DNA from: an uncultured delta proteobacterium
Lineage (GTDB): Bacteria > Desulfobacterota > Syntrophia > Syntrophales > Smithellaceae
Length of the DNA: 64,000 nt
NCBI GenBank assembly: GCA_963753975.1
Contig: CAVWEH010000005.1
Span: 256,001-320,000, forward strand
Direction of reading: 5' to 3'
The translations under genes and the position numbers were made by a program. The notes below the pieces were generated by a model, which worked only from the letters and a program-made list of their open reading frames with translations, had not been told where the DNA came from and searched no databases. This document shows positions 1 through 64,000 of the stretch, piece after piece (position 1 is the stretch's first letter; each line of letters starts with the position of its first letter).

Positions 1-819
1 CGGAGTTTGGTTCGCAACATGCGTATGCCCGCTGACAATCACATCGATCCCCTTGACTTTGCGGGCGAGAATTTCGTCTTCGGATTTGCCGGTATCTGCA
101 TTGAGGCCGCAGTGCAAAAGACAGATAACAATATCCGCCTTTTCCTTTTCGCGCAGTATGCCTGTTACTCTGCGGGAAACTTCGATAGGATCGCCAAAAG
201 TAATAGGCTTCGCGAAAGGAGCTACCTCGGCCGCATTCTTGCCCATAATGCCGAAAATCCCGATTTTGAGTCCTGCGCGGGTCAAAACAATGTAATCCTT
301 TACGCCGACATCTTTAAAGGCTTCCTTCAAACTATCGTCAGTGTGATTTTTTTTATTAAAAATCGCGCTCGCAAAAACGACTTGTGGCATTCCGCCATAG
401 GCTTTGGCGGTTTCCAAAATCCGGGCCAACCCCGCCGGTTTCAGGTCGAATTCGTGATTACCCAGGGTCACGGCATCGTAGCCCATCGCCTTAAGCAGCC
501 GTAATTCAAACGCTTCCTCGCGCGCCAGCGTGTGGAAAAGGGAACCCATCGTATAATCGCCGGAATCCAGAACCAGCACTGTATTTTTTCTTTCTCTTTT
601 TGTTTTTTTAATTACGGCAGCGATGCGCGACCAACCACCGAGGGTTTTATCGACGCCGGCATCAAAAGGACGATAGTCTATTTCCGGAGAAAATCCCTGT
701 AAGTGCGAGTGCAGATCGTTGGTGTGCACGATGGTAAGTAGTTTTTCCGCCGCCGGCAAATTTGCGGAAAAAGAAAAAAATAGGGCGGCAAAAATAACGG
801 CAATGCGCGGCAGTTTCAT
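1..819 (-). CDS. 5'-nucleotidase/metallophosphoesterase family protein, secreted (3' end outside window)
   Basis: Not in the ORF track because it is open at the edge. Manual translation from ATG 819: signal-like MKLPRIAVIFAALFFSFS, then TIVHTNDLHSH, LDSGD, LGNHEFD, SGHTH metallophosphoesterase motifs. GGAGGG RBS upstream. Confidence 0.88.
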   Translation of the reverse strand, partial: MKLPRIAVIFAALFFSFSANLPAAEKLLTIVHTNDLHSHLQGFSPEIDYRPFDAGVDKTLGGWSRIAAVIKKTKRERKNTVLVLDSGDYTMGSLFHTLAREEAFELRLLKAMGYDAVTLGNHEFDLKPAGLARILETAKAYGGMPQVVFASAIFNKKNHTDDSLKEAFKDVGVKDYIVLTRAGLKIGIFGIMGKNAAEVAPFAKPITFGDPIEVSRRVTGILREKEKADIVICLLHCGLNADTGKSEDEILARKVKGIDVIVSGHTHVANQTP

Positions 820-850
820 TTTCCCTCCTGCAGGGTGCGTTCTCCCTTAA

Positions 851-2509
851 TCATTTCTTAGCATAAATTTCCGGTGCGGAAAAGCGTTTATCATCCAAGA
901 ACGACTCGATTTTTGTAAGCAAGCCGGAAAGAGTCGTTTTGTCCAGAGCCGAAACAGGAACGGCATTAAAGCGCCGACAGAGATTTTGCAATAGATCCTT
1001 ATCGGCAATGCGGTCGGCTTTATTCAATACTCTTATCGCCGGCTTGTCCTGAATATCCAATTCTTCCAGGATTTTTTCCACCGCCGAAATTTGATCTTCA
1101 AACTGATTATTGCTGACGTCAATTACATGCAAAAGAATATCGGCTTCGTTAAGCTCATCTAGGGTCGCCCGGAACGCCGCAAACAATTCCTGCGGTAAAT
1201 TGCGGATAAAACCTACCGTATCGGTGATAATCGCTTCGGTATCCCGGGGAAAACGAAGCCGGGCGCTTTTTGTATCCAGCGTCGCGAAAAGTTTATCTTC
1301 GACCAATACTGAACTTTTGGTGAGAGTATTGAGCAGCGTGGATTTGCCGGCATTGGTATAGCCGACGATGGAAATGACCGGCAGCTTCGATTTCCGCCTT
1401 TTGCCGCGGCGCTCATGCCGTGATTTCGTTATCGCTTTTAAATCTTTTTCCAGACGGCTTAAGCGCTCGCGAATACGGCGACGGTCAATTTCTAATTTTG
1501 TCTCGCCCGGACCAACACCGCCGATACCACCGGCCAGTCGCGAAAAGGAAGTAGTGAGATGCGCCAGCCTCGGCAGCATGTACCTGAGCTGCGCCAGTTC
1601 CACCTGAATCTTTCCTTCCCGGCTGTGCGCCCGCCTCGCAAAAATATCCAGAATAATCTGAGTGCGGTCGAGAATTTTCAATCCGGTGAAATCATTGATG
1701 GAGCGCACCTGCGCCGGAGTCAGTTCGTGATCGAAAATGAGCATGTTCGCACCTATTTGCGTGGCGCGCAGGCCGATGGCGGAAAGCTTTCCTTTACCCA
1801 CCATATATTTCGGATCAGGCTGCGGGCGGTATTGGACCAGACAGTCGAATACTTCCACACCGCAGGTGCGCGCCAACTCGGCAAGTTCAGCAAGCGATGC
1901 TTCCGCAACAGATCGCTGATTTTTTTCCACTCGCAAAAGAATGGCTTTTTCCGCCGCTTCCATCCGGCGATATTTTTGTTTTTTGGAAAATTCTTCCTCC
2001 AACACCGCAATAAAAGAAAGAAAATTAATGCCGAGCCGGCGCGGCTCTTCGGGGTTCATGATTAACCAGTACTTTCCTGCCGGATTTTCCGGAATCAGGT
2101 GCGCTAAATGGAGCGCTCCCGCGGAGCCATCCGGGCGGACCTCCAGTGCGCCGATCATGTCCAGACGCAGGTGCGATAAATCGGTTAAATCCTCGCCGGA
2201 GAGACCTTCCGAAGTTAGATGAGTATGAATCAGGCGCAAACCTTTAAACCGCGAAGACGACGAGCGGAATCCTTCCAGAGCAGGAATTAAAATGCTTTTA
2301 TTGTCGCCTACGATTACCGTGTTGATTTCGCCTTTACGGCTGATGAGGAGCCCAATTTGGCGATTAATATCGCGGGAAAGAAGAGACATCCGCCCCGCCA
2401 GTTCCGGGCTGATAATATTTTCCGGAGGAATACCTTTGCGGTAAAGGCGCTCTATTTGTTTGATTTGAGCGGCGCCTAATCCTGCCGTATTTCCAAAAAT
2501 TTTATTAAT
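851..2509 (-). CDS. hflX: GTPase HflX, long N-terminal form; start probably ATT at 2509 (first ATG is 2389)
   Basis: GYTNAGKST, DKLFATLD, DTVGF, NKAD motifs plus GPGETKLE. The frame stays open upstream of ATG 2389 and reads INKIFGNTAGLGAAQIKQIERLYRK. Confidence 0.93.
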   Translation of the reverse strand: MNKIFGNTAGLGAAQIKQIERLYRKGIPPENIISPELAGRMSLLSRDINRQIGLLISRKGEINTVIVGDNKSILIPALEGFRSSSSRFKGLRLIHTHLTSEGLSGEDLTDLSHLRLDMIGALEVRPDGSAGALHLAHLIPENPAGKYWLIMNPEEPRRLGINFLSFIAVLEEEFSKKQKYRRMEAAEKAILLRVEKNQRSVAEASLAELAELARTCGVEVFDCLVQYRPQPDPKYMVGKGKLSAIGLRATQIGANMLIFDHELTPAQVRSINDFTGLKILDRTQIILDIFARRAHSREGKIQVELAQLRYMLPRLAHLTTSFSRLAGGIGGVGPGETKLEIDRRRIRERLSRLEKDLKAITKSRHERRGKRRKSKLPVISIVGYTNAGKSTLLNTLTKSSVLVEDKLFATLDTKSARLRFPRDTEAIITDTVGFIRNLPQELFAAFRATLDELNEADILLHVIDVSNNQFEDQISAVEKILEELDIQDKPAIRVLNKADRIADKDLLQNLCRRFNAVPVSALDKTTLSGLLTKIESFLDDKRFSAPEIYAKK

Positions 2510-2666
2510 AGCCGTTTTCCCTACGAAGCGGTTCCCCCCAACGCACCGTCAATTAAAATGAATCTACCATATTTCATTCGGACTAGTCAAAACATCAAAA
2601 AGTCAAGAATAAATACTGAAGATAGAAGAATGGAGATAAAAGAAGCTTTGATCTCTTGAACATGGT

Positions 2667-2752
2667 GTGATTAACCCCGATATGCTTCGCAATCGGGATA
2701 ATTCGACATACCAACATGGACTGCGCTTTGCTTGTCATGTTGGAGTCTCATT
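2667..2752 (+). repeat. Palindromic intergenic repeat, family A (hairpin-GGGATAATTCGAC-hairpin-AGTCTCATT)
   Basis: cccgat..atcggg hairpin, then ataattcgac, then ccaacatg..catgttgg hairpin, then agtctcatt. Related copies near 31.5, 49.9 and 55.1-55.4 kb. Confidence 0.7.
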
Positions 2753-2787
2753 AAAAATCCCCGGGAGTTGCCCTACTCCCGGGGATT
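2753..2787 (-). terminator. Rho-independent terminator of the porin gene
   Basis: 13-bp stem aatccccgggagt/actcccggggatt with a T-run on the minus strand, about 75 nt after the porin stop. Confidence 0.8.
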
Positions 2788-2797
2788 AAATCTCTAA

Positions 2798-2862
2798 ACT
2801 GTTCGGGGAACAGTCCCTACAATTATGCAGGGCGCGTTTCCCCAAACGCGCTGCCCCCTACC
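2798..2862 (-). repeat. GTAG-type REP-like hairpin pair
   Basis: Minus strand reads GTAGGGGGCAGCGCGTTT-GGGG-AAACGCGC and GTAGGGACTGTTC-CCC-GAACAGT. The 15-mer agggcgcgtttcccc recurs at 13101. Confidence 0.5.
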
Positions 2863-4278
2863 TTAGAAGGTAAGAGTCAGTTTGTTGATGACCATATAGT
2901 CGTCGTTGAGCTTGTTGTTGCTGTCAGTACCTTTGTAAAAATCACCTACCCACCAGTAACCAACGCCCAGCATATAGGACAGGTTATTGGTGATTTTGTA
3001 AGTACCGGTAACGTCAAGTTCCCAGCCGTAAGAGTTTTTCTGACCAACCTCTGTTGTGTCGGCCATCGCGTAACTAACTGCTGCTTTGATATCCAACTTG
3101 GTAATCGGACGGATACCGCCATTAAGCTGGAAGAACCAAGCATTGGTCATGCCAATACCAGTCCCCGCGCCGGGGTTGCTCTGCATAGAAGTTCCACCGT
3201 AGCCAGGAATTGCGCCTACCCAGTAGGTGAGATCATTATTGAACATAATCAAGGTAGGATTCCAATCCAAGCCGCCGCCCATATACCCGCCTTTGACGTT
3301 AGTATTGGTTGGATCCATGTCGCCACCAGGGCCGGACATGTATGCCGCGCAGCCGCCGAAATAAAACATCTGTAGATCAACGGTGGCACCAACATAAGCC
3401 AGGATGTCCTGCAGATTTGTATGGGGAAGAGTGCCTTCGCCAGCGGAGTCTACCGAGCCCCAACTGTATATAAATTCACCTTCCAACTTAACCGGTCCAA
3501 CCTTGGCCTTGATGAAGGGCTGCAAAGAGTAGACCTCCGTCAGGGCAGTACCGCTATAGCCCAATGCAGCTATTGTCATAGATGTACCAAATTGAGGTAC
3601 CCATACTGATGATTGCGCAGCCATGCGGTCGTAAGTCCCCATCAAACCGGCTTCGCCACCCTTGAAGTTAAAAATACCAAACAAGATATACCTGTCCCAA
3701 TCGCCATCAGTGGATGTAGCTCCGGTGTTCACGGCAGAATAACTGTTGTCACCTTCCTTGTAAATGATACCGCCTAAATACAACGGTCCGATGGGCAGTA
3801 CGTATTGGATTCCGCCGGTGGCATGTCCGTTTTCAGCGGACTGGCCGAAAGTGAGTCCCCACGCGTTATCAGGAATATAGCCGACCATGAACAAACCGAT
3901 GGGCGAAGCATACTCAACGTACGCCCGAGTGAAGGCGATGTTTTGTTCTTCCGATCTGGTTGCTATCGAGTAGGAACTTTCATTAAGAGCAGCTGCTTCT
4001 CCTCTTGCACCGCCCCATATTCTATCCAAAGCGTCCCAACGGGTGACCAGCTTCAGGCCTGGAGCAACTATAAAATCCATATTGACGCGCAGCCTCTGAG
4101 TGTAGAAGGCTGTGCTGCCAGCATTACTTGCTGATCCTGATTTCGCCAAATTTATTTTATCCAGATACATTCCGGCTGCTTCAAACGAGCCGCTAAATTT
4201 AACATCGGCCGCAAAGACCGATGCGCTGAAAGCCATAACCAGCCCCAGCGACAGTAAAACTAACCAAAATCTCTTCAT
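2863..4278 (-). CDS. Outer-membrane beta-barrel protein (porin-like)
   Basis: Signal peptide ending SVFA-AD, Gly/aromatic-rich amphipathic strands, C-terminal KLTLTF BAM-type signature, AGGAGG RBS. Confidence 0.8.
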   Translation of the reverse strand: MKRFWLVLLSLGLVMAFSASVFAADVKFSGSFEAAGMYLDKINLAKSGSASNAGSTAFYTQRLRVNMDFIVAPGLKLVTRWDALDRIWGGARGEAAALNESSYSIATRSEEQNIAFTRAYVEYASPIGLFMVGYIPDNAWGLTFGQSAENGHATGGIQYVLPIGPLYLGGIIYKEGDNSYSAVNTGATSTDGDWDRYILFGIFNFKGGEAGLMGTYDRMAAQSSVWVPQFGTSMTIAALGYSGTALTEVYSLQPFIKAKVGPVKLEGEFIYSWGSVDSAGEGTLPHTNLQDILAYVGATVDLQMFYFGGCAAYMSGPGGDMDPTNTNVKGGYMGGGLDWNPTLIMFNNDLTYWVGAIPGYGGTSMQSNPGAGTGIGMTNAWFFQLNGGIRPITKLDIKAAVSYAMADTTEVGQKNSYGWELDVTGTYKITNNLSYMLGVGYWWVGDFYKGTDSNNKLNDDYMVINKLTLTF

Positions 4279-4419
4279 TTTTTCCTCCTTGAATTTACAA
4301 GAGTAAAAAAACTTCCGCCTTTAAAAACGGGCATTTTCTTTAAAGACCACTCCTACGACCACATATTCCGCGGCATTTTTACGGGCTAAAACATATGCTC
4401 CGCAGAATATGTTGCAGCG

Positions 4420-4448
4420 AAACTAACACCGGCCAAAATCCTTGTCAA
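4420..4448 (-). promoter_or_regulatory. Sigma70-type promoter for the porin gene
   Basis: TTGACA (4448-4443), 17-nt spacer, TAGTTT (4425-4420) with an extended -10 TG. Confidence 0.6.
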
Positions 4449-5087
4449 GATTTTTTTGAAAAAAAACTATTTTATTTTGACCTTTTTGCGCCATGAGGAC
4501 AGCAACAACTATGCCATATTTTGCGGCCATATTTGTCCCGGCGAAGTCCGTCCTCCGCCGGATAATATTCTGCGAGAAATCCTTGCCCTGAAACACAGTG
4601 AGGGATCTTAAAGATTTCTCGTCGTCGGCGCTCCTGGAGCGGAAGCGCATCCCGTAGGGGAGCGCAATAAAAAGCAGCCTTTCCCTTGCCGAGAATCTGA
4701 GCCCAACGGGCGAAGATTCCAACGATACAAAAGGGTATGTTCCGCTGGCCGAAGTTTACCCGACTGCCTGCCGCATTACACATAAAAAATCCCCGGCAAT
4801 ACCGATCATTTATCATAGCGACAGCCACAAGAAAGAGCAAAAATCTTATAGCCGCCAAGCTGCTAATTATAATGGAAAATGATTGCGGCGGGCGGGATTT
4901 TAAATATTTCTTGACATCAAGGTGATATTAAGGTACGTGAGGTCGCAAAGGAGATTGTGACTTGCGGTCAAATTATGACCCCTGTTCACCCGACCCAGGG
5001 CTCCGATAAAAGCGCGAATTGCCTATATTAAAACGTAGCTAGAAACGTTTAAAATCATAAAATTAAAAAGGGAGGTAGAAGAGTATT

Positions 5088-7061
5088 ATGGCTGCTGCAG
5101 AAAAGGTTCAGTTAAAGGAAGTCTATCCGGTGCCGGCCAAGATAAAAAAGACGGCATTTATCAGCGGTAGAGCGGCTTATGACAAACTGTGGAAAAAATC
5201 GATTGAGAATGCGGAAGTTTTTTGGGGCGAAATTGCGAGCGAATACGTGGAATGGTTCAAAAAATGGGATAAAGTGGAAGACTACAATTTCAACATCAAA
5301 AAAGGCCCTATCTACGTTAAATATTTTCAGGGCGGAAAGCTCAATATCTCCTACAACTGTCTGGACAAACATTTAAAAACCCGCGGCAACAAAATCGCCA
5401 TTCAGTGGGAAGGCAATGAGCCCGGCGAACAAAAATCATTTACTTATAAACAGCTGCATGAGCAAGTTTGCAAATTTGCCAACGTCCTCAAAGCCAACGG
5501 CATCAAAAAAGGCGATAGAGTTTGTCTGTATATGCCGATGGTTCCGGAACTGGCCATAGCGATGCTCGCCTGCACCAGAATCGGCGCCATTCACAGCATC
5601 GTTTTCGGCGGATTCAGCTCGGATGCGCTCAAAGACAGGATTCTTGATTCCGGCGCGAAGCTTTTGGCCGTTTGCGACGGCACTTTCCGCGGCAACAAAG
5701 CCGTCCCGCAAAAAGCGAGCGCCGATGAAGCCCTGAAATCCTGCCCCTCGGTGAAAACGGTCATCGTCGTCAACCGTGTCGGCGATAAAATCAAATGCGC
5801 TTGGACTGCCGGACGCGATAAATGGTGGCACGAGGAAATGGCCAAAGTGAACGCCCAATGCGATCCCGAATGGATGGACGCGGAAGATCCGCTTTTTATT
5901 CTTTACACCTCCGGCTCCACCGGAAAGCCCAAAGGCGTTATGCACACCACCGGCGGCTATCTGGTTTTTGTCGCCTACTCGCACAAAATGATTTTCGATT
6001 ACCATGAAGAAGATATTTTCTGGTGCACCGCCGATATCGGCTGGGTAACGGGACACAGCTACATCGTTTACGGCCCGCTGTGCAACGGCGCAACCTCGAT
6101 TATGTTCGAAGGAGTTCCCAATTATCCGACCTTCAGCCGTTTCTGGCAGGTTGTCGAAAAATATAAGGTCACTATTTTCTATACCGCACCTACGGCCATT
6201 CGCGCTATCGCCAAAGAAGGCAACGATTGGGTCAAAAAAGCGAATATCTCCTCGATCCGTATTCTGGGCACCGTTGGCGAGCCGATTAATCCGGAAGCAT
6301 GGAACTGGTATTACAATGTTATCGGACGCGGCGAATGTCCCATCGTGGATACCTGGTGGCAGACGGAAACCGGTGGAATTTTAATTACGCCTCTGCCCGG
6401 CGCCATCGACATCAAACCCGGTATGGCCACCGTGCCCTTCATGGGCGTATGGCCTGTCCTGCTGGATGACGAAGGCAAGGAATTTACCGAAACGGTCGCC
6501 AGCGGCGCGCTGTGCATTAAGAAACCGTGGCCCGGTATTATGCGGGGAGTCTATGGAGATCCCAAGAGATTCCAGGAAACTTACTTTGAACAGTTCCCCG
6601 GATACTACGTAGCCGGCGACGGCGCCCGCCGCGATAAAGACGGCTATTATCAAATTACCGGCCGTATCGACGATGTTATCAATGTTTCCGGCCACCGCAT
6701 GGGAACAGCGGAAGTGGAAAGTGCGCTTGTCGCCCATAAGTCGGTTGCCGAAGCGGCGGTTGTCGGTTTCCCTCATGACATCAAGGGACAGGGTATTTAC
6801 GCTTATGTTACCCTGAAAACCGGTGTCCAAAAATCGGAGGAATTGAAAAAGGAATTGATCGCTCATGTGCGCACGGTTATCGGGCCTATTGCCACTCCGG
6901 ATAAGATTCAATGGGCGGATATGCTGCCCAAAACACGCAGCGGCAAGATCATGAGAAGAATTTTGAAAAAGGTCGCCGCCAATCTGCTGGGCGAACTGGG
7001 TGATACCAGTACTCTGGCCGATCCCACGGTCGTTGACGATATCGTGAAAAACAGGGTGTAA
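5088..7061 (+). CDS. acs: Acetyl-CoA synthetase (AMP-forming)
   Basis: [35 protein letters not shown] and [12 protein letters not shown] motifs; 657 aa; GGAGG RBS. Confidence 0.97.
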
Positions 7062-7065
7062 GCTG

Positions 7066-7107
7066 AAAGCCCGATTTTCCCTCAGGAAAGGAAAATCGGG
7101 CTTTTTT
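7066..7107 (+). terminator. Rho-independent terminator after acs
   Basis: 15-bp stem aaagcccgattttcc/ggaaaatcgggcttt followed by Ts. Confidence 0.8.
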
Positions 7108-7186
7108 ATAAAGTCTTTTTATAAAAAAATAAGAATGCGCGTTTTTGCTGAAAAAGCTTTAGCGCAGGATAAGGAGGTTTAAAGCT

Positions 7187-7957
7187 GTGAACATTATTGC
7201 TTGCGTAAAACAGGTACCGGATACGGAAGCGCAGATAAAGGTGAAAGCTGACGGATCGGGTATCGAAGACGGCCAAATCAAATGGGTCATGAATCCTTAT
7301 GACGAGTACGGCGTGGAAGAAGCTCTGCGGCTGAAAGAAAAAAACGGCGGGGAAGTAACGATTGTTTCCGTGGGGCCGGCGCGGGCCATGGAAACTCTAA
7401 GAACGGCGTTGGCTATGGGTGCCGATAAGGGCGTGCATGTGTCCGATCCGGTGCTGGATAACGCCGATGCGTTCGTTACGGCTTCGGCTCTGGCCGCCGT
7501 CATTAAAGGAATACCTTATGACATCATCTTTTGCGGACAACGCGCTATTGACGATGATGCAGGCCAGGTCGGCCCGATGTTGGCCGAGCTTTTGGGAATC
7601 CCCCAGTTGACTCTGGTCACGAAATTGGATTATGCCGGAACTTCTGTAAAAGTCATCCGGCCGATCGAAGGAGCACAGCTCTCGATCGAAACAAGTTTGC
7701 CCTGCGTGGTTACGGCGCAAAAGGGACTCAACGAACCGCGCTACGCCTCGCTTCCCGGCATTATGAAAGCAAAGAAGAAACCCGTGGATGTGAAAAATGC
7801 CGCGGCGCTGGGAATTGCCACTGCTTCTAAAACAAAAGTGGCTAAAACCATCCCGCCTCCGGCCAGACCTCCCGGAAAAATTATCTGCGGAGATGATCCG
7901 GCACAAAAAGCGGCGGAAGTAGCACGGTTGCTGAGGGAAGAAGCAAAAGTTATCTAA
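7187..7957 (+). CDS. etfB: Electron transfer flavoprotein beta subunit
   Basis: ACVKQVPD, MNPYDEYGVEEAL, ALAMGAD, GQRAIDDDAGQVG, NEPRY. GTG start with AAGGAGG RBS. Confidence 0.96.
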   Translation: MNIIACVKQVPDTEAQIKVKADGSGIEDGQIKWVMNPYDEYGVEEALRLKEKNGGEVTIVSVGPARAMETLRTALAMGADKGVHVSDPVLDNADAFVTASALAAVIKGIPYDIIFCGQRAIDDDAGQVGPMLAELLGIPQLTLVTKLDYAGTSVKVIRPIEGAQLSIETSLPCVVTAQKGLNEPRYASLPGIMKAKKKPVDVKNAAALGIATASKTKVAKTIPPPARPPGKIICGDDPAQKAAEVARLLREEAKVI

Positions 7958-7981
7958 TTTAAAAAGCGGAGGATTGATAAA

Positions 7982-8959
7982 ATGGCAAAAGGAGTATGGA
8001 TAATTGCAGAACAAAGAGACGGTGCTTTGCGTAAAATAAGCTTTGAGCTTGCTTCCGCGGCCAGAAAATTGGCCGATCAGTTGGGAACCGAAGTAAGCGC
8101 TGTTTTGCTTGGTTCAGGTATTGAAGGCTTGGCCGCGCAATTGGGAAAATACGGCGTAGATAAGGTTTTTGTCGGAGATTCTCCGGCGCTGGAACCATAT
8201 ATCACCGAGGCTCATGCCGCGGCGGCAGCAAAAATAATTAAAGAAAACGATCCGGCAATCGTGCTTGCCGGCGCATCCGTTCAGGGCAAAGACTTATCGG
8301 CACGCCTGGCCGGTAAACTGGCGACAGGACTGGCCACGGATTGTGTCGATGTAAAAATTGCCGACGGCAAGCTTCTGGCCACAAGGCCGATGTATGCCGG
8401 AAAATGCTTCGGGGAAGTTATTACCAGCACCACACCTCAGATGGCCTCGCTTCGTCCTAATGTTTTCGCTGTGGCGGAAAACGCCAAAGCGGCGGCAGTG
8501 ACGAAATTCGATCCTGCCATCGACACGACACAAATTAAGAGCAAAATTCTGGAAGTGCAGAAAGATACCAGCGGCAAGGTGGATTTAACCGAAGCCAACG
8601 TTATCGTCACCGGTGGACGCGGTATGAAAGGACCGGAAGGATTCCAAATTCTGGAAGAATTGGCCGAAGTACTGAAAGGCTGCGTCGGCGCATCGCGCGC
8701 TGCGGTGGATGCCGGGTGGCGCCCGCAAAAAGACCAGGTCGGGCAAACGGGTAAAGTCGTTTCTCCCAACCTTTATATAGCCTGCGGTGTCTCCGGCGCG
8801 ATTCAACATCTGGCGGGCATGAGTTCTTCTAAGTATATCGTGGCCATCAACAAGGATGCGGAAGCCCCCATTTTTGCCAAGGCTGACTACGGTGTAGTGG
8901 ACGATCTTTTTAAAGTCGTGCCCGAATTAACCGGCGCCTGCAAAAAATTGTTAGCCTAA
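7982..8959 (+). CDS. etfA: Electron transfer flavoprotein alpha subunit
   Basis: GGRG, VGASRAAVDAGW, QVGQTGKVVSP, GVSGAIQHLAGM, AINKD motifs. Confidence 0.96.
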   Translation: MAKGVWIIAEQRDGALRKISFELASAARKLADQLGTEVSAVLLGSGIEGLAAQLGKYGVDKVFVGDSPALEPYITEAHAAAAAKIIKENDPAIVLAGASVQGKDLSARLAGKLATGLATDCVDVKIADGKLLATRPMYAGKCFGEVITSTTPQMASLRPNVFAVAENAKAAAVTKFDPAIDTTQIKSKILEVQKDTSGKVDLTEANVIVTGGRGMKGPEGFQILEELAEVLKGCVGASRAAVDAGWRPQKDQVGQTGKVVSPNLYIACGVSGAIQHLAGMSSSKYIVAINKDAEAPIFAKADYGVVDDLFKVVPELTGACKKLLA

Positions 8960-8971
8960 ATTTCCGAAAGT

Positions 8972-9002
8972 CTTTGCCTCCCTAAATTTGTGGGAGGCAA
9001 AG
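8972..9002. other. Intergenic hairpin (terminator or processing site)
   Basis: 11-bp inverted repeat ctttgcctccc/gggaggcaaag without a clear U-tract. Confidence 0.45.
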
Positions 9003-9076
9003 CTTCCTCGGTTATCGACGGATGCTGCATTTTTACATTCTTTCAACAAATCACCTCTCAATATTTCGGAGGATCA

Positions 9077-11200
9077 ATGGAACATACAACAATATTTTCA
9101 GTAGGAAACGAAGGGCGTGAAGTTTTCTGGAACGCTCAACATTTTGAACCGATACTTTTTGCCTTAACCGCGGTGGCGCTCATCATATTCGCTTACGGCA
9201 TTTACCAGCGCTGGAAACTATGGAGGGCCATGGGTAAAGACGAAATTCGCTGGGACAGACTCCCGGCCAGGATAAAATCCCTTTTCGTCAACGGCTTTTT
9301 GCAGGTAAAAACCTGGAGGGATGCGTATCCGGGAATTATGCACGGCTTAATCTTTTTTGGGTTTTTTGTACTTCTCTTCGGGGCTATTTTCGATGCCGGA
9401 GAATTCCACATCACGGAACCCTTTTTTGGCTGGTCGTTTTTACGCGGTAAATTTTATCTTGTTTTTGCCTTTCTGATGCAACTTTTCGGTCTTTGTGTGC
9501 TGATCGGCATACTGCTTGCGCTTTTCCGTCGTTATGTGCTCAAACCGGAACGTCTCGGATATAAAGGCAAGCCGGATAATACTGCCGATGACGCGATTGC
9601 CCTGCTCTTCATTCTGGGCATCATCGTGACAGGGTTCCTCATTAGTGCCTTAAGAATCCATGTAACTTATCAGCAAGCTCCCTGGGAATCGGTTAGGTTC
9701 GTCAGCTGGGGCATTGCCTACGCACTTACTGGCGTCGAGACATCCACCGCTTTGATTCTTCATAAGGTTATGTGGTGGACGCATACGTTTATAGCGCTGG
9801 GATTTATCGCTTACATTCCCTACTCGCGGCTTTTGCACATGATTACGACACCGGTCAATCACTTCCTCTTGTCTTTGAAACCCACGGGATATCTGGAGCC
9901 GATTCGCGATTTTGAAAACGCGGAATCTTTCGGCGCTGGTAAATTGGAAGATTTTACCTGGAAACAAATTTTCGATTCGGATGCCTGCACGCGCTGCGGG
10001 CGCTGTCAGGACGGCTGTCCGGCTTATCTTTCCGGCAAGCCCCTCTCGCCTAAAAAAGTGATCCAGGATATCAAAACCTACTGGCTGGAAAAAGCCCCCG
10101 CGGCGATTAAGGCAAAAGCCGCCGCCGCTCCTGACGCCGCCGCAGATGCGGTGCCGGAAAAGACTCTCGCCGGCGGAGTAATTGATCTACATGAATTATG
10201 GGCGTGTACGAACTGCATGTATTGCATGGAACACTGCTCATCTTCCATCGAGCACGTGCCCAAAATCGTTAACATGAGGCAATACAAGGTGCTCACCGAA
10301 GCCGATTTCGCCCCGGAATTGCAGTTGACTTACCGCAATATGGAAAACAATTCCAATCCCTGGGGTGTAGGCGCCCATTTACGCGCTGATTGGGCCAAAG
10401 ATCTGGGCGTAAAAACTTTGGCGGAAAATCCCCAGGTCGAATATCTATATTACGTCGGTTGTTCCGGCTCCTTCGACGATCGCGGCAAAAAAGTATCGAC
10501 TGCCTTTGCCAAAATTTTGCAGGCAGCGGGCGTCAGCTTCGGCATTTTAGGCAACGAAGAAGGCTGTTGCGGCGATTCAGCCATGCGCGGTGGCAACGAA
10601 TACCTCTTCCAGACCCAAGCCCAGGCCAACATCGCCGTCATGAACGGCTACGGCGTGAAAAAAATAATTACGACCTGCCCGCACGGTTATAATGCCCTGA
10701 AAAAAGATTATCCTAACTTCGGCGGAAATTTTGAAGTTTATCATCACACCGAAATCATCGCCAATTTACTTGCTTCCGGAAAAATTACTCTGTCCCAACC
10801 GCTCACGGGGTTGTTTACTTATCATGATTCCTGTTTCCTCGGCCGTTATAACGACATATATAAACAGCCACGCCAGATTTTGAAGGCTGTCCCCGGTATA
10901 AAACTTGTGGAGATGGATCGCAACATGTCTAAGAGTTTTTGTTGCGGCGCCGGCGGCGCCAGGATGTGGATGGAGGAAGATATCGGAGACCGCATCAACC
11001 ACATGCGGACCGATCAGGCCGCGGCAACAAAGGCCTCTACGGTGGCCGTCGCTTGTCCTTTCTGTCTGACCATGCTCTCTGACGGCATTAAAGACCGGCA
11101 ATTGTCGGAAAAAATGGCCTCTCTGGATATTGCCGAAATCGTCTTAAAAGCAATGGGACTGGAAGAGACCAAACCTGCGGCGGATGTTTGCGCAACATAA
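9077..11200 (+). CDS. Membrane-bound Fe-S oxidoreductase (NarI-like cytochrome b domain, 2x[4Fe-4S], CCG domains; DUF224/ETF:quinone oxidoreductase type)
   Basis: Hydrophobic N-half with candidate heme His (MHGLIF, WWTHTF, LLHM), CTRCGRCQDGCP and CTNCMYCMEHC ferredoxin motifs, two CCG motifs. ATG 9077 follows GGAGG; directly downstream of etfA. Confidence 0.9.
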   Translation: MEHTTIFSVGNEGREVFWNAQHFEPILFALTAVALIIFAYGIYQRWKLWRAMGKDEIRWDRLPARIKSLFVNGFLQVKTWRDAYPGIMHGLIFFGFFVLLFGAIFDAGEFHITEPFFGWSFLRGKFYLVFAFLMQLFGLCVLIGILLALFRRYVLKPERLGYKGKPDNTADDAIALLFILGIIVTGFLISALRIHVTYQQAPWESVRFVSWGIAYALTGVETSTALILHKVMWWTHTFIALGFIAYIPYSRLLHMITTPVNHFLLSLKPTGYLEPIRDFENAESFGAGKLEDFTWKQIFDSDACTRCGRCQDGCPAYLSGKPLSPKKVIQDIKTYWLEKAPAAIKAKAAAAPDAAADAVPEKTLAGGVIDLHELWACTNCMYCMEHCSSSIEHVPKIVNMRQYKVLTEADFAPELQLTYRNMENNSNPWGVGAHLRADWAKDLGVKTLAENPQVEYLYYVGCSGSFDDRGKKVSTAFAKILQAAGVSFGILGNEEGCCGDSAMRGGNEYLFQTQAQANIAVMNGYGVKKIITTCPHGYNALKKDYPNFGGNFEVYHHTEIIANLLASGKITLSQPLTGLFTYHDSCFLGRYNDIYKQPRQILKAVPGIKLVEMDRNMSKSFCCGAGGARMWMEEDIGDRINHMRTDQAAATKASTVAVACPFCLTMLSDGIKDRQLSEKMASLDIAEIVLKAMGLEETKPAADVCAT

Positions 11201-11235
11201 ATGGCTGTTATTGAGCAGTAAATTTTTAATTTCAT

Positions 11236-11271
11236 AAAAAGCCCGATCTTGAATAAAGAACGGGCTTTTTT
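11236..11271 (+). terminator. Rho-independent terminator (possibly bidirectional)
   Basis: aaaaagcccg...cgggcttttt. Confidence 0.75.
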
Positions 11272-11352
11272 ATGGCAATTTTTCCAGATTTGTTTTATTT
11301 TTCCGCTTATAGTATAAGAGATGCATTCACCAGAAAGGATGGTAATAAATTT

Positions 11353-13047
11353 ATGGCTACAAAAATAGGTTATCAGGATAAACCATGGCTTAAGTCTTAT
11401 CAGAAAGGCGTACCCGAATATATCAAGTACGAAGAAATTTGCATGCCCGACATTTTGGAGCGGACAGCGGTTCAATTTCCAAAAAACGCTGCTTTAATTT
11501 TTCAGGGCTATAAACTCAATTTTACGCAACTCGCCGAAATGGTGAGTAAATTTGCCACTTGTCTGAATGATTTTGGCGTCAAGAAAGGCGATGCCGTAGC
11601 CATTTTACTACCCAATATGATCCCCTGCGTGGCGGCTTTTTTTGCCGTTTTGAAAGTAGGCGCGATCACAGTGATGAACAATCCTCTTTATTCCGACCGG
11701 GAATTGGAATATCAATTTAATAACTCCGGAGCTAAGGTATTGATTACCATCGACCTGCTCGGCAATCGGATGATCGATCTGCGTCCCCGCACATCAATCA
11801 AACAAATAATTATCACCTCTCTCGGGGACTACCTTCCTTTTCCCAAAAATATTTTATTCCCATTGGTAGCCAAAAAGAAGAAACTGGCGGCTGATGTAAA
11901 AGCCGCTGCCGACGTTTATCGCTGGAAAGATTTAATAGCTAAATATCCACCGCATCCACCGCAAGTAAACATTACCTTTGAAGATATAGCCATGTATCAG
12001 TATACTGGTGGGACAACAGGCATTTCCAAAGGCGTGGAATTAACCCATTCCAATTTAAGCAAACAGGCGCAACAACTTTCCGCCTGGTTTCCCGATTTAG
12101 AAAAGGGCAAAGAGAGAATGCTGGGAGCGCTGCCCTATTTCCACGTTTTCGGCATGTCCTGTGTGATGAATATTTCCGTATTTAATGGCTGGTCGCAGGT
12201 GCTGATTCCCCGGCCACAGCCAGAGGCCCTCTTGGAGGCAATTAAAAAATTTAAACCTTCTTTTGCGCCGCTTGTCCCCACTATGTATATCGGCCTTTTA
12301 AACCTTCCGGCCTTGAAAAAAACAGATGTAAGTTTTATTACTGGCGCTTTTTCCGGCAGTGCACCTCTGCCGGTGGAAGTGATTCGTAATTTTGAAAATA
12401 TTACCAAAGGAGTTATCGTCGAAGGCTTCGGCATGACGGAAACAACGCCGGTTACTCATATCAATCCCTTCGCTGATGGCGCCCGTAAAATTGGTTCCAT
12501 AGGTGTGCCTATTTCGGATACTTTATGCCGGATAGTTGATCTGGAAGAAGGCAAAAAAGATATGCCCATCGGCGAACGCGGCGAGTTGATTATTAAGGGA
12601 CCGCAGGTAATGAGAGGCTATAAAGACAATCCTTCAGAAACGGCTAACACTTTGCGCAATGGCTGGATTTATACCGGCGATATCGCGACCATGGATGAAG
12701 ACGGCTATTTTTATATCGTCGACCGCAAAAAAGATATGATTATTACCGGCGGCTATAATGTTTATCCGCGTGACGTCGACGAAATTTTTTATATGCATCC
12801 CAAAGTGCAAGAAGCTTGCGCGATCGGCATTCCCGATCCCAAGCGAGGCGAAAATATTAAAGTTTTTGTCGTCCTGAAAGAGGGACAAACCGCCACGGCT
12901 GAGGAATTAATTGAATTCGCGAAAACTAAGCTTGCCGTTTATAAGCTGCCTACGGAAATTGAATTTCGCAAAGAACTACCCAAAACCAATGTCGGAAAAA
13001 TATTGCGCAAAGAATTGCGGGCGGAAGAATTAAAGAAAAGGAAATAA
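11353..13047 (+). CDS. Long-chain fatty acid--CoA ligase (FadD-like)
   Basis: YTGGTTGISKG, EGFGMTET, YTGDIA, VDRKKDMII and LPKTNVGKILRKEL AMP-binding motifs. Confidence 0.93.
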   Translation: MATKIGYQDKPWLKSYQKGVPEYIKYEEICMPDILERTAVQFPKNAALIFQGYKLNFTQLAEMVSKFATCLNDFGVKKGDAVAILLPNMIPCVAAFFAVLKVGAITVMNNPLYSDRELEYQFNNSGAKVLITIDLLGNRMIDLRPRTSIKQIIITSLGDYLPFPKNILFPLVAKKKKLAADVKAAADVYRWKDLIAKYPPHPPQVNITFEDIAMYQYTGGTTGISKGVELTHSNLSKQAQQLSAWFPDLEKGKERMLGALPYFHVFGMSCVMNISVFNGWSQVLIPRPQPEALLEAIKKFKPSFAPLVPTMYIGLLNLPALKKTDVSFITGAFSGSAPLPVEVIRNFENITKGVIVEGFGMTETTPVTHINPFADGARKIGSIGVPISDTLCRIVDLEEGKKDMPIGERGELIIKGPQVMRGYKDNPSETANTLRNGWIYTGDIATMDEDGYFYIVDRKKDMIITGGYNVYPRDVDEIFYMHPKVQEACAIGIPDPKRGENIKVFVVLKEGQTATAEELIEFAKTKLAVYKLPTEIEFRKELPKTNVGKILRKELRAEELKKRK

Positions 13048-13096
13048 GCTCAAATTTTTCCGAGTGATGATAGTATCTGCAATTTACACACTCGTT

Positions 13097-13150
13097 ATTT
13101 AGGGCGCGTTTCCCCCGGCATTCGTCAGGCCAGCAGGACGCGCCCTAAAT
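13097..13150. repeat. REP-like palindrome
   Basis: atttagggcgcgt...acgcgccctaaat inverted repeat; shares agggcgcgtttcccc with 2829-2843. Confidence 0.55.
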
Positions 13151-13171
13151 GGCGAAAAAGGAAGGTCACAA

Positions 13172-13954
13172 ATGGGATACAAAAACATTCTTTTAAACAC
13201 CGAAGAAGATATTGCGACCATTACATTCAACCGGCCTAAAGTTTTAAATGCCATGAATTCCGAAGTACTTGAGGAGATTTATGATGCGGTAACAATCTGT
13301 GCTGGGAACGACAGCGTAAAGGCTTTAATATTGACCGGAGCCGGCAACAAGGCCTTCGTGGCCGGAGCTGATATTGCGCAAATGCAAAATTCCACATCAG
13401 TGGAAATTCTGCAATTAATGGAATTGGGACATCGCACTTTGCGGGTGATCGAAACTATGCCCAAACCATCGATTGCCGCGATAAATGGCTTTGCACTGGG
13501 CGGCGGCACGGAAATAGCGCTGGCCTGCGACATTAGATTTGCTGCGGAAAGCGCCATTTTCGGTCAACCGGAAATTTTAATCGGCGTTATCCCCGGCTGG
13601 GGAGGCACCAAGCGGCTACCACGCCTCGTCGGAATGGGAATAGCCAAAGAAATGATTCTGGGCGGCATGCAAGTTAACGCCGAAAGAGCCTACGAAATCG
13701 GGCTGGTCAATAAAGTTTTTCCCGCGGATAAGCTTTTGGAAGAAGCCAAAAAATTCGCCAAGAAACTGGCGACACTTCCTTCTTTCGCTTTAAAGATGGC
13801 TAAAAATGCCATTAATTACGGGTTTGATATGTCGCTGGACAACGCCAGCTTGCTGGAAATAGGTTGTATCGCGCAATGTTTTGCCACCGAAGATCAAAAA
13901 GAAGGCATGAAGGCGTTTCTGGAAAAAAGAAAACCTACGTTCACAGGAAAATAA
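13172..13954 (+). CDS. Enoyl-CoA hydratase (crotonase)
   Basis: NRPKVLNA, AFVAGADI, ALGGGTEIALACD, GQPEILIGVIPGWGGT, AFLEKRKP; both catalytic Glu positions present. Confidence 0.93.
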   Translation: MGYKNILLNTEEDIATITFNRPKVLNAMNSEVLEEIYDAVTICAGNDSVKALILTGAGNKAFVAGADIAQMQNSTSVEILQLMELGHRTLRVIETMPKPSIAAINGFALGGGTEIALACDIRFAAESAIFGQPEILIGVIPGWGGTKRLPRLVGMGIAKEMILGGMQVNAERAYEIGLVNKVFPADKLLEEAKKFAKKLATLPSFALKMAKNAINYGFDMSLDNASLLEIGCIAQCFATEDQKEGMKAFLEKRKPTFTGK

Positions 13955-14257
13955 ACGTTCAACGTTAAACATTCAAAGATATTTTTTAAACCTAGAACGT
14001 AGAACTTTTAATTTGCTCTAACCTATATTTCACTTGACAGATAGTGTCCAATCAAGATGGGTCTTGACAATTGTTACACCTACAAAGTGTGAGTAGCAGG
14101 TAGTCGTCAGAATTGAGGATTACTGATGGAAAGAAAGTAAGAAGCACAAATCTCTTCGAGCTAAACAAAAAACATCTGAAAATCCTTATCGCTTGCATTT
14201 CGCCAATAAATAATTCATAGAATTTGTCATTAACTCAGAAAATCTTAAATTGGGATT

Positions 14258-15550
14258 ATGTCTTTAAGATCAACATTCAGAGCCTTGCAGTATAGAAATT
14301 ACCGTCTCTTTTTTCTTGGACAGGGCACATCTTTAATGGGCACCTGGATGCAGCGTGTTGCTACAGCCTGGCTGGTATACCGGCTTACCAATTCGGCGGT
14401 TTTACTCGGAGTGGTGGGATTTGTCAGCCAAATTCCGACTTTTATACTTTCGCCTCTCGGCGGGGTGATCGCTGATAGATGGAATAAGAAAAATATTTTC
14501 CTCGTAACCCAGGTTCTGGCTATGATTCAGGCCCTCGTCCTTGCGGTTCTCGTAGTACAAGGCACAATCACGGTGTCCTGGATAATTTTCTTAAATGTTT
14601 GTCTCGGTTTAATCAACGCTTTTGATATCACCGCACGACAATCTTTCGTAGTTGATATGATTGAGAACAAAGCTGATCTCAGTAATGCAATCGCCTTAAA
14701 TTCATCCATGGTAAATGGAGCCCGGTTATTGGGGCCTTCAATCACAGGAATATTGATAGCATTTGCAGGCGAGGGTGTTTGTTTTTTCATTAACAGCGCA
14801 AGTTACCTGGTAATAATAATAGCTTTACTTAGAATGAAAATTACTCCCCTAAAAAAGAAAAGAAAAAATACGCATATAATCAATGATTTTAAAGAAGGAT
14901 TTATTTATATTTACAAATCTGTTCCTATGCGCTCCACTATATTTTTATTGGCATTGGTAAGCCTTTTAGGAATGCCTTATCAGGTATTAATGCCTGTATT
15001 TGCAAAACAAGTTCTGGGTGGTGGGTCTCATACCCTTGGATTCCTCATGGGTGCAACGGGTCTTGGAGCATTAATTGGTGCGATATATCTCGCTTCCAGA
15101 AAAAGTAGTGAAAATATATGGAAACTTATACCCGTCTCTGCCGCTATATTCGGTATTGGATTAATAGCCTTTTCACTTTCTAGAAGTTTATGGCTTTCTT
15201 TATTGCTTCTTTTAATTGCTGGCTGGGGAATGATGGTCCAAATGGCTTCCAGCAATACGTTGCTTCAAGTTTTAGTAGACGATGATAAGAGAGGTCGCAT
15301 AATGGCATTTTATGCAATGGCCTTCATGGGGACGGTTCCTTTCGGGAGTTTGCTTGCGGGCAGCCTTGCCGGACTCATCGGCGCGCCGAACACCGTTTTT
15401 GTTGGCGGTGCTCTGTGTATTCTAGGCGCTTTTGCGCTCTTTAGAGATATCCGGTTGGCAAAGGATGTGATGCCTGTAGCGGAAAAGGAAATCACCCCGG
15501 AAATGGAAGCAGGAATTGAATCTTCAGAAGAAGTCACGGATTCTTTGTAA
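14258..15550 (+). CDS. MFS transporter (DHA3/MFS_3-like)
   Basis: RNYRLFFLGQGTSLMGTWMQ, GVIADRWNKK motif A, about 12 hydrophobic segments. Confidence 0.88.
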   Translation: MSLRSTFRALQYRNYRLFFLGQGTSLMGTWMQRVATAWLVYRLTNSAVLLGVVGFVSQIPTFILSPLGGVIADRWNKKNIFLVTQVLAMIQALVLAVLVVQGTITVSWIIFLNVCLGLINAFDITARQSFVVDMIENKADLSNAIALNSSMVNGARLLGPSITGILIAFAGEGVCFFINSASYLVIIIALLRMKITPLKKKRKNTHIINDFKEGFIYIYKSVPMRSTIFLLALVSLLGMPYQVLMPVFAKQVLGGGSHTLGFLMGATGLGALIGAIYLASRKSSENIWKLIPVSAAIFGIGLIAFSLSRSLWLSLLLLLIAGWGMMVQMASSNTLLQVLVDDDKRGRIMAFYAMAFMGTVPFGSLLAGSLAGLIGAPNTVFVGGALCILGAFALFRDIRLAKDVMPVAEKEITPEMEAGIESSEEVTDSL

Positions 15551-15565
15551 ATGGGGAGGATGACT

Positions 15566-16243
15566 ATGAACGATAACATTAAAGTTATTAATTTGGATTT
15601 TGTAAATGCATTCTTAATAAAGGTTAAAGATGGCTATATTTTAATTGATACCGGTTTGCCCCAACAGTGGAAAAAGCTGGATGAGGAATTAATATCTTCA
15701 GGTTGTTTACCCGGCAGATTAAAACTTGTAATAATAACTCACGGCGATTGGGACCACACGGGCAACTGTTCAATGTTGCAGGAAAAATATAAAGCCAAGA
15801 TCGCTATGCATTCCGCCGACGCTTTTATGGCAGAGGGCCAAGTGTTCCTCAAACGCAAAATAAGAACGTTGTCCCGTAGAATCTTTTTTATGTTCAGGAT
15901 GCTGATGATGAAGCTGCAAAGAAACAAAATAAGTTTTAACAAATTCAAGCCCGACATACTTTTGACTAACGGACAAGATATGAGAGAATATGGTTTTGAT
16001 GCAAAAATCATTCACATTCCGGGACACACCAAAGGTTCCATAGGAATTTTAACTGACGAAGGCAACTTTTTTGCCGGGGACACATTCGTGAACAGAAAGA
16101 AACCTGATAGTGCAGAGATCATCGCCAATTTACAGAAACTTGAAAACAGTATCGACATGTTGAAGAAAATGAATATTAAAATGGTCTATCCCGGTCATGG
16201 TAGACCGTTTATGATGGAAAATTATTTAAAAACAAGTATATAA
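15566..16243 (+). CDS. Metallo-beta-lactamase-fold hydrolase
   Basis: LIDTG, THGDWDHTG, PGHTKGS, AGD, YPGHG. GGAGG RBS before ATG 15566. Confidence 0.88.
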   Translation: MNDNIKVINLDFVNAFLIKVKDGYILIDTGLPQQWKKLDEELISSGCLPGRLKLVIITHGDWDHTGNCSMLQEKYKAKIAMHSADAFMAEGQVFLKRKIRTLSRRIFFMFRMLMMKLQRNKISFNKFKPDILLTNGQDMREYGFDAKIIHIPGHTKGSIGILTDEGNFFAGDTFVNRKKPDSAEIIANLQKLENSIDMLKKMNIKMVYPGHGRPFMMENYLKTSI

Positions 16244-16481
16244 AATTGATGAACTCGCATATAATCTTGTCGAGATTCAGCGATAGTCCAGTTCATAAGT
16301 GTGACGAAGCGTCGAACAGAGGTTACTCCTGCTGATTATCACTGTAGACATCAGATTTTAATATGAATGGCAATCTATTGGCAGCAAAGAAAAACAATAA
16401 GGGTATAAAAATGCTAATGACTGCTACCGTATGAACCAAAATGTGCCACTTTATCCGTTAATTTTTCATAGATCAATTTTA

Positions 16482-17756
16482 TCAAGTTATCCAATTTGGA
16501 CGGTTGTTCATCCAAAATCTCACAGTTTTACGTATCCACGCCTCAATTTCCTTAACAACATAAAACTTCGGTATGAGCAAATTGTCTTCCTGTGAAATCA
16601 TACCATCGCTGATAGCGACTTTTGCTAATTTTGTATTGGGATAGATACGAATACCGATAGTGATTTTTAATGCGTCCAAGTCCAGTGAATCGGCAAAAGC
16701 CAGGCTTTGTTTTACGGTCTCTTTTGTTTCACCGGGGCCTCCCAGCAGTAAAAACCCCATTCGTTTGATTCCAATATCCCTCAGTATATCAGATGTTCGG
16801 CGAATGGAATCCAAGCTGAATTTTTTGTTCATATTGCGCAGTATTTGCTCACTGCCGCTTTCAAAACCCAGGCTGACTTCTTTACAACCAGCTTTTACCA
16901 GCAAATCAGCCAATTCCTTATCAATAATCCCAGGGTAAAAAATGCACCTCCAAGATATTCCCAGTTTTTTATCTATGATCTTACGGCAAAGATCTTTAGC
17001 GTAAGACAAAGGCATATTAAATATATTGTCAACGAAATAGAATCTTTTATATCCGGCATCCACGTGGCGCACAATATTCTCAATGACAAATTCCGGACTT
17101 CGTTTCCGAATAGGGCGCCCTTCTATGTCTGCTGTAGAACAATAATTGCAGTTCATGGGACAGCCGCGCCTGGTCTGGATAGGTATTCCAAAATCATCAT
17201 TGTCGGGACTTGGTATTGACCACATCTTTTCATCGGGAAAAGGCAATTCATCCAAAACCTTTGCATACTGTCTTTCACCCTGAAGTCCGACTCCTCGTAA
17301 ATAAAGTCCTGGCGTTCCCGAAAGATCGGCACTCTGTTGCATCCGATATAAAAGAGCAGGGAAAGCTATCTCCCCCTCTCCTTGTATTCCCATGTCTGCT
17401 TCCAGATAATTGAGTGCGCTCTCCGGGAATATACTATAACCGGCTCCACCTAACACGATAGGAACATCTGATACGTTTCTGCACTCGCCGATAATCTCTT
17501 TGACTTGATTCAATAGAAATCTTGGGGTAGTCATGTTCTGGTCATCGATATTTCTTATGGAGATGCCGATGATCTCGGGACTAAAAGATTTTATCGTTAG
17601 ATTTAGAGCCTCTTCAGTGTTCTTTTCCGTCAAGAGATCCAATAAACGTACATCATGTCCTGCGTTTCGCGTAGCCACAGCGACACAATTCAATCCCAAA
17701 GGTAAAGGAAGAATATTGGTCTGCTCGGTATTGGCAGAAACAAGGAGGACTCTCAT
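16482..17756 (-). CDS. Cobalamin-binding radical SAM protein
   Basis: N-terminal PLGL and GISIRNID/VLGGAG B12-binding region, RGCPMNCNYC (CxxxCxxC), FVDNIF, GFESGS. Confidence 0.9.
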   Translation of the reverse strand: MRVLLVSANTEQTNILPLPLGLNCVAVATRNAGHDVRLLDLLTEKNTEEALNLTIKSFSPEIIGISIRNIDDQNMTTPRFLLNQVKEIIGECRNVSDVPIVLGGAGYSIFPESALNYLEADMGIQGEGEIAFPALLYRMQQSADLSGTPGLYLRGVGLQGERQYAKVLDELPFPDEKMWSIPSPDNDDFGIPIQTRRGCPMNCNYCSTADIEGRPIRKRSPEFVIENIVRHVDAGYKRFYFVDNIFNMPLSYAKDLCRKIIDKKLGISWRCIFYPGIIDKELADLLVKAGCKEVSLGFESGSEQILRNMNKKFSLDSIRRTSDILRDIGIKRMGFLLLGGPGETKETVKQSLAFADSLDLDALKITIGIRIYPNTKLAKVAISDGMISQEDNLLIPKFYVVKEIEAWIRKTVRFWMNNRPNWIT

Positions 17757-18511
17757 GGCTTTCCCATTTTAATTCTTTGTCTAACTTTATCCCAGGATTT
17801 TGTGATCAAGAAGCTTTCTTCCATATTATCTGCCATTCGTACGAATTTTGGCCAGGGGATAGAAAAGGAAAGTACTTCAGGAGAAACACAAGGCCGGGCA
17901 GAGACATCAAACATACCCAATACTGCACAAGGTCGTTCAGATTGGAGTTCATGGTAAGGATAATAAACTATCGTACTGCAACCGGCACCAAAGGGAGCAA
18001 TGACCCTATTGGGTTCCGTTTCGTCATAATTTGCTAAAGTGAAAAGACCGGAAAGGACATCCGGAGAAGCAAAAAAAATGATCACTAACGGTTCGTCACT
18101 TTCTTCCATGGAGTCCCACCGTTTGAACACAATATATTTTGCAGGTGCTTTAAACAGGGTCTGTTGCTTCATGATTTCTTTAACAATTTCTGGAGACTTC
18201 TTATATCTTTCCCCCTCAAGTTTTCCCGGAATACCGTAAGAAAGAAAATATTCAAAATTGGGTGCCTGGTTATCTTCGAAGCCCAGGTAGCGCCTTCCAC
18301 CGCCACAGCCTATTGTATGGACATCAAAACATCTTGCAGCGCCCTTGCGTACACTTGCTAAATCACCAATGATACAGCGATGTCCTTTCGGGGACTTTAA
18401 CATGTTCTTTTCTTCTTTCACATTGGTGTAGTAAAATCCAACGGGTAAATCCGCTCCAGGAAAATATTTATTCCATTTCTGTTCGAATTCATTCTTAAAT
18501 TTCTTTTCCAC
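17753..18511 (-). CDS. DUF169-like Cys-containing protein
   Basis: HRC, IGCGGGRRYLGF, PFGAGC, GMFDVSARP pattern. GTG start with GGAGG; stop overlaps the radical SAM ATG (ATGA). Confidence 0.7.
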   Translation of the reverse strand: MEKKFKNEFEQKWNKYFPGADLPVGFYYTNVKEEKNMLKSPKGHRCIIGDLASVRKGAARCFDVHTIGCGGGRRYLGFEDNQAPNFEYFLSYGIPGKLEGERYKKSPEIVKEIMKQQTLFKAPAKYIVFKRWDSMEESDEPLVIIFFASPDVLSGLFTLANYDETEPNRVIAPFGAGCSTIVYYPYHELQSERPCAVLGMFDVSARPCVSPEVLSFSIPWPKFVRMADNMEESFLITKSWDKVRQRIKMGKP

Positions 18512-18732
18512 GACGATCCTCCTTCACTTTTAAAATATAACTATATAGATACTTGCCATTGTCGGTTAACATTTCTTTTTTGCATATTTATCTGTTTGCA
18601 ATTCTATTACCACCGTCATTATTCACATCTTAAATGCTGACTTGCCGCCGATACCTGTATTACATGTTAAGTTAGAATTCCGCCATTTTGAGGGTTCCCC
18701 AAAAACTGATTGGCGTAAAAAAACTATTGCGA

Positions 18733-19182
18733 TCAACCTCTCACAATGAGTATAGGAATCCTTGTATCATTGTGAATAACACCATAGGAAACACTACCAA
18801 GGACCGTGGCCGATAAGGCGCTCCTTCCACTGGAGCCCATAACAATAAGATTTGCCTTTGACCTCTTCGCCTCTTTCACAATCTCCTCCACGGGACGCCC
18901 CATCTTTATAGAAATCTTCGATGCGACACCGCTTTTATCACAAAGTTTCTTTATTTCTCCGGCATACCTTTTAGCAACCTTTTTCAGATAATCCTCAATA
19001 GGTTCTATTATATATATTGCTGTCTCCAGTCCGGGACCTGGTTGGGCTATCAGTGAGCGTATATCAATAACGCTCAGAGCAATAATTGAGGCCTTCAGCT
19101 GTTTGGCGAGGTCAACCGCATACCTGGCTGCTCTTTGAGCTGTTTTTGACCCGTCTGACGGCACAAGAATTTTTGAAATCAT
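18733..19182 (-). CDS. Universal stress protein (UspA family)
   Basis: KILVPSDGS, LIVMGSSGRS..VLGSVS, PILIV; AGGAGG RBS. Confidence 0.92.
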   Translation of the reverse strand: MISKILVPSDGSKTAQRAARYAVDLAKQLKASIIALSVIDIRSLIAQPGPGLETAIYIIEPIEDYLKKVAKRYAGEIKKLCDKSGVASKISIKMGRPVEEIVKEAKRSKANLIVMGSSGRSALSATVLGSVSYGVIHNDTRIPILIVRG

Positions 19183-19614
19183 ACATCCTCCTTTAATCAT
19201 TTTAAAAAAGGTAAAGCAGTATGTTCTGATTTATAGGAACTTTCTTTTTCGCTGCGGGAGTATATGAAAAATGATCTTATGCGTCAATGAAATATAGATA
19301 ACAAAATGTGGGGTATGTTGTCGATGTTTGTCTCCGGGCCTGAATGGTATTTATTACGAATTGAACGAAAGTATGTCTGTGAAAAATCCTGTCCGCCTTA
19401 CTCACTTACAGGAAGGATGTGACAGCAATCAGTTATCTCTATTAGATATGATGTTGATAGCCTTATTTATGAAAGAAAAACATCATATATTTATTAGTGG
19501 TTATCGTTTGTAATATTGAATTTTTCTCTGAGGCGGTAATGTGTGGATAACAGGAATTATCGATTATCTTGACACTCACTGTCAGGTCAAGTTCTGTTTA
19601 GGGCACTTAATTTA

Positions 19615-21264
19615 TTAATTTCCAGTGGACACTATTTCTATCAGTGACGGATCATACTCTTTGGGTTTCTCATACCCCAGAAGATTCAGGAGAGTCGCCG
19701 CCACATTGGACAGACCTTTTTCTTTGATATCCGCCATGTGATATTCCCTCTGATACAAGGGATCATAGATTATAAAGGGAACCGGATTCAGGGTATGCGC
19801 CGTCTTTACAGATTTTGCGCCCTTTTTGTCTATCGTGAACATCTCATCCGCGTTGCCATGATCGGCGGTGATAACGGCAATGCCTCCCACCTCCTTTATG
19901 ACGGCCAGCAATTCTCCAACGCATTTATCCACCGTCTCCACCGCAATGATGGCTGCATCCATTATACCTGTGTGCCCAACCATGTCGCCGTTCGGGAAAT
20001 TGAGTCTTCCAAATCTGTAATTGCCGCTTTTCAGCAGGTTTATAACCGTATCTGTTATCTCTCGTGCCTTCATCTTTGGGACCTTGTCAAACTCGATCCT
20101 GTCGGAAGGTATCTCCACATATTTTTCCAGCGATTCATCGATGTAACCGGAACGGTTGCCGTTCCAGAAGTAAGTAACATGGCCGAACTTCTGGGTTTCG
20201 GAGACGGCAAATGTTTTTACCTTTTGGGCGCAAAGGTACTCGCTAATGGTATGATCTATAGCCGGAGGTTGCACAAGAAAATTGGGGGGGATGTGAGCAT
20301 CCCCGTCATACTCCATCATTCCCGCATAATATATATCCGGAAGAGGTCCCCTGTCGAATTCAGTGAATTCCTTCTCGGAAAATGCCCTTGATATCTCAAT
20401 GGCGCGGTCACCCCGGAAATTGAAAAAGATCACGGCATCCCCGTCATGGATAGTCCCGTTGGGCATCCCCGAGCGATCGGTTATAACAAACGCGGGCAGG
20501 TATTGATCCGTTGCCTTCGGGTCTTCTTTGTAAAAGGTCCTCACTGCATCGGAAGCGGATTGGAATTTCCTGCCCTTCCCGAGGACATGGGCATCCCATC
20601 CCCTTTTAACGATATTCCAGTCGGCATTGTACCTGTCCATTGTTACCTTCATACGTCCGCCTCCTGAGGCTATGGCGTAATCGAGACCTTTTTCCTCGGA
20701 GATCTTTTTCAGTTTTTTCTCTGTGGGAATAATATAATCAAGTGCCGTCCTCTCACCCACGTCCCTTCCGTCAAGAAGGGCATGGATTCTGACTCTTTTG
20801 AAATTCAGTTCAGCGCACTTGTCGATCATTATGTATAACTGCTCAATATGTGAATGGACATTCCCGTCCGATAACAGCCCGATAAAATGGATCGTTCCCC
20901 CATTTTGGGAACGCTTTACTATACTGTCCCAGACCTTGGATTGAAAGATACTTCCGGTCTGGAGCGCTTTGTTTACAAGACGGGCACCTTGGTCAAAGAC
21001 CCTCCCTGCCCCGATGGCATTGTGTCCTACCTCGCTGTTTCCCATATCGTCATCCGAGGGCAGTCCAACCGCCGTACCGTGGGCCTTCAGTTGCGTGTAT
21101 AGATTAGATTTGAACAATTGATCGAGGTTGGGGGTATCGGCCATGTAGACGGCGTTCGTTTCATCCGGTTTGCCTATGCCTACGCCATCCATGATAATCA
21201 ACAGTAGGGGGCCTTTTCTGCCGGAAAATGATTTTAATTTATTGAGATGTAACGACATTGGCAT
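19615..21264 (-). CDS. gpmI: 2,3-bisphosphoglycerate-independent phosphoglycerate mutase
   Basis: LIIMDGVG, MGNSEVGH, SDGNVHS, DGRD, NFRGDR, NGDMVGHTG, TADHGNAD, AHT. Confidence 0.96.
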   Translation of the reverse strand: MPMSLHLNKLKSFSGRKGPLLLIIMDGVGIGKPDETNAVYMADTPNLDQLFKSNLYTQLKAHGTAVGLPSDDDMGNSEVGHNAIGAGRVFDQGARLVNKALQTGSIFQSKVWDSIVKRSQNGGTIHFIGLLSDGNVHSHIEQLYIMIDKCAELNFKRVRIHALLDGRDVGERTALDYIIPTEKKLKKISEEKGLDYAIASGGGRMKVTMDRYNADWNIVKRGWDAHVLGKGRKFQSASDAVRTFYKEDPKATDQYLPAFVITDRSGMPNGTIHDGDAVIFFNFRGDRAIEISRAFSEKEFTEFDRGPLPDIYYAGMMEYDGDAHIPPNFLVQPPAIDHTISEYLCAQKVKTFAVSETQKFGHVTYFWNGNRSGYIDESLEKYVEIPSDRIEFDKVPKMKAREITDTVINLLKSGNYRFGRLNFPNGDMVGHTGIMDAAIIAVETVDKCVGELLAVIKEVGGIAVITADHGNADEMFTIDKKGAKSVKTAHTLNPVPFIIYDPLYQREYHMADIKEKGLSNVAATLLNLLGYEKPKEYDPSLIEIVSTGN

Positions 21265-21456
21265 ACTCCTTGATTACTAATTCTGATTCTAATTTTTCGT
21301 AGATTTCTTTATAGATAAAAGTGGATACTTGGTCAAGAAAAGAGATGCCGCGTTAAATAACCGCTGTCTCCTATAAAATCATTAGAAAATATGTTAATAT
21401 AGCTTGAGATCTAGATAAGATAAACTGTCATTTCAGCCACAAAATGTGGGGTTTAT

Positions 21457-21573
21457 GGAGATATCTTCTATAACTTGAAAGAAGCGAAGGCACTAATTGA
21501 AAAATGGCGATTAGAATACAATACGTTCAGGCCACAAAGTTCTTTGAATTACCGTCCTCCAGCGCCAGAGGCG
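21457..21573 (+). mobile_element. IS3-family transposase C-terminal relic
   Basis: Manual translation GDIFYNLKEAKALIEKWRLEYNTFRPQSSLNYRPPAPEA matches the typical IS3 integrase tail (W..YN..RPHSSL.Y.PP). No start codon or remaining gene. Confidence 0.8.
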
Positions 21574-21831
21574 TACCCAAGAGCGCTTGCCTTACGGGCG
21601 GATTGGGCCGAATGCCCGCCAAATATCTGATGGGCGTCGCGCTGGCGTACGCGGGAAAACTGCAAAAATTCGGTGCGTAATTGTTTCCGAATGAACTACC
21701 CGTTTGATGAATCCACCTTCCCCGAAGATACTCATGGGAGAAAACGGATTAATTATCAGTACCAGAAAAATAAGATGAAAAACAAAAAGGGTGGAAAAAT
21801 CCACCGTTTTTACTTATTAGATGAAATTGTT

Positions 21832-23123
21832 TTAGGTCCTTTCCAGAATAATGGACATTCCCTGCCCGCCGCCGATGCAAAGCGAGGCCAGCCCGCGTTT
21901 TAAATTCTTCTTTTTCATTTGCATAGCCAGCGTATAAGTAATGCGGGCGCCGGAGCAGCCGATCGGATGGCCTAGTCGAAATTCCGCCGCCGTTGAGATT
22001 ACACTTCTCCATATCAATGCCTAATTCTTTGATGCAGGCGAGCGATTGAGATGCAAAGGCTTCGTTTAATTCCACAAGATCAATATCCTTCATGGTTAAG
22101 TTGAGCTTTTGAAAAAGTTTTCTTGTCGCCGGAATGGGACCTAATCCCATATAGGCCGGATCAACCCCGCCGCTGGCAAATCCCCTGATTTTGGCCAGGG
22201 CTGTGAGTTTTAATTCCTCGGCTTTTTCAGCACTCATAACCACAACCGCGGCGGCGGCATCGTTAATCCCGGAAGCGTTCCCCGCCGTTACTGTGCCGTC
22301 TTTTTTGAAAACCGTCGGAAGTTTACTCATTTTTTCCAGCGATGTATCCATGGGACGCTCATCAACTTTAAAGATTTTCGGTTCGCCTTTTTTCTGCGGA
22401 ACGATAACAGGAACTATTTCATCGGCTACAGTTCCGGCGGCATTGGCCGCCCGCGCTCTTTGGTGGCTTCTCAAGGAAAATTCGTCCTGCTCTTGACGCG
22501 ATATTTTGTAGAGTGCGGCGATATTTTCCGCGGTTAAACCCATATGGTAGCCGTTAAATATTTCATAGAGACCGTCGTAAACCATCAAATCCGTAATCTG
22601 GCTGAAGGGCATGCTCATGCGATAGCCCCAGCGGGCATCCGGCAGCGCAAAAGGTGCGTTGCTCATGTTTTCCATACCGCCGGCGACAATAATTTCGGCA
22701 TCTCCTGACTGAATGGCCTGCGCTGCCAGGGCAATGGCCTTCAGGCCGGAGGCGCATACTTTATTCACGGTATAGGCATTGGTTTCTTCCGGAATGCCGG
22801 CATAGATCGACGACTGCCGTGCTACATTTTGGCCTAGCCCTGCCTGTAATACGTTGCCCATGATCACTTCGTCTATGTAGACCGATCTTCAAGGACTCCT
22901 TGTAATCATAATATTTCTTGTTGATTTCGGTCATTTCAAAATTACCTAAGGCCGCAGGGCGGAAGCTTCTCAACAAGTCATTAACCGATGGTCTCAGCCC
23001 CGCTCTCTTCAACGCCTCTTTGATGACCAAGGCCCCCATATCGGCGGTTTTCACACCTTTCAACGACCCGCCGAATTCTCCTACTGCAGTTCTGGCACCG
23101 CTCACGATTACCGCTTCTTTCAT
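21832..23123 (-). pseudogene. Acetyl-CoA acetyltransferase (thiolase), split by two single-base insertions (real or sequencing error)
   Basis: Three ORF pieces join into a full thiolase: [43 protein letters not shown]. Extra base near 22888 and near 21976. Confidence 0.88.
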
Positions 23124-23155
23124 TATTTGCTCCTTATAATTTTTATCGATGGGAT

Positions 23156-24622
23156 TCAGAAATCGCGCTTGTCGACAAACTCCACTTCTCTCGGCACTTT
23201 ATAGGAAGAAAGATAGATCCGGCAGAACCTGAGGATTTCTTTCTCATCGATCAGCAAGCCGTTATTTCTTACAATCTCCGCTTTAACAATTTCTCCCCGC
23301 ATCAGATCTTTTTTACCCACAACTCGTGCTTCCTTTACAGCCGGATTCATGTGCAGAACGTCTTCGACTTCTTTCGGGTAAACGTTAAATCCGCTGGTAA
23401 TGATCATTCTTTTTTTCAGGCCGGTAATAAAAACGTAATCATCATTATCCATTTTGCCTAAATCGCCGGTGTAGAGCCAGCCATCCTTAATAACAGCTGC
23501 CGTTGCCGCTTTGTCCTTATAATAGCCTTGCATGACGTTATCGCCTTTTACGATAAGCTCTCCTATTTTACCCCGGGGCAGTTCGCGGCCGTTTTCATCG
23601 ACAATTTTAATTTTCGTGCCGGGAACAGCCATGCCGATGGAACCCGGTTTTTGCGGCCTGTCGAGCATATTGAAAGAACAAGCGGGCGAGGCTTCCGTCA
23701 AACCATACCCTTCTACAACTTTTACGCCGAATTGTTTTTCGAAAGCGGGGATAAATTCGGCCGGCATCGGCGCTCCTCCGGTAACGCAAACGTCCAGAGA
23801 GCTGACATCGTAATTAGCCGCGCCTTCGTGAAACATCATTCCCAGATAAAGACGAGGCACGGCGCATATGTATGTGATTTTTTCTTTTTGAATAGCGCCA
23901 AAAAGGCCTTCCATCGTGAATCTATCCATCATCACCACGCTGCAGCCCGTACGCACAACATTGATCATGTTGACGGTCGAGCCAAAAGAGTGAAACAAAG
24001 GAATGAGACAGAGTCCTACGTCCAGATGAGTTCTTTTCACGCAAGAATGTATCAAATGAGACTGAGAATACAGATTGCGATGGGTGAGAACCGCTCCTAA
24101 AGATTTCCCGGTCAGACCGGATGTATAAATTATAGCAGCGGGATCTTCAGGAGATATTATCTGGGCCGGATTGGAAAAATTTCCGGCTTTCAAGGCCTTC
24201 CTAAAAGGCGAATTTTCAGCGGCAGAATCAATTGTAATTAAGTTTCGGCAGGTGGAGAGTTTATTTTGAATTTCCTCATATTTTTTCCGCGCCGCTTCCA
24301 CCGTCATTAATACTTTGGCATCGCTGTTTTCCAAGAAATAGCTCAGTTCATAAGGCGTAGAAGAAGTATTCAAGGGAACAGCAACGGCACCCAGTTTTAC
24401 CGCGGCAAAATAACAGTAAAAAAATTCGGGAATATTCGGAAGCATCAGAGCAACTTTATCGCCTTTGACCACACCTGTTTCGATTAGTAAATGCGCGACC
24501 GCGTTGACGGCACGATTCAACTGATCATAATTAATACGTTGGTTCTCAAAGATCAGAACCGTTCGGTCGGCGTAATTGTGGGCAGATTCTTCCAGTAAGA
24601 GCGCTAAATTAATTTTCTCCAA
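23156..24622 (-). CDS. Long-chain fatty acid--CoA ligase / AMP-binding enzyme
   Basis: YTSGLTGKSLG, EGYGLTE, YTGDLG, YKVPREV. TTG start with GGAGG. The C-terminal PKxxxGK catalytic-Lys segment seen in the other two ligases is not evident. Confidence 0.85.
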   Translation of the reverse strand: MEKINLALLLEESAHNYADRTVLIFENQRINYDQLNRAVNAVAHLLIETGVVKGDKVALMLPNIPEFFYCYFAAVKLGAVAVPLNTSSTPYELSYFLENSDAKVLMTVEAARKKYEEIQNKLSTCRNLITIDSAAENSPFRKALKAGNFSNPAQIISPEDPAAIIYTSGLTGKSLGAVLTHRNLYSQSHLIHSCVKRTHLDVGLCLIPLFHSFGSTVNMINVVRTGCSVVMMDRFTMEGLFGAIQKEKITYICAVPRLYLGMMFHEGAANYDVSSLDVCVTGGAPMPAEFIPAFEKQFGVKVVEGYGLTEASPACSFNMLDRPQKPGSIGMAVPGTKIKIVDENGRELPRGKIGELIVKGDNVMQGYYKDKAATAAVIKDGWLYTGDLGKMDNDDYVFITGLKKRMIITSGFNVYPKEVEDVLHMNPAVKEARVVGKKDLMRGEIVKAEIVRNNGLLIDEKEILRFCRIYLSSYKVPREVEFVDKRDF

Positions 24623-24866
24623 AACCTTCGCACCTCCGCGAAATTTGCGTGTTTACTTAGCACAAGAAACGGCTATTTTTCAACAAGATAATAAAAGCTG
24701 GGCGATATTTACCCGCGTTGGAAAAAAAGCAGTTTTTTGCTTGCCTGTATGGAGATTTTACCCTATAATTCGCGACGGTTTTTATAAGCTCGGCATCCTG
24801 CTCATATTAAGTTGTCTCCAACTCGATACCTCTAAGTTGACTTAAGGCGATTAAAAGGAGGATCAA

Positions 24867-25397
24867 ATGAAAAATGTTTTGGCAGTTGTTTTTTTTGTTT
24901 TATTGGGGAGCGCCCCTTTTGCCTGGGCGGATGAGTTGAAAATCGGCGAAAAGGCCCCCAATTTCTCTCTGCAAGATTATTCGGGAAAAATTTATACTCT
25001 CGATTCACAAGAGTTCCAGGGACGGGTTATTTCTATTTTCTATAACGATCCCGATAAAAAAAACTCGAATAAGCACGTTGAAGATGCTTTGTTCAAAGAC
25101 GATGGGCTGGATCGAAAAAACAATTACATGAATTTATGCATTACTAATCTCAAAGCCGGCAAATTACCCAATATAATTATAAAACGGGTAATGAAAAGCA
25201 GACAGGAAAAGACCGGCTCGGTTATATTGCTGGATCCGGATTACAGTATAATAAAAGCATGGGGACTCAAAAATTACTCTTCCGATATCGTTGTTTTGGA
25301 CAAGGAAAGAATCTGCCGCTATATTTACAACGGCGAGCTCCCGCGGGAAGAAGTGGAAAAACTAGTAAACATCATTAAGGAATATCAAATAAAATAA
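24867..25397 (+). CDS. Exported thioredoxin-fold protein (YtfJ/redoxin-like, no CxxC)
   Basis: Signal peptide (AWA-DE), LKIGEKAPNFSLQD, LLDPD, VVLDK; AGGAGG RBS. Confidence 0.65.
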   Translation: MKNVLAVVFFVLLGSAPFAWADELKIGEKAPNFSLQDYSGKIYTLDSQEFQGRVISIFYNDPDKKNSNKHVEDALFKDDGLDRKNNYMNLCITNLKAGKLPNIIIKRVMKSRQEKTGSVILLDPDYSIIKAWGLKNYSSDIVVLDKERICRYIYNGELPREEVEKLVNIIKEYQIK

Positions 25398-25481
25398 ATT
25401 AATTAAATTTAGATTCTCCCAGGTAAGCCGTGCTTACTGTCAAACAGGTAGAATTTTGCGATATTGCAAGCGAGAGAGCTT

Positions 25482-26330
25482 ATGGCCGTAATCATTGATG
25501 GAAACTCGATAGCACAGGAAATTCGTCAAGCGGTGAGCGAGGAGGCTTTGGCTTTAAAAGAAAAAACCGGTGTTGTGCCGGGACTTGCCGTAATTCTCGT
25601 TGGAGAAGACCCTGCATCAAAGGTCTATGTAGCTGGAAAAACCAAGGCCTGCACTCAAGCCGGTTTTTTATCCCGTGAGTTTAAGCTTCCCGCCGATACA
25701 AGTGAAACAAAGCTTTTGGATATAATCAATAAATTAAATGCGGACAAACTTATTCACGGTATTCTGGTACAACTTCCTCTGCCCAAACATATCCATCCCG
25801 ATAAAATTATTGCCGCTATTGACCCGCGCAAAGATGTCGACGGTTTTCACCCTTACAACATGGGGAAGCTTGTCGCCGGAAATCCTCTATATGTTCCTTG
25901 CACACCGAGGGGCATCATGGAATTAATCAGTCGCACGGGCATTGAGCTTGCGGGAAAAGAGGCGGTAGTTGTGGGACGCAGTAATATTGTCGGCAAACCC
26001 ACGGCGCTTTTGCTTCTGGCTCAAAACGCCACAGTTACGATTTGCCATTCGCGCACAAAAAACCTTTCCACCGTCACCGGGCGCGCCGATATTTTGATCG
26101 CCGCCGTGGGCAAAACCCGGATGATTAAAGCGGATATGGTCAAAAAAGACGCCGTTGTAATCGATGTGGGCGTAAATCGTTTGGAAAACGGAAAACTTGC
26201 AGGGGACGTGGCTTTTGAAGAAGTGGCAGTTAAGGCATCCTATATTACACCGGTACCCGGGGGTGTGGGACCGATGACTATTGCCATGCTAATAAAAAAC
26301 ACGCTTGAGGCTGCAAGGAATGCTTTATAA
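25482..26330 (+). CDS. folD: Methylenetetrahydrofolate dehydrogenase/cyclohydrolase
   Basis: GILVQLPLP, KDVDGFHP, PCTP, GRSNIVGKP, DVGVN, TPVPGGVGPMT. Confidence 0.97.
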   Translation: MAVIIDGNSIAQEIRQAVSEEALALKEKTGVVPGLAVILVGEDPASKVYVAGKTKACTQAGFLSREFKLPADTSETKLLDIINKLNADKLIHGILVQLPLPKHIHPDKIIAAIDPRKDVDGFHPYNMGKLVAGNPLYVPCTPRGIMELISRTGIELAGKEAVVVGRSNIVGKPTALLLLAQNATVTICHSRTKNLSTVTGRADILIAAVGKTRMIKADMVKKDAVVIDVGVNRLENGKLAGDVAFEEVAVKASYITPVPGGVGPMTIAMLIKNTLEAARNAL

Positions 26331-26344
26331 TTTTGCCCGACTCA

Positions 26345-26523
26345 CTAGGATAATAATCCCAACAAGCGGAATATTTTTTCAAAACGCATTTCCCACGTGT
26401 GCTCTCGTAGGGCACGCTTACACGCTTCTGTCCTTATAGATTTTGCTTCCGCCTGATGACTTAGGTAATAATTAATTTTCGAGATGAGTTAATTGAGGTA
26501 GGAGTAAGTTAAAATTCCTTCCC
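26345..26523 (-). pseudogene. C-terminal relic of a CgeB-like glycosyltransferase
   Basis: Manual translation ...LISKINYYLSHQAEAKSIRTEACKRALREHTWEMRFEKIFRLLGLLS*; upstream part is degenerate with an in-frame stop. Confidence 0.6.
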
Positions 26524-26570
26524 CCTCGAGCTAGCAAGGTAACGTTTTCCCCCATAAACTACAATCCTGA

Positions 26571-27422
26571 CTATATATATTTTTTAGCTACAACCGCGAA
26601 GCTGTGTCCCGAATAAAACTTTGCGATAATACGGGCAACAAATGATGGTAAAAAAGCGTTTTCTAGCTTTTGTTTTAGGTATTCTGATAGATAATGTTTC
26701 TTGCGAATAACGGAAAATCCATGTTTACTAAGTAAAAGAAAAAGAGAGCTTTTTGTAAAGTGATAGAAGTGGTAGGGTATTTGCCACCCCAGCCAATTGT
26801 TCCACGTTTTAATAGCATCATGAGAGGTATAATTAGGAACATCCACAACTAAAAGACCATCATCTTTCAACCAGCGGCGAGTGTTTTGCATGTAAACGTT
26901 CGGATCGACAGTATGTTCCAATGAGTGCCACATGGTAATGACATCAAAACTTTTTTCGGGTAGGTTGATACTGCTGACATCTCCTAAATGAACTGGAATC
27001 TTTAATTCTTTGCTGACATATATGGATGCATCGGTGGAAATATCTATTCCTTCAACTTCATATCCCCGCTTACGGCAGGCCAGCAGAAAGTAGCCGCGTC
27101 CGCAGCCGATATCTAAAACTTTCCCACTTTTTTTGAATTTATAAAAAAACCGCAAACGATGATCTTCCTGTCTTAATCGCTGTTTCATTTTTGCTGAGTT
27201 TAAGGCGAGTTCTTCTTGATACTGACTTTGAAAATAATCCTCCGTATAGAGCCTGTTTAATTCGTCTTTGCCGGGACGGGGATCAAGCACACCTAACCCG
27301 CAATTTTCACACTTATATACCTGCCAATTGTCTTTGGAGTGCAGAAGGCTGTACTTGGAACTACCACAGAGAATGCAGGAGAAATTAGATCTTTCCACGG
27401 CTAAATATTTTTTCTTTTTCAA
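26571..27422 (-). CDS. Class I SAM-dependent methyltransferase with N-terminal Zn-ribbon (glycan-locus type)
   Basis: CILC...CENC, VLDIGCGRG, FDVITMWHSLEH, VPN. Confidence 0.88.
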   Translation of the reverse strand: MKKKKYLAVERSNFSCILCGSSKYSLLHSKDNWQVYKCENCGLGVLDPRPGKDELNRLYTEDYFQSQYQEELALNSAKMKQRLRQEDHRLRFFYKFKKSGKVLDIGCGRGYFLLACRKRGYEVEGIDISTDASIYVSKELKIPVHLGDVSSINLPEKSFDVITMWHSLEHTVDPNVYMQNTRRWLKDDGLLVVDVPNYTSHDAIKTWNNWLGWQIPYHFYHFTKSSLFLLLSKHGFSVIRKKHYLSEYLKQKLENAFLPSFVARIIAKFYSGHSFAVVAKKYI

Positions 27423-27527
27423 TGCATTATATAAAACAAATCCATCATGATAATATAACTTACAAAATTTAAACGATCATAGCAGCCATAAGTGAATATA
27501 TAAATAAATTTTAATAGTTATCAGCCT

Positions 27528-29183
27528 TTAAACCTGAGCCATATTCAAGGCTATTTTGCAGCATTCTATTTTTTTTGAACTTATCTTTTGATTCAGAACT
27601 TGGTAAAGGATGATTCTCCCCGTATCCCGATGTTTCCATTCTTTCAACTGCTTTAAATCGGCCGGCTTCACGGATTGTAAAAAAGCAAACTTATCTTGGG
27701 GCCAATGCTTCTCTTCCCAGACGATATAACGGATGTGTCGCATCCGCATATTGTGGATAAAGTCGTCATAATTGCTGCCTAAAATGTTTTCGTCCTCATG
27801 CCAGTTGATGTATTTATCCGGGCACGGCGCCCCTTGAACATGAAGGTTGGCATAGAAATCATTCAGGCGCCAGGAACCACCGAGAGTAATCATTTGGATT
27901 TCGCCGGAGCTGCCGTCCAGACGGGCAATCGTTTCGCCGATCTCCTTGTAAATGAGCTTATCCGCCTCCTGGACTTTCATATCTTTGGGCAGCGTAAACA
28001 CCAGCACGACAATGCACAAGGACAAAACCACCATCTTATCTGATAATCCGGATCGCCGCTGCACCCAATGAACCAACTTTTCCGCACCGAAGCCGACAAG
28101 AATGGTGGAAGGAAGGATGACCATGACCAGGTTCCGGTTTTCGATAGACCAGACATTCAGGACGAAAAGATACAGAACAACAAGACCAATGACCGTGGTC
28201 AGGATCAGCGGCAGGAGCCTCCTGTCACTCCGCATTCTGTCCCTCAATCCTCCCAGGCCATAGAGCATGAGGAAGAAAAAAGGATAAAAAAAGGCCTCCA
28301 TGGCGTTAGTCAGGACAACGCCCAGGGCGGTGAACCAGATCAGGGTCCGGGAATTTTCAATGAAAAAACCAGAGATGCCTGGTGGAGGATTGAGAACGAG
28401 TGGCGTAAGGTTTGTCTCAAGATTGTGATACTGCTCAAATGTGTTCATTATTTTATCGGGGATTTCTCCGAATCGGTACCAGTAAAAACTGTCCGGATGC
28501 CGGAGGAGTTGAACCACTATAAAACATGACATCGCCAAAACAATCGGGGAAACATAGAGAAACAGTGCCTTGAGTCTCCGGCCTTTAAAGACCATGAGGG
28601 TGTAAAGGAAGCCACCCGTGATAAAGACGATGCCTTCGATGCGCGTCGCCGTTGCAACGATGAAAGAAAGACTGCTGAGAATAAGAACGACGGGAGTGTC
28701 TCTTTCGTCATCATACACCAGGAGGTATAATCCCAGGACGGAAAAAAACCAGTACGAGGGATCCCTTATGACATTGACACTCTGAACAACAAAAAGAGGC
28801 AACATTACAAAAATGAAGGTTGTGAGGAAACTCGTTTTTTCATCCAGGAAGCGACGCAGGAAAAGGTAGAGAGGAATGATAGTCAGCGTCCCGAAGATGA
28901 GATTGACGGCCATCGCCGCATGAACCCAGTCGCCCGTAACAGGATAAGTTACGGCAATGAGGATGGAGTATAATGTCAGATAATCTACCGCAGAGCAGTT
29001 ATTGATGGCTTGCCAGAGACCGTAGTAGAGGGCTCGGGCCTGATGGATATAGACGGGACCATCCGTGTTCATCATCAGGGTATGAGTAAAGGCAAAAAGA
29101 CGGATCGCGAAAGCCAAAACGACAAGAATGATAAGAGGGCCAATAATGGCTTTACTGTCCTTTTGAAAAATCATGCGTCCCAA
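27528..29183 (-). CDS. Polytopic membrane glycosyltransferase (GT-C, ArnT/PMT-like)
   Basis: First TM followed by DGPVY, then IRD and TRIEG motifs, many TM helices and a soluble C-terminal domain. Confidence 0.7.
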   Translation of the reverse strand: MGRMIFQKDSKAIIGPLIILVVLAFAIRLFAFTHTLMMNTDGPVYIHQARALYYGLWQAINNCSAVDYLTLYSILIAVTYPVTGDWVHAAMAVNLIFGTLTIIPLYLFLRRFLDEKTSFLTTFIFVMLPLFVVQSVNVIRDPSYWFFSVLGLYLLVYDDERDTPVVLILSSLSFIVATATRIEGIVFITGGFLYTLMVFKGRRLKALFLYVSPIVLAMSCFIVVQLLRHPDSFYWYRFGEIPDKIMNTFEQYHNLETNLTPLVLNPPPGISGFFIENSRTLIWFTALGVVLTNAMEAFFYPFFFLMLYGLGGLRDRMRSDRRLLPLILTTVIGLVVLYLFVLNVWSIENRNLVMVILPSTILVGFGAEKLVHWVQRRSGLSDKMVVLSLCIVVLVFTLPKDMKVQEADKLIYKEIGETIARLDGSSGEIQMITLGGSWRLNDFYANLHVQGAPCPDKYINWHEDENILGSNYDDFIHNMRMRHIRYIVWEEKHWPQDKFAFLQSVKPADLKQLKEWKHRDTGRIILYQVLNQKISSKKIECCKIALNMAQV

Positions 29184-29416
29184 TCCGTTGAACCTCGAGA
29201 ATAATTCATAATTTTAACTTGTATTTATGTATTTTAATATAGCACATAAATCTATTATTATATAGATTTGTTTAAATCGATCGCCGTATATTCATTGAAA
29301 AATCAATTGTCGAAATTTTTTAAACCCTGAACCAATGACAACCGGTATTTTACACGGCGTAAAAGAATGTCCGCCATAAGCCTTTTGTATGCTTGCTTCA
29401 GCACGGAGCGATTATG

Positions 29417-30273
29417 TCAAGTTCGATTCGTTTCTAAAACGATTTTATAGCACTCCATTTTATTTTTCAGTTTTTCTTTATCTCTTGAAAAAGGCAGCTG
29501 AAGTTTCAAGGTGATTAATCTATAATAGGCTTTCATTTTATGCGCTTTTTTAATGCGCTCAATCGTTGAAGGCAAATAATGTTTTTCGTAAAATAAAGAT
29601 TCCGCCTGCAAGTTTTTTGTAAAAAGCGCGGGCGGTGCTGTTCCGATTTCACTTTGACCGCCCCAGTGAAATACTTCGGCATCTTCAATATATCCTATGG
29701 AAAAACCTTTTTCACGAATGCGCCAGGCTAGATCCTGATCTTCTCCATATAGGAAGAAATCTTCGTCGAATCCATGCAATTCATCAATCAGCGGTTTGCG
29801 GGCGATCATAAAAGCGCCCAGAACACAGGCGATATTTCCCCCAAGACCTGCTGTTTCGCCGGCAGCGAATTTTTCTCCAGGGTATCGATAGGATACGGAT
29901 TCCTGCAAAGTTCCGTCTGGATTCAGAATTTTTGCCCCGGCCAACCCGACATGCTGATTTGCATCCATAAAGGCTACGGCGTTTTGCAGAGTATCCGGCT
30001 TAACCGTTGTGTCCGGATTGAGAAAAATAACGTAGCGCCCCCGGCAATCTTTTAACGCCTGATTGTTGGCTGCGCCAAATCCCCTGTTTTCCTGTTGGCA
30101 ATCAGCTGAACTTCAGGGAAACGCTCTGCCATCATTTGGACACTTTTATCCGTTGAAGCAGTTATCAACAACAAACATTTCTTTTTCCATACCGTAGGAA
30201 GCTTGCAGGAAGCAAGACAGTCCAGCAGCAAATCAGCGGTATTGTAGGAAACAATTATTATTGAAATATCCAT
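29417..30273 (-). pseudogene. GT2 glycosyltransferase with several single-base indels in the 5' part
   Basis: ISIIIVSYN, VVDN(A)S, N.GFGAANNQ, FLNPD and FDEDFFLYGEDQD can be reconstructed across frames; indels near 30205, 30160 and 30090. Confidence 0.82.
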
Positions 30274-30318
30274 AAATTTCTACTTTGGCTCATATCTTAC
30301 GGTCTCTGCCTTTTAATA

Positions 30319-31450
30319 TTAGCTTCGATGTTCTGCCAGTAGATTTTCGTATATGGCTGCGTATTTTTTTGTCACATCGTCCCAGGTGTTTTGAGCTGCC
30401 GTCTGATAGGCCGCTTCAGCCAACGGCCTGCGGATATTTTCATCGAGCAGCAGAGCAATCTTTGCTGCAATATAATCGGTGTCGGCATGTATTGTTGATA
30501 ATGAATCCATTTTTCCCTTCCTGCACCAGATCTTTAGCTCCGACATTGCTGCTGATAATTACCGGCAAGCCCGCCGCCATCGCTTCCAGAACAACCATGC
30601 CGAATGTATCGAATTTGGAGAGCATAATATAAAGATCGCTGGCCAAATACATTCTGATTAATTTTTCTTTATTTACCGGGCCGGTAAAAATGACATCAGA
30701 GATGATTTGGGCTTCTTGGGCCATTTTCGTATATTTTTTTATATTTCCTTTGCCGGCAACAATGAACTTAAATTTGCGATTTTGCGCTTTTAATTTAGCC
30801 AGAGAAAACAAAATGTCATCAAGTCCTTTAATCTCAAAATTCATCGAAACAAATAAAATTACCGGATCAGCAATGTTAATTCCTAATTCCCGGCGGATAC
30901 TGTTACGAACAAAATTTTTATTCTGTTGCGCATAATCATTTAAATCCACACCGGGGTTAATAACAGCAACTTTATCAGGATTAATTTTGTATTCCTGTAA
31001 AAAAATATCTTTAGTCAGGCTGGAGACGGCGATAAATTTTTTACAGTTGCCTTTATAAACAAGTTTTTTTTCCACCCAGGCTGTGGCTAAATCGTAGAGG
31101 CTCATCTTTTTGCGGCGGATATTATGAACCCAATATCTATGCGGAATGCCGTGCATCGTGAAAATATCAGCCGCAAAAATTCTTTCGTGGCTGTGGACGA
31201 GAGAAAAATTATTGCGGTTTATCTGGTGTTGGACAAAATAAGCAAAGCTGATTGTGGTTAGAAATTTGGGGAAAGAAATAATGGGGATTTTATGAAATCT
31301 TGTCGTGGTAGATGACGTCTGCCAGCGATTGGCTAATACATAAAAATCAAAGCCTGTTTGATGGGCAAGCCGTTCGGTCAATTCGGCTGTGGATTGTTCG
31401 GCTCCGCCGAGCAGACCATATTTAGGTATAACCACGGCAATATTTCGCAT
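30319..31450 (-). pseudogene. GT4 glycosyltransferase with one frameshift near the 3' end
   Basis: GGAE, VHSHER, KGLD, DTFGMVVLEAMAAGLPVI. An extra base near 30488 shifts the last ~55 codons into ORF 30319-30546. Confidence 0.82.
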
Positions 31451-31519
31451 AAGGTAAACTGATTTTGCTATTTTTTTTGGAGATAGCTCTAACACAGAAA
31501 GAAGAAAAAATCATGCTTT

Positions 31520-31645
31520 AATCAATGACACTCGCTGAAAACAAACAGAGTGCAGTTTGAAGCGTAAATGGAATCAATGAGACTCAAGTTTTAGAAACGA
31601 AGCGAACTAAAACTTCTAAGTCGAATTAATCCCGCCGTTTACGGC
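31520..31645 (-). repeat. Two tandem family-A palindromic repeats
   Basis: Minus strand: cgggattaattcgac-aagttttag..ctaaaactt-gagtctcattgatt, followed by a copy ending gtgtcattgatt that closely matches 49839-49890. Confidence 0.7.
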
Positions 31646-31749
31646 TACTAAAAAACATGCCCAAACTGAAGATATCACACATGCTTATTGAGACGTCTCT
31701 TGTAAAATCAAAGAATATATTATAGAGGAAAGGATAAAAGGATGATTAG

Positions 31750-32511
31750 ATGAAAAGGTATTATCGCTTATTTAAAACTTTTAAAAATTGGCAACTATAT
31801 CTCGCCTACAAATATGGTTTTGCCGATGTAAAGACGCTTATATTTGAAACCCGCAATGGAGTGATTATGGAAGTACCCATAAGGCTCTTACAGACGTTCA
31901 AAGAAATTTTTATGGATGAGTGCTATCTGGCCGGCCTGGAAAATGATGTTGCCCCTGATTCCACGATTATTGATATCGGGGCAAATGCCGGCTATTTTAC
32001 ACTTTTTGCGGCATCCATTTATCCTCAGGCCAAATTGTTTTCCTTTGAACCGGTGCCGGTTAATTATGCTCAACTCAAGCGCCACCGAGACCTAAATGAT
32101 GCCTGTAAAATCAGCTGTTTCCCTTTGGCGGTGGCCGGGCATTCCGGAAAAATTAATTTAACCTTTGATCGCGGTGATTCTTTTACCACAAGTGCGACCA
32201 TGCTTGCCTCCAAGGAAAACAAGGGAGAATTTCTTAGTATTCCCTGTGTAACCTTAAAAGAAATAATGGATGAAAACGCAATCGGAAAATGTGATCTGTT
32301 GAAAATGGATTGTGAAGGAGCAGAATACGATATTTTATATAATTGTCCTCCGGAATATTTACAGCGGATAAATCAGATTGCCATGGAAGTTCATCGCGGC
32401 GAAAAGGAAACCCAGAATATTGACGCTTTGGAGGCTTTTTTCCGGCAGCAGGGATTTTTCACCCGTCGGAAGCCTGTCGGCATGCTCTGGGCTTGGCGAA
32501 GATCAAAATAA
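31750..32511 (+). CDS. FkbM-family methyltransferase
   Basis: IIDIGANAG, FSFEP, LLKMDCEGAEY, MEVH. Confidence 0.92.
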   Translation: MKRYYRLFKTFKNWQLYLAYKYGFADVKTLIFETRNGVIMEVPIRLLQTFKEIFMDECYLAGLENDVAPDSTIIDIGANAGYFTLFAASIYPQAKLFSFEPVPVNYAQLKRHRDLNDACKISCFPLAVAGHSGKINLTFDRGDSFTTSATMLASKENKGEFLSIPCVTLKEIMDENAIGKCDLLKMDCEGAEYDILYNCPPEYLQRINQIAMEVHRGEKETQNIDALEAFFRQQGFFTRRKPVGMLWAWRRSK

Positions 32512-32541
32512 TCAATAATGGTGTTTTCTAAGGAGAAATAT

Positions 32542-33426
32542 TTGAAAAAGATTCCCCTCGCGGCAGCCATAATAACAAAAAATGAAGAAGAAAATATTCG
32601 CCAGTGCCTGCAAAGCATTGCTTTTGCCAGCCAGGTAGTCCTAGTTGATTCGGGTAGTACTGACGCTACTTTGGCCATTGCCAAAGAGTTCGGCTGTGAA
32701 ATTTACAGTGAAGAGTGGCGGGGTTTCGGTCCGCAGAAACAGTCGGCAATTGAAAGGTGCCGCCTGCCCTGGATTTTAGTTCTGGATGCTGATGAACGCA
32801 TTCCTCCTGACACGGCGGATATTATAAAAAAAATTGTTACTGACTCTAATGTCAAGGAAGCAGGGTTCAGCTTCCCCCGGAAGAATTATTTTCAAGGGCG
32901 ATGGATCAAGCATGCCGGCTGGTGGCCGGATCGTGTTATCCGACTGTTTCGCAAAGAGTCAGGTCGAATAACCTCTGTTAAAGTTCATGAATCAGTAGAA
33001 GTGACGGGGATTGCTGGAGAGCTTAATGTTCCCATTGAGCATTTTACGGAAAGCTCTTTAAGTAAGATCATCCAAAAAATTGACAAATATTCAACTCTGG
33101 CAGCCGAAGAGGCTTTTAAAGAGGGAAAACATTCGTCGGCGTTTTCAGCTTTTGCGCGCGCGTTTTTCACATTTAACCAGGATTATTTTTTAAGGCTGGG
33201 TATTCTGGACGGCAGACAGGGGCTTATCCTTGCTGTTACCGATGCAGTTAATAAATTTTTTAAATACGCAAAATTAAGTGAGCTAGAACAAGCCAGCCGA
33301 GACGGTGGAGCTCCTCTGACAGGAGCCGTAGGCTCCTTTACAAAATACGACATCCCGCCGATTGCAGAACACATTCAATCCCCGGTGGGAGATGAGTATG
33401 TTCTGCGGCGGGGAAAAAACAAATGA
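32542..33426 (+). CDS. GT2 glycosyltransferase (WaaE/KdtX-like LPS glucosyltransferase) with atypical C-terminal tail
   Basis: IITKNEE, VDSGSTD, GFGPQKQ, LDADE, VHE, LDGRQG, KYAKL. TTG 32542 follows AAGGAG. Confidence 0.88.
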   Translation: MKKIPLAAAIITKNEEENIRQCLQSIAFASQVVLVDSGSTDATLAIAKEFGCEIYSEEWRGFGPQKQSAIERCRLPWILVLDADERIPPDTADIIKKIVTDSNVKEAGFSFPRKNYFQGRWIKHAGWWPDRVIRLFRKESGRITSVKVHESVEVTGIAGELNVPIEHFTESSLSKIIQKIDKYSTLAAEEAFKEGKHSSAFSAFARAFFTFNQDYFLRLGILDGRQGLILAVTDAVNKFFKYAKLSELEQASRDGGAPLTGAVGSFTKYDIPPIAEHIQSPVGDEYVLRRGKNK

Positions 33427-34385
33427 AAGACCGTGATGATGAAGATCAATCTGTGGAAATTGCTGTCTCCGTAATAATTATTAACTGGAATACGAAAGAT
33501 ATTCTCCAAAACTGCCTCGATTCAATTTATCAGACAATTGATAATCTGTCCTGCGAGATAATAGTTGTGGATAATGCATCTTCCGATGGTTCGCAGGAAT
33601 TGTTGCAGCAGCGTTATGCACAAGTAATCAAAATTTACAATGAGATCAACAGGGGTTTTGGCGCCGCCAATAATCAGGCATTTGCCGTTATGAAGGGCAA
33701 ATATGCCCTGCTTTTGAATACCGATACGATATTGACTCCCGGTGCGATAAACAAGTTGTATTCTTTTGCCAAGACTCATCCTCAAGCGGCAATTGTCTGT
33801 GGACAGCTTTTAAATGCCGATGGTAGCAAACAAAATTCCGTTGCCCCATTTCCCAGCATGCTTACGCTTGCCGCCAACATTTCTCTTCTGGAATACCTGT
33901 TTCCCCAATATTATCCCAGCAAAAGATACAAATATAGCACGCCGATTGAAGTAGATTCAGCGATCGGCGCCTGTATGATGATTAACAAAAAAGCGCTGGC
34001 TGAAGCCGGTTTTTTTGATGAGCGGTACTTTTTCTTCTTTGAAGAAACAGATTTAGCTTACGCCTTTCACAGCAAAGGATGGAGCGTTTTTCATGTGCCG
34101 GATGCTTTTATCTATCATCTGCAAGGACAAAGCATCGGCCATAATGTTGGATCAAGGATTGAATTTTACCGCTCCCGGTATCAATTTCTTCGCAAATGGC
34201 ATAGCCGGAAATATGTTTATCCGGCTGCCGCTATAATATTTTTTCGACTTTTAATTAATTGGTTATTTAGTTGCGCAGTTAACGTCCTCACCTTTGGTTT
34301 GGTTAAGGAACTGCGTCAAAAATTATTTGTTTATTCCCGGCTAATTCTTTGGCATCTGAAAAGCTGTATTATACGCCATGGCTAA
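33423..34385 (+). CDS. GT2 glycosyltransferase
   Basis: VIIINWN, VVDNASSDGS, GFGAANN, LLNTD, FDERYFFFFEETD. Confidence 0.9.
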   Translation: MKDRDDEDQSVEIAVSVIIINWNTKDILQNCLDSIYQTIDNLSCEIIVVDNASSDGSQELLQQRYAQVIKIYNEINRGFGAANNQAFAVMKGKYALLLNTDTILTPGAINKLYSFAKTHPQAAIVCGQLLNADGSKQNSVAPFPSMLTLAANISLLEYLFPQYYPSKRYKYSTPIEVDSAIGACMMINKKALAEAGFFDERYFFFFEETDLAYAFHSKGWSVFHVPDAFIYHLQGQSIGHNVGSRIEFYRSRYQFLRKWHSRKYVYPAAAIIFFRLLINWLFSCAVNVLTFGLVKELRQKLFVYSRLILWHLKSCIIRHG

Positions 34386-34416
34386 ATATCTGCTAATTCG
34401 CTCTCCATTATTTTCC

Positions 34417-34467
34417 TTGACATTCATTCTTAATTTAAGTATTTCCGACATGTTCATGCTATGAACT
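34417..34467 (+). promoter_or_regulatory. Sigma70-like promoter plus palindromic operator upstream of the EPS-MarR gene
   Basis: TTGACA (34417)-17 nt-TATTTC (34440), then GTTCAT-gct-ATGAAC (34452-34466). Confidence 0.5.
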
Positions 34468-34479
34468 AATGAGGTTGCA

Positions 34480-34860
34480 ATGCCAAGTTACCTAAAAATT
34501 GATCTTGAAACCGAAGAAACCTTAGGTGTACTCCGGGAAATCGAAGCCAACCCTGAAATGACCCAGCGGGCGCTTTCGTTGCGCCTGGGATTGAGTCTGG
34601 GTAAAATTAACTTCCTCGTTAAAGCTTTGATTGAAAAAGGTCTAATCAAAGTAGAAAATTTCAAAAATTCCAAAAACAAAAGTGCTTATCTTTATTCCCT
34701 GACTCCCCATGGTTTTGAGGAAAAAACAAAGGCCACATATCTCTTCCTTAAAAGAAAAATAGAAGAATACGAGAGATTGGAAGTGGAGATCAAGCAACTG
34801 AAAAAGGAAGCCGGTGTTGTTGATCTGCCGGTGAAAATTCAAGATAATATCCCTTCCTAG
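34480..34860 (+). CDS. MarR-family EPS-associated transcriptional regulator
   Basis: TQRALS..LGLSLGKINF..ALIEKGLIK..NF..SKNK..YLY.LTPHG..EK pattern; located in a glycan locus. Confidence 0.88.
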   Translation: MPSYLKIDLETEETLGVLREIEANPEMTQRALSLRLGLSLGKINFLVKALIEKGLIKVENFKNSKNKSAYLYSLTPHGFEEKTKATYLFLKRKIEEYERLEVEIKQLKKEAGVVDLPVKIQDNIPS

Positions 34861-34942
34861 GGATATTATAAATATAAACCGTTTTGTTATCCAATGGATG
34901 CCCGCTTTTGTAATCCAGAGGGCGGAGCTGTATAATCATAGT

Positions 34943-35119
34943 GTGACTTTTGCAAAACTGTATAAAACCAACAATTATGTCATACCGGTCATGATGACCT
35001 TCAGGTTACGAAGGCCGACATCCAGTATTTTCAAGCATTTCCTAGATTCCCCCGTATCACGTACGGGGCAGGCTTAGTCAAGCCTGGAATGACGAATAGT
35101 GGAGTTGTGCAAAGGTCTC
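34943..35119. mobile_element. MITE-like element (177 bp) with 17-bp imperfect terminal inverted repeats and an internal GTCAT..GGAATGAC palindrome (family B)
   Basis: Left end gtgacttttgcaaaact versus reverse complement of right end gagacctttgcacaact (14/17). No ORF. Confidence 0.6.
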
Positions 35120-35294
35120 AAAGCGAATTGGTATTAATCTGAATTCGTTAGCGAGCGCATTCCCCGTATTCATGACGATGGCGTGACGGGGTAAGCGAAC
35201 GAATACTAAATAATATTTTTCCTTAAGAATCGAAGATTCTCCGGGGCTTGCCGCGGAGAGCTTCAAATATCCGGAATCAGGAGGTAGAAAATTT

Positions 35295-36059
35295 ATGGAG
35301 TATGTCTATATGCTTTTCAAAGGATTTATCGATCCCGTTTTCATCGTAATTTTATTGCTGCTTATCGCTTTCTTCATTTGCCTGATCGGCGGCAAGAAAA
35401 AAAACGGTGCTTTGATTCTATTATTATCGATTGTTTTACTTTACGGCGCGAGTATTTTTCCTGTGGCCAATTACCTTTGCTACTATTTAGAAAAGGACTA
35501 TATTAAGAACCAAAGTGATGGAGAGCAAAATATTGATGTGCTTGTCGTGCTGGGTGGCGGCGCTCAGGATATCAATTCCTTAAATAATACTTTCCCCACT
35601 GAAGCGACATCTACCCGCCTTCTTCACGCAGTAGATATTTATAATAAAAAGGGGGTGAAGTACTTTGTGTGCGTGGGCAAAGGAAGTGGTAAAATCACGG
35701 AAGCGGAGTTAATGGCTCAGTTGGCGCAGCGGCTGGGAGTGCCGAAGGAAAAAATCAGGATGGAACCTAAATCAATAAATACATGGGCCAATGCTGTGGA
35801 ACTAAATAAAATGTTTGCCAACAAAAATATTTATATCGGACTTGTTACTTCAGCCTCTCATCTAAAAAGAGCTGAGAAGGAATTCAAAAAATATTTCAAT
35901 AATGTAGTGCCGTTTCCGGCTAATTACTACTACGCATCATCTGCCGAAAATATTTTTGTCAAATACGCGCCACAGACTAGTTCGCTTTCTAAAACCTCTC
36001 TAGCTTTAAAAGAAATCGCCGGTCAGCTATGGTATAGCGTAAAAAGTGTAACGCAATAA
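35295..36059 (+). CDS. YdcF/ElyC-like DUF218 membrane protein
   Basis: Two N-terminal TMs, VVLGGG, TEAELM, EPKSINTWANA, LVTSASHLKRA, KE..G; GGAGG RBS. Confidence 0.85.
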   Translation: MEYVYMLFKGFIDPVFIVILLLLIAFFICLIGGKKKNGALILLLSIVLLYGASIFPVANYLCYYLEKDYIKNQSDGEQNIDVLVVLGGGAQDINSLNNTFPTEATSTRLLHAVDIYNKKGVKYFVCVGKGSGKITEAELMAQLAQRLGVPKEKIRMEPKSINTWANAVELNKMFANKNIYIGLVTSASHLKRAEKEFKKYFNNVVPFPANYYYASSAENIFVKYAPQTSSLSKTSLALKEIAGQLWYSVKSVTQ

Positions 36060-36081
36060 TATGATTTGTATCCTCAATTTT

Positions 36082-36200
36082 GCCATTCCGGCAGGAAACC
36101 ACGGCGAATGCCTGGGAAGCCGGAATCCGGTAATATCAAGTGTTTCCTAGATTCCGGGTCAAGCCCGGAATGACGAATAGCAGAGTTTTACAAAGATTTC
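36082..36200. repeat. Second family-B palindromic element
   Basis: gccattccgg..ccggaatcc..tttcctagattccgggtcaagcccggaatgacgaatag, similar to 34979-35099, with a degenerate right end. Confidence 0.65.
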
Positions 36201-36203
36201 ATT

Positions 36204-37709
36204 ATGAGTCTGCTCAAACGAAATATTAGCGCAAATTTATTCGGGAATGCTTGGATGGCCCTGATGGGACTTGTGTTTGTACCCCTGTATATAAAATTTC
36301 TGGGGGTGGAATCATACGGGCTAATCGGTATTTTTACCATATTCCAAGTGATGACCGGACTTCTAGATATGGGGTTGAGCGGTACAGTGAACCGTGAAAT
36401 GGCGCGGCTTTCCGTGCTGCCGGGAAAAGAACAGGAAATACGCAATCTGGTCCGTTCTCTGGAAATTATTTACTGGTGTATAGCATTGTTTATCGGAATT
36501 GCGGTCATAGCAGCGTCGCCTTTTATTGCTCATCATTGGGTCAGGGCAGAGCAATTATCATCCTCAACTATTGAACAGGCAATTTTAATAATGGGATTTA
36601 CATTGATGCTGCAATGGCCAACCAGTCTTTACGTCGGCGGGCTTATCGGGCTGCAACGCCAAATTATATTAAACGTGGTTAATATTAGCATAAGCACTTT
36701 ACGCGGCGTTGGCGCTGTTGCGGTTTTATGGCTGATTTCTCCCACGATTCAGGCATTTTTTTTATGGCAGATCATTATCAGCGCAATACAAACTTTTCTT
36801 TTGATGCTTCTTCTCTGGCGCCGACTACCACGGGCTGGGAACCCGGCGGGCTTTCAAAAGCAACTGCTCCATGGCATCTGGCGGTTTGCGGCCGGCATTG
36901 GCGGAACCAGTATCCTGGGAATAATTCTTACTCAAGTGGATAAAATCATATTAAGCAAAATGCTGTCTCTCGAGATGTTTGGTTATTACGCCTTGGCCAG
37001 TATAATTGCCTTGAGCCCGCTACGTTTGAGCGGATCGCTATTCGTCAGTATTTATCCCCGATTCACCCAACTGGTTTCTCTCAACGAGAAGGAAAGGTTA
37101 AAACAACTTTATCATAAAGGCTGCCAGTTTATGTCTGTTTTGATTTTACCTGCTTCCATTGTTGTTGCCCTGTATTCTTATGAAATCATTTTGCTTTGGA
37201 CACAAAGCCCGATAACAGCTGAAAAATCGTACTTGCTGGTGAGTATTCTCATTTGCGGGACCGCCCTTAATGCCCTTATGTATCTTCCCCATGCGCTGCA
37301 ATTGTCATTTGGCTGGACCAGATTATATTTTTTCAGTAATTTGGTGGCCGTTGTCCTGTTTGTTACGTTGATAATTTACATGACGGCCAACTATGGTGCC
37401 GTCGGGGCGGCAAGTGTCTGGCTGATTTTAAACGTAGGTTATGTGCTATTTGAAGTTCCACTGATGCATCGCCGCCTGTTAAATAAAGAAAAATGGCGCT
37501 GGTATTGGCAGGATGTATTGCTTCCGCTTGCTGCGGCTTTAGTTATTGCCGCTTCCGGGAAATTATTTATCAACTCCTCAATGACACAATTTACGTCGTT
37601 GATTTATTTGTCGATAATTTCAGCATTAACGCTGGGAATAACAGCAATTATTACACCGGTAACAAGGGGATGGCTTTGGGGGCAGTTGCTGAAAATAAAA
37701 CTGGGATAG
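36204..37709 (+). CDS. wzx: Wzx-type polysaccharide flippase
   Basis: LKRNISAN, LGVESYGL, LDMGL, QVDKIILSK..FGYY, YPRF; about 14 TMs. Confidence 0.88.
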   Translation: MSLLKRNISANLFGNAWMALMGLVFVPLYIKFLGVESYGLIGIFTIFQVMTGLLDMGLSGTVNREMARLSVLPGKEQEIRNLVRSLEIIYWCIALFIGIAVIAASPFIAHHWVRAEQLSSSTIEQAILIMGFTLMLQWPTSLYVGGLIGLQRQIILNVVNISISTLRGVGAVAVLWLISPTIQAFFLWQIIISAIQTFLLMLLLWRRLPRAGNPAGFQKQLLHGIWRFAAGIGGTSILGIILTQVDKIILSKMLSLEMFGYYALASIIALSPLRLSGSLFVSIYPRFTQLVSLNEKERLKQLYHKGCQFMSVLILPASIVVALYSYEIILLWTQSPITAEKSYLLVSILICGTALNALMYLPHALQLSFGWTRLYFFSNLVAVVLFVTLIIYMTANYGAVGAASVWLILNVGYVLFEVPLMHRRLLNKEKWRWYWQDVLLPLAAALVIAASGKLFINSSMTQFTSLIYLSIISALTLGITAIITPVTRGWLWGQLLKIKLG

Positions 37710-37849
37710 AGAAACTAAATAGAGGTTATCACGTATTTAATTGCCTACGAATTGCCTCATTTTTCATTGACATACAAGAATAATTTCCCTAAACTCATTT
37801 AATGGCTGAGCTCTAACTTAACATGTGGTAAAAGTATCGGAGGTAGGTC

Positions 37850-38707
37850 ATGCAGAAGCAAAGTCTTAACCATGAAAATGAAAAAGAAACCTTAAGTTTA
37901 GATTATTTATTTAATTTAATTAAAAGGAAATGGACAGTAGTTGTTTTTGTAACGTTTATATTTATTGTATTTGCCGTTTATAATGCTTTTTTTAAAAGGG
38001 ATGTTTATGTAGTTAAATTTTGTATGACATATATTACCTCAGTTAAAAATGATCCTCTTTTAATACCAATAGAAACATCAACACTTGAAACCATAGTTTA
38101 TAATTTTATTACGAAGTATGAAAATAAAAAGGCTGAAATCAATAGTGGCAAGATTATTTCAAATGCTAATAAATATATTAGTTTTAACAAATTAAGTGTA
38201 TCGCCGTTGGAAAGTGAAACTGCAGGTAGAAAAACTAAAACACTGGAAATGTCTTTATTTGTTTATAATACTTCTTATACAAAAGAAATAATAAATGATT
38301 TAATAGATTATGTTAATAAAAATGAACTGATAAAAAATTGGTTTGAGCAAAGAAATAAATCGCTTATTAATACAAAGAAAAATCTGGAATCAGGACTGGC
38401 TGGAATGATAAATTTCAAAAACAAAATAAGATCAGGTGAATTGCGATTATATAATTTTAATTTTAACATTTACAGGGACATTATGGATACCAAAACTGAA
38501 ATTGCAATAATAGAATTAAAATTGAAAGATGTTAGCGCAGTATATGTAGTTGCGGATCCCGAGAATCCTGTTAGACCAACCGGTTTGCCTCCTTTGGAAT
38601 GCTTTGTTATATTTAGTCTATTAGGATTTTTTTCTTCAATTATATTAATTATATTATTAGATAAAGTCCTTATTCTATCTAAGAAAACCAATAATATATC
38701 TATTTGA
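37850..38707 (+). CDS. Wzz-like chain-length regulator
   Basis: N-terminal TM after 'LFNLIKRKW', coiled-coil middle, Pro-rich PENPVRP before the C-terminal TM; AT-rich. Confidence 0.6.
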   Translation: MQKQSLNHENEKETLSLDYLFNLIKRKWTVVVFVTFIFIVFAVYNAFFKRDVYVVKFCMTYITSVKNDPLLIPIETSTLETIVYNFITKYENKKAEINSGKIISNANKYISFNKLSVSPLESETAGRKTKTLEMSLFVYNTSYTKEIINDLIDYVNKNELIKNWFEQRNKSLINTKKNLESGLAGMINFKNKIRSGELRLYNFNFNIYRDIMDTKTEIAIIELKLKDVSAVYVVADPENPVRPTGLPPLECFVIFSLLGFFSSIILIILLDKVLILSKKTNNISI

Positions 38708-38948
38708 ACAATAAATGAAATTAAACATAGTGAGGAACGCAAATGATCTATTTGTATTACAAGCTGTGAGTTTTATTATGATTCAACGTGTTCTTTCAAA
38801 CACCCATATTCATAGAAAGAAATTCATAAGTTTAACAAACATTACTTCATTATTTTTGTTTTCTGTATTTTTTATTTTAATAATCGCTTTGAAGGCAAAT
38901 ACTTCATAACACGCTTAATCTATTTAATGAAAATTTTTAATTATAATA

Positions 38949-40220
38949 ATGATACAGAAAAAAACATTTAAATATATCTGGTCTTTTATTATAGCAATTC
39001 AAATGTTTGTCGGACGGTTTTATGATGAGCGTTTTTGTTTTTTTGATATTAACTTTTCTATAATTATTTCTGTTATATTTCTATTATTTATGTTAATTGG
39101 TTACACCCTTTACGAAAAAACACCGCTGGATTTTAATTTACAAATTTATTTGATTTTTGCATTCCTGTTGGTGTTGATCGCTTTATTTTTCTTTTTTATA
39201 AATAACTTTTCAAATGAATATGGATTAAAGAAATTTCTTGAATTTATTTTTATTACTTCTTTATTGGTAATTATTATCCTTTATTCGAAAGATATTGAAT
39301 TGCTTAAATATATAATTATAAGTATGTTCTTATTAGCAACATTTTTATTTATTTCAGCGTATATTCTTTCATTAAAAAACAAATTTGTGTTTGATGGTGA
39401 GAGATTGGCATTGTTTGGAGGAGGACCTATTGTTTTTGCACGATGGATTATTATGGCAATGTTGTGTTTTATATATGTAATAAAAACCAGGATGTTATAT
39501 AAAATATTATATGTTATTTTTGGAACGATATTGGTTTTATTTTCAGGAAGCAAAGGTCCTTTATTGGCTTTTTTAGTTTCTGTTTCATTAACTTATGCCA
39601 TATCAAATATACAATCGAAACGATTTATTTATTCTATTATATTGTTAATGGTTGGATTTACAATAACTTTCTTTTCTGTTTCATATTTAAATTCCGTGGT
39701 TTTATTGCCTGAAAGAATACACCAATTAACCGACCCCGATAAATTAGTTGTTACTGCTTCAGTTACCGATAGAGAAGAAATGTATCCTGCATCTTATGAG
39801 ATATTTCTTCAACACCCTCTTGGAATTGGACTTGGCAATTGGGCATATTATCACAATAATAATCACGTTAAACTAAATCTTAACGATTATCCACATAATG
39901 TTTTTTTAGAAATATTGAATGAATCAGGAATATTTGTTTTTATATTATTTGTCATCATAATTATAATGACATTTTGCAAATCGTACGTTTTTTATAAAAA
40001 TTATCACAAATCAGAATATTGCAAATCAAAAAATGAAAATTTAAAATTAATTAATTTCTTTTTTTCTTTTTTTCTTTTTACATTTATTAACAGCAACATT
40101 AGTGGAGATTTATCAAATAATAGGCATTTGTTTTTTGCAATAGCTTCTTTACTGGTTATTACTTCTTCGTTTAAAAAAAATGTGATTACACAGCAAAAAC
40201 GAATTAATAATATATGTTGA
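38949..40220 (+). CDS. O-antigen polymerase/ligase family (Wzy_C) membrane protein
   Basis: About 11 TMs, SGSKGP, R..M, HPLGIGLG, YPHNVFLEIL.E.G; very AT-rich. Confidence 0.8.
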   Translation: MIQKKTFKYIWSFIIAIQMFVGRFYDERFCFFDINFSIIISVIFLLFMLIGYTLYEKTPLDFNLQIYLIFAFLLVLIALFFFFINNFSNEYGLKKFLEFIFITSLLVIIILYSKDIELLKYIIISMFLLATFLFISAYILSLKNKFVFDGERLALFGGGPIVFARWIIMAMLCFIYVIKTRMLYKILYVIFGTILVLFSGSKGPLLAFLVSVSLTYAISNIQSKRFIYSIILLMVGFTITFFSVSYLNSVVLLPERIHQLTDPDKLVVTASVTDREEMYPASYEIFLQHPLGIGLGNWAYYHNNNHVKLNLNDYPHNVFLEILNESGIFVFILFVIIIIMTFCKSYVFYKNYHKSEYCKSKNENLKLINFFFSFFLFTFINSNISGDLSNNRHLFFAIASLLVITSSFKKNVITQQKRINNIC

Positions 40221-40357
40221 ATAATAAAATACCAATCATTATACCTTGCTGACCCAGCACTATCAGTTTACATACCCTCTGAAAGATGCACTTTGAATGT
40301 GCCAAATGGAAAGATACTTGGATACATGACCATACGAACACCTGCGATTCAGGCAAC

Positions 40358-40386
40358 CTTTTAATCTGGGTTTTTCAAACCGGTGA
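40358..40386 (+). repeat. 29-bp direct repeat, copy 1 (relic GT4 5' end)
   Basis: cttttaatctgggtttttcaaaccggtga is identical to 41561-41589. Confidence 0.9.
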
Positions 40387-40469
40387 GCCAAATCAATTAT
40401 TCCGGACCATCCCTCATACCGCAGATTAATTTATGATGAATGAGCTTAACTCTGAAAGGACAAGATCAA

Positions 40470-41440
40470 ATGTGGAAATTTAAAGTTTTAATTCAATTCA
40501 TCCTCAGCAAAATACCTTTCGGGGAAAAACTTAATTATCTTTTACAAAAAATATATGGCTCACATAATGCAAATAAATCCAGAGCAAGAGTGCCGGGCTT
40601 GGTAGAAGCAATGCTACACATTGATAAATTTAGACCTCTTTATGGCGCTACCGTTGTGGAAATTGGGACAGGATGGGAGGCTATATGCCCAGTGCTCTTA
40701 TATCTGATGGGAGCAAAGGCTGTTCATAGCTATGATCACATTCCGCATTTGCGCTTTGCGAGCTACCGAAGCTTGTTAGCACCATTGAGGATGAAATTGG
40801 ACCAATCTCACATCTTTCAGGAATTCCGATATCACTCATAGAACAACGCCTAAGTCGTCTTAAAAACCATAATTCCCTCGGCGAGTTGCTATCTGCCGCA
40901 AAAATTTTTTATTGCGCTCCTGGAGATGGTGCAAATACAAAATTAAAGGATAACAGCATTGACATAGTCTTCAGCCATGCGGTTCTTGAGCATGTGCCAG
41001 TGACGGTAGTAAAAGCTTTAACTCTAGAGGCTAAGCGAATTCTAAAACCAAACGGAATTGCTTATCATTTCATTGATCTGCATGATCACTACACAGGATT
41101 CGATCACCGCCTGACAAAAGTAAATTTTTTAAAGTATTCGGAAGCTATGTGGCTCTTCTTCGTTAAAAACAAAATAAGTTATCATAACAGATTAAGACAA
41201 AAACAATTTCTTGATATTTTTAGCCAATGTGGGGCTAAGATACTTAATTGCAAAAGTAAAACAGATCAAACCGATATTGATGCACTTAAAGACATGGTAA
41301 TTGACCCGAGTTTTCATGGAATGTCGCACGAAGAACTGGCAGTTCATCAGAGCGAGGTGATTATGTCTTTTCTTAAGAAGGAATGTATGTCCGACGAAAG
41401 TGAAATCCTTTCGAGTAGTTCAATCATAACAAACCTATAA
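40470..41440 (+). pseudogene. Class I SAM methyltransferase, frameshifted near 40758
   Basis: VVEIGTGW in ORF 40440-40841 and IDIVFSHAVLEH/ILKPNG/HNRLR in ORF 40886-41440; the second frame is open back to about 40759. Confidence 0.8.
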
Positions 41441-41536
41441 TTGGTTTGCCTATTGGAGAGCATCTGTGTAACTAATGAATATGTCAATTTATTCAGGCAA
41501 TCATGGATTTCTTTCAAAAATTAAAATGGGGTTTAT

Positions 41537-42832
41537 ATGAATATAAACGATTCAAACTTGCTTTTAATCTGGGTTTTTCAAACCGGTGAACCGCTTCCCA
41601 TTGATGGGGAAAATGTTCGTCCAATGCGTGCTATCAATTTGTGTAATGCTTTAATTCAAGCAGGACATAAGGTAGTATTGTGGAGTTCGGCATTCTATCA
41701 TCAGGAAAAGCGCCATCGCAGTTTTACTACACAACCTATCAAGATTTCCGATAATCTCGAAGTAAGATTGATACCCAGCTGTGGTTATCAGCGCCATATT
41801 GGATTGGGGCGTCTTATCGATCACGCGCAATTAGCTATTAATCTAAAAAAAATGCTTAAACAGTCTAAAGACTTTCCGGATGTGGCCTTTATCGGCTATC
41901 CCCCTATTGAAACTGCCGCAGTTTTGGTTCGTTGGCTTGCCAAGCGTGGCGTGCCATCGTTGCTTGATGTAAAGGATCAGTGGCCCTCTTTGTTCTTGGA
42001 TGCTGTACCAGTGCCCTTGCGACGCCTGGGGCGCATGGTTCTCTGGCCCTATTTTCATCTGGCACAAAAGGCGATGCGGTATACGACAGGCCTCTCTGCC
42101 ATGACAAACAGTTTTCTTGACTGGGCGCTGGAATTCGCTGAGCGAAACCGTTCGGAAAATGATGGCGTCTTTCCGCTTACTACCCCCTTGGGCCAAGTAT
42201 CTGCAGCACAGCTAGCGGAAGGGCGGCGATGGTGGGACGAGCAAGGAGTTTTAGATGACGGACGCCCGCGCGTCTGTTTTGTGGGTAGTTTCATGTCCAT
42301 CTTCGATTTCAAACCCGTTCAAGAGGCAGCAAAAGAATTAAGTGCGTGTCAATTTGTCATCTGCGGCGATGGCGGTTCTTCCATTGAATTGCGTGCAATG
42401 ATGTCTGGTTTGCCAAATGTATACTTCCCGGGTTGGATAGACCGACCGAAGATTGAAGCATTAGCGGAGCGCTGCCAGGCGGCGCTTGCTCCTTACTTGA
42501 ATATTGAAAACTTTACCAAAAACCTTCCTAATAAAATTGTTGATGCCCTGTCGCTCGGTTTGCCCATCCTATGTCCTCTTCAGGGTGAAGTGGCTTCGCT
42601 AATCGCCGAGCATGGAGTGGGGATGCGCTACGGCACGGATTCCGGCAAGAGCCTCTATGACTGTATTCAGACCTTAATTAATGATCCAATGCTTCAGCGC
42701 AGCATGTCCCTGAAGGCGCGTGCGCTTTATGCAGAGCGCTTTTCATTTGATATGGTTTATGGTGGACTTGTTAAGCATCTCGAAAAGTTGGCAGGCGCTC
42801 GGTTAAGGGGTACACCCATTCATTTAAGATAG
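41537..42832 (+). CDS. GT4-like glycosyltransferase
   Basis: QTGEPLP, DVKDQWP, ICGDG, FPGWI, LPNKIVDALSLGLP. Confidence 0.85.
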   Translation: MNINDSNLLLIWVFQTGEPLPIDGENVRPMRAINLCNALIQAGHKVVLWSSAFYHQEKRHRSFTTQPIKISDNLEVRLIPSCGYQRHIGLGRLIDHAQLAINLKKMLKQSKDFPDVAFIGYPPIETAAVLVRWLAKRGVPSLLDVKDQWPSLFLDAVPVPLRRLGRMVLWPYFHLAQKAMRYTTGLSAMTNSFLDWALEFAERNRSENDGVFPLTTPLGQVSAAQLAEGRRWWDEQGVLDDGRPRVCFVGSFMSIFDFKPVQEAAKELSACQFVICGDGGSSIELRAMMSGLPNVYFPGWIDRPKIEALAERCQAALAPYLNIENFTKNLPNKIVDALSLGLPILCPLQGEVASLIAEHGVGMRYGTDSGKSLYDCIQTLINDPMLQRSMSLKARALYAERFSFDMVYGGLVKHLEKLAGARLRGTPIHLR

Positions 42833-42841
42833 GTTTTTAAA

Positions 42842-43603
42842 ATGAATAAGGACAAGCAAACCGAATTAAAGCGCTATGACTCACGTGCTCAGGCCATTCT
42901 GGCGGCTGGAAAGTCTGCCGTCGGGAACGCCTCGGTATCTGGCGCTTTGACATATCCTGCCATTTTCCGAGCACCCTATAGCTATTACGAACAGTGTATT
43001 CGCCGGTATATATCTAAAAAACATAATGTACTCGAACTTGCTTCCGGGACAGGTCTGCACACATACGCGCTGGTGCAAACCGGGGCGCGGGTGGTGGCCA
43101 GCGACATTTCCAGTCACTCTCTCATGTTACTCAATCAACGCATCGAAGGCATAACGACACAAGTGGCCGACATAGAGTCCTTGCCCTTTGAATCCGAAAC
43201 CTTTGATGTTGTCACTATGGCGGGTAGCCTGAGTTATGGGGATCCGGCCCTGGTTGATGCAGAAATCCGGCGTGTGCTGCGTCCGGGCGGTATCTTTATT
43301 TGCGTAGATTCGCTTAATCATAACCCTGTCTATCGACTTAACCGGTGGCTGCACTATAAGCGGGGTGAACGTACCAAAAGCACCTTGCTCTATATGCCGA
43401 CGATGGAGCGCATTCAATCGATCTCCAGAGGATTCAAAAATACCAAGGTCAGCTACTTCGGCGCTGTTAGCCATATGATGCCCGTTTTGGCCAATATCAT
43501 TGGGCAACCCCGTGCTGCGCAATTCTCCGATTTTGTGGATAACCTGGTTCATGTGCGGCGTGCTGCCTTTAAATTTGTACTGGTGGCACATGGTCGTTTA
43601 TGA
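42842..43603 (+). CDS. Class I SAM-dependent methyltransferase
   Basis: VLELASGTG, SDIS, ADIESLPF..ETFDVV, RVLRPGG. Confidence 0.88.
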   Translation: MNKDKQTELKRYDSRAQAILAAGKSAVGNASVSGALTYPAIFRAPYSYYEQCIRRYISKKHNVLELASGTGLHTYALVQTGARVVASDISSHSLMLLNQRIEGITTQVADIESLPFESETFDVVTMAGSLSYGDPALVDAEIRRVLRPGGIFICVDSLNHNPVYRLNRWLHYKRGERTKSTLLYMPTMERIQSISRGFKNTKVSYFGAVSHMMPVLANIIGQPRAAQFSDFVDNLVHVRRAAFKFVLVAHGRL

Positions 43604-43820
43604 GGTGTACCTGGTTTTATATTTGCCGAATCGTTTCTAAAAGTTGTTTAGTTCTTTTTATATCGCAAAAAGCACGTCCAGTGTATATAGTAAAAAATGA
43701 CGAAATTTTTCGCTGCTATTATAATACCTTGAACAGTTGATCGTTGATTTATTAAAAGAAATATGACAACTTTCCGGGGTAGGTTCGAAGAATGACAAAC
43801 ACTAAGGAGTGAAAAGATAG

Positions 43821-44957
43821 ATGAACGGTAAAAAAACAATTCCTTTTTTTAATTACTCCGCGCTTTTTAAAAATCAGGAAAAGGAAATCATGGATACGCT
43901 GCGTGATGTAATGAGCCGCGGCGCGTATATTCTGCAGAAAGATCTAAGAGAATTTGAGGAAAACATAAAAGAGCTGATAGCTGTTAAGCATGTGCTGGGC
44001 GTGGCGGATGGCACGAATGCACTGATGCTGGCGCTCCGGGCCGCAGGGATCGGGCAAGGCGATGAAGTCATTATGTCGTCCCATACTTACATTGCGACCG
44101 CCGCGTCCGTTCATTTTGTTGGCGCAACACCGGTGTTGGTGGAATGCGGAGCAGATCATATGATCGATCCTGATAGTGTTAAAAAAGCTATTAGCGGGAG
44201 AACGCGCGTGATCATGCCCACGCAACTCAATGGCCGGACCTGTGACATGGATGCCCTGCAAGCGATTGCCGATCAGCATAATCTCATCATTATTGAGGAC
44301 GCCGCACAAGCGCTTTATTCTAAGTTCAAAGGGAAATGTGCCGGTACGTTTGGCCTGGCGGGGACATTCAGCTTTTACCCGGCTAAAGTTCTCGGGTGTT
44401 TTGGCGATGGTGGCGCTGTTGTAACCAATGACGATAGAATTGCCCAACGCGTGGCTTTGTTGCGAGATCACGGACGAAATGAGAAAGGTGAAGTTGTTAC
44501 CTGGGGAACAAACAGTCGTTTGGATAATATGCAAGCGGCTATTTTAAATTTGAAACTGAAAACATTTAAGAAGGATATAGAACGCAGACGTCAAATTGCA
44601 TCCATGTATCATCAGGCCTTAAAAGATATTGAAGATTTGATTTTGCCTCCTGCTCCCGACGCGGATAAGAATTACTATGATATTTATCAAAACTACGAAT
44701 TAGAATCGGGACAGCGGGATGAGCTGAAACGCTTTCTGGCTGATTGCGGTATAGGGTCTATTATTCAATGGGCAGGGAAGGCCGTGCATCAATTTAAGGG
44801 TCTTGGCTTTGATCATGTGCGCCTCCCTGTAGTAGAAAAAATGACCGGTCGTTTTTTAATGTTACCAATGCACACAGCATTGTCCGATGATGATGTTGCG
44901 TATATTTGTGATTGCATAAGAAAATTTTATGCCGAGAAGTTGCGCACAATTACTTGA
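43821..44957 (+). CDS. DegT/DnrJ/EryC1/StrS PLP-dependent sugar aminotransferase
   Basis: GTNAL, IEDAAQA, SFYPAKVLGCFGDGG (PLP lysine), NSRLDNMQAA. Confidence 0.93.
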   Translation: MNGKKTIPFFNYSALFKNQEKEIMDTLRDVMSRGAYILQKDLREFEENIKELIAVKHVLGVADGTNALMLALRAAGIGQGDEVIMSSHTYIATAASVHFVGATPVLVECGADHMIDPDSVKKAISGRTRVIMPTQLNGRTCDMDALQAIADQHNLIIIEDAAQALYSKFKGKCAGTFGLAGTFSFYPAKVLGCFGDGGAVVTNDDRIAQRVALLRDHGRNEKGEVVTWGTNSRLDNMQAAILNLKLKTFKKDIERRRQIASMYHQALKDIEDLILPPAPDADKNYYDIYQNYELESGQRDELKRFLADCGIGSIIQWAGKAVHQFKGLGFDHVRLPVVEKMTGRFLMLPMHTALSDDDVAYICDCIRKFYAEKLRTIT

Positions 44958-45018
44958 TGTATATAAACTTTTTTGAATTTAATTTATAAAACTTTTATAA
45001 AAACAGAGTGGAAAATAT

Positions 45019-45753
45019 ATGAAAAGGATTTTTGATATTATTTGTTCTTTCTTTGGGTTGGTTCTGTTCAGCCCTTTGCTAATACCGGTGATGATATTGG
45101 TATGGCTACAGGATTTTAGCTCGCCTTTTTATGTTGCCCCGAGAGTAGCCAAAAATGGTGGAGTCTTTCGGATGGTCAAGCTTCGTTCAATGATTGTCAA
45201 TGCGGATAGATCGGGTGTTGATTCCACCTCGGCTAATGATGTCAGGATTACTTCCATCGGGCGATTTATAAGAAGATTCAAATTAGATGAGCTGACGCAG
45301 TTGTGGAATGTTCTTAAGGGTGATATGAGCCTTGTTGGTCCTCGTCCAAACGTGAAGCGGGAGACGGACCTTTATACAAATGTTGAGAAAGAACTTTTGA
45401 CGATAAAACCGGGAATAACAGATTTTTCATCGATTGTTTTTTCAGACGAAAACGATATTTTAAAGGACAGTAAAGATCCCGATATTGAATATAATCAATT
45501 GATCAGGCCATGGAAAAGCCGTTTGAGCCTGCTGTACGTCAAACATCAGTCCTTTTTGCTGGATTGTGCCCTTGTGTTGTTAACCGCAGTGGCAATAATG
45601 TCCCGCCAAAAAGCGCTCTGGGGTGTGAACAAATTACTTGTTCTAATAGAAGCTCCGGCTGATGTTATCCGTGTTGCTCAGAGAGAAGATGTGCTTGTTC
45701 CTCATCCCCCGCCTGGCGCGGATTCTATAGTGACTCATCGGTCTGTGGCGTGA
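45019..45753 (+). CDS. Polyprenyl-phosphate phosphoglycosyltransferase (PglC-like sugar transferase)
   Basis: MKRIFDI, KLRSM, DVRIT, LDELTQLWNVLKGDMSLVGPRP, KPGITD. Confidence 0.93.
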   Translation: MKRIFDIICSFFGLVLFSPLLIPVMILVWLQDFSSPFYVAPRVAKNGGVFRMVKLRSMIVNADRSGVDSTSANDVRITSIGRFIRRFKLDELTQLWNVLKGDMSLVGPRPNVKRETDLYTNVEKELLTIKPGITDFSSIVFSDENDILKDSKDPDIEYNQLIRPWKSRLSLLYVKHQSFLLDCALVLLTAVAIMSRQKALWGVNKLLVLIEAPADVIRVAQREDVLVPHPPPGADSIVTHRSVA

Positions 45754-45836
45754 ATTCTCCAATGCAACGGTCTATATAGAATAGGTATAAATGATATCAA
45801 AGAGCAATGGCTATTTGATTTGATCGAAAGGTGCCT

Positions 45837-46817
45837 ATGAAAGAATATTCTCATAATTTTCTGCAGCAGCTATATAGAAGCATGCTGCGCATGAGAGCTT
45901 GTGAAGAAAGCCTCGTTGAACCGATCTTAAATCGCGAAATTCTTTGTCCGTGTCATCTTTATTCCGGCGAAGAGGCGATAGCTGCAGGCATTGGCGCTTC
46001 ACTGAACGTAAGGGATTACATCTTCAGTAATCATCGCGCACATGGTCATTTTTTAGCTAAAGGTGGATCTATGAATGCGATGGTTGCGGAAATTTATGGC
46101 CGAGAGCCCGGATGCTCCCATAGTAGAGGTGGGTCGATGCATCTTATTGATCCTGAGCATGGCATGCTGGGCTCAGCGCCAATTGTTTCCGGCACAATTT
46201 CTCTTGGCCTTGGTGCAGCTTTGGCAAGTGCCATCAGAAAAGATGATCGTGCAACGGTTGTCTTTTTCGGCGATGGTGCGGCAGGTGAAGGTGTGCTGTA
46301 TGAGTCCTTAAATTTTGCGGCGCTGATGAAACTTCCCATTACTTTTGTTTGCGAAAATAATTTTTACGCCACGCATATGCCGATACGTGATTGCCGCGTG
46401 CAAAATAATATCCGTACGATTGCGGATCCCTTCTGCATTGAGAATGCTGAAGTAGATGGCAATGATGTTCTGGCGGTCTATGAGGCAGGCAGTAAGGCTA
46501 TCGAAAAATGCAGGCGGGGCAACGGCCCTTTTTTTCTGGAATGTCTGACCTATCGATTACGGGGGCACGTGGGGCCGGACGATAACATTCAAGGCCTGCG
46601 CACTGACATTCGTCCTCCCGAAGAAGTTGAGAAATGGCGTAAGAAGGATCCGATTAATACTTATGAAGAATGCCTGCTTAATCACTACGCTTTTGATACG
46701 GAAACTTTGCGCAAAATAAAAATGGACGTGGATGCTGAAGTTGCTGCTGCGCATGCCTTTGCCAAAAGTAGTCCATACCCGGATCGAAAGGATTTACTCA
46801 ATAATGTCTTCCGCTAG
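45837..46817 (+). CDS. Thiamine-diphosphate-dependent dehydrogenase E1 alpha-like subunit
   Basis: HLYSGEEA, HRAHGH, GGSMH, GDGAAGEG...ENN TPP motif, TYRLRGH. Confidence 0.92.
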   Translation: MKEYSHNFLQQLYRSMLRMRACEESLVEPILNREILCPCHLYSGEEAIAAGIGASLNVRDYIFSNHRAHGHFLAKGGSMNAMVAEIYGREPGCSHSRGGSMHLIDPEHGMLGSAPIVSGTISLGLGAALASAIRKDDRATVVFFGDGAAGEGVLYESLNFAALMKLPITFVCENNFYATHMPIRDCRVQNNIRTIADPFCIENAEVDGNDVLAVYEAGSKAIEKCRRGNGPFFLECLTYRLRGHVGPDDNIQGLRTDIRPPEEVEKWRKKDPINTYEECLLNHYAFDTETLRKIKMDVDAEVAAAHAFAKSSPYPDRKDLLNNVFR

Positions 46818-47853
46818 AAAACTTCGCTACAGTCTGGCGATTAACGAGGCGTTTCATCAAATGATGGCCGCCGACGCTTCAGTTTTTCTAATGGGACAAG
46901 GAACGAAAAGCCCATGGTATGTCGGCAATACCGCGCAGGGCTTGTTAGACAGGTTCGGAAAATTACGGGTTATTGATACGCCCGTTTCTGAAAATGCAAT
47001 GACTGGGGCGGCTGTCGGGGCAGCTCTTGCTGGTATGAAGCCGATTATTGTTCATCCGCGCATGGATTTTATGCTTTATGCTTTCGATCCGATCATCAAT
47101 CAGGCGGCTAACTGGTACTATATGAACGGTGGCAAATTATCCGTGCCGGTGGTTATTTGGGGTATCATCAATCGCGGCGGTGAGCAGGCGGCGCAACACG
47201 CCCAGGCTTTACATGCCATGTTCGCGCATGTTCCGGGATTAAAGGTCGTAATGCCGGCCACACCTTATGATGCCAAGGGGCTAATGATTGCAGCAGTTCG
47301 TGATCCAAATCCGGTGGTTTACATCGATGATCGATTTTTATATAATGATGAAGGCATTGTCCCGGAAGATGCTTATGAAGTGGAAATCGGTAAAGGTATT
47401 ATTCGAAAAGAAGGTGCAGATGTAACAGTTGTCGCAATTTCATTAATGGCACGAGAGGCACTAAAAGCGGCTGGTAATTTGGCAAAAGAAGGCATTGATG
47501 TGGAGTGTATTGATCTTCGGACGGCAAAGCCCATCGATTGCGGTCTGATATTGGCTTCGGTTCAGAAAACGGGACGTTTAGTTGTTGCTGATGTCGGCTG
47601 GAAAACATGTGGTCTGGCGGCGGAAATATCGGCTATCGTTGCAGAACAGGCCTTTGAATATCTTAAAGCACCTATACAAAGAGTGGCGCTTCCCGACTGC
47701 CCTGCGCCTGCCAGTTCGGTTTTAGAAAAAGAATATTATAAAACACATGCGGATATTGAGCAGGCAATAAGACAATGCATGAAACAGAGGAAAGTGGACA
47801 CTCTGGTTCATCCATCAAGGATGGACAAACTCGTCTACATGAAACTCTTTTGA
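46804..47853 (+). CDS. TPP-dependent dehydrogenase E1 beta-like subunit
   Basis: DTPVSE, QHAQ, HVPGLKVV, YDAKGL, IDLRT, KTGRLVV, APIQRV. ATG 46804 overlaps the alpha stop. Confidence 0.92.
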   Translation: MSSARKLRYSLAINEAFHQMMAADASVFLMGQGTKSPWYVGNTAQGLLDRFGKLRVIDTPVSENAMTGAAVGAALAGMKPIIVHPRMDFMLYAFDPIINQAANWYYMNGGKLSVPVVIWGIINRGGEQAAQHAQALHAMFAHVPGLKVVMPATPYDAKGLMIAAVRDPNPVVYIDDRFLYNDEGIVPEDAYEVEIGKGIIRKEGADVTVVAISLMAREALKAAGNLAKEGIDVECIDLRTAKPIDCGLILASVQKTGRLVVADVGWKTCGLAAEISAIVAEQAFEYLKAPIQRVALPDCPAPASSVLEKEYYKTHADIEQAIRQCMKQRKVDTLVHPSRMDKLVYMKLF

Positions 47854-47933
47854 CGCTGCCGGCGTGCGGCGCCGGCGCTTTTCAACCAAGATAATTTGAT
47901 TGCTTTGCGGATGGGAAGGCGTTGTTCATTAAT

Positions 47934-49838
47934 ATGAATATGTATTTCCAAGTAAAAAACCCCCAAATATATTTGATGATTTTCAGCGATGTTTTAATAT
48001 TTGCGTTATCTATAGTTATCTCTTACTTATTTCGCTTTGAATTTTCACTTAGCCCATTTTACATTCAGCAAATAAAAACAGTTCTCCTCTGGATTGTTCC
48101 TTTGAAGGTTATTGTTTTTTTATTTTCCGGTATTTATCGGGGAATGTGGCGCTATACCAGCGTCAGGGATTTTTGGCTTTTAGCCCGGGCCTGTTTATTA
48201 TCCACTTTATTAATTCTGGCTGTAATTTTGTACATGAGCGGTTTTCAAGGATATTCCCGGGCTATTTTTATTATAGACGGTGTTTTGACTTTTCTATTGG
48301 TTGGCGGAAAACTCATGGCTATTCGTTCTTACTTTGCCGGTTTCGCCAATCCAAAAACCAGAGAAGAACTTTTCCCGAAAGTTACTTATAAGAAAGTACT
48401 GATTATCGGAGCGGGCGCTGCCGGTGAAAAAATATTGCGGGAAATTTTTGAAAACAATCAATTACACTATCGAGTAATCGGTTTCATTGACGATGATCCC
48501 CAAAAAAAAGGCCGGTCGATCCACGGCGTACCCGTGCTGGGAAATCTGGGAATAATTACATCTCTTCTGGAGAAAGAAGATGTGAAGGAAATACTTATTG
48601 CCATTCCTTCGGCCAACGGCGATCAAATTAGAAGTATAGTGGAAACCTGTCAGGATTGTAATGTTTCTTATAAAATATTGCCGGGAATGGGCGAGCTTAT
48701 TGACGGCCGTGTAAGTATTAAAATACTGCGCGATATAAGCTATGAAGATCTGTTGGGCAGGCCGCCGGTACAATTAGATGCTACGGGTATTCACGGCTAT
48801 CTGGACGGCAAGACCGTTTTAATTACCGGCTGCGGTGGTTCGATTGGTGCCGAGTTGTGCCGGCAAGTAATAAAATATCAACCCAGCTACCTTATCTTGT
48901 TGGATGCCAGTGAAATGAACCTTTTCAATATTCAAATGGAACTGCAAAATGAAAGAGATTTCCATAAATGCGAGGCAATACTGGGGCAGGTGCAGAATAC
49001 ACACCTCATGGAGGACATCTTTAAAAAATACAAGCCGCAGGTCGTTTTCCATGCCGCGGCTTATAAGCATGTGCCGATGCTGGAAAAAAATCCCTGGGAA
49101 GCAGTATTCAATAATATAATCGGCAGCCGAATAGCCATGGAAATGTCAATTAAATATCATGTGGAACGATTCGTGCTGGTGTCTACGGACAAGGCTGTCC
49201 GTCCCGCCAATGTCATGGGGGCAAGTAAAAGGGTGACTGAATTAATTATGCAGTCTTTACAGGGCAAAAGCACACTGCTGATGGCGGTGAGGTTCGGCAA
49301 TGTTATCGGCTCTTCCGGTTCCGTGATACCTGTTTTCCGGCGGCAAATAGAAAAAGGTGGCCCCGTAACCGTTACTCATCCCGAAGTAAACCGCTATTTT
49401 ATGACCATTCCCGAGTCGACACAACTGATTTTGCAGGCAGCTGCGATGGGAGAGGGCGGAGAAGTCTTTATTTTAGAAATGGGAACGCCGGTTAAGATAG
49501 CCGACATGGCGAGGGATTTAATTCGCCTTTCCGGAAAAGAGCCGGATGTTGATATTAAAATCATTTATACCGGTTTACGTGACGGAGAAAAACTCTACGA
49601 AGAGCTCATTACGGAGGGAGAGGATATTCTGCCGACAGGGCATAGGAAAATTATGGTATTACGTTCCAATTGCCATGCTGATGAAGCAAATTATTTGCAG
49701 GAAATAAGAGCGAAATTGGAAAGCGATATCGATGAATTAATAAAATATTCTCTTCTCCACGATACGAAAGCCATAAAGAAAAAGTTCAAAGAAATTGTTC
49801 CCGAATACACGCCGCAGGAAAATGAAGCTGTTCTTTAA
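47934..49838 (+). CDS. Membrane-anchored UDP-GlcNAc 4,6-dehydratase (PglF/CapD/WbpM family)
   Basis: Four N-terminal TMs, IIGAGAAG, TGCGGSIGAELCRQ, HAAAYKHVP, STDKAV..MGASK, RFGNV.GSSGSV, GEKLYEEL. Start uncertain (47922/47934/47940). Confidence 0.93.
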   Translation: MNMYFQVKNPQIYLMIFSDVLIFALSIVISYLFRFEFSLSPFYIQQIKTVLLWIVPLKVIVFLFSGIYRGMWRYTSVRDFWLLARACLLSTLLILAVILYMSGFQGYSRAIFIIDGVLTFLLVGGKLMAIRSYFAGFANPKTREELFPKVTYKKVLIIGAGAAGEKILREIFENNQLHYRVIGFIDDDPQKKGRSIHGVPVLGNLGIITSLLEKEDVKEILIAIPSANGDQIRSIVETCQDCNVSYKILPGMGELIDGRVSIKILRDISYEDLLGRPPVQLDATGIHGYLDGKTVLITGCGGSIGAELCRQVIKYQPSYLILLDASEMNLFNIQMELQNERDFHKCEAILGQVQNTHLMEDIFKKYKPQVVFHAAAYKHVPMLEKNPWEAVFNNIIGSRIAMEMSIKYHVERFVLVSTDKAVRPANVMGASKRVTELIMQSLQGKSTLLMAVRFGNVIGSSGSVIPVFRRQIEKGGPVTVTHPEVNRYFMTIPESTQLILQAAAMGEGGEVFILEMGTPVKIADMARDLIRLSGKEPDVDIKIIYTGLRDGEKLYEELITEGEDILPTGHRKIMVLRSNCHADEANYLQEIRAKLESDIDELIKYSLLHDTKAIKKKFKEIVPEYTPQENEAVL

Positions 49839-49964
49839 TCAATGACACCTGCTGAAAACAAGCGTAGCGAAGTTTGAAGTGTTGGTGGAATTGATCCCGA
49901 AAGCGAAGCTTTTCGGGATATAAGCGGGTTCAATTCCCCGCGGTTTGCGGCGGGGTTGTTCATT
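49839..49964 (-). repeat. Longest family-A element
   Basis: Minus strand: aatgaacaaccccgccgcaaaccgcgggg..tcccgaaa-agcttcgc-tttcggga-tcaattccac..gtgtcattga. Confidence 0.7.
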
Positions 49965-50009
49965 AATATTTGTCCGCGAAATTAAATCGTAAAGATTAAT
50001 CTGCAAAAA

Positions 50010-51098
50010 ATGATTATTGCCGCTCACCATAAAATAAATATTCCCATCAGGAAAATATTAATTATCCAATTAGGCGACATCGGCGATGTTGTCTGGGCGA
50101 TTCCTGCGTTTTGGGCGCTGAAAGCTACATTTCCGCAAGTCGTCCTCTCGGTGCTATCGAGAAATCCCTACGGAGATTTGCTTCTTGATGATCCCCACAT
50201 AGATAAGATATTTCAAGTCGACCAACAAAGCATTTTCAGAGAATTGCAATTACTAACAAATCTGCGTAGGGAAAAATTTGATTTGATTTTTGATTTACGC
50301 GCCGATGACCGCGGGGCATACACCTCCTTTCTTGTCGGGGCGAAGATGAGAGCTGCCCTTTATTATCAAGGATTGTCATGGCGCAATAGAATGTTTACTC
50401 ATCTTATAGATCCGCCACCAGCAACAGAAAGAGAAAGAACATACCGAGCCGCTGAACAATCGCTGAAAATTATCAGGGGGTTCGGAATAAAAGAAAATAC
50501 TGTCATTCCCCAACTCTTTGTTTCTTCGACAACAAAAAATAAGATAGGGGAATTATTGGCGGCAGAAAATGTTGCCGCTCGAGACGGTTATGTCACAATC
50601 AATCCTTTTTCGCGTTGGTCTTATAAGGAATGGGGGATTGATAAATGGCGACAGCTTATAGCTTTCATTTGGCAAAAATATAAAATGCCTGCGCTGATCC
50701 TGGGATCAGAAGACGAAAGGGGGCGGGCTGATAAGTTGACAGTTGCCGGCCCCTCTTCCGTATCCGTATATAATTTTGCCGGTAAAACATCCCTGCGCGA
50801 AATGGCCGGCCTTTTACAGACAAGCCGGTTGCACATTGGTGTAGATAGCGCGGCGCCGCATATAGCAGCGGCAGTCGGTACCCCGACTTTGACTATTTAC
50901 GGACCGTCCGACTGGCGTGAATGGGCGCCGCCGGGAGAAAAAAATAAGGTTGTTGTACCGGATATGGATTGTTCACCCTGTCATAAAAAAGGCTGCAATG
51001 GAAGTGGCCGAAGCGATTGCCTCGATAATTTATCCGTTGCCAAAGTTGGGAATGTCGTAGAAATAATGTTAAATAATTTTGTGTTTGATAAATCTTGA
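50010..51098 (+). CDS. GT9 glycosyltransferase (LPS heptosyltransferase-like)
   Basis: ILIIQLGDIGDVV, YKEW, AGKTSL, GVDSAAPHIAAAVGTP..YGPS, CSPC. Confidence 0.92.
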   Translation: MIIAAHHKINIPIRKILIIQLGDIGDVVWAIPAFWALKATFPQVVLSVLSRNPYGDLLLDDPHIDKIFQVDQQSIFRELQLLTNLRREKFDLIFDLRADDRGAYTSFLVGAKMRAALYYQGLSWRNRMFTHLIDPPPATERERTYRAAEQSLKIIRGFGIKENTVIPQLFVSSTTKNKIGELLAAENVAARDGYVTINPFSRWSYKEWGIDKWRQLIAFIWQKYKMPALILGSEDERGRADKLTVAGPSSVSVYNFAGKTSLREMAGLLQTSRLHIGVDSAAPHIAAAVGTPTLTIYGPSDWREWAPPGEKNKVVVPDMDCSPCHKKGCNGSGRSDCLDNLSVAKVGNVVEIMLNNFVFDKS

Positions 51099-51162
51099 TT
51101 TCTTTATAGTGTCTAAGTTTTTAAATTTTAAAAGACAACTTGAAAAAGATTAATAACATGCC

Positions 51163-53379
51163 ATGAAGACAAGTAAATATCTAATCATCGGATTAATTTT
51201 TCTACTTCTTTCTGCAGCCATTATTTTTTCTGCAAAGCTAACCGTTTTATTTTTTCCGACCCAGGAAGTTGAATTAAAAGGAAACTTTGAATTAGGAGCT
51301 TTGACAAAAAAGTTTGTAATTACCCAGGAAGTCACGATGACAAAGGAATACCTGACAGCCGTAGAGTTGGCCATGGTTTCTTCTGGTGTGTCATATCTGA
51401 ATGAAAATACGCTTATGGTGCTGGATACCAATTATAAGACGCTCTATGTCCAGCGCTTCACCAATGAAAATTTGGATAGACCCCAATATAAGCTCTTTAA
51501 ATTTCCAGAAAAGATCCATGTGGGAAAGAGAAAGAAAGTAATTCTCTGTTTATCCACCGAAACCGGCGACAAAGATAACCATCTGGCTGTACCGAGAATG
51601 CCGACAGGAAAATTAGGGAAACTTTTAGTGAGGCAAGTTGTCAATGAAGATGTGATCGGAACCTTAAAAGGCACTGGGCAGGTTTTTCCGATAGAAGGTA
51701 GTTTATGTATGCGGACATATGAATCGAATTTTGGTTCTGTAAATTGGTTTAAAATCTTTCTTTTCTTTTTGGCCTCAATTCTGGCTTTACTTATAGTGTT
51801 TGCAGAAAAATCCCAGTCATTCGTCGTTCAATTGACCTTTGTACCGGAAAAAATTTATGTTGTTTTGGCATTGGTTTTTGGATTGTCATTGGTATTTATC
51901 ACACCTCCACTTCAGGTCCCTGACGAACACGACCATCTTAACAGGGCATACCAGCTTGCGGAATTCAATGTTTTTCAATTTGACTCTACCGTTCCTGCTT
52001 CGCTTATAAAATTGTTTGATACCTTCGAGGGAATGAATTTCAATCCCTTGGAAAAAACAAATATTAATGAAATCCTTTCTCAGAGAGAGGTAAAATTAAA
52101 TCCACAAGTCAGATCAGCAATACTTGCTCGTGGCTTTATTTTCCCTTACTTTCCCCAAGCATTAGGGATGTTCATTGGAAAAATGTTTAACTGTTCACCT
52201 GTAATACTTTTATACATGGGAAGAATTTTTAACCTGTTGTTTTCCATTGTGCTTATTTTTTTCGCGATCCGAACCGCGCCTTTTTTAAAATGGACTTTTT
52301 TTCTACTGGGGCTCATGCCCATGACTTTATTTTTATGTGCTTCTTTATCCAAAGACGCGATGATCATCAGCCTCTCCTTTTTGTTGATTGCTCTTTTCCT
52401 TCGGTTTGCCTATGATCAGGCCAAGAAAATCAGCACTAAGGATTTGGTTATTTTATTTGCCGTCTCTTTTTTGGTGGCAACCTCCAGATCCATTTATGCC
52501 ATATTAATAGGAATGTTTTTTTTAATTCCTGTATACCGGATAGGGCCTTTAAAAAAATACACCGTTATCTTCATGAGTTTAGTAATTACTGTTTTTCTGG
52601 CAACTCAAATCGAAACCCTCAAGCCGCTTTTTCAACCCAAAACTGCTAACTCGACAAAGCCAACTATGAATTTTACGTTATCCCCAGATGCACTTTCAAC
52701 TCCGGCACCAACACCAACTCCGATTGAGAATTTCCAGCGATCTGATCGAAACAAGATCCCTGAAGGAATAAATTCCATTGAACAAAAACGCTTTATCCTG
52801 AATAACCCCATCCAATACATGGGAATTGTATTTAACTCGGTTTTTATTTCCCAAGGAGCTTTTCAACTGGATAGTTTTATCGGTATTCTAGGTTGGTTGA
52901 ATAAGCCCTTGCCAAAATGGCTGATCAATTTCTATTTATTGATATTAATCATCACAGCGATGCTGCTTTCCAATAACGATATTAAAATTGGATTGACTAA
53001 TAAACTAATTATTCTAGCCATCTTTACCGCTGGGGTGATATTAATCGAAACTGGTCTTTATTTAACTTGGAATCCGGTCGGGCAAAACTACATCATGGAT
53101 GTTCAAGGAAGATACTTTATTCCTTATGCCCCGCTCTTTTTCGCTTTACTATATAATACTTTTTGGGGACAATATTTGAACACCATCTTTACGCCACGCA
53201 AAAAGAAACAGGTTAAAATCAAACGAAAAAGCACGCTAAAGCCGGGTTCCTTGGTGCAGAATAATAGGCAAATTATCCTATACAATTTCTCCTATTTACT
53301 AATCGTCTGTTTTTCTGTTATTTCTTTATTATCTACTGTTTATGTAGTTTTAGCAGGTTACTATATTGTTTTAATTTAG
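51163..53379 (+). CDS. DUF2142-like polytopic membrane protein (putative GT-C) with N-terminal extracytoplasmic domain
   Basis: TPPLQVPDEHDHLNRAY, YFPQALG, GRIFN, IGILGWL, VQGRYFIP. Confidence 0.75.
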   Translation: MKTSKYLIIGLIFLLLSAAIIFSAKLTVLFFPTQEVELKGNFELGALTKKFVITQEVTMTKEYLTAVELAMVSSGVSYLNENTLMVLDTNYKTLYVQRFTNENLDRPQYKLFKFPEKIHVGKRKKVILCLSTETGDKDNHLAVPRMPTGKLGKLLVRQVVNEDVIGTLKGTGQVFPIEGSLCMRTYESNFGSVNWFKIFLFFLASILALLIVFAEKSQSFVVQLTFVPEKIYVVLALVFGLSLVFITPPLQVPDEHDHLNRAYQLAEFNVFQFDSTVPASLIKLFDTFEGMNFNPLEKTNINEILSQREVKLNPQVRSAILARGFIFPYFPQALGMFIGKMFNCSPVILLYMGRIFNLLFSIVLIFFAIRTAPFLKWTFFLLGLMPMTLFLCASLSKDAMIISLSFLLIALFLRFAYDQAKKISTKDLVILFAVSFLVATSRSIYAILIGMFFLIPVYRIGPLKKYTVIFMSLVITVFLATQIETLKPLFQPKTANSTKPTMNFTLSPDALSTPAPTPTPIENFQRSDRNKIPEGINSIEQKRFILNNPIQYMGIVFNSVFISQGAFQLDSFIGILGWLNKPLPKWLINFYLLILIITAMLLSNNDIKIGLTNKLIILAIFTAGVILIETGLYLTWNPVGQNYIMDVQGRYFIPYAPLFFALLYNTFWGQYLNTIFTPRKKKQVKIKRKSTLKPGSLVQNNRQIILYNFSYLLIVCFSVISLLSTVYVVLAGYYIVLI

Positions 53380-53697
53380 GCTGAATAATTTATGGCATCG
53401 CTGACAATTCTTTTGCCCCGACTTTACTTCCGATATAGATGGTTTGACTACCCATGAATGGTGATCACCTCTATCGAGACACCCAATACCCCGGAAATAC
53501 CAACATCTATCATGAAGGATACGAGCAATCATAATGCATCGTGAAAAAGAGCCGTGAAAGGGAAAGAGAAGGTTGTTCGAAAATCTATCCTTAAGATTTC
53601 GCTATTGGTTCTAATATTGGAATTAGTTCACTTTATTTCGAGCGTAGCTCCTACAGGAATTTTGCAAATATCTTATATTGAGTAAAGAAACACTAGC

Positions 53698-54810
53698 ATG
53701 AAATATAATCGTGAAAGAGGAAATAGCAGGTTTCGCTTTTTGGACAGGTATGTCGGCATTCTGATCATCTTTATATTAGGCTTGCTTAAGAAAAGAAGTA
53801 AACCCCTCCCAAAAAGCATAAAAAAGGTGGCTTTTTTGAAAACCGCAGGAATAGGGGATACTGCCCTCCTGTCCGCTGTTATCAGAGACTTCAAAGATGC
53901 CTATCCACATGTTCAGCTAACTTTTTTTGTCGCTTCCAATAATTATGAAATGGCACAGCTGATATCCGGAATCGATAAAATCATCAAACTCCCGGTGGCT
54001 AAACCTTTGACGTGTCTTCATATCATAAAGGAATCGGGTAAATATGATATCTGGGTTGATTTCGGCCCTTGGCCCAGGATCAATGCATTATTGTCGTGGT
54101 TTTCTAAGGCACGCCTTAAAGTTGGCTTCAAGACAAAAGGCCAGTACCGACATTACATATATGATTTAACTGTAGAACATTCCGCCCATCTGCATGAATT
54201 AGACAATTACAAAAACCTGCTGAAACAGCTAGGTTTAGATTGCCATAATCTCCCGTCTATCAACATGCAGATTCAGGAATGTAGTAATAACAGAATCATC
54301 ATTCACATGTTTCCCGGCGGGTCTCGATCATATTTAAAAGAATGGCCTGATGCAAATTGGATAGAAATTATAGATCAATTAACAGCACATCATTATGAAG
54401 TATTCCTTACGGGCGCGAAAATTGATCGTGAAAAAGCGGAGCAAATCAAAGCACAAATAGCGAACAGGGGCAGCGTCAATATTGTTGCCGGAACACTTAA
54501 TTTAAAACAAACCGCTGAACTCCTGAAATCATCAATGCTGGTAATCAGTGTAGATACCGGTATCATGCATTTAGCCTCCGCCCTAGGGTGCAACCTCATT
54601 GCCTTACATGGCCCTACGTCGGCCAAACGATGGGGTCCCCTGGACGCAAATGCAATTTCTTTGCAAAGTGGCCTGCAATGTTCTCCTTGCCTCAACCTGG
54701 GTTTTGAGAGCCGGTGTCGGACGAACTCCTGCATGAAATCCATTACTACCACAGCACTCATGGATGCCACAAAAAAATTCTGCCCGTCTGAGTTATCCTT
54801 AAATGTGTAA
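53698..54810 (+). CDS. GT9 glycosyltransferase (LPS heptosyltransferase-like)
   Basis: KTAGIGD, KEWP, AGTLNL, SVDTGIMHLASALG..HGPT, CSPC. Confidence 0.92.
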   Translation: MKYNRERGNSRFRFLDRYVGILIIFILGLLKKRSKPLPKSIKKVAFLKTAGIGDTALLSAVIRDFKDAYPHVQLTFFVASNNYEMAQLISGIDKIIKLPVAKPLTCLHIIKESGKYDIWVDFGPWPRINALLSWFSKARLKVGFKTKGQYRHYIYDLTVEHSAHLHELDNYKNLLKQLGLDCHNLPSINMQIQECSNNRIIIHMFPGGSRSYLKEWPDANWIEIIDQLTAHHYEVFLTGAKIDREKAEQIKAQIANRGSVNIVAGTLNLKQTAELLKSSMLVISVDTGIMHLASALGCNLIALHGPTSAKRWGPLDANAISLQSGLQCSPCLNLGFESRCRTNSCMKSITTTALMDATKKFCPSELSLNV

Positions 54811-55053
54811 TGGCTTTATTGTATTCTATGGAATTCAAGAAATCAATTTTGGTAAAGCTCATGTTGGTGTCCATTTGTCTATATCCCATATTATCTTCTT
54901 CAATCACCTAAACTTTAGAGGAATTATGTCAGAAAATAACCTTCAAATCAATCAATATTGATAATTATATCAATATATTAGTGTTGACTACAATTTATTA
55001 CCGTAAATATGAGGATCACAGGTATAACGCCAAAGCAAGCTTTGGAAACATTT

Positions 55054-55409
55054 CGTAGCAAGCTGCGGGGTATTATACCCTCCGCATCGCGGGATAATTC
55101 GACCTCCAGTCTCAGCGGTGACGTGACCTTTAGGTTATGCACTCTGCTTCTGAAACTTGGGTATCATTGAAATAGTCCCACTTAGCTTCGCACGTGGGAT
55201 AATTTCCAATAGCCACCAGCTATTGGATAATTCGGCTAAAAAACTTCAATGCGCCTATAATGACCTTTAGGTTATTTGCTTTTGAAGTTTTAGTCTCATT
55301 ACAACTGACAGATATTACTGTACTGCGTTTGTGGAGCACCTCCGGAAGAAGCCGAAGGCTATTTTCAAAGACGCGACATCCCGTAACGGGATAATATCTG
55401 AGTTTCATT
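55054..55409 (+). repeat. Stack of family-A elements (two near-complete, two partial)
   Basis: gcaagctgcggggtat..cgggataattcgac..gtatcattga (55054-55170); ggataattcggc..agtctcatt (55225-55300); partial copies near 55175 and 55387; tgacctttaggtta occurs twice. Confidence 0.68.
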
Positions 55410-55518
55410 GGAATTGGAAGTTCACCAATAAAAAAGTTGAAGTTGCTGATTAGTTGTGCAAAAGTCTCGTATGATGAATAATAATATAACCGCACTAAAA
55501 TAATACAGAGGTGATTGA

Positions 55519-55878
55519 GTGCAAGTGAATCCTCATGCCGGGCGTCCAACGTCGCCTATGTCCTTGTTGCGTAGTCTCTGGCGCAACCGCCAACTCATCG
55601 CGCAAATGACCAAGCGCGAAGTAGTCGGTCGTTACAAGGGCTCGGTCCTGGGTATCGCCTGGTCATTCTTCAATCCCTTGATCATGCTTACCATCTATAC
55701 ATTTGTGTTCTCAGTTGTTTTCAAAGCCCGCTGGAATGTAAGTACTGATGAGACTAAAACGCAGTTTGCCATTGTGCTGTTTGTGGGCATGATCGTCCAT
55801 GGCCTTTTTGCCGAGGTGATCAACCGCGCACCAACGCTAATTACCTCTTTTGTAGAAGTGAGAAAATGCATCTTTTAA
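55519..55878 (+). pseudogene. wzm: Truncated Wzm (ABC-2 polysaccharide exporter permease), N-terminal ~110 aa only
   Basis: REVVGRYKGSVLGIAWSFFNPL...YTFVF; similarity stops after RAPTLITS and the usual NxNYVKKVVFP segment is missing; overlaps the next start. Confidence 0.85.
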
Positions 55879-56837
55879 AAAATACATTATTGAGTCGAAC
55901 TGTTCTCCTGATGATTTTATTTACCCTCTGTACTTGTGGACCGGGTGGCGATAAAGATAATAAAAAAAACAGTTCTCCGGGTACCATTCGCATATCGGGG
56001 GCTTGGGCGCTCTATCCCATGATGATTCGCTGGGCTGACGAATATAAAAAAACTCATCCGGGCTGTCAAATCGATGTCACTGCGGGCGGCGCCGGCAAAG
56101 GAGTAGCTGAAGCCCTTACAGGTCTGGTAGATATAGGCATGGTCTCCCGGGATATCAAACCCGAAGAAATACAGCGAGGCGCTAAATATATCCCTGTTGT
56201 CAAAGATGCTGTTTTCCCAATCATGAATGCGAACAATCCTGTCGCACGGGAAATGATGTTTAGGGGACTTACGAAGAAGCAATTCATCGGCCTTTGGATA
56301 GAGGGGAAAACGTTCACCTGGGGAGAATTAGCAAGTGTTACAAATGCTGCTATTGTTAATGTTTATACACGCTCTGATTCCTGTGGGGCAGCGGAAACAT
56401 GGGCGGCCTATCTGGGAAAACACCAGGAAGAGCTCCAGGGTGTAGGTGTTTATGGCGATCCCGGCATCACGGAAGCGGTAAAAAAAGACACGCTGGGTGT
56501 TGGATATAATAATCTGAACTATGCTTATGATATGAAAACGGGACTTCCGCAGAAAGGTGTCCGAATTATTCCCATCGACATCAATGAAAACGGACGGATT
56601 GATCCTGAAGAAGATGTAAGCACCAAAGAAAAAGCAATCCATGCAGTCCGTAAAGGACGCTACCCTTCGCCTCCGGCGCGCGACCTGAATATTGTTGTCA
56701 AAGGAAAATTTTCCGGAGCGGTTCGGGAATTTGTCCTCTGGATATTGAATGATGGGCAACAGTTCGTAGACGAAGTAGGCTATATCAAGCTCACTGATGC
56801 CCAAATCCAAGAAGCCTTCAGGAAGGTAAAAAATTGA
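55866..56837 (+). CDS. pstS: PstS-family periplasmic binding lipoprotein with atypical ligand residues
   Basis: Lipobox-like TLCTC; ISGAWALYP..WADEY, AGGAGKG, DIGMVSR, KDAV, TRSDSCGA, GYNN; first gene of a pstCAB-like set. Substrate uncertain. Confidence 0.82.
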   Translation: MHLLKNTLLSRTVLLMILFTLCTCGPGGDKDNKKNSSPGTIRISGAWALYPMMIRWADEYKKTHPGCQIDVTAGGAGKGVAEALTGLVDIGMVSRDIKPEEIQRGAKYIPVVKDAVFPIMNANNPVAREMMFRGLTKKQFIGLWIEGKTFTWGELASVTNAAIVNVYTRSDSCGAAETWAAYLGKHQEELQGVGVYGDPGITEAVKKDTLGVGYNNLNYAYDMKTGLPQKGVRIIPIDINENGRIDPEEDVSTKEKAIHAVRKGRYPSPPARDLNIVVKGKFSGAVREFVLWILNDGQQFVDEVGYIKLTDAQIQEAFRKVKN

Positions 56838-57733
56838 AGAAAATTATTTACAGAAATATAAAAAGCGTCGGCGCCGGAGCGCTGATCCGTTTTTCCCTTT
56901 TTCTGCTTTACGGGATTGCGTTCCTGATCCTGGTTATCATCGCAGTCAAAGCCGCACCGATTCTGAACTCAATATCTCTGAAGCAACTGCTGTTCTCATC
57001 GGTCTGGCATCCTGAACAGGGGCAATTCGGTTTTTTACCTTTCATTTTTGGCTCGCTTGCCGTCACCGCCCTTGCCATGACCTTTGCAATACCTATCTGT
57101 TTGATGAGCACCGTTTATATTACGGAATACATGAATCATCGTCTGCGCAAATGGATTCGTTTGTCGATTGATATTCTAGCTGGTATTCCTTCCGTTATTT
57201 TCGGCCTCTTCGGTGTGTTGGCGATTGTGCCGGCGGTCCGGTTGCTTGGCGAATTGACCGGCAGACCCAGCACCGGATATAGCCTCCTGGCTGCAGGTAT
57301 TATCTTGGCATTGATGGTGAGCCCATTTATTATTTCTTTGTCCATTGAAGTGCTGACAAACGTTCCCGGAGAAGTAAGGGAAAGCGCCATTTCCTTAGGA
57401 GCTACTCGATGGGAAGTTATTTGGCATGTCCTGCTGAAAACAGCATGGCCGGGAATTGTTGCTGCCGTTGTCCTTGGTTTGGCCAGGGCTATTGGCGAAA
57501 CGATGGCTGTGATGATGGTAGCGGGCAACGTTGCCAAGATTTCCGGTCATCTGCTTGATCCTGTATATCCTTTACCGGCTCTGATTGCCAACAACTATGG
57601 AGAGATGATGTCGATTCCGAAATATGACTCGGCTCTGATGTTTGCCGCTTTAATCCTTATGGTGATAGTTGGAGGGTTCAGCTTTGCTGCTTACATGATT
57701 CTTCCCCGAATGCACAGGAGATATTCTTTTTAA
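56834..57733 (+). CDS. pstC: PstC-like ABC permease
   Basis: WHP..GQFG.LP.I.GS, LAGIPSVIFG, SLGATRWE, ARAIGETMAV; TTGA overlap with the pstS stop. Confidence 0.9.
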   Translation: MKKIIYRNIKSVGAGALIRFSLFLLYGIAFLILVIIAVKAAPILNSISLKQLLFSSVWHPEQGQFGFLPFIFGSLAVTALAMTFAIPICLMSTVYITEYMNHRLRKWIRLSIDILAGIPSVIFGLFGVLAIVPAVRLLGELTGRPSTGYSLLAAGIILALMVSPFIISLSIEVLTNVPGEVRESAISLGATRWEVIWHVLLKTAWPGIVAAVVLGLARAIGETMAVMMVAGNVAKISGHLLDPVYPLPALIANNYGEMMSIPKYDSALMFAALILMVIVGGFSFAAYMILPRMHRRYSF

Positions 57734-58579
57734 ATGCTAAATCGTAAACAGCAAGAGATTTTTTTTAAGAGGTTGATGCAGCTTTCCTTGATTCTACTGC
57801 TTGGTCTGCTTGGCGGCATTGTTCTTGTGATATTACTCAGGGGGGCTTCCGCACTTAGTGTCTCCATGCTTATTGACACGCCAAAAGGAGGATATTACCT
57901 TGGTGGTGAAGGAGGGATTGCCAATGCAATTGCCGGTTCGCTGTGTCTTGCTTTTGGAGCATCTATATTAGCGCTGCTTTTCAGTCTGCCGGTTGCCTTT
58001 GCCTTGCAAAAAGAATATGCCAGTTCCCGCCTTGCCGCTATAAGCCGAATCGTCCTGGATGTCCTGTGGGGAACCCCTTCCATTGTTTACGGCGCTGTTG
58101 GCTTTGTGGTAATGGTCTATTTCGGTATTCGTGCCTCTCTGCTGGGCGGGATCTTCGTGCTGACCCTTCTGACCATGCCCATTATGATCCGCTCGATGGA
58201 AGAGATATTACACCTGGCTCCCAGGGAATTAAAGGAAATTGCCGTCTCGCTGGGCACGACGCGGTTGGAAACCGCCTGGATAGTTTTCAGGCAGGTTATT
58301 CCCGGTATAGTTACGGCCGTTATTCTCGCTTTCGGCCGGGCTATCGGAGATGCCGCATCAATCCTCTTTACGTCCGGATACACAGATAGTATGCCGCGCT
58401 CCCTGCTGGATCCGGTTGCTTCTTTACCGTTGGCCATCTTTTTCCAGATTGGAACACCCATCCCGGAAGTACAGGAACGGGCTTATGCTGCCGCGCTGGT
58501 TTTGCTTTTGATTGTCCTTATAGTCAATATTGCGGCAAGGATACTGAGTGAACGTTTCTCCAAGCACGTTATCCACTAG
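57734..58579 (+). CDS. pstA: PstA-like ABC permease
   Basis: GGIANAIAGS, TPSIVYG, SLGTTR, GRAIGDAA, AYAAALVL; ATG directly after the pstC TAA. Confidence 0.9.
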   Translation: MLNRKQQEIFFKRLMQLSLILLLGLLGGIVLVILLRGASALSVSMLIDTPKGGYYLGGEGGIANAIAGSLCLAFGASILALLFSLPVAFALQKEYASSRLAAISRIVLDVLWGTPSIVYGAVGFVVMVYFGIRASLLGGIFVLTLLTMPIMIRSMEEILHLAPRELKEIAVSLGTTRLETAWIVFRQVIPGIVTAVILAFGRAIGDAASILFTSGYTDSMPRSLLDPVASLPLAIFFQIGTPIPEVQERAYAAALVLLLIVLIVNIAARILSERFSKHVIH

Positions 58580-58590
58580 AAAATTAAATT

Positions 58591-59388
58591 ATGCCGCATA
58601 TACAATTACATAATCTATCTGTTCACTACGGCAATTTCCAAGTGCTCAACCAGATCACTCTCAATATTCCCGACCGCCAGATTGTGGCTATTATCGGTCC
58701 CTCCGGTTGCGGTAAAACGACATTGCTCAAGAGCATGAACCGGCTGCTGGATCTCTATGAAGAAGCAACACTAACCGGATCGGTAGTCATTGATGGAATA
58801 GATATTTATAATCCAGATGCCGATATTCTTGCCTTGCGGAAAAAGGTTGGTTTTCTTTCCCAGCGGCCTTATCCGCTACCTATGTCGATTTACAACAATG
58901 TCGCTTTCGGACCGAAGATTCACGGACTAAACGGCAAGGCAATATCCAAAAATTCAGCAACACCAATTTCCCAAAGTGCCGAATCCACAATAGATTATTG
59001 TGTCGAACACTATTTGCAACTTGCCGGTCTCTGGGACGAGGTGAAGGACCGCTTACATAGTCCTGCAGCGAAACTTTCCATTGGTCAGTTGCAGCGTCTG
59101 GCACTGGCCAGAACCCTGGCTGTGGAACCGGAGGTTATCCTCGCTGATGAACCCACCTCGGCATTAGATCCAATTTCCGCCAAGATTGTAGAGTCCCAGT
59201 TTAGAATCTTAAAACAGGACTATACCATTGTTGTTGTGACCCATATCCTTCGCCAGGCAAGACGCCTTGCCGATTACGTGGTTTTTATGTTTATGGGTGA
59301 AGTGGTGGAGTATGGACCAGCCGAAGATATATTCAATGCCCCGAAAGATGAACGGACACGGGCCTATATTTCAGGAGAAATCAGCTGA
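58591..59388 (+). CDS. pstB: PstB-like ABC ATPase
   Basis: GPSGCGKTT, PMSIYNNVAFG, LWDEVKDRL, LSIGQ signature, DEPTSALDP, VTH, YISG. Confidence 0.9.
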   Translation: MPHIQLHNLSVHYGNFQVLNQITLNIPDRQIVAIIGPSGCGKTTLLKSMNRLLDLYEEATLTGSVVIDGIDIYNPDADILALRKKVGFLSQRPYPLPMSIYNNVAFGPKIHGLNGKAISKNSATPISQSAESTIDYCVEHYLQLAGLWDEVKDRLHSPAAKLSIGQLQRLALARTLAVEPEVILADEPTSALDPISAKIVESQFRILKQDYTIVVVTHILRQARRLADYVVFMFMGEVVEYGPAEDIFNAPKDERTRAYISGEIS

Positions 59389-59389
59389 C

Positions 59390-60316
59390 ATGTCTTTTTA
59401 TAGTATGCCTTACCTGAAGCAGCTCGAATCGGAATCCATCTATATTCTGCGGGAAGTGGCCGCGGAATTTAAAAACCCTGTTTTGCTATACTCTGTGGGT
59501 AAGGACTCCAGCGTACTGGTGCGCCTGGCTCTAAAGGCTTTTTATCCCGGCAAGATTCCATTCCCCCTGATGCATGTAGATACCGGCTTCAAGTTTCCGG
59601 AAATGTATGCCTTTAGGGATGCTTTCTGCAAGAAGCTGGATGTCCGGCTGATTGTGGAGCGCAACGAGGAGTGGATTGCCAAAGGGTGTCATCCCCTCAA
59701 GATGGGTGTTGATAAATGTTGCAGCCATCTCAAGACCGGGGCATTGCTCACAGCCATTAAAAAACATGGCTTTGATGCGGCCATCGGCGGGGCAAGAAGA
59801 GAAGAAGAAAAATCACGAGCCAAAGAACGTGTCTTTTCCCTTCGGGATGCTTTCGGTCAGTGGGATCCGAAGAATCAGCGGCCGGAGGTCTGGGATCTAT
59901 ACAATACCCGTATTAATGAAGGAGAAACAGTGCGCGTCTTTCCTCTCAGCAACTGGACAGAAAAGGATATCTGGCAGTACATCAAACTGGAAAATATACC
60001 GGTTGTGCCCATCTATTTTGCCCTGGAGCGGAAAGTCGTCCGGCGTAACGGTATTTTGATTCCACTTTCGGCAGCGTCGGTAATTGACGAACATTCTGCT
60101 GGTCATACAGGGAGCGAACCGGTGGAAACAGTGCGCTGCCGTTTCCGAAGTCTGGGATGCATTCCTTGCACTGGAGCTATTGCTTCGACAGCGACGAGCA
60201 TTGACGAGATCATTGCAGAAGTTATCATGGCCAAAAAGTCCGAGCGGGAAAACCGTGTAATCGATTTAACCAGCGATGCCTCCATGGAACAAAAGAAGAA
60301 AGAGGGATACTTTTGA
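59390..60316 (+). CDS. cysD: Sulfate adenylyltransferase subunit 2
   Basis: LESESIYILRE, YSVGKDS, GGARREEEKSRAKER, WDPKNQRPE, RFRSLGC, MEQKKKEGYF. ATG lies 1 nt after the pstB stop. Confidence 0.96.
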   Translation: MSFYSMPYLKQLESESIYILREVAAEFKNPVLLYSVGKDSSVLVRLALKAFYPGKIPFPLMHVDTGFKFPEMYAFRDAFCKKLDVRLIVERNEEWIAKGCHPLKMGVDKCCSHLKTGALLTAIKKHGFDAAIGGARREEEKSRAKERVFSLRDAFGQWDPKNQRPEVWDLYNTRINEGETVRVFPLSNWTEKDIWQYIKLENIPVVPIYFALERKVVRRNGILIPLSAASVIDEHSAGHTGSEPVETVRCRFRSLGCIPCTGAIASTATSIDEIIAEVIMAKKSERENRVIDLTSDASMEQKKKEGYF

Positions 60317-62217
60317 CAACAACCAAGGAAAAAACTCTGCTGCGTTTTTCCACAACCGGTAGTGTGGACGATGGCAAGTCAACGCTGCTCGGGCGGCTGT
60401 TGTACGAAACAAAGACCATTTTCGAAGATCAGTATGCCGCTATAGAAAAAACCTCGCGAAAAAAGGGATTGGCCGAAGTTGACCTGGCGCTCCTTTTGGA
60501 TGGCTTGTCGGCGGAGCGGGAACAGGGAATTACGATTGATGTTGCCCATCGCTATTTCGAGACATCTTCAAGAAAGTTTATTATTACGGACAGCCCCGGT
60601 CATGTTCAATATACCAAAAATATGATCACCGGAGCTTCAACAGCCGACTGCGCCATTATTCTCATCGACGCTCGCAACGGCGTCCTTACCCAATCCAAAC
60701 GTCATGGATTCATTGTATCGCTCCTGCGGATTCCCCATTTGGTTGTGGCCATAAACAAGATGGATCTAGTGGAATATTCTGAAAATGTTTATAACCAAAT
60801 CGTCGAGCAATATACGGACTTTTCCGAAAAACTGGATATTCATGATATTGTCTTTATCCCGGTTTCCGCTCTCAAGGGCGACAATGTGGTGGAGAAAAGC
60901 AATAACATGCCCTGGTATGAAGGCGGCACGTTGCTCCATTATCTGGAGAATGTGCACGTTTCCGCCGACCGGAACCTGGTGGACTTCCGTTTTCCCGTTC
61001 AGTATGTTATCCGGCCGCATCAGGATTTCCGGGGCTTTGCCGGCAAGATTGTTTCCGGTACTTTGAGCCCGGGAGAGGAGATTGTCGTCCTTCCCTCGGG
61101 AAAAACGACGCGGGTGCGTTCTGTAGTAACCTATGATGGAGAACTATCAGAAGCCTTTGCCCCGCAATCTGTTGTGTTGACCTTCGAAGACGAGGTTGAC
61201 GTCAGCCGGGGCAATATGATCGTCAGGAAGAATAATCTTCCCCAGGTTGGAACGAGCTTTGAGGGCATGATCTGCTGGATGGATGATGTTCCCCTGTCCC
61301 TCAACAAGCCGTATCTTTTACAGCATACAACAAGGATTGTTAAAGCTTTTGTTTCCAGAATCGTTTATCTCGTGGATGTGAACAATCTCCATCGCCATCA
61401 GACAGAATCCCTCTCTCTTAACGATATCGGCCGGGTTGAGTTTGAAGTGACCTCGCCAATCTTTTGTGATCCTTATAAAATTAACCGTGGTACCGGCTGT
61501 TTTATTCTAATCGATCCCCTGACGCAGCACACAGTGGCGGCAGGTATGATTCGTGGTTTATCCCGAACAGTCGATGATATTGTTCCGAGAGATGAGAATA
61601 TATCGTCCAAGCAATACAAATCTCCGCACACGGTTTGGAGGGATTGGAACATTGATCGTCAGGCCAGGGAAGCCCGCAACCAGCACAAGGCCGCGGTGCT
61701 ATGGCTTACCGGATTATCCGGAGCGGGAAAATCAACTGTCGCCATGGCTCTGGAAAAAACACTTTTTCAATTAGGTTGCCAAACCATGCTTTTGGACGGG
61801 GATCAGCTTCGCCACGGCCTATCAGCAGATCTTGGATTTTCCGGAAAAGACCGGGAAGAAAATATCCACAGAGCTGCTCAAGTGGCGAGGTTGTTTTTCG
61901 AATCCGGGCATTTGGTCATTTGCACATTCATTTCTCCTTTTGCCAAAGACAGAGCCGTTGCCCGTTTACTAATTCCCGAAGGACGATTTTTTGAAATCTA
62001 TGTATCGTGCGATCTGGCTGTGTGCAAACGGCGTGATCCCAACGGATTATATGAGAAGGCCGTGCGTGGAGAAATTAAAAATTTTACCGGCGTATCATCA
62101 CCGTATGAAGCGCCGGATAATCCGGAAATCCTGTTGAATACAGATGTGCAGAGCGTAGAAGACAGCGTTGCCTGTATTATGGATATGCTGAAGAAGCGTG
62201 AAATTATAAGGCGCTAA
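60313..62217 (+). CDS. cysNC: Bifunctional sulfate adenylyltransferase subunit 1 / APS kinase (CysN/CysC, NodQ-like)
   Basis: GSVDDGKST, EREQGITIDVA, DSPGH, NKMD in the GTPase part; WLTGLSGAGKST, LDGD, DREEN, FISP, FTGVSSPYE in the kinase part. TTGA overlap with cysD. Confidence 0.96.
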   Translation: MTTTKEKTLLRFSTTGSVDDGKSTLLGRLLYETKTIFEDQYAAIEKTSRKKGLAEVDLALLLDGLSAEREQGITIDVAHRYFETSSRKFIITDSPGHVQYTKNMITGASTADCAIILIDARNGVLTQSKRHGFIVSLLRIPHLVVAINKMDLVEYSENVYNQIVEQYTDFSEKLDIHDIVFIPVSALKGDNVVEKSNNMPWYEGGTLLHYLENVHVSADRNLVDFRFPVQYVIRPHQDFRGFAGKIVSGTLSPGEEIVVLPSGKTTRVRSVVTYDGELSEAFAPQSVVLTFEDEVDVSRGNMIVRKNNLPQVGTSFEGMICWMDDVPLSLNKPYLLQHTTRIVKAFVSRIVYLVDVNNLHRHQTESLSLNDIGRVEFEVTSPIFCDPYKINRGTGCFILIDPLTQHTVAAGMIRGLSRTVDDIVPRDENISSKQYKSPHTVWRDWNIDRQAREARNQHKAAVLWLTGLSGAGKSTVAMALEKTLFQLGCQTMLLDGDQLRHGLSADLGFSGKDREENIHRAAQVARLFFESGHLVICTFISPFAKDRAVARLLIPEGRFFEIYVSCDLAVCKRRDPNGLYEKAVRGEIKNFTGVSSPYEAPDNPEILLNTDVQSVEDSVACIMDMLKKREIIRR

Positions 62218-62416
62218 TCAGACGCCCTAAAGGTATTGCTTGTTTATTAACAGATTTTTTGTAGGTAGAAAAGCGATTGAGCTTCAGAAAGTATAGCATT
62301 GAAGAGGGCAGAGAGGATTTGTTTTCCTTCAGAGACTTTATAGGCCTTAATTTGTGCTGGGGCGGATCGTGCCCGGTCAGAAAGGTTAGTTTGAATTGAC
62401 TAATTCAGCAATCACA

Positions 62417-64000
62417 ATGCATTCTCGATTACACAATACTAATGTTGAAGTCGTGGTGGCCTGGATTTCGATGTTCTTTATGCTACTCTTTGCGATGTGG
62501 ACTCTGGCGCATCACGCAGCAACGTTTCTTTACATTCCATGGCAATCTCTAAGCAGGGCGGCGGTTATGGCGAGTCTGCCCGCAACATTGCTGGCTGCCT
62601 GGGGAGCGTGGCGATTTTCAAATGCTTATTGTGAAGAGGTCACAAAAACCACATACCCGGCAGGTTTCCGGAGCATATCATCTATAATTATATTTATTGC
62701 GATAACAGCGTTGTTATTGGTTACACCGACTTATGGCTTGCGTTTTGCGCTCGCCGTGGCTGGATTTTTATTTATATGGTGGCTAACAAGACAAGAAGAT
62801 ACTCCATCTCAGTCAACGGCAGCAACCCCAGAAGCTAGCACTTCATTTTCAGGGCGCAGTGCCGCGTGTATCCTGGCGGCATTCTCTTTTATCGCCGTTG
62901 TAGTAACACTGGCAGTTCACCGACCTGATCTGGATGATTCAAGTTTCATACAAATCGCCGCCCAAACCTTGCGTCATCCAAAGCTCGCACCTCTCACCTT
63001 TGATGCATCTCTGGGATTCATCTTGGAGCCTTTTCGCTTTGCGCCTTATCGGCTTGCCTCATACGAGACGCTCGTTGCACTTCTTACTGGTTGGACCGGT
63101 TTAAATATCCTTACCGTCTATTATCTGTTACTGCCGGGGTTAACAGCAGTTTTGACAATCGGTGTCGCGTACTTGTTTGCTCGATGGTTTCTGCCGTCCG
63201 GCCCGGCGGTTTTGGCCACAGCGATATTTCTTTTAATCATGCTGGCGTGGGGAGAATCGCACTATACTTATGGGAACCGTGTATTTGTCAGGTTGTTCCA
63301 GGGCAAAGGACTTCTCATCGCACTGACAACTCCCATGTCTGTCATTGTCGGGCTTCTGCTTTTGCGTCACCCTTCTGTCTGGAATTGGATCTTTCTTGCT
63401 TTAGCACAGGTTGCAGCAATCGGCGTATCTTCTTCCGGTTTGGTTTGCACTTTTGCTACAACTGCGCTGATATTGGTCACAGCAATAAGGCGCGATCTTA
63501 AAGCTGTTGTTTTTGCGTCAGGAATAGTGGCTGCGACACTCATCTATCCGGCGATACTAGGTGTCTGGCTTAAGTTCTACAGTGGCTCGGCCATACCATT
63601 AAGTAAAATAGGCACATATCTCCCAATCAATTCTTCGCTCGGTCTGGGCATACGTGAGGCACTGGCACTAACCGCATTAGCGCTGGGGTTTGGGGCACTG
63701 CGCGTAAGTATTCAAAAACGGGAATATGGGTTGCTTGCCGGCGCGGCACTTTTGCTAATATTCAACCCATGGTTTTCCGATCTGTTATCCGGTCTATCGA
63801 CTCGAAATATGAGTTGGCGCTTAGCCTGGGCAGCGCCAATGCCGCTTCTGCTGGCTGTTGCCTTCGCGGCAGTCATTTCGCCTTTATTTTGGATGCGACC
63901 ACCGATAAAGAATCTACCCTTGTTCAGTTCGTTTATCGGAGTTGTGACGCTTATTTTTTTCTTAGCGGCGGCACGTTGGACTCTGGTGGCGTCTAACGGC
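62417..64000 (+). CDS. DUF6077-like polytopic membrane protein (putative GT-C), runs off the window
   Basis: Not in the ORF track because it is open at the edge. Manual translation is hydrophobic with HRPDLDDSSF and GNRVFVRLFQGKG motifs. In-frame TTG at 62396 is an alternative start. Confidence 0.65.
   Translation, partial: MHSRLHNTNVEVVVAWISMFFMLLFAMWTLAHHAATFLYIPWQSLSRAAVMASLPATLLAAWGAWRFSNAYCEEVTKTTYPAGFRSISSIIIFIAITALLLVTPTYGLRFALAVAGFLFIWWLTRQEDTPSQSTAATPEASTSFSGRSAACILAAFSFIAVVVTLAVHRPDLDDSSFIQIAAQTLRHPKLAPLTFDASLGFILEPFRFAPYRLASYETLVALLTGWTGLNILTVYYLLLPGLTAVLTIGVAYLFARWFLPSGPAVLATAIFLLIMLAWGESHYTYGNRVFVRLFQGKGLLIALTTPMSVIVGLLLLRHPSVWNWIFLALAQVAAIGVSSSGLVCTFATTALILVTAIRRDLKAVVFASGIVAATLIYPAILGVWLKFYSGSAIPLSKIGTYLPINSSLGLGIREALALTALALGFGALRVSIQKREYGLLAGAALLLIFNPWFSDLLSGLSTRNMSWRLAWAAPMPLLLAVAFAAVISPLFWMRPPIKNLPLFSSFIGVVTLIFFLAAARWTLVASNG

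Follow-up and report, generated by a model that had tools for sequence, protein, structure and literature searches.

What does a phosphate-type ABC transporter carry when its genes are joined in one block with those for sulfate activation? The question is raised by six genes in a 64,000-nt stretch (the window, to which all positions refer) of contig CAVWEH010000005.1 (GCA_963753975.1) from an uncultured Smithellaceae. The first-pass annotation had proposed a Pst paralogue repurposed to import sulfate or another oxyanion for PAPS synthesis. The evidence described below, including each computational check suggested there, points in the same direction: the block probably encodes an ATP-driven sulfate importer made from Pst parts, which would feed PAPS to glycan sulfotransferases. 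Sulfate is thus most likely the substrate, and the genes are most likely mislabelled as those of a phosphate transporter.

Table 1. Features of the six-gene block and its upstream flank (window positions)
Feature	Position	Strand	Remarks
duplicated 5' end of wzm (ABC-2 permease)	55481..55847	+	PF01061 partial
pstS*	55866..56837	+	binding protein, PstS fold, remodelled anion site
pstS* site residues			A46, W47, A48, A76, S94, R169, C173, G174, A175
pstC*	56834..57733	+	permease; TIGR02138 244 bits, over cut-off
pstA*	57734..58579	+	permease
pstB*	58591..59388	+	ATPase; TIGR00972 310.7 bits (cut-off of 343.2 not reached)
Shine-Dalgarno-like AGGAG preceding cysD	59373..59377	+	within pstB* 3' end; from sequence
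cysD, ATP sulfurylase small subunit	59390..60316	+	TIGR02039 449.7 bits
cysNC, GTPase subunit fused to APS kinase	60313..62217	+	NF004035 906 bits; PF01583

The six genes are packed in an operon-like manner, as had been described: pstS* and pstC* overlap in TTGA, pstC* and pstA* meet in TAAATG, an 11-nt gap precedes pstB*, and cysD and cysNC overlap in TTGA. The pstB*-cysD junction was likewise confirmed, with the AGGAG for cysD lying inside pstB*. Of the 22 cysD-bearing related loci, 10 likewise have a gap of 0-2 nt or a short overlap at this junction, so the packing is not a product of chance. A longer cysD frame starting at TTG 59267 was rejected, since homologues align from ATG 59390. CysD and the fused CysN/C pass their NCBIfam cut-offs (TIGR02039, NF004035, TIGR00455), and a single copy of cysD was found in the genome. 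CysD and CysN form APS, and the fused kinase converts APS to PAPS. Five genes of the block show dN/dS of 0.07-0.18, which counts in favor of sulfate import; a promoter and terminator scan upstream of pstS* gave nothing decisive. A lipobox-like Cys was noticed by eye at PstS* residue 24.

Pst models are the best NCBIfam matches for all four transporter proteins, only PstC being above its cut-off; PstS (105.7 bits against a cut-off of 206.6), PstA (174.2 against 193.45) and PstB (Table 1) fall below theirs. The Sbp model gave no match to PstS*, the CysT/W models reached 25-48 bits versus 174-244 for the Pst models, and the CysA models also scored far below Pst. In an AlphaFold2 model of PstS* (pLDDT 87), the best 13 structure matches are phosphate-binding proteins (Z 19-27), and the PstS fold (Z 26, with the Sbp SubI reaching 13.9) speaks against a sulfate-binding role. 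The best match in both sequence and structure is the S-type PstS (C. perfringens PBP-1, PDB 4Q8R/4GD5; Synechocystis SphX), with E 8.8e-20, Z 26.1 and about 25-28% identity, from which the protein separates as a distinct clade (SH-aLRT 98, stem 1.53). As judged from sequence, the transporter is Pst-derived yet forms a clade of its own, designated Pst*. The proposed Pst origin and sulfur linkage stand, with the refinement that the transporter is no local repurposed paralogue but belongs to a large clade that extends over many bacterial phyla and archaea. Cultured carriers include Bacteroides sp. OM05-12 and AF16-49, with a distant member in Natrononativus amylolyticus, and the settings of the clade go beyond PAPS supply to assimilatory reduction and Rrf2-headed operons. 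No description of the clade was found in the titles and abstract openings of papers listed by searches of the open-access literature.

The anion site of PstS* is remodelled. Residues were mapped by sequence alignment onto C. perfringens PBP-1, whose phosphate contacts were taken from PMC5381212, and the Thr/Ser proton acceptors and Asp-Arg-Thr triad of S-type PstS from PMC13614923. Of the hydroxyl cage of seven Ser/Thr residues that grip phosphate in PBP-1, one is left: Ser11, Thr12, Ser13, Ser41, Ser129 and Thr131 are replaced by Ala46, Trp47, Ala48, Ala76, Cys173 and Ala175, whereas Ser59, Arg125, Gly130 and, by alignment, the triad Asp and Arg are retained. Both proposed S-type proton acceptors are Ala in the alignment (Ala48 at Ser13, Ala175 at Thr131), and the position of the low-barrier Asp of D-type proteins is occupied by Ser94, with no Asp there. 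The replacements recur in a sample that was not selected by motif (A46, F/W47, A48 and A76 in 31/32 each, A175 in 32/32), and Cys occupies position 173 in 82/83 sequences of one sample and 26/32 of another. A Ser130-to-Cys change in Salmonella Sbp reportedly reduces sulfate binding, and the equivalent position is mostly Cys in the Pst* clade, which counts against sulfate.

The E. coli PstSCAB phosphate importer (PDB 9K3S/9K3X; PMC12976172) shares with Pst* the gene order S-C-A-B, the heterodimeric permease and the PstS fold. Its PstC R237 and E241 correspond to R218 and E222 of PstC*, each kept in 82/83 sequences, and its PstA R220 to R202 of PstA*, kept in 82/82; retention of these arginines of the membrane Pi site was also weighed against sulfate. 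Unlike the E. coli system, Pst* lacks phoU/phoBR, a Pho box, the low-barrier Asp and most hydroxyls, and the clade has sulfur-gene linkage and GDAAS in PstA where canonical PstA has GETAP. The equivalent of PstA Glu224 is Asp in 82/82.

Separation from the phosphate regulon was examined within this genome, in which a canonical phoB-pstSCAB-phoU-phoR set was found elsewhere. The block itself is without phoU or phoBR, as had been noted, and the PhoU-domain matches of the genome are on other contigs. The reported lack of a Pho box also held: a Pho-box pattern matched four sites in the window, against 3.6 on average by chance, and none of them precedes pstS*, while the canonical pstS has two tandem matches 54-82 nt upstream. 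Sbp, SulP, DASS, Sat and sulfite reductase were searched for in the genome and none was found.

Gene neighborhoods were surveyed in three Pst* samples (80 related loci, 10 loci from one phylum, and 80 loci), with carrier genomes supplying 39 canonical pstB loci as control. Genes for phoU occur in 0/80, 0/10 and 0/80 Pst* loci versus 34/39 controls; phoR/phoB signals near five Chloroflexota loci, obtained with loose BLAST, disappeared under a stricter profile (0/80). The anticipated sulfur linkage was seen as activation genes in 25 of the 80 related loci (CysDN in 22, an unrelated Sat in 3) and as any sulfur marker in 32, versus none of the 39 canonical loci. In the second set of 80 loci, a cysH-like gene directly follows pstB* in two clusters, and the orders cysD-cysN-cysH-trx-sulfite reductase-pstS* (L208) and pstC-pstA-cysD-cysN-cysH-pstS* (L223) were found. 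Bacteroidota-like members, sampled via metagenomes, adjoin cysH, cysDN and sulfite reductase; a survey aimed at Bacteroidota gave a 133-genome phylum including a carrier labelled KSB1. Several findings count against sulfate: 48 of the 80 loci have no sulfur marker save an Rrf2 gene in 22 of them, the 10 further loci of one phylum have no cys gene, and porin O/P genes at some loci, a weak Na/Pi-cotransporter match at three and a PiT fragment at L242 were recorded. Three loci (L038, L072, L080) were dropped as counter-examples, their extra binding protein being an Sbp homologue, which counts in favor of sulfate, with the weak Na/Pi-cotransporter match remaining. Of 50 carrier genomes, at least 39 have a canonical pstB locus apart from Pst*, 47 encode Sat or CysD, and a single one encodes a canonical Sbp that passes its cut-off. 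With the genome's canonical PstS as the one query, no match was obtained in five carrier relatives, which again counts against sulfate. In the phylum of the 10 further loci, ATP sulfurylase is common both with Pst* (11/13) and without it (85/120), a point likewise weighed against sulfate; as a co-occurrence test this tally, which takes in the unpublished genomes G235 and G238, was uninformative.

Exchange of the transporter in front of cysD provides a further line of evidence. Among 61 related genomes, 12 hold cysD, each with a transporter directly upstream; Pst* fills this slot in six, a TSUP/TauE permease in six, and both in none. The CysDN tree carries six label changes, at least five of them forced, and none of 200 bootstrap trees had a single change. 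The TSUP/TauE protein in the same slot is a probable sulfate carrier. TSUP proteins include exporters, so that import by this partner is putative, a point weighed against the sulfate reading. A transporter joined to cysDN is also known from the C. glutamicum cysIXHDNYZ cluster (PMC1266029), in which CysZ is, unlike Pst*, a single secondary carrier without ABC parts; the TSUP proteins of the relatives are likened to CysZ by family only.

Thus sulfate is favored because of the remodelled site, the sulfur neighbors, the slot exchange, the separate canonical pst genes and the failure to find Sbp, SulP, DASS or Sat in the genome. A mechanism can be proposed in which PstS*, having lost the hydroxyls that accept the proton of phosphate, would hold fully ionised sulfate mainly by backbone NH groups with Ser94 and Arg169, to which Trp47 and Cys173 possibly add. 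PstC* and PstA* would pass the anion between the two retained arginines, and PstB* would power the cycle. PAPS would not be reduced here but used to sulfate a surface glycan; the flanking genes are indeed glycan genes, as first described, and two sulfotransferases over the Pfam cut-off lie 6-9 kb downstream. Pst* resembles the SulT importers (Sbp/CysP-CysUWA, TC 3.A.1.6; PDB 1SBP) in its proposed role, in a binding logic proposed to use few side-chain hydroxyls, a Trp and an S/C-G-A-A motif of small residues, and in linkage to sulfate activation and assimilation (the 25/80 loci, 6/6 close relatives and the further cysH/sir loci). It is unlike them in having no orthologue there, in family-model scores and in the low rank of Sbp structures.

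Import of another sulfur oxyanion, be it thiosulfate, sulfite or an organosulfate, is an unlikely alternative, as is a broad range covering sulfate, thiosulfate and selenate. Cys173 may help such recognition, although it is Ala or Ser in 6/32 clusters. Rrf2 regulators head 28/80 loci, most without cys genes; among named models, CymR scores best for all four proteins tested, each below cut-off, and of 27 Rrf2 proteins six lack C-terminal cysteines and 21 have 3-6 Cys, none of them beside this block. The Sbp homologue following pstB* in three loci (1SBP, E 2.6e-35) would be superfluous were PstS* to bind sulfate by itself, and CysZ of C. glutamicum is required for both sulfate and sulfite (PMC1266029). 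However, the recurrent partners, namely the ATP sulfurylases (CysDN, Sat), APS kinase and CysH, act on sulfate, and with no sulfite reductase found in the genome, neither thiosulfate nor sulfite would directly supply CysDN.

That the system still imports phosphate at lower affinity and independently of PhoU, and travels with cysDNC to cover the ATP and phosphate demand of PAPS synthesis or as a hitch-hiker, is improbable. The PstS fold, every sequence model, the conserved membrane residues, the neighboring porin O/P genes, the Na/Pi or PiT genes seen near a few loci and some carriers that show no other Pst all agree with it, but six of seven hydroxyl ligands and every known proton acceptor are lost, phoU is missing from all 170 loci, no Pho-box-like match precedes the block, most carriers have a separate canonical pstB locus, and TSUP exchange is repeated. 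Import of a metal oxyanion (molybdate, tungstate) or a general oxyanion pump is very improbable: the N. amylolyticus member has in its vicinity a second ABC set that includes a TOBE-domain gene, and chromate-transporter genes follow pstB* in two loci, but chromate is a sulfate analogue, the gene directly upstream in N. amylolyticus bears the annotation 'putative sulfate exporter family transporter', ModA/TupA give far weaker structure matches (Z about 15), and molybdenum-cofactor genes are not recurrent neighbors.

Beyond this locus, sulfate import by Pst* has a wider form that seems reasonably likely: Pst* would be a second family of sulfate ABC importers, one that evolved independently from the phosphate pump by loss of the proton-accepting hydroxyls of its binding protein. 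It would serve as the high-affinity importer of many CysPUWA-less anaerobic bacteria and archaea, including gut Bacteroidales, and would have been swapped repeatedly with TSUP before cysDN, while databases and metagenome surveys would be scoring it as phosphate uptake. If true, this would supply a missing sulfate-uptake route in anaerobes without the textbook ABC importer. The PstS scaffold, a classic model for anion selectivity, would then offer a natural switch in specificity from phosphate to sulfate, and phosphate-uptake counts would be inflated by thousands of genes that carry the name 'phosphate ABC transporter'.

A separate observation, absent from the first-pass annotation, concerns the 369-bp duplicate of the wzm 5' end directly before pstS*. 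It is identical in 357 of 369 nt (97%) to C5:331378-331746, within the wzm gene 20 kb downstream, and a short ORF in the copy (55519-55878) extends 13 nt into the pstS* start. Since 12 of the 369 positions differ between the two copies, mis-assembly was judged an unlikely source. It is proposed that the 6.4-kb block can move as a cassette.

The six open reading frames of the block (pstS*, pstC*, pstA*, pstB*, cysD and cysNC) and all five junctions claimed in the first-pass annotation were confirmed in the sequence, as was its setting in a glycan locus, with glycan genes found on both flanks. CysD (TIGR02039, 449.7 bits) and CysN/C (NF004035, 906 bits) were clear matches; Pst models matched all four transporter genes best, the cut-off being passed only by PstC. 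The window corresponds to C5:256001-320000; the genome (2.43 Mb) is 95% complete, and among the matches listed the nearest named homologues came from Smithellaceae.

Positions of the block and of associated features
Feature	Coordinates	Setting
Block	window 55866-62217, + strand	
Heptosyltransferases		upstream of block
DUF6077, glycosyltransferases, flippase, wzm/wzt		downstream of block, beyond window
Sulfotransferases (two over Pfam cut-off, third below)		downstream of block, beyond window
Pyruvate-dehydrogenase-E1-like alpha/beta gene pair (by eye)	window 45831-47853	within glycan locus
Dispersed non-coding repeat	window ~55014-55433	directly before wzm fragment
wzm 5'-end copy	window 55481-55847	abuts pstS*
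Full wzm copy	L001:13417-14254	20 kb downstream
Canonical D-type pst-pho locus	L002:6973-13938	contig C4
Tandem PBP_like_2 genes	G000:C2:697591-699166	adjoin ABC ATPase
Sbp homologue and neighbours	L038:13595-15813	after pstB*
PF01663 gene	L016:13603-14874	between pstB* and cysD
Rrf2 gene	L015:8298-8816	ahead of pst*

From sequence comparison, Pst*, a separate clade of Pst-derived transporter, probably imports sulfate and in this genome feeds PAPS synthesis, a reading that appears well supported on comparative grounds. Its working would resemble that of SulT (Sbp/CysP-CysUWA), although it is not a SulT member. Five sulfate transporter families are given in the available part of PMC5840216, where the term 'pst' is absent, and no description of the PstS* clade was found in the titles and abstract openings of the openly available papers searched.

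Among the genome under study and 60 relatives, PstS* occurred in 6 and cysD in 12. In each of the 6 carriers pstB* is followed immediately by cysD-cysNC; the other 6 cysD genomes have a TSUP/TauE gene (250-270 aa) in this slot directly before cysD, and no genome of the set has both. A seventh gave no cysD match and showed part of the slot TSUP where a contig ends. In the 4 TSUP and 2 Pst* loci set side by side, the gene before the slot encodes the same epimerase-like protein (49-71% identity). The slot label switches 6 times on a 22-row tree of CysD+CysN, well-supported branches requiring at least 5 of these switches, and a single switch was allowed by 0 of 200 bootstrap trees. Whether Pst* and TSUP replaced each other repeatedly or one of two genes present in the ancestor was lost time and again, overlapping function of the two is implied. 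In the accessible parts of the sources, CysZ of C. glutamicum is a TSUP member (PMC5840216) and genetically like a high-affinity sulfate transporter (PMC1266029); the slot TSUP is likened to CysZ by family membership, in a family that also includes exporters.

Linkage to sulfur genes and to phoU/phoB was counted across 80 loci, the best-ranked of 575 that were confirmed. With in-house profiles for the markers, phoU and phoB numbered 0 and 0, cysD 22, sat 3, sulfotransferase 7, TauE 3 and Rrf2 28. Activation genes occurred in 25/80 (24/56 of loci in which 3 kb or more of sequence follows pstB*) and sulfur markers including Sbp in 32/80, or 54/80 with Rrf2; the loci are kin, and to fit the tree the activation label must change 10 times, with no fewer than 4 of the changes forced. 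As control, the best-scoring PstB region was taken from 40 of 50 carrier genomes searched; one, itself Pst*, was dropped, and the 39 canonical loci left had phoU in 34, phoB in 17 and neither sulfur markers nor Rrf2. Ten further loci from a 133-genome phylum, many on short contigs, gave one Rrf2 and no cys genes, and a metagenome sample of 80 loci in 32 clusters, many of them short, gave no phoU and sulfur neighbours in 7 clusters. Among these, in L208 a full cysD-cysN-cysH-thioredoxin-sulfite reductase run precedes pstS*, and in L223 the pst* genes are divided around cysD-cysN-cysH. Three Chloroflexota loci have an Sbp homologue directly 3' of pstB*. Sat or CysD was present in 47/50 carrier genomes and canonical Sbp in 1/50; in the one phylum with background, ATP sulfurylase is common regardless of Pst* (11/13 vs 85/120, unpublished genomes G235 and G238 included). 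Import of another sulfur oxyanion, or of a broader range of them, is unlikely beside sulfate.

Several loci showed further arrangements. In L038, L072 and L080 pstB* is followed by an Sbp homologue that has a membrane anchor at its N-terminus, by a protein weakly resembling Na/Pi cotransporters and by a Usp, possibly a second sulfate carrier. Syntrophorhabdaceae-type loci without fused APS kinase (L016 and five similar) carry a PF01663 phosphodiesterase-family gene. Rrf2 genes (L015 and 27 other loci) take two forms, with 3-6 cysteines (21/27) or without C-terminal cysteines (6/27). In L122-L127, from one phylum, a gene for porin O/P and a divergently oriented sigma-54 activator precede pst*; an alginate-export-type porin follows pstB* in other loci.

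The clade is large, with at least 7996 of 8000 candidates listed for PstS* reaching E <= 1e-20 and 290 clusters at 50% identity reaching 1e-30. In a quick ML tree, which carries a long-branch warning, a single branch (SH-aLRT 98, stem 1.53) separates the 93 PstS* rows from 32 canonical PstS. Members belong to Thermodesulfobacteriota, Chloroflexota, Aminicenantes, Planctomycetota, NC10, Acidobacteriota, Bathyarchaeia and methanotrophic archaea.

The predicted PstS* model (pLDDT 87) has the PstS fold by structure comparison, its best match being PBP-1, the C. perfringens S-type PstS. The PBP-1 phosphate ligands are Ser11, Thr12, Ser13 (the proposed proton acceptor), Ser41, Ser59, Arg125, Ser129, Gly130 and Thr131 (PMC5381212, in part); their aligned PstS* equivalents are A46, W47, A48, A76, S94, R169, C173, G174 and A175. 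According to the available part of PMC13614923, S-type PstS requires the Thr/Ser of an Asp-Arg-Thr triad, and the two S-type proteins tested gave no response to sulfate. Asp114, invariant, and Arg272 are kept in PstS*, and by alignment we take them to be the Asp-Arg pair; both Thr/Ser proton-acceptor positions are Ala, likewise by alignment. Site residues were found in 82-83 of 83 loci at each position, a count in which two motifs had served as search seeds. In the metagenome sample, for which the seeds lay in other parts of the protein, A46, F/W47, A48 and A76 each occurred in 31 of 32 clusters, A175 in 32, and C/A/S at position 173 in 26/5/1. The site was looser in 93 full-length distant representatives, with Thr12 kept in 3, Thr131 in 14 and Ser129 in 46. 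Salmonella Sbp makes seven hydrogen bonds to sulfate, Ser130, Gly131 and Trp192 being among the partners (PMC7177696, in part), and by analogy the PstS* site, with backbone NH groups and few hydroxyls, would fit sulfate. The E. coli membrane-site residues (PMC12976172, in part) are kept, PstC Arg237/Glu241 in 82/83 and PstA Arg220 in 82/82 clade loci, whereas PstA Glu224 is Asp in 82/82, in a comparison whose control sets mix PstA and PstC.

Phosphate import is improbable; Pst* descends from Pst but failed the binding-site and regulon tests, so it should not be annotated as importing phosphate. A separate canonical locus was found, with phoB-like, pstSCAB, phoU and phoR-like genes, its PstS passing PRK10918 and TIGR00975. 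A Pho-box pattern gave two tandem matches 54-82 nt upstream of canonical pstS and none upstream of the block, as the first-pass annotation had it. This locus was found in only 6/61 relatives with one query and may itself be a recent gain. A metal oxyanion is the least credible substrate of all. The two tandem PBP_like_2 binding proteins on another contig are probably of tungstate/molybdate type.

Searches of the genome gave no member of the Sbp, SulP, DASS, Sat or sulfite-reductase families, and PF01507 returned cysD and one weak match, so the most likely fate of PAPS here is use in sulfation, not reduction. Four TauE-family matches lie elsewhere, with one PiT.

The block and L013, the closest related locus, share 89% nucleotide identity across a 6.4-kb stretch that begins at the pstS* start and ends just past cysNC, and their flanks differ; dN/dS was 0.07-0.18 for the five genes other than pstC*. 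In place of the leader seen in L013, the block has 369 bp copied from the 5' end of wzm; the reading frame of this copy overlaps the start of pstS* and could give pstS* translation by coupling. A frameshift near codons 146-150, either genuine or a sequencing error, interrupts the full wzm copy. The cassette lies between wzm and wzt in L033, and wzm follows cysNC in L013. The dispersed repeat is MITE- or REP-like, and its partial copies, dozens in all, are spread across five contigs.
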